20,000 nucleotides of DNA from an uncultured virus (IMG/VR IMGVR_UViG_2061766007_001638) (taxonomy: Duplodnaviria > Heunggongvirae > Uroviricota > Caudoviricetes). The position numbers and the translations under genes were made by a program. Below are positions 1 to 20,000 of the stretch, piece after piece (positions within the stretch are counted from its first letter, which is position 1; each line of letters starts with the position of its first letter). Location of the stretch: IMG/VR virus record IMGVR_UViG_2061766007_001638; one strand, 5' to 3'. Below the pieces are notes generated by a model that saw only the letters and a program-made list of their open reading frames with translations, did not search any database and was not told the origin of the DNA.

Positions 1-808
1 GTGGGACACGCATTCCCCGAGCTACGGGAAGAATACGGAAAGGAAGGTCCTTTTCGACGGAATAACCTGGGAGATAACCCTCAGGGAGGTCATGTTCTCC
101 ATCCTTATTCTCGGGATGTTCGCGTTTTTGGGATTCCTCGTCCATTCTGCGATAGACAAGAAAGTTGACGATTCCACCCTCAAGTACAGACAGGCCGTCT
201 CGATACAGGACGAAGGCGAGTTCCGACACGCGATGGACACCGACGTGGGGAACGCTTTCGTAAGGGGTAAGGTCGAGGCGGTAACTCCAGTCAAGACGAA
301 ACTGGTGAAGGGCGAATATCTCAGGATTCACGTTGACCACCAGAAGTACAGGATGCACACGAGGGTGGTGACGTACACGACTTACGACTCGAAGGGCCGT
401 CCCCACGTCCACCACAGGACGGTCACGTATTGGTCGTGGGACACCGTGAATTCGTTCACAACGAACTCCCAGGAGGTCGTGTTCTGCGGCTCGAAGTTCA
501 AGTACGACAAGTTCGAATATTCCTGTGCGAATACGGACGAGACGATAGTCGGAGGGGGAACGTTTAATAACGAAAGAGACGTCGTGTATACCACGAAGGA
601 CGGGTTCACTGGAACGATTTTCGCGGACCTTCGGAACGGAAGCGTGACTGGAAGACCGACGATGGTCGGAAGAGGGATAGAGAAGTACAGGGAAAGCCTA
701 GAGAAGTGCACCTGGCCGTACGTCCTTTTCTGGATACTGTGGATTGTGCTGACTGTTGTCGCGATAGTACTGTTCTACATAATAGACAACAGATGGCTGG
801 AAGGATGA
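1..808 (+). CDS. Phage membrane protein (N- and C-terminal TM helices), probably 5' partial
   Basis: Frame is open from position 2 (WDTHSPSY...EITLREVMFSILILG). Hydrophobic segments at both ends (MFSILILGMFAFLGFLV; VLFWILWIVLTVVAIVLFYII). TGA stop. Confidence 0.75.
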   Translation, partial: WDTHSPSYGKNTERKVLFDGITWEITLREVMFSILILGMFAFLGFLVHSAIDKKVDDSTLKYRQAVSIQDEGEFRHAMDTDVGNAFVRGKVEAVTPVKTKLVKGEYLRIHVDHQKYRMHTRVVTYTTYDSKGRPHVHHRTVTYWSWDTVNSFTTNSQEVVFCGSKFKYDKFEYSCANTDETIVGGGTFNNERDVVYTTKDGFTGTIFADLRNGSVTGRPTMVGRGIEKYRESLEKCTWPYVLFWILWIVLTVVAIVLFYIIDNRWLEG

Positions 809-1127
809 CGAACATGAAAAAGCCACTTCACATAGAGGAAATCGACCCAGAGCTATTCACTTGGGACAAATATGAATCGGATTACGGCGGNNNNNNNNNN
901 NNNNNNNNNNNNNNNNNNNNNNNATCTCCATGAAAGTGATGGAACGTGAAATCAAGAAACGCTGTGTCGGATATTGCGAGGGTTCTCGTCTCCGCGTCAG
1001 GCCAAAGTCGGACATGTACGCCATCATGATAGAGGACGACGATTTCGAGAAGTTCTGGTTTCACTTTCCAAAGGTATGCATTGACATGGTGATGGACGGA
1101 ATCGACTGTTCCGCGATTGACAGTTGA
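805..1127 (+). CDS. Hypothetical protein (spans N gap)
   Basis: ATGA overlap with the previous stop. MTNMKKPLHIEEIDPELF...gap...MKVMEREIKKRCVGYCEG...; joined across a gap of estimated length. Confidence 0.55.
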
Positions 1128-1195
1128 TATTTATATGAGAAGAATGATTCCCATGAGTTCCTTCAACTGTAGTAAAAAGAAAGAGAACTAAAACA

Positions 1196-1492
1196 ATGAA
1201 ACTGATTATGCCAATAGTGGGCATCCTGCTCATTGTGTCTGGGGTTGTGTTTGCGTTATGCTATTCCCCCACCCAATTACGGTCTGATTATTCCACCAAG
1301 ATTTCTGTTGACAAGCCAGACAAGATTGAGAACGCCATTTCAAATGTTGTGTCTGATTTAAGGAAAAGGGATTTCGTTCCAGTCAATCTTAATGTGAATT
1401 GGCATCCAGCAAGCAAAACCTATGTGGTCTACGCAAGGGGAATTGACAGAACCAAACTCGAAAGTATGAGCCGTAAGGGAGAACTGAAATGA
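1196..1492 (+). CDS. Hypothetical protein with N-terminal signal/TM segment
   Basis: 98 aa ORF with hydrophobic N-terminus MKLIMPIVGILLIVSGVVFALC. Confidence 0.7.
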   Translation: MKLIMPIVGILLIVSGVVFALCYSPTQLRSDYSTKISVDKPDKIENAISNVVSDLRKRDFVPVNLNVNWHPASKTYVVYARGIDRTKLESMSRKGELK

Positions 1493-1725
1493 CGAAGACG
1501 ATATACGTATGCGACTGCTGTGGGATGGAGGTTTCCCTTGAACATCTGCACAAGTGCTACAAGGAAATCCGCGATTGGAACGGCTACAAGAACATTGTCA
1601 AGACCTGGGAGCTTTGCGAGAACTGTATTGACCGCCTTGAGGCTGCGATGGAAGCGGAAGCTGCCAAGTTGAAGGGAATGTGCGTACCTTCACAGTGCGC
1701 ATACTCAAATGGAGGTGGCGAATGA
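1489..1725 (+). CDS. Small Zn-ribbon protein
   Basis: CDCCG...ELCENC CxxC pairs; ATGA coupling to the upstream gene. Confidence 0.7.
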   Translation: MTKTIYVCDCCGMEVSLEHLHKCYKEIRDWNGYKNIVKTWELCENCIDRLEAAMEAEAAKLKGMCVPSQCAYSNGGGE

Positions 1726-1847
1726 CCTCTGAAGAGTGCATAGACAAGATAACCAACAAGGACGACATTTATCACGACGTAATCGTGGAAGTATGGAACG
1801 ATGGCCGTCAGACTGGCAGTGACACGTATTTCAAATGGGATGACTGA
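1722..1847 (+). CDS. Small hypothetical protein (41 aa)
   Basis: GGAGG upstream, ATGA overlap, MTSEECIDKITNKDDIYHDVIVEVWNDGRQTGSDTYFKWDD*; fills the space between neighbours. Confidence 0.5.
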   Translation: MTSEECIDKITNKDDIYHDVIVEVWNDGRQTGSDTYFKWDD

Positions 1848-1849
1848 CA

Positions 1850-2194
1850 ATGTTATATGACATGCTACATACGCTGGAAATCGAAGATATCTCAAAGTTG
1901 GATGCCTTTTCTGGGCTTCGTCTGTCCGTCATACGTTTAGAGTTCCAGATGCCGAGACAATGCACTAGAACCACGTTCTTTCTTCCGTCAGAAACCGAAA
2001 AGGCTGTTTCTTTTCTGGAAGAAATTTCAAAGGACAAGACGATTGACCATGCGTTCACGCTGACGATGAACACAAAAGAAGTCGAGGTTGTTGACGGATA
2101 CATGTTCTATATCGTAGATTCCAGTGGAAAGGAATCCAACATCACGATAGAAATCATCGACGCGATTAAGAGGCTTGGCGAGAAGTTAAGGTGA
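1850..2194 (+). CDS. Hypothetical protein
   Basis: 114 aa ORF tightly packed in the + strand run. Confidence 0.65.
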   Translation: MLYDMLHTLEIEDISKLDAFSGLRLSVIRLEFQMPRQCTRTTFFLPSETEKAVSFLEEISKDKTIDHAFTLTMNTKEVEVVDGYMFYIVDSSGKESNITIEIIDAIKRLGEKLR

Positions 2195-2202
2195 GGTTGA
2201 AA

Positions 2203-2598
2203 ATGATTTTAAGCAAGATAAAAAATTTCTTCAGGCGGATTTCTGAAAAGCACAATAGAAAATGGAGGGAATACGTCAAGGGAATTTCCGAATCCCTCAA
2301 GCCATGCCCAATCTGCGGGAAGAAAGCCGCTTTGATTGAAATGATTGACATCGGAGGAAACTACAGGACGTGGTGGCATGTCGAGTGCGAGGACTTCGAC
2401 GACCACGGCGGATGGACCCTTCCGATAAGGTGCAACTTCAACGGAGCTGGATACTGGATGGACGGNNNNNNNNNNNNNNNNNNNNNNNNNNNNGAGGTCG
2501 TGGTTCCGACGGCAATAAGGACAAAAGAGGCGATTGAGCGCGTGAAGAAATACGACGAACGGAAAAAACAAAACGATGAGGCAAACGGAGAGAAATAA
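2203..2598 (+). CDS. Lar (restriction alleviation)-like Zn-finger protein
   Basis: LKPCPICGKKA...WHVEC...C...EAIE pattern resembles the Lar_restr_allev family; GAGG RBS; spans a gap. Confidence 0.55.
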   Translation: MILSKIKNFFRRISEKHNRKWREYVKGISESLKPCPICGKKAALIEMIDIGGNYRTWWHVECEDFDDHGGWTLPIRCNFNGAGYWMDXXXXXXXXXXEVVVPTAIRTKEAIERVKKYDERKKQNDEANGEK

Positions 2599-2599
2599 G

Positions 2600-2773
2600 A
2601 TGACACAAGAAGAATTGAAGAAACGCAATGAGTTTGCGGACAAGTGCGAAGAACTCTCTAAGTTGGGCGAGACCGTTCCTAGCGGAGGGTGGGATACCCC
2701 GATGAAGTACATCGTACATTCCCTTCGAGAGTGGGCAAAGCAGTATAGGCATCCCATTCACAGTATAATATGA
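2600..2773 (+). CDS. Hypothetical protein
   Basis: MTQEELKKRNEF... starts 1 nt after the previous stop. Confidence 0.6.
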   Translation: MTQEELKKRNEFADKCEELSKLGETVPSGGWDTPMKYIVHSLREWAKQYRHPIHSII

Positions 2774-2807
2774 CCATTCAAAAAGATGATATGATAAGGC
2801 GATTTAG

Positions 2808-3086
2808 ATGGGCAAAAAACCAATGAACACCGTAGCGGGATATCCGCTCACAGAGCACGAGGAATCATGCATCCGCTCGTTGAAGCGGCTTGCGAGGAAG
2901 TGGTACAAGAAAACGAACAGGCTTTGGCTGTTCTCTGCAAGCGGACATCTTTTTGCGATGCTTTCGGAAGGGAACGGGAATAAGGAGTCAGACTATACGC
3001 CTGGTGGTGGAGTTGGAGGAGGAAGAGTCAATAAGAACAACGCCGTTTGCGAGATAGACATTCCGAACGACGGCGGAGACTGGTAA
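2808..3086 (+). CDS. Hypothetical phage protein
   Basis: 92 aa; ...LWLFSASGHL...IDIPNDGGDW C-terminus. Confidence 0.7.
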   Translation: MGKKPMNTVAGYPLTEHEESCIRSLKRLARKWYKKTNRLWLFSASGHLFAMLSEGNGNKESDYTPGGGVGGGRVNKNNAVCEIDIPNDGGDW

Positions 3087-3103
3087 GACACAGAGGAACA
3101 CAC

Positions 3104-3556
3104 ATGAGCGTAATGACATTGAGCCTTTACAGGAAAAACTATCCGTTCATCGCATACGGAGACGAATACAAAAGGTGGAAAGAAGCAAAGAAGTGGTATG
3201 AGTGGTTGTTCGACAGGCTTCATACCGAAGGACCGACAGAATACACATGCCACGAATGGCGTGGGCTGCATCCCAAGTTCGAGTGCCACGTTAAAAGATT
3301 CAACGAGGCTTTCAAGGCACTTCCAAAACCGACAAAGGAGCAGTACAACAGTGAATGCGACCCGTTCATGGTGGGAAAGTGGCCAGAGGACGCGATTGAC
3401 CTGATAGAAAAGTTCATATTGCAGGACACGTATTGCAGGGAAGACGCAAAGAACGCCGCAGCAATCCTGACCAAGAACGACTACCAAGTGAACGTACTCA
3501 AGATGAAGCAGTATGAGTCGAACAAAGTGAAATACGGAAAGAAAAAGATGAAATGA
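3104..3556 (+). CDS. Hypothetical protein
   Basis: GAGGA RBS upstream of ATG 3104; ATGA overlap with the next gene. Confidence 0.7.
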   Translation: MSVMTLSLYRKNYPFIAYGDEYKRWKEAKKWYEWLFDRLHTEGPTEYTCHEWRGLHPKFECHVKRFNEAFKALPKPTKEQYNSECDPFMVGKWPEDAIDLIEKFILQDTYCREDAKNAAAILTKNDYQVNVLKMKQYESNKVKYGKKKMK

Positions 3557-3993
3557 CAACGAGAGAAAAGGCAATTGTGTCTGCATGGACGGGATTTTTA
3601 ATGTGTGACATGTCGGAGATGCTGAAGTACATGTCTGAAAAGCTCGGTTGGACAATAAGCGAACAGGAACTACTGAGCCGACATTGCGACTACGAGTTTG
3701 AGGACGAACTTGCCGAGAAAATCCGCCCAGATTTTCTTGCGTTATGCGACACTCTGACAACAAGAGAAAAGGCTATTGTGTCAGCGTGGGCCCATGTCTC
3801 GATGTGTAGCATGGAAGACATGCTAAAGTATCTGTCCGAAAAGTTTGGTAAGACAATAACAAAGTCAGACTTGGATAAAATCCTGTCTTATGGTGCTCTG
3901 CGACAAAAGTATGACGCCGCCGTACTTCCAGATTGGCTTTCCTTGTGCGAGGGTGACGCCGAGTCCAAAGACAAGGCGTCCTGGTGGAGATGA
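3553..3993 (+). CDS. Hypothetical protein made of two tandem ~67 aa repeats
   Basis: TTREKAIVSAW...MC.M..MLKY.SEK.G.TI occurs twice. Confidence 0.75.
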   Translation: MTTREKAIVSAWTGFLMCDMSEMLKYMSEKLGWTISEQELLSRHCDYEFEDELAEKIRPDFLALCDTLTTREKAIVSAWAHVSMCSMEDMLKYLSEKFGKTITKSDLDKILSYGALRQKYDAAVLPDWLSLCEGDAESKDKASWWR

Positions 3994-4023
3994 ATTGCAA
4001 TAGATATTGAGGAAAACAATCAA

Positions 4024-4268
4024 ATGAGCACATACAAATATTACCAAAAGGTAGAAAATAAAGTTGACGTATCTCCTTGTCCGTGCTGTGGACACGAAGA
4101 CCTCAATTTCTACGATTACAACAGAGATGAGTCGATGCACGGGGCTGGAGCTTATGTGAAATGCAAGAATTGCGGACACGAGGTCTTCGTAGACGGAAAT
4201 AAAATACAAAGCGACAGCGGAAGAATATGCCAGCTTCGCGTCATCGACGAGTGGAACAGCCAGTATAA
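4024..4268 (+). CDS. Lar-like Zn-finger protein (3' end in gap)
   Basis: PCPCCG...YVKCKNCG...IDEWN pattern; GAGGA RBS. Confidence 0.6.
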
Positions 4269-4279
4269 NNNNNNNNNNT

Positions 4280-4447
4280 GCCAAAGTAAAAGATGAAAAC
4301 AATGTCTTGAAAACTGTGATGCTGATGGAGAATTTCAACTCGACATACAGCATATCCATCGACGAACCAGAGAAAGTTGAATTGTATAGCAGATTCTCAA
4401 AAATAATGAGAGAGTTCAAAAACTCGTGCGGGATTGGAATAAAATGA
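4280..4447 (+). CDS. Partial hypothetical protein (variant A)
   Basis: AKVKDENNVLKTVMLMENF...EKVELYSRFSKIMREFKNSCGIGIK*; 5' end in gap. Confidence 0.5.
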   Translation, partial: AKVKDENNVLKTVMLMENFNSTYSISIDEPEKVELYSRFSKIMREFKNSCGIGIK

Positions 4448-4480
4448 TATACCAGGCAAAATGCTTAANNNNNNNNNNAG

Positions 4481-4654
4481 CTTTCAGAAGTACGGCACGA
4501 AAACAATATCTTGAAGTCTGTCATATTTTTGAACAGAATCAATATAACCGATTACTTTAATCCATGGGATTCAAAGGAAAAAATGGAATTATATGACGAA
4601 TTCGCGGAAATCATGAAGAAATTCAAAAATTCGTGCGGAGGAATTCAAAAATGA
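4481..4654 (+). CDS. Partial hypothetical protein (variant B, homologous to 4280-4447)
   Basis: LSEVRHENNILKSVIFLN...EKMELYDEFAEIMKKFKNSCGGIQK*; 5' end in gap. Confidence 0.5.
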   Translation, partial: LSEVRHENNILKSVIFLNRINITDYFNPWDSKEKMELYDEFAEIMKKFKNSCGGIQK

Positions 4655-4913
4655 TATACCAGGCAAAATGCTTCAACGAAAACGGAACGGTTAATCACGA
4701 CGAACTAAAAAAGCTTCTCGATAAAGTCGTAAATGAACTCGAAAGAAGATATGATATAAGGAAGCACGACGAGTTCGAGTATGACGTTCAGGTTCTTTCC
4801 TTGGCTTGCTCGAAACTGTGGAGCGAGAAGGAAAGATGGAGAGAGGAATACATGAAGCTTGCCGACAGGTACATCAACCATCTCGACAAGTTGAATGAAG
4901 ATTTGAGGAAAAT
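4651..4913 (+). CDS. Hypothetical helical protein (3' end in gap)
   Basis: MIYQAKCFNENG...RKHDEFEYDVQVLSLACSKLWSEKE; a second copy of the 3' part lies at 6449-6611. Confidence 0.65.
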
Positions 4914-5549
4914 NNNNNNNNNNNNNNNNNNNNNNNNNNNNNNNNNNNNNNNNNNNNNNNNNNNNNNNNNNNNNNNNNNNNNNNNNNNNNNNNNNNNNNN
5001 NNNNNNNNNNNNNNNNNNNNNNNNNNNNNNNNNNNNNNNNNNNNNNNNNNNNNNNNNNNNNNNNNNNNNNNNNNNNNNNNNNNNNNNNNNNNNNNNNNNN
5101 NNNNNNNNNNNNNNNNNNNNNNNNNNNNNNNNNNNNNNNNNNNNNNNNNNNNNNNNNNNNNNNNNNNNNNNNNNNNNNNNNNNNNNNNNNNNNNNNNNNN
5201 NNNNNNNNNNNNNNNNNNNNNNNNNNNNNNNNNNNNNNNNNNNNNNNNNNNNNNNNNNNNNNNNNNNNNNNNNNNNNNNNNNNNNNNNNNNNNNNNNNNN
5301 NNNNNNNNNNNNNNNNNNNNNNNNNNNNNNNNNNNNNNNNNNNNNNNNNNNNNNNNNNNNNNNNNNNNNNNNNNNNNNNNNNNNNNNNNNNNNNNNNNNN
5401 NNNNNNNNNNNNNNNNNNNNNNNNNNNNNNNNNNNNNNNNNNNNNNNNNNNNNNNNNNNNNNNNNNNNNNGAACGTTCAAGGCAATCGTGAAGGAACTCG
5501 ACAAGGACCACGTCCTGTACTACCATCCTTGGTATTAACGAAGCAACAA

Positions 5550-5984
5550 ATGGAAAAACCGCAGGAATTCTACATAATCTATTTCGTCGACAAGGACTGC
5601 GACGTAAACGGAATCCACCTTGAAAGGGGCTATTACAGGTTCAACTACGACCTGACTGGGGTCGAGTTCACAGACCCGTGCAAGTATTCGAAGGACAGGT
5701 ACGAATGGTCCGCTTGCGGTCTGTTCAAGGACCTCGGAAAGTTCCAGGAGTTCTTCAACTCGTTCGACGTCAAGCCGATGAAGATGGAGCGCGAGGAATA
5801 CATCGAGACGATAACGTACAGGGGAGTTTCCGTTCCAATATTCTGCGACGACTACGGACAATGCTTCTACTGCATATTGAACAATGAGGTTATTTCGTTC
5901 GGCTCTTTTCAGGCAGAGTACGAAGAAGAGGTCAAGGCTTTGATTGACTACAAGATTGACAAAATCGTAAAGGAGAGAACATGA
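5550..5984 (+). CDS. Hypothetical protein
   Basis: MEKPQEFYIIYF...DDYGQCFY...; ATGA overlap with the next gene. Confidence 0.7.
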   Translation: MEKPQEFYIIYFVDKDCDVNGIHLERGYYRFNYDLTGVEFTDPCKYSKDRYEWSACGLFKDLGKFQEFFNSFDVKPMKMEREEYIETITYRGVSVPIFCDDYGQCFYCILNNEVISFGSFQAEYEEEVKALIDYKIDKIVKERT

Positions 5985-6364
5985 AAGTTGAGAAATTCAA
6001 GGAAAAGTACGAAGCACTTCAGAAAGAAGGAAACGACATCTACGTCCAGATTAAGCCCCTTCTCAAGCGGCTTAAGTCCTTGACTAGGAAATGCAACAAT
6101 CTTGGAAACAAGGCCGATGGAGACCCAAACTTGTACGAGAGAATAGTCGTAACAAGGAAAGACGACAGGGGGTACGAAGGACCAAACAAGATTTCAATTA
6201 CGAAGGGTTGGGACGAAAGCGTCCTTTTCAGGCTTTGGGACATGGACGTTCTTGTAACCGAGCCGAACGTGATAGATTGCATAGACAATGTTCTGTACAA
6301 TATTACGCATACAAAGTTTGAGAAGAAAACTCAAAGAAGAAAAAATAACGAAATGGCTGGATAG
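5981..6364 (+). CDS. Hypothetical protein
   Basis: AGGAG RBS, 127 aa. Ends at a TAG lying inside the tRNA gene, so the 3' end is uncertain. Confidence 0.65.
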   Translation: MKVEKFKEKYEALQKEGNDIYVQIKPLLKRLKSLTRKCNNLGNKADGDPNLYERIVVTRKDDRGYEGPNKISITKGWDESVLFRLWDMDVLVTEPNVIDCIDNVLYNITHTKFEKKTQRRKNNEMAG

Positions 6365-6429
6365 GCTAAGTAGTAGACCACGGCCCTCATAAGGCCAGGA
6401 TGGAGATGCAAACGCTCCTCCAGCCACCA
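6355..6429 (+). tRNA. tRNA with CAT anticodon (Met or Ile2), structurally degenerate
   Basis: Acceptor stem GGCTGGA/TCCAGCC plus ACCA; anticodon arm GGCC-CTCATAA-GGCC; T arm GGAG(A)-TGCAAAC-(G)CTCC; 75 nt; mismatches in D, anticodon and T stems. Confidence 0.75.
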
Positions 6430-6448
6430 AAAAGAAAGNNNNNNNNNN

Positions 6449-6611
6449 CAGGAAACACGACGAGTTCGAATATGACGTTCAGGTTCTTGCCTTGGCTTGT
6501 TCCACACTGTGGAGCGAAAAGGAGGGATGGAGGGAGAAATACATGAATCTCGCTGACAGGTACATCAACCATCTCGACAAGTTGAATGAAGATTTGAGGA
6601 AAATGCTTTAA
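6449..6611 (+). repeat. Diverged second copy of the 3' part of gene 4651-4913
   Basis: RKHDEFEYDVQVLALACSTLWSEKEGWREKYMNLADRYINHLDKLNEDLRKML*; nearly identical DNA to ~4760-4913. Confidence 0.85.
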
Positions 6612-6616
6612 TAAAC

Positions 6617-6645
6617 TTGACACGTCAAGGAAAATCCTGTATAAT
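6617..6645 (+). promoter_or_regulatory. Consensus sigma70-type (early) promoter
   Basis: TTGACA (6617-6622), 17 nt spacer, TATAAT (6640-6645), intergenic. Confidence 0.85.
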
Positions 6646-6679
6646 ATCACCATATCAAAACCTCATAAAAGAAGTAAGC

Positions 6680-6850
6680 ATGACTATAGCAGAATTGAAA
6701 CAAAAAATCGACGAAGCAACCAATAACACAAGGTCTTCGGACTCCCAGATTACAATTATTGCAAAAAATTGCTATGCTATGGTTTCACTCAGTGATATCA
6801 AGGTAAACTTCAATCCAACAAACAACACTCTTGAATTTGTCGAGGAATAA
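6680..6850 (+). CDS. Small hypothetical protein
   Basis: MTIAELKQKIDE... directly downstream of the promoter. Confidence 0.6.
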   Translation: MTIAELKQKIDEATNNTRSSDSQITIIAKNCYAMVSLSDIKVNFNPTNNTLEFVEE

Positions 6851-6874
6851 GATTAACAACAGAAGGAAAAAGAA

Positions 6875-7327
6875 ATGGGATTAGACCAGTACATCTACAG
6901 AACCACCAAGAAGAGGTGGAAGGCACATCTTGAATTCCAGAAGATTTGCAAAGAATACGACATTCTCGTGGAGAAGCTTTTGTCTGAGAAAAAGTGGAAT
7001 GATTTCATGATTTCTCTCCCGAAGAAGGAATACGGCGGATATGACTGGGACAAGTTCACCAATGAACAGAAGAAGGGGATTTCCAGATACAAGAGGGAAT
7101 GCAGGAAAATCGCAAAAGGTCTCGGTTTGAAGCTGGACAAGAATTTACGCGCACAGTTCGAGGACGAGAAATACGGATTGAATGCAGAAAGCGACCCAGT
7201 GGAAGAAATCATGTACTGGCGTAAGAACTGGGATTTGCACAAGTACATCGTTGACAACTTCTGGAAAGACAAGGAAAACGACAACCTCGTAAACATTCCT
7301 CTCAGGAAGTGCGACATCAAGAAGATG
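6875..7327 (+). CDS. Conserved phage protein of the MGLD...YWRK type (3' end in gap)
   Basis: AAGGA RBS; MGLDQYIY...EEIMYWRKNWDLHKYI, a motif pattern common in phage hypothetical proteins. Confidence 0.75.
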
Positions 7328-8291
7328 NNNNNNNNNNNNNNNNNNNNNNNNNNNNNNNNNNNNNNNNNNNNNNNNNNNNNNNNNNNNNNNNNNNNNNNNN
7401 NNNNNNNNNNNNNNNNNNNNNNNNNNNNNNNNNNNNNNNNNNNNNNNNNNNNNNNNNNNNNNNNNNNNNNNNNNNNNNNNNNNNNNNNNNNNNNNNNNNN
7501 NNNNNNNNNNNNNNNNNNNNNNNNNNNNNNNNNNNNNNNNNNNNNNNNNNNNNNNNNNNNNNNNNNNNNNNNNNNNNNNNNNNNNNNNNNNNNNNNNNNN
7601 NNNNNNNNNNNNNNNNNNNNNNNNNNNNNNNNNNNNNNNNNNNNNNNNNNNNNNNNNNNNNNNNNNNNNNNNNNNNNNNNNNNNNNNNNNNNNNNNNNNN
7701 NNNNNNNNNNNNNNNNNNNNNNNNNNNNNNNNNNNNNNNNNNNNNNNNNNNNNNNNNNNNNNNNNNNNNNNNNNNNNNNNNNNNNNNNNNNNNNNNNNNN
7801 NNNNNNNNNNNNNNNNNNNNNNNNNNNNNNNNNNNNNNNNNNNNNNNNNNNNNNNNNNNNNNNNNNNNNNNNNNNNNNNNNNNNNNNNNNNNNNNNNNNN
7901 NNNNNNNNNNNNNNNNNNNNNNNNNNNNNNNNNNNNNNNNNNNNNNNNNNNNNNNNNNNNNNNNNNNNNNNNNNNNNNNNNNNNNNNNNNNNNNNNNNNN
8001 NNNNNNNNNNNNNNNNNNNNNNNNNNNNNNNNNNNNNNNNNNNNNNNNNNNNNNNNNNNNNNNNNNNNNNNNNNNNNNNNNNNNNNNNNNNNNNNNNNNN
8101 NNNNNNNNNNNNNNNNNNNNNNNNNNNNNNNNNNNNNNNNNNNNNNNNNNNNNNNNNNNNNNNNNNNNNNNNNNNNNNNNNNNNNNNNNNNNNNNNNNNN
8201 NNNNNNNNNNNNNNNNNNNNNNNNNNNNNNNNNNNNNNNNNNNNNNNNNNNNNNNNNNNNNNNNNNNNNNNNNNNNNNNNNNNNNNNNNNC

Positions 8292-8699
8292 AAGATTCAG
8301 AAACCAGAGGAACAATCAGACCACTACGAACTTTTCGTAGAAGGAGACTGGAACGACGCAGACTACGTAAGAAAAAAAACCTCTGTAAATAAGAAAGAGT
8401 TTGAAAACGACGACTTTCTCCTGTATTTCATCTCGTACATCTCGACATGGGCTGGACGTCGTGTAGATGGGTATTTCAACGAGACGGAGGACTGGATGGA
8501 GTTCTTTGATGACGACGACATCCAGTATGAATATCTTCCAAGCGGGTATAATGCCAATATCCACACGATAACCGAGGTGAAGCTCGAGTACGTGTCTGGA
8601 ACGAAAAGATATCCAGTCAGCATACCGAGCTGGGGTTGTCTCTTCAAGGACAAAGCCGAGAAAAAGGCAAAGGTCATCGAGGCAAAGAACAGGGAATAA
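8292..8699 (+). CDS. Hypothetical protein, 5' partial
   Basis: Frame open from the gap edge: KIQKPEEQSDHYELFVEGDWNDADYV...EAKNRE*. Confidence 0.7.
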   Translation, partial: KIQKPEEQSDHYELFVEGDWNDADYVRKKTSVNKKEFENDDFLLYFISYISTWAGRRVDGYFNETEDWMEFFDDDDIQYEYLPSGYNANIHTITEVKLEYVSGTKRYPVSIPSWGCLFKDKAEKKAKVIEAKNRE

Positions 8700-8708
8700 T
8701 AAACACAC

Positions 8709-8783
8709 GGTCGGTTAGCTCAGAGGAAGAGCGTCTGCTTTACACGCAGGATGTCGGGATTTCGAAATTCTCACCGACCACCA
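8709..8783 (+). tRNA. tRNA-Val (TAC)
   Basis: GGTCGGT/ACCGACC acceptor plus ACCA; D arm GCTC-AGAGGAA-GAGC; anticodon arm TCTGC-TTTACAC-GCAGG; T arm GGGAT-TTCGAAA-TTCTC. Confidence 0.95.
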
Positions 8784-8791
8784 GAAACGCC

Positions 8792-9124
8792 ATGACGAAC
8801 AAATTAAAGGAAATCCTGAAGCTCCTCCAAGAGAGGTGCGGAATAACCTATCACTCGTATGCAAACAACATCGGAAAACATACCGTCGGCCTTAAAAAGG
8901 GACATGTTCCTTACAATCCGATGTTCATTGGACTAGACTTTTACCCTCATTCCTGGACGGAAAAAAAGGAAATCTCTGGAGTGTATACGGAATTCTCGGA
9001 CGACACGGAGGGGTCCCTGTGGAAAATCCTCTCCAACGGGATGGCAATGAACATGGCGTTCAACCTTCCAGCGGTGACGTCCGTCCAGGAGCTCAGGATG
9101 TTTCTCGACATAGCTGGAAGATAA
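8792..9124 (+). CDS. Hypothetical protein with the shared C-terminal ELxMxLDIxG motif
   Basis: MTNKLKEILK...FNLPAVTSVQELRMFLDIAGR*; lies between tRNA-Val and tmRNA. Confidence 0.7.
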   Translation: MTNKLKEILKLLQERCGITYHSYANNIGKHTVGLKKGHVPYNPMFIGLDFYPHSWTEKKEISGVYTEFSDDTEGSLWKILSNGMAMNMAFNLPAVTSVQELRMFLDIAGR

Positions 9125-9131
9125 CATTAAC

Positions 9132-9463
9132 GGGCCCGAACTAGTATCGATTGGCGGATGTTAGGATGGTGTTATGTATGCAGAAGTTGGTCAAATGGCT
9201 TCTTTAAAAATTGACCGAAATTCAAATGAGGCAGATTATGCTCTCGCTGCTTGATTGAAACATATCAGTAAGACAGCAGTCATACGCGAAAGGTCGTGTG
9301 CAAGTAACGCGTCTGGCTTAATATACAAGCACAACAATCTCGGAGTGTGGGAACGTCCGAAGATTGCCATTTCCACAAAATCATCCAGGAGTAATTGTCC
9401 TGTCTGTACTGGATGAAAACAAGACGGACATAAGCATATGACCAAGCAACGTTTAAACCCGAG
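9132..9463 (+). ncRNA. ssrA: tmRNA (3' end lost in gap)
   Basis: 5' GGGCCCGAACTAGTATCGA; pseudoknot PK1 (AGAAG/CTTCT with TTGGTCAA/TTGACCGA, ~9182-9218); tag ORF (E)ADYALAA-TGA ending at 9254; TAAGCATATGA near the 3' side. Confidence 0.88.
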
Positions 9464-9612
9464 NNNNNNNNNNNNNNNNNNNNNNNNNNNNNNNNNNNNN
9501 NNNNNNNNNNNNNNNNNNNNNNNNNNNNNNNNNNNNNNNNNNNNNNNNNNNNNNNNNNNNNNNNNNNNNNNNNNNNNNNNNNNNNNNNNNNNNNNNNNNN
9601 NNNNNNNNNNNA

Positions 9613-9954
9613 AAGTCTAAATATGAATATATGGGTTAGGTACTTGAAAAGATGAAGGGCGCTAATGAAAAAGTCATAAGAATGGTAATATCTGGACTTA
9701 AAATAGAGCCTGGAAGGGACAAATGGATACCATTACATAAATGGGAAGAAGACGTAAAGAACGGCAACGTTGGGGATGTCCCTAAGGAATAGGAAATCAA
9801 GGATTAGACTAATGCAATCTAGATACTAAAGGGTATTTACGGCTANNNNNNNNNNNNNNNNNNNNNNNNNNGTATTTCACGGATTATTGAAGCTTTCAAT
9901 AAGATACTTAACTTAATAATCAAACGACAATCAACAAACGCGGTCCGCCCTTAA
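9613..9954 (+). CDS. Hypothetical protein visible only with TAG read-through, 5' partial
   Basis: KSKYEYMG*VLEKMKGANEKVIRMVISGLKIEPGRDKWIPLHKWEEDVKNGNVGDVPKE*EIKD*TNAI*ILKGIYG; all four stops are TAG (9637, 9790, 9805, 9820). 3' end after the small gap is uncertain. Confidence 0.65.
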
Positions 9955-10010
9955 TCTGGGCGGACCTAATTTTGATGGGACTGTCTGCTTCAGACAGGCT
10001 TTTTGTTTTT
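9942..10010. terminator. Two hairpins between convergent genes; intrinsic terminator(s)
   Basis: GGTCCGCCC-TTAATCT-GGGCGGACC (9942-9966) and CTGTCTG-CTT-CAGACAG (9981-9997) followed by GCTTTTTGTTTTT. Confidence 0.7.
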
Positions 10011-10021
10011 GCTCCTAGATT

Positions 10022-10357
10022 TCAAACAGAATTGGATTTTCGTCTTTTTCTTGTTATCATCCGAGCTGGACGGACTGGCTTCACTATTGCGTCCTCGTCC
10101 TGAACGTTTGGNNNNNNNNNNNNNNNNNNNNNNNNNNNNNNNNNNNNNNNNNNNNNNNNNNNTATCGGAATTTCTTCATCTTCATGGATTTCAGGAGCAA
10201 TGTATGTGAACATAAGAGCATCATCCACAATTCTGTCCAGCATTTCCACTATGACCTGGCGATTTTGCTCCGACATATGATAGAAGTCAATCCTGTTCGC
10301 GAACTTCGCAACATCTCTGAGAACTTCAACTTTTTCCTGGTTTGTCTAGGAGAACAT
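10022..10357 (-). CDS. Hypothetical protein with one in-frame TAG
   Basis: MFS*TNQEKVEVLRDVAKFANRIDFYHMSEQNRQVIVEMLDRIVDD...; TAG at 10346-10348; basic C-terminal tail; spans a gap. Confidence 0.6.
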
Positions 10358-10424
10358 GGAATNNNNNNNNNNNNNNNNNNNNNNNNNNNNNNNNNNNNNN
10401 NNNNNNNNNNNNNNNNNNNNNNNN

Positions 10425-11998
10425 CTTTCAATTAGAGTGTCTGGACATACGACCCTGAAATGCCCCTCTTTTTCTCCAGCGTGCATGAACGCGCTGAGAT
10501 TCCTATCGTTGTATGATATCTGCCCAGTTGTGTTGTAAAGGTCTGGGTCTGCGAACTGCGGGACAGTCTATAAATCCTGTCCAAGGTTCAGTACCTTCAA
10601 GGATGGACATCCTCCCCCTCCGTGAAACGCAAATCCGAATATGACGGAAATATTATTGCATTCCACATATTCCAGGTTTGAACAATTGCCGAACGCATGT
10701 GACGGTATGGTGGTGCATTTCGGGAGAAAGGCCGTTCTGAGGTTTGCCATGTTCCTGAAAGTTCCAGCATTGGAATAATCGTCCTCTTTCATCTCCTTCA
10801 ATTCTGTCAGTTCTGGAAGGTACAGGTATTTGAGACCAGCCCCCTGGTCAGCTGTCTGGCTTCCGAACGCAAGTCCGTCCATTGTCTTTACGTTTTCGAG
10901 GTTGGCCGAAGAAAGTCTAAGATTTCGATAGAAAGTGTATTTCTCTATTGAGGACAGGTTTCTGGTGTCAATGTGTCTTAGGTTGTAGCACTGGTTAAAT
11001 CCGTATGCTCCGATGGAAGACAGATTTGGATTGGTTATACACCTAAGCTAATTGCAGTTTTGGAACTTTCTGGTTCCTATTGAATCTGCGTTCTGTAGAA
11101 CGACTTCTCCCCATACGTTTGAAAGGTTTATCTGGGAAGCGTCTGATGACAGGACTATAGGGAGAGTTACTCCTTGTACCGAGGCATATCCAAATCCAGT
11201 GAGGGACTGTACGCTAAGTTCCTTTAAGCTGTTTACATTGTACAAACCGTAATCATCTATGTGTTTTGCGTTTCTTGCGTCAAGTTTCTAAATTCCATTG
11301 TCTCCCGTCTGTTCGTATTGTCCTTCTGTTGTCACGAAAGCAGTCGGAATCGATGACAATTGAGGAACGTATACTCTTCTTATGTTTTCATTAGCATAAA
11401 GGCTGTATTGTCCAGCGGTTTTTAGTTTTGGGAGCGACGCGTCGTGGATGTCGCAATATAAAAATGCAAATTCTCCTATGCTCTCAACTTCTGGAAAATA
11501 AATTTCTCTCAAGTTACTGCAATTATCAAACCCGCCTACATCTATTTCCTTGATTTTCGGTCCGACCACCAATGTCTGATTGTCAGACCTATATCCAGCA
11601 CAATAAAAAGAATATTCTCCTATATGCGTAACGTTTGGCATGAAGATTGTCTCTACCGTTTCTATGTAGGAGTTCCATTCTTCTGGGTCGCAGAATGCAT
11701 AGTCCGCGACGCTCAGGACGTTCTGTCCGCAGTAAATCCCAACTACGTCCGACAGCGCATGCTATCCGTCCTACGACATTATACTTTCCCTTGTCAGTAT
11801 TCCGTCTGGAACCTCGAACATCTGCTTTGTTCCGTCTGAAAAAACGACTACCGTGCACGAAACGAGCTGGTTTATGTCGTCGTTGAGCCTATGTTCTCCG
11901 AACGTCTTCGGGCTGTTGGCAGCATACGTATAAGATGAAAGGTTAAGCCCAGCTATATTGCTCTGTATCCAGACAAGCCTGTTTTCTTCGATATTCAT
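10425..11998 (-). CDS. BspA-family (LRR_5 / TpLRR) leucine-rich repeat protein, TAG-recoded, 3' end in gap
   Basis: One frame of ~525 codons interrupted only by 5 TAGs (11771, 11762, 11288, 11048, 10568). LRR_5 repeats (FDNCSNLREIYFPEVESIGEFAF; FQNCN*LRCITNPNLSSIGAYGFNQCYNL; AFGNCSNLEYV) run across the TAGs. Confidence 0.9.
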
Positions 11999-12003
11999 GC
12001 CAT

Positions 12004-12010
12004 TATTTAC
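12004..12010 (-). promoter_or_regulatory. GTAAATA candidate late promoter for the LRR gene
   Basis: Minus strand reads GGTAAATAATGGCATG; motif recurs upstream of other recoded genes. Confidence 0.55.
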
Positions 12011-12030
12011 CTTTCCGTATTTAGGAATGC

Positions 12031-12047
12031 GTATAATATTCAACATG
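12031..12047 (+). promoter_or_regulatory. -10 box with ATG 7 nt downstream (leaderless-type start)
   Basis: GTATAATATTCAACATG, identical to 14348-14364. Confidence 0.6.
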
Positions 12048-12431
12048 AGCAGAGTAAGAAATTTCAACACGCTTGGAAAGAGCGGAATTCCGCGTCCTCC
12101 CTCAAAGGCGGACATCGAGGCGGTCAACAGGAAAAGGGCAGAGGAGGAAAAGAANNNNNNNNNNNNNNNNNNNNNNNNNNNNNNNNNNAAGGCGGCTTCT
12201 TTCATCTACACCCTCGGGGCGTTGGCCGAAAGCTACGACGGAAACCTGAAGGCGCTCGTGTGGGACTTCTACGTCGACCTCATGGAATGCATGAAACGCG
12301 GTTCTGGCCANNNNNNNNNNNNNNNNNNNNNNNCTCTCACTCACCTGAAAGAGTATCTCGCAACGTGCGGGAATCCTCTGTTCGCTGAGCCGCAGAAAGA
12401 AGAAAAAGATTCCGATTCCGAGGGTAAATAA
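12045..12431 (+). CDS. Hypothetical protein
   Basis: MSRVRNFNTLGKSGIPRPP...DSDSEGK*; spans two gaps; no TAG seen. Confidence 0.65.
   Translation: MSRVRNFNTLGKSGIPRPPSKADIEAVNRKRAEEEKXXXXXXXXXXXXKAASFIYTLGALAESYDGNLKALVWDFYVDLMECMKRGSGXXXXXXXXXLTHLKEYLATCGNPLFAEPQKEEKDSDSEGK
12424..12430 (+). promoter_or_regulatory. GTAAATA candidate late promoter for the kinase-like gene
   Basis: GGTAAATAACGTTTATCTATG; 10 nt before ATG 12441. Confidence 0.55.
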
Positions 12432-12440
12432 CGTTTATCT

Positions 12441-13357
12441 ATGGAAAACGACAAAACTGCCAATGTAAAGTTCATGACCAGGGAACAGCTCCTTGAACTG
12501 GCAAAGAACTATGAACCGATATCAGTTCAGGAAGAAGGAGGTTCTGGGAGCATTCTCAGACAGTTCTGCATAGGCGCATACTCGTCAATGAAGGGTTTTA
12601 AGAGGACGAGGACCAACACAAGCGAATCCGCCAAGGCCGCAAGCGCAGTCAGGAATTACGTAAGGAAAACCCCAGAGTTCCAGAAAGTTATGAGATTCGT
12701 CGGAATGGGTTCATCGAGAATTNNNNNNNNNNNNNNNGCATTGAAGTTTGCGTACAACCAGGCTGGGATAGCTCAGAACAAGAAGGAGATATTCCTTGTT
12801 CAGCAGAAGGGAGAAAATAGCCTTCCTTGCTTCCCGAAAGTCTATGACCACACTGACGACTGGAGAGGAATGCTCGTCGAATGTTGCTCCCCCATAAGCG
12901 AGGAAGACTTTCGCGTGTACAGACCACTCGGGGATTTTTAGAACCTAACGATGGCGATATAGTGCATAGTCGACGAGAAAAAGCTGTTTTTCAGGGGGAA
13001 CACGCTTGGCCTTGCAAAAAACGTGACATATTCCACAATAGGGAAATACCTCAGCGAATACATAGAGGGGACGGACAAATACACCACAATATACGGAAAT
13101 TTCGTAGACAGCCTGCTCAATTCCGAAAAACGCCAGTGGAACAGTTTGAGGTCACTTATTTAGATACTCTTCAAGTTCTCGGACGACAGCGTGATGGCAG
13201 ACTTGATGAACATGGAGAATTGGGGCCTTGCCATCGACAGGGAAAGCGGAGAGGTGACTCCAGTCGTGGTGGACATGGGCTTCGACNNNNNNNNNNNNNN
13301 NNNNNNNNNNNNNNNNNNNNNNNNNNNNNNNNNNNNNNNNNNCGTGGTTCACTGTAA
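12441..13357 (+). CDS. Protein-kinase-like fold protein, TAG-recoded
   Basis: Gly loop VGMGSSR, beta3 ALK, alphaC AQNKKE, PKVYD, catalytic-loop-like DLMNMENWG and DFG-like VVVDMGFD. The stretch from ALK to DMGFD is one frame interrupted only by TAG at 12939, 12960 and 13161. End lies in or just after the gap (TAA 13355-13357 assumed). Confidence 0.75.
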
Positions 13358-13360
13358 ATA
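13354..13360 (+). promoter_or_regulatory. GTAAATA candidate late promoter
   Basis: 24 nt upstream of ATG 13385. Confidence 0.5.
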
Positions 13361-13384
13361 TTCTAAAGACAGGATATTTCAAAA

Positions 13385-13858
13385 ATGGCTATCAAGGACA
13401 AAATAATGGTCTAGAGGGACATACACCTCGAGAGGATTAACAAGTCAAAAAGCCTTTCCAACGAGGAAAAGGTCTCTCTGACTGGACTTGTCGTGGACGC
13501 GGCTGAAGGCACCAACGGACTTACCGAGCACGACAAGATACAGAACGTGTCCGAGACAACGTTTCTCCTTGCTACGGCGATGGTGAACCTGACGGAACAG
13601 CTGAACGAAAACAACGTCCTCACGGCCAAAGTAGCGGACAAGATAGACGCGCTAGAACTCCAGAGAAAGGACAGCCAGAAAAAATACGAGGACCTCGTCG
13701 AGCAAGTCCGAAACAAAAGGGACATAAAGAACCTAGACTGGAAAGACACGATGAAGCTAGTTCTGGTAAAGCCGTGGTTCTGGATATTCCTCGCCGTCAC
13801 GACTTTTTCTCCGAAGGGGTTCGAGATAATACAGCTTATCCTCGATAAGGCGAAATGA
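13385..13858 (+). CDS. Coiled-coil protein with C-terminal hydrophobic segment (possible holin-like/lysis membrane protein), TAG-recoded
   Basis: AGGA RBS; MAIKDKIMV*RDIHLERINKSK...; TAG at 13412; coiled coil followed by LVLVKPWFWIFLAVTTF. Function is inferred from architecture only. Confidence 0.65.
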
Positions 13859-13888
13859 TTATTGTATTAAAATAATCGAAAACTATCA

Positions 13889-14231
13889 TTACTTTGTTTT
13901 TTTCCTTTTTCCAAGGCACAAAGACGTAAGCTATCCAAGTATGTTGTCCTAANNNNNNNNNNNNNNNNNNNNNNNNNNNNNNNNNNNNNNNNNNNNNNNN
14001 NNNNNNNNNNNNNNNNNNNNNNNNNNNNNNNNNNNNNNNNNNNGAGTCTGGGACGTATACTAGCCACGTCATGTTTCCTATTTCGACGGTGAGGCCAGAA
14101 AACTCCTCGTCGATGTTCTCTATTTCATAGCCGTACTGTCTTTTCAGGTATCCCTGAAGACGTTTTCTGTCAACGTCACGAACAAAGATTACCGTCGCGT
14201 CGAACGTTGGAATTCGGATTCTGTTCGTCAT
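13889..14231 (-). CDS. Hypothetical phage protein, probably TAG-recoded
   Basis: GGAGG RBS, MTNRIRIPTFDATVIFV...LVYVPD, then gap, then probable tail *DNILG*LTSLCLGKRKKTK-TAA (TAG 13949, 13931). Frame across the gap is uncertain. Confidence 0.6.
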
Positions 14232-14312
14232 GTTCAACCTCCAATTCGGGTCATGTTCAGGACATGACCAGTATATCCGTAATCGTTCATTCGCGTAATC
14301 TCTTATTTGGAA

Positions 14313-14319
14313 TATTTAC
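14313..14319 (-). promoter_or_regulatory. GTAAATA candidate late promoter
   Basis: TATTTAC on the + strand, in the divergent intergenic region upstream of the 14231 gene. Confidence 0.5.
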
Positions 14320-14347
14320 TCCATGATTGGAGATTCCTTAGGACCAG

Positions 14348-14364
14348 GTATAATATTCAACATG
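14348..14364 (+). promoter_or_regulatory. -10 box with ATG 7 nt downstream (leaderless-type start)
   Basis: GTATAATATTCAACATG; TTGGAG 16 nt upstream of TATAAT as a possible -35. Confidence 0.6.
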
Positions 14365-14969
14365 GAAAACCAGATTAACATGATGCAGGTAATCTCACTG
14401 TCTGTGGCTGGGGTGCTTCTGTTTGCAACCCTTGCGTGGCTATACATAAAGCGTCAATACAGGCTGTTTTGTATGAGAGAGGACCAGAAAGACAAGATAA
14501 ACGTCTTGAGAAAGCAGATAGAATCTGCAAGGGATTACGTCAGAAAGACCTACAACACCCCCTTCGATACGTCAATCCAGGACAACATAATCCCTAAAAT
14601 GGAGTTCATAGAGAAACTTATATTGAAAAAAGACCCGTCAGACCAGGAAAAGGAGCTCAAGTTCCTCCTCGACATGCTTACAGAAACTTTCATAAGACTC
14701 AGGGAGAATTTCAACGACGTAGGTTCGATAGTTGCCCCCCTGAACAGCCTAAGGGACAGGCTCGTCCAGGAGCACATCCAGTTCATCAAGGACCACATGC
14801 CAGAGGAATNNNNNNNNNNNNNNNNNNNNNNNNNNNNNNNNNNNNNNNNNNNNNNNNNNNNNNNNNNNNGGTGCCTGAAAAGAATCCTGTCGGCCTCCCG
14901 TTCAAGCATGTCCCTGTAGTTCTGAAGTCCCTCGTCCGTGAGCTCATGAAGGTTCTGGAACGTCTTTGA
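14362..14969 (+). CDS. Membrane-anchored coiled-coil protein
   Basis: N-terminal TM VISLSVAGVLLFATLAWLYI. After the gap the more natural frame is VPEKNPVGLPFKHVPVVLKSLVRELMKVLERL-TGA. Confidence 0.7.
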
Positions 14970-14979
14970 GTCGTATACC

Positions 14980-15382
14980 ATGGTTTTATTTACGGTAATG
15001 AGCGCAATAATTATCCCGTTGGTTCTGTTGATAGTCATGAATATTTTGAGGTTTGGCAGNNNNNNNNNNNNNNNNNNNNNNNNNNNNNNNNNNNNNNNNN
15101 NNNNNNNNNNNNNNNNNNNNNNACAACCTTGGGGTGAAGTTTTCAATAGAGGACGACGAGCCGTGGTTCAATAGGATGGTTATTGAGAAAGACGGAAAAA
15201 CAGTGGATAAGTTCCATGTAAACATGGTCCATAGGACAATTGACGAGTTCGAGGACAAGATATGGAAGATTTCAAAGTACGGGATGCCAAGCATAGGATG
15301 TCCTCCTTTTTCAAGCATCAAGGAACTTGAAATGAAACTTGATATAATGGGAGTATCGCAAGATGGCCGACGACATGTTTGA
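14980..15382 (+). CDS. Membrane-anchored protein with the shared C-terminal motif
   Basis: MVLFTVMSAIIIPLVLLIV...gap...CPPFSSIKELEMKLDIMGVSQDGRRHV*; joined across the gap by inference. Confidence 0.6.
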
Positions 15383-15860
15383 CAAGATGATAATATTCTC
15401 CCGTGACTCGAGAGAGAAGAGACCAGAGATAAAATACTCGGACGTACTTGACGTCATATTCAATTCTTTTGGAATGGAGTTCGTAAGGAACAGAGAACGC
15501 GAACCAAATACGAACATGTTCACGTTCGACAGTTTCGTAAGGTGGAATGGAAGAAAAGTCTGGACAAGGATTAGCTACGAAGGCATGCCCAGCAGATTTA
15601 AAATGTATCAACTTTTTACAAACCAATGCGTGATGCAATCGGAAGAAGCTGCAGCCGAATGGATGGCGTTCAGGANNNNNNNNNNNNNNAGCGACAGATG
15701 CCTTTACATACTTAAAGGGGAAATGGAATCTCATTACGGATGGAAAGTCGGGGGAAAAAATTTGGATGAATTCGTGGAAGAACGGTTCCAGATACCTTCG
15801 TGGTCTTCGATAAATGAGCTTAAGATGAAACTAGAGCTGAGCGGATTCATGACGGATTGA
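15363..15860 (+). CDS. Hypothetical protein with the shared C-terminal motif
   Basis: Ends FQIPSWSSINELKMKLELSGFMTD*. Confidence 0.7.
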   Translation: MADDMFDKMIIFSRDSREKRPEIKYSDVLDVIFNSFGMEFVRNREREPNTNMFTFDSFVRWNGRKVWTRISYEGMPSRFKMYQLFTNQCVMQSEEAAAEWMAFRXXXXXSDRCLYILKGEMESHYGWKVGGKNLDEFVEERFQIPSWSSINELKMKLELSGFMTD

Positions 15861-15862
15861 AT

Positions 15863-15890
15863 TTGACTTCACCGAATCTTTCTGTATAAT
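15863..15890 (+). promoter_or_regulatory. sigma70-type promoter
   Basis: TTGACT, 16 nt spacer, TATAAT, intergenic. Confidence 0.7.
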
Positions 15891-15932
15891 ATGAACCTGA
15901 TTACTGGAAAGTTTCAGTCAATTCCAACAACT

Positions 15933-16562
15933 ATGATTTTCATAATTCTATTCTCAGTCGCAACTCTCTACATCTTGATGACCATTATCACGCTTGGTCT
16001 GTGGTGGTACTGTTTCGGGGAGAGACATCCGAAGATGGACATGGTCGACTCTTTCGACGAGATGCTTGATTCCATAAAGTTCTACGAGTCTAAATGGCAG
16101 GGAATATGCGGGTGGGGGTGGCCGATTTTCATATTGCCACTCATGGTGGTTGGAATCGTAAGGGCTTTTGGATGGAGGCTCNNNNNNNNNNNNNNNNNNN
16201 NNNNNNNNNNNTTTTCGGGGGAGATGGTTGAAATCTTCCGAATATTGAAGAAATTCCTGGATTTTGTGCCAAACGTCAAAATCGGGAAGTTCTGCGGGCT
16301 CTATCTCTCGTTCAGGTTCAGAAACAGGAAAAAGGACACCGTGTTCTTTGAAAACATTATGGCCGCTACCATGTTCGCGGAAGACGTCAAGACCCTTGAA
16401 AAAATGGTGTTCAAAACTCTTGGGAACGGGAACTCGAACCCATTCATCTTTGACGAAGACCTCGGAATGAACATGAGGTGGAACATCCCATCGTTTTCAA
16501 CGGCTGAGGAATTGAGGATGAAACTGGAACTTGCAGGATACGGGACTCGGAATAATAGATAA
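15933..16562 (+). CDS. Two-TM membrane protein with the shared C-terminal motif
   Basis: MIFIILFSVATLYILMTIITLGLWW...WGWPIFILPLMVVGIV...WNIPSFSTAEELRMKLELAGYGTRNNR*; spans a gap. Confidence 0.65.
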   Translation: MIFIILFSVATLYILMTIITLGLWWYCFGERHPKMDMVDSFDEMLDSIKFYESKWQGICGWGWPIFILPLMVVGIVRAFGWRLXXXXXXXXXXFSGEMVEIFRILKKFLDFVPNVKIGKFCGLYLSFRFRNRKKDTVFFENIMAATMFAEDVKTLEKMVFKTLGNGNSNPFIFDEDLGMNMRWNIPSFSTAEELRMKLELAGYGTRNNR

Positions 16563-16576
16563 TACTTTGAATTGCC

Positions 16577-17040
16577 ATGTATGCGACAACGGAAAGAGAC
16601 GAATTCCAGTATAGACTAAGGAAACTCGTTGAAGAGAGATTCCCTAAGGTTCAGGTCAGCATGATTCTCGCGCTTATGGACGACCTTCATGGAAGAGACT
16701 GGTTTCCTTCGTTCGAGGAAACCGCTATGTTCCTCGGACATTCCTTCTCGGATTCGTTCGAGATTATAGACACAAACAAGAACGGACTTTTCTTGAGGCT
16801 CTCCCTGATGGACTCTTCTGACGCGGATTTAATGGCAGAGGNNNNNNNNNNNNNNNNNNNNNNNNNNNNNNNNNNNTCGGGAAGGTGAAAACCCTTGACT
16901 GGTTGACGAAAAAACTTCCAGAAATATTCAAAGAGACCAACATGGAAAAAGTTTTCTTTGAGTTGTGCCACGGATTTGGAAAGTGGGTTTACTGGGAGAG
17001 ACGTCTCGTGTTCTGGAAAATCGGGAAAATGCTTCCATGA
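16577..17040 (+). CDS. Hypothetical protein
   Basis: MYATTERDEF...gap...GKVKTLDWLTKKLPEIF...WKIGKMLP-TGA; frame rejoined across the gap. Confidence 0.6.
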
Positions 17041-17415
17041 GCGGGAACCAGGACATAAGGGACTTCGAGCNNNNNNNNNNNNNNNNNNNNNNNNNGTTTT
17101 CAGGCACAAGATGAATTATGCAGAAGATTCGGACCAGACGGAGGTCTCATCATGGACTACGCATGCGGAGTCGTTTCTTTCAGAAAATACATGATGACTT
17201 GCGAGATTTCTGGAATAGACGACTATGACGTCGGACTGCTAAACGCAATATACGAATACCTGTCTGAATATGCGGAGAAAATACAGAGGGCAAAGGAACT
17301 TGGCCTATACACCCGTCCAGACACGGAATGCCTTCTCAAGAAATTCAAGACAAGGCTTTTCCAACTAAAGTACGAGATTTCAAAATTGAACTTGATGGGA
17401 GTGGACAACCTGTGA
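17037..17415 (+). CDS. Hypothetical protein
   Basis: ATGA overlap; MSGNQDIRDFE...gap...FQAQDELCRRFGPDGGLIMDY...EISKLNLMGVDNL*. Confidence 0.6.
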
Positions 17416-17775
17416 AAGAGAAGATAATACATAGACTTAGATACCCGNNNNNNNNNNNNNNNNNNNNNNNNNNNNNNNTCAATTCCTGGGTGTAGAACGC
17501 TGTATTCTTGCGACGGACACGGAAAGGAGGCTTTCTACATAACGATGGGCATTTGCTCCAGCAAGGTGTACAAGAAAATCGTGGGGGCTTTTAAGGAAAA
17601 TACACCAGAGCTTGAAATTGACGAGGGACCTGGGCCAGACGGACTACTGGATTACGAGTTAAATCTTGGGGTGTATTCGTGGTTCGTCGGCAGTTTGCCG
17701 TACTGGAAAAGGAAAAGGTTCATTGAAAGGATGACGAAAGCCCTGACCGAGCTCGTCCCCTATAACCTCTGGTGA
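17412..17775 (+). CDS. Hypothetical protein with IPGxxTxxSCxGH motif (weakly TYW3-like)
   Basis: GTGA overlap; MKEKIIHRLRYP...gap...SIPGCRTLYSCDGHGKEAFYITM... Confidence 0.55.
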
Positions 17776-17789
17776 GTATAATAATTATC

Positions 17790-18095
17790 ATGGAAGAGAA
17801 TGTTTTCAGAATTAAGGTATTCGAAGACGAAGACTTAAAAATTAAGACAAGAAGCGGACGTGCGATTAGATTCAGGGTCGTACGAGACGGGAACGACATC
17901 ATGTTCGGATACAGGACCGACGTACCAAATTTGGATATACATCTCGTTGGAAGCTGTCCAGGAGAGGTTTTCTCTAATATCCAGAAGGCAGTGGCCATGA
18001 AATACAGGACCGTGACTGGAATGGATGAAAGGTTCATGACAAGGAGGCAGAAGGCGTTAAAGAAAAGATTCGTTGAAAGGTTCGAGGAGGTTTGA
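17790..18095 (+). CDS. Hypothetical protein
   Basis: MEENVFRIKVFEDE...; ATG lies 7 nt after TATAAT (17777-17782). Confidence 0.7.
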   Translation: MEENVFRIKVFEDEDLKIKTRSGRAIRFRVVRDGNDIMFGYRTDVPNLDIHLVGSCPGEVFSNIQKAVAMKYRTVTGMDERFMTRRQKALKKRFVERFEEV

Positions 18096-18096
18096 C

Positions 18097-18607
18097 GTGT
18101 ACAATGTCGGTGACATAGTTGATTCGGNNNNNNNNNNNNNTGTCGAGAAAAACAGACGGAAAGTACGCAAGCGGGATTTTCTGGCTGGTCGTTGACGACC
18201 ATGTATCTCTTTCGTGGAGAAGGGATGCAGACTCTCCAGTAAATCCAGAAGACGAATTGATGAAAACGCTGAGAGTGGGCGGAGACGATGTATTCAATCA
18301 TGTAAAAGACCACAATCTCATCCCCAACATAAAAAACGCGGAAAACTCAGCAAGGGGATACAACAGCAGGTATCTCAACACGGAACGGTCATCGAAGGAA
18401 TGGTTCAGGATACGCTACAACGAAGGGTATACCTCCAATTTCCTTGAAACTGGCTCGAACACGCCAGTTCGGGTAAAAGCTATAACCGTTCCTTTCGACG
18501 AACTTGCAGAGGAATGCGGCAATTATTCAGAATACAAGATGAAGTGCGAGCTCAAGGGCGTAAAACCAAGTCTGTCCGAACAGGATTTCGTTGTTTACAA
18601 GTACTGA
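18097..18607 (+). CDS. Hypothetical protein with a variant of the shared motif
   Basis: GGAGG RBS then GTG: MYNVGDIVDS...gap...EECGNYSEYKMKCELKGVKPS... Confidence 0.6.
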
Positions 18608-18608
18608 A

Positions 18609-19334
18609 ATGGAACTTGAAAATACATACTCCAGCATTGATGAAAACTGCTGCGAAAACGACCAGTTAATCATGAATTCGTCCTCTCCGCAGGAGTTCAT
18701 GATGAAAATGTCCCTTGCTGGAAACACCATGAATGTCGATAAATGCGTCGATTTCCTGATAAAGCGGCTTTTCAACGGAAAAACGTACGACAACGACGAA
18801 AAGGAGAGTAAATTCGAGGATTCCGTTTTCAGGATTCTGTCCAAGATAAAGAAGGAAGAGCTTGTAAACAAGTACCTCATAAGCAAGCCAGCCTATGGAG
18901 CAATAATAGTCGACATTCTCAGCTGGATGTGGAGCAAGATGTCTTTCAATTCCGTGGGTTTCGTCCCGAAGTCCCCGAAACTTGACAAAGTAATCGGGAT
19001 TTCAAAGGTGATGATGAAATTCGACAAGGATTTCATCCCGTCCCTGAGGGACAAGAACGGAAACAACATGATGATGATTTTCGCCAAGATTCTGAACTTC
19101 GACAAGGCCGCGAGCTTGATTCACAGGACTGGATTTTCCTCTTCTGGATGTGCTTTCGACGAATACGTGAAGAACAGGTACGGATGCGACTTCTTCAAGT
19201 CGTTCATAGTGGACATGAAATGCGACCCGTACGCGAAGAACAACAGGGGGGAGTGCTTCGCGAACTTCTTCAGCAAGGAATTCCTGAAGGAAGACCTCGG
19301 ATACAAGGAATTTGACTTGACAGAAGAAGACTGA
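18609..19334 (+). CDS. Hypothetical protein with ankyrin-like segments and an N-terminal copy of the shared motif
   Basis: SSSPQEFMMKMSLAG near the N-terminus; LRDKNGNNMMM and DMKCDPYAKNNRGE resemble ankyrin beta-hairpin turns. Confidence 0.65.
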   Translation: MELENTYSSIDENCCENDQLIMNSSSPQEFMMKMSLAGNTMNVDKCVDFLIKRLFNGKTYDNDEKESKFEDSVFRILSKIKKEELVNKYLISKPAYGAIIVDILSWMWSKMSFNSVGFVPKSPKLDKVIGISKVMMKFDKDFIPSLRDKNGNNMMMIFAKILNFDKAASLIHRTGFSSSGCAFDEYVKNRYGCDFFKSFIVDMKCDPYAKNNRGECFANFFSKEFLKEDLGYKEFDLTEED

Positions 19335-19345
19335 AATGGTATAAT
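19317..19345 (+). promoter_or_regulatory. Consensus sigma70-type promoter with extended -10
   Basis: TTGACA, 17 nt spacer, TATAAT preceded by TGG. Confidence 0.85.
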
Positions 19346-19374
19346 ATGGAAAGACAAAACAAAGGACAAAGAAA

Positions 19375-20000
19375 ATGGCAACAGACGCAAAATTCGACAG
19401 GATACAGAAGATAGTCCCGCACGACAACGCTGACGCGCTTGAGATAGCCGTGGTGTCCAACTTCCCGTGCGTGGTCAGGAAAGGCGAGTTCAAGGCTGGG
19501 GACATCGTGTTCTACATCCGAGACGACGCCAAGCTCCTGGAGGTGAACGAATACCTTGAATGGTCGAAGGAAATGAAGAAGCCAGACGCCATGGGACCGA
19601 TGGAGTTCAACTGGAACTTCCCGTGGCAGGAGTCGCTTGTCAAGTACGTGGGCTCTGGTGCTCGAGTAAAGTCCGTAAAACTTCGCGGACGGGTCTCAAT
19701 GGGAATTCTCATAAAGATGGAGGATGCGTGCTCTGGGTACAGNNNNNNNNNNNNNNNNNNNNNNNNNNNNNNNNNNNNNNNNNNNAAGATTCTCGACCCA
19801 GAGACTGGGGACAAGTTCCTCAAGGACAATTTCGGGGTCGGCCACTGGTCGGCTCCAGTGGGAAACATCGGAAACCTGGACGTCCTTCACCAGGGGCTAG
19901 ACTTCGGACTGCAGAAGTCAGACGAGGAGAACTGGGAGAACCTTCCAGACGAAGACCTGCACATCGGGGAGAAATGCCTAGTCACTCGGAAGCTCGATGG
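19375..20000 (+). CDS. RNA ligase, DRB0094/Rnl2 family, 3' partial
   Basis: N-terminal PHDNADALEIAVV...VVRKGEFKAGD, VKSVKLRGRVSMG, KSDEEN, and nucleotidyltransferase motif I TRKLDG at the window end. Confidence 0.88.
   Translation, partial: MATDAKFDRIQKIVPHDNADALEIAVVSNFPCVVRKGEFKAGDIVFYIRDDAKLLEVNEYLEWSKEMKKPDAMGPMEFNWNFPWQESLVKYVGSGARVKSVKLRGRVSMGILIKMEDACSGYXXXXXXXXXXXXXXXKILDPETGDKFLKDNFGVGHWSAPVGNIGNLDVLHQGLDFGLQKSDEENWENLPDEDLHIGEKCLVTRKLD

Follow-up and report, generated by a model that had tools for sequence, protein, structure and literature searches.

How a block of phage genes can be interrupted again and again by one stop triplet and never by the other two is the question raised by the middle of the window, i.e., the whole 20,000-nucleotide stretch analysed here, which belongs to an uncultured virus of the Caudoviricetes (IMG/VR IMGVR_UViG_2061766007_001638). 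The original prediction was that six genes between 9613 and 14231 carry recoded amber codons and that the phage reads TAG as Gln. Our analysis makes it probable that TAG is translated, with Gln (code 15) as the most likely residue, within a strand-switched module (9613-14237, five to six genes) of a large ruminant-gut phage. TAG is taken as sense because only TAG interrupts the frames, because alignments of a leucine-rich-repeat (LRR) protein to LRR_5 and of a kinase-like protein to its relatives cross TAGs, and because the flanking genes avoid TAG as terminator. The plus-strand genes on either side, about 27 of them, can be read with the host's standard code.

Sixteen in-frame TAGs had been claimed for the six genes and 14 were present, all of them in five genes: five in the LRR gene, three in the kinase-like gene, four in the gene at 9613, and one each in the genes at 10357 and 13385. 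The two TAGs attributed to the gene at 14231 were not recovered, as the open frame of the window (13836..14237, minus strand, starting at 14231 or 14237) is free of TAG; its frame across the gap 13953-14043 is uncertain, a doubt which had already been voiced with the claim. No Pfam or PHROG family was found for this gene. The statement that neither TAA nor TGA nor a frameshift breaks the frames was upheld: over 1,184 codon positions of the five confirmed frames (1,143 without N) there were 14 in-frame TAG, no TAA and no TGA, and no frameshift was seen in the 1,143 codons. Off-frame, the same five frames held 41 TAA, 50 TGA (91 together) and 34 TAG. The probability that all 14 interruptions are TAG was 1.1e-10 under the stop-triplet mix of the window (TAG 240/1,228) and about 1e-8 if the off-frame stop triplets of these ORFs are taken instead (34/125), and both values are partly circular because the frames were selected for being open when TAG is sense. 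By a crude measure made without a gene caller, open-frame cover of the block was 0.85; treating TAG as sense raised it to 0.91, and treating TAA as sense raised it to 0.90. Only TAG as sense lengthened the longest open stretch, from 159 to 576 codons. Support for read-through that does not depend on the choice of frames comes from the homology evidence.

The LRR gene encodes a BspA-type protein (Pfam LRR_5) on the minus strand (10425..11998, start at 11998, continuing into the gap 10363-10424). Its 524 sequenced codons include five in-frame TAGs, located by an in-frame scan at plus-strand positions 11771-11773, 11762-11764, 11288-11290, 11048-11050 and 10568-10570. The protein matched LRR_5 (PF13306) in four stretches with E 6.1e-34 and 117.1 bits (cut-off 27.7), and one of these matches, at residues 416-494 of the 772-residue read-through, crosses the TAG at residue 431. 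The expected continuity of domain patterns across TAG was thus seen here for one TAG of the gene. Strong as this match is, the protein is only 22-27% identical to the nearest database proteins, and the 13 homologues found in the protein database are all distant. No blastn match of the gene was found in GenBank phages, and no match of the protein in viral_contigs.

The kinase-like gene (12441..13406, plus strand; 321 codons as the window stands) carries TAG at 12939, 12960 and 13161. With its relative P0001 the protein forms an unbroken alignment through all three TAGs, at 61% identity over 236 residues, and it aligns through the TAGs with 37 further relatives. The family, of which 99 relatives were found, consists of proteins of about 270 residues. 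Its invariant residues N260, D278 and G280 and the near-invariant D254, W261 and G262 all lie downstream of the last TAG, and such conserved protein parts are made only if translation passes the TAGs. A structural model of the homologue P0021 (pLDDT 89.5) was compared with the PDB by Foldseek, and all top matches were APH(2'') enzymes or protein kinases, weak ones (E 2.4e-4, TM about 0.3). The conserved residues of the family resemble, by eye, a Gly-rich loop, a lysine, a glutamate, a D-x5-N loop and a D-x-G motif. In its best fold matches and motif-like residues, the family resembles enzymes of the protein-kinase-like fold (aminoglycoside 2''-phosphotransferases and Hanks-type kinases). It differs from solved members in that fold scores are weak and that, at sequence level, neither a Pfam family nor a PDB match was found. 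Searches of viral_contigs, metagenome_contigs, the genomes G001-G005 and GenBank phages (the last by tblastn) returned no match to the protein.

The 25 N-runs of the window mark assembly gaps whose lengths are incorrect. Four of them are spanned by contigs from the probable source run (X1), with net corrections of -5, +8, +9 and -9 letters, and so the reading frame holds across both gaps of the kinase-like gene. It is broken across the gaps 9846-9871, which is truly 5 letters shorter, and 10112-10162, which is truly 8 letters longer. The small gene at 9613 (9613..9845, plus strand, open from the gap 9464-9611) has its first ATG at 9631 and TAG at 9637, 9790, 9805 and 9820, or three in-frame TAGs instead of four if it starts at ATG 9652. 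Because of the shorter gap, it probably ends at TGA 9888-9890 and not at TAA 9952. No Pfam or PHROG family was found for it. Two terminator-like hairpins, detected by a consensus scan only, lie between convergent genes at 9942..9997. The gene at 10357 (10022..10357, minus strand) has one in-frame TAG at 10348-10346 and an uncertain 3' part, since beyond the lengthened gap its frame is not that of the window; no family match was found. In the gene at 13385 (13385..13858, plus strand, 157 codons), TAG is the tenth codon (13412-13414). X3, a run from a different study, yielded a variant contig that differed at 31 positions over 217 bases, and 19 of the 25 differences listed fell at third codon positions of this frame. 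Of the 15 X3 differences that lie past the TAG but ahead of the first start possible under code 11, 10 were at third positions (P = 0.0085), a pattern of purifying selection that appears directly after the TAG, in a part that offers no code-11 start. By eye, the protein looks hydrophobic over a stretch near its C-terminus.

Outside the block, TAG was rare as a terminator. In a small sample of 26 flanking genes, the terminal codon was TGA in 17, TAA in seven and TAG in two; none of four block genes ended in TAG. The flanking gene at 5981 (5981..6475, plus strand) contains TAGs at 6362, 6371 and 6374, with the next TGA at 6473. Its homologues in related genomes terminate with TAA or TGA close to the first TAG. 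A point against the sense reading is that this gene, too, seems to terminate there, at a TAG.

Three complete IMG/VR phage genomes with terminal repeats (G001-G003, 414-434 kb) proved to be relatives of the window. They contain homologues of 12 of its 34 ORFs (30-95% amino acid identity) and are alike in GC (0.47-0.48 vs 0.45 in the window). No synteny was found between them and the window, its right-hand 5.7 kb has no homologue there, and the block genes are missing except for distant LRR proteins, so their genetic code is evidence by kinship only. In G001, TAG occurs in 172 of 383 ORFs, including ORFs of 3,591 and 4,834 codons; in its portal and gp15-like proteins the Pfam matches cross TAGs, and it also encodes LRR_5 proteins carrying TAG. 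The crude open-frame cover of this genome rose from 0.82 to 0.89 with TAG as sense, and TGA as sense gave 0.88. The terminase of G001 is T4-like, with 32-34% identity to cultured phages among the best 12 of 2,994 records, a collection outside which the Lak genomes may lie; no core gene (terminase, portal, capsid) was found in the window. The window's own genome was sought in viral_contigs and metagenome_contigs by exact 60-base matching, and no match was found.

Which residue is inserted can be read from the relatives better than from the window. At 267 TAG columns of the three genomes, Q appeared 119 times, followed by K (25) and E (19), and the log-likelihood was -603 for Q vs -944 for E, the next residue. 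The codons opposite TAG were mostly CAG or CAA, and CAA, although it differs from TAG at two positions, outnumbered TAT plus TAC (29 vs 10 columns). The three genomes, which share homologues, similar GC and TAG as sense with the window, are thus read as using TAG for Gln genome-wide. Of the earlier inference that TAG means Gln, the sense reading is thus supported by homology and by the TAG-only interruptions, Gln was not established by the window's own columns, and it is favoured by the relatives. It is unlikely that TAG is sense but stands for another residue, e.g., Glu, Tyr or Lys, through a suppressor tRNA of other identity. Such a reading could draw on P0001, in which the three TAG columns of the kinase-like gene are occupied by Y, H and G, and on the scores over 38 relatives, where E was best and Q second of 20; however, these columns are variable and discriminate poorly. 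It could also draw on the sole CUA tRNA of G001, whose long variable arm and A73 are unlike standard tRNA-Gln and whose overall similarity to the tRNAs for Leu, Arg, Gln and Ser (0.66-0.68) gives no preference to Gln, as for the suppressor tRNAs in general. Against it stand the predominance of Q over all other residues in the relatives, the gene at 9613, which has four TAGs and neither CAG nor CAA in 71 codons, and the Gln assignment published for TAG-recoded gut phages (Borges et al.; PMC9523058). Even with TAG left out of the count, Q made up 3.5% of residues in the block as against 2.1% in the flanks, and composition does not identify the inserted residue.

The tRNA scan of the 20-kb window found only a tRNA-Val (anticodon TAC, 8709..8783, plus strand), in agreement with the original prediction that a CTA-anticodon tRNA is absent from it. 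It would be quite unlikely, though, that the phage encodes no suppressor at all and that suppression is supplied by the host cell or by a co-infecting phage. G003, a complete genome with many in-frame TAGs, has no detectable tRNA-CUA either, and suppressor tRNAs occur in just 40% of TAG-recoded genomes according to Borges et al.; on the other side, G001 and G002, two of the three complete relatives, encode a tRNA-CUA, the window is 20 kb of a probably much larger genome, and odd phage tRNAs are imperfectly detected. Release-factor (PF00472) and Gln/Glu-tRNA-synthetase (PF00749) domains were not found in G001-G003, in a search where the controls matched.

If the phage reads TAG as Gln, a suppressor tRNA with anticodon CUA would be encoded elsewhere in its genome, as it is in G001 and G002. 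This tRNA would insert Gln at TAG in competition with the host release factor 1, and the TAG-bearing genes would thus be produced only once it is expressed, as in the timing model of Borges et al. A more elaborate picture, which we consider doubtful and offer tentatively, is that one genome gives TAG two meanings over time: terminator of early genes, as in the gene at 5981 with its cluster of three TAGs, and Gln in a strand-switched accessory module (LRR, kinase-like and small membrane-like proteins) gated by the suppressor tRNA. In this ruminant-gut lineage of about 415-435 kb with a T4-like core, the suppressor may then be the unusual long-variable-arm tRNA-CUA charged with Gln.

That the TAGs are true stops, either of short separate genes or of truncated genes in a decaying, horizontally acquired island, is very improbable. 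Public gene calling did yield code-11 fragments, P0015 and P0016 being pieces of the LRR gene with 117 and 104 residues; the lack of block-gene homologues in the complete relatives, distant LRR proteins aside, and the small gain in cover with TAG as sense could be taken in the same direction. But decay should bring TAA, TGA and frameshifts as well, none of which occurred in the 1,143 codons, and stopping at the TAGs would deprive the kinase-like protein of the invariant residues at its C-terminal end. The LRR_5 match crossing a TAG, the apparent purifying selection right behind the TAG of the gene at 13385, and the presence of the same TAGs in contigs of another study also speak against true stops. 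Sequencing or assembly artefacts, e.g., systematic C-to-T errors in CAG, are hardly credible even for an old, shallow (word depth 6-8) and gap-rich source assembly, as such errors should also have produced in-frame TAA from CAA and TGA from CGA. All 14 TAGs lie in sequenced stretches outside gaps. The Logan independent re-assembly of run X1 had no other letter at the covered places of all five pieces, so that the check for CAG at the TAG sites, made on contigs and not on raw reads, revealed no differing letter; the X3 contig was identical over 11738-11912, which includes two TAGs. Small portions of the LRR stretch also occur in runs X6-X20, and parts of the block have no cover in X3-X5.

Large gut phages are already known to recode TAG, so this is no new kind of biology, and the understanding of how and why phages recode is unchanged by this case. 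In gut phages, those of cattle included, TAG is read as Gln and the recoded codon is used partially, in late genes, according to the Borges et al. preprint. Code-15 gut phages (Lak megaphages, crAss-like phages and the clades of Borges et al.) resemble the window in having in-frame TAG in part of their genes while the rest is standard-readable, in the rarity of TAG as terminator, in the animal-gut habitat and in the tRNA-CUA carried by the window's relatives. In contrast to them, this 20-kb window showed no suppressor tRNA, RF2 or lysis and structural genes, and the products of its TAG-bearing genes are an LRR protein, a kinase-like one and several small ones without assigned function. The case adds to the known TAG-recoded phages a ruminant-gut lineage akin to complete 414-434 kb genomes, and it suggests that a recoded codon can be restricted to a small accessory module. 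Standard gene calling fragments these genes, and correct annotation of this phage and its relatives requires code 15. In the flanks, long TAG-containing ORFs on the antisense strand (2804-4033, 15914-16741, 19002-19868 and others) were set aside; they match no family, lie opposite real genes and have the look of low-complexity artefacts. Next to the block, the gene 14323..14925 (plus strand) reaches TAG at 14917, with TGA two codons on. By eye, its product has an N-terminal hydrophobic stretch.

The TAG interruptions are real in five genes of the block at 9613-14237, and their interpretation as sense codons is supported. The LRR gene (minus strand, from 11998 down to a gap at 10424) carries five TAGs in 524 sequenced codons, the kinase-like gene (12441-13406) three, the small gene open from 9613 four, the small minus-strand gene with its start at 10357 one, and the gene at 13385-13858 one, which is its tenth codon. 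The original prediction counted 16 in-frame TAGs in six genes; 14 of them, in five genes, were recovered, but the minus-strand gene from 14231 dropped out, its frame open within the window having zero TAG. The reported lack of in-frame TAA and TGA was borne out, with 0 of either in the five frames; in the same stretches, the remaining two frames contain 41 TAA, 50 TGA and 34 TAG. For 14 TAGs among 14 interruptions, P is about 1e-10 if the window's stop mix is assumed and about 1e-8 with the off-frame mix. Because the frames were picked as open under TAG as sense, the homology, selection and terminator tests were weighted above these P values. TAG recoding in phages has been described since 2014, and the window is a further case of it, of modest significance, from a lineage kin to complete genomes already present in IMG/VR.

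The TAG letters were checked against contigs only. The Logan re-assembly of X1, a sequencing run labelled bovine gut metagenome, gave five pieces with zero alternative letters, and a contig from X3, a run of another study, was identical to the window over 11738-11912, a stretch with two TAGs. The TAGs could be viewed as artefacts from C-to-T damage; however, such damage would also yield in-frame TAA and TGA, and none was seen.

Four lines of evidence support translation of TAG in the block. One stretch of the Pfam LRR_5 match (E 6.1e-34), at read-through residues 416-494, includes the TAG at residue 431; the domain pattern continues across this TAG, as had been proposed. For the kinase-like protein, one close relative (P0001, 61% identity over 236 residues) was aligned through all three TAG positions, and 99 relatives were found by exhaustive search at E values of 1e-3 or lower, 17 of them at 1e-10 or lower. 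When the window protein was aligned with 38 of its 99 relatives, many of them about 270 residues long and spanning query residues 11-285, N260, D278 and G280 were invariant and D254, W261 and G262 nearly invariant. All six residues lie C-terminal to the last TAG (residue 241), and under code 11 the product would terminate at residue 166. In the gene at 13385, the X3 contig over 13374-13590 showed 31 differences from the window, and 19 of the 25 listed were at third codon positions of this frame (P for 18 or more = 9e-5), as were 10 of 15 in the 78 bases from the TAG to the first possible code-11 start (P 0.0085). Among the differences listed, none was at 13412-13414 and the neighbours 13411 and 13421 do differ; the TAG there is likely conserved in the X3 variant. 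Finally, 26 complete flanking genes terminate with TGA (17), TAA (7) or TAG (2), and the four block genes whose ends can be seen stop at TGA or TAA. The flanking gene at 5981-6364 reaches a TAG, followed by two codons and then TAG TAG (6362-6376). Its homologues in two complete relatives, G001 and G002, have a TAA or TGA stop no more than about ten residues away, and that in a third, G003, is longer. Either the cluster is a genuine terminator, with the repeats as backup, or the gene extends through a Gln-rich stretch to the TGA at 6473.

These relatives were reached from the window protein at 2-808, which matched G001, an IMG/VR contig of 433,895 bp with terminal repeats, at 72% amino acid identity; the T4-like portal of G001 then matched G002 (418,068 bp) and G003 (414,060 bp), both complete. 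Homologues of 12 of the 34 window ORFs were found in the three genomes (30-95% amino acid identity), dispersed rather than syntenic and nearly all from the left 8.4 kb of the window; block genes were not found there, distant LRR proteins excepted. TAG is in use throughout the three genomes. G001 has 445 in-frame TAGs across 172 of 383 greedy ORFs, including ORFs of 4,834, 3,591, 3,356 and 2,147 codons. Three or more TAGs occur in 56 of its ORFs, 13 of which have a Pfam family, among them those of terminase, the T4-type portal (E 5e-64) and a gp15-like sheath stabiliser, and for the last two the match extends across TAGs. G001 also has a TnpB/IS605 OrfB-like gene (locus L020, 745-2415) with Cas12f1-like TNB, OrfB_IS605 and HTH domains and three in-frame TAGs within a long N-terminal extension.

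The inserted residue was assessed from best-hit ORF pairs among G001-G003 at identities of at least 50%, with TAG masked as X; a single TAG could enter the counts up to twice, once for each of the other two genomes. The codons facing TAG were CAG (90), TAG (59), CAA (29), AAG (20), GAG (10) and TAT plus TAC (10), and the facing residues, in 267 columns from 109 ORFs, were Q 119, K 25, E 19, T 15, D 15, S 13, N 11 and Y 10. Log-likelihoods using substitution spectra from the same alignments were -603 for Q, -944 for E and -954 for K. As Gln leads the codon, residue and likelihood counts, these alignments assign TAG to Gln in the three genomes. The proposed Gln assignment thus gained support from the relatives, but the window's own three usable columns cannot decide: P0001 has Y, H and G there, column 241 of the kinase-like family holds D10, E6, R5, Q5 and K4, and the summed BLOSUM scores place E first and Q second. 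The gene at 9613, with four TAGs and zero CAG/CAA in 71 codons, is compatible with Gln, weakly.

G001 has 36 tRNAs, one with anticodon CUA (locus L022, 410487-410576; 90 nt, long variable arm, U1-A72, A73), flanked by a 12-TAG ORF and a 15-TAG ORF of 366 codons. The tRNAs predicted in G001 for Asn, Thr and Arg are likewise oversized (83-91 nt). The tRNA-CUA of G002 (77 nt) has the same anticodon arm; none was found in G003, even at a relaxed threshold, and searches of G001-G003 for release factor and class-Ic synthetase domains found neither. The window phage would encode a tRNA-CUA elsewhere in its genome, and its TAG-bearing genes would be produced only after expression of this tRNA. Such a suppressor and timing are consistent with the gut phages of Borges et al. 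(10.1101/2021.08.26.457843). That study describes 473 alternatively coded phages, cattle among the sources, with Gln as the best alignment partner of TAG, the recoded codon used in only 26-71% of genes and suppressor tRNAs found in 40% of the genomes that recode TAG, and recoding was proposed to time late genes. Elsewhere, alternative codes are given for 8.75% of rumen jumbo phages (2026 survey, PMC13037316), and code 15 in crAss-like phages is reported to be proven by metaproteomics (PMC9523058).

The LRR protein, a repeat protein of BspA type, lacks a close homologue (22-27% identity). In the public protein collection it is present solely as code-11 fragments, of 104 (10568-10882) and 117 residues (11288-11641), and standard gene calling has therefore split the gene. 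The kinase-like family (about 270 residues, 99 relatives) is uncharacterised, and sequence searches of Pfam and PDB gave no match for it. A confident structure model of one homologue, P0021 (pLDDT 89.5), found as best solved folds only aminoglycoside 2''-phosphotransferases and protein kinases, with weak scores (E 2.4e-4, TM about 0.3), making the kinase-like label plausible for the 12441-13406 product. Family searches of the other block genes gave none.

The 20-kb window contains 25 N-runs totalling 2,431 bases. X1, which contains every sampled word of the LRR stretch and may be the source sample, yielded contigs that stop at N-runs across the block and bridge four, where the net length differs by -5, +8, +9 and -9; N-runs of wrong length include 9846-9871, 10112-10162, 12723-12737 and 13287-13342. 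The N-runs are assembly gaps of incorrect size, and since bridging lengths differ from them, frames drawn over gaps are unreliable, except in the kinase-like gene, where both gap differences are multiples of three. In 30 loose letters past 10425, from contigs of X1 and another run (X4), the LRR frame goes on, by eye, for about nine codons with one extra in-frame TAG and no other stops, an observation of little weight.

Outside 9.6-14.3 kb nearly all genes are on the plus strand, and those few that match a family are phage-like: a phrog_3886 match (E 3e-52), two Lar-like restriction-alleviation proteins, a DUF7736 and an RNA-ligase N-terminus. The window has one tRNA, tRNA-Val (8709-8783); the 162-codon ORF overlapping it (8636-9124) has no family and is probably not a gene. 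Directly 5' of the first TAG-bearing gene, about 320 nt (9126-9446) match G001 234915-235235 at an identity of 81% (blastn) to 87% (MAFFT), far higher than the approximately 70% of coding genes common to both. All six frames have stops in both copies, and the substitutions are without codon periodicity (19/18/24). The RNA fold z-score is -2.49, and an Rfam search found no family. Candidate roles for the segment are conserved leader, promoter region and non-coding RNA.
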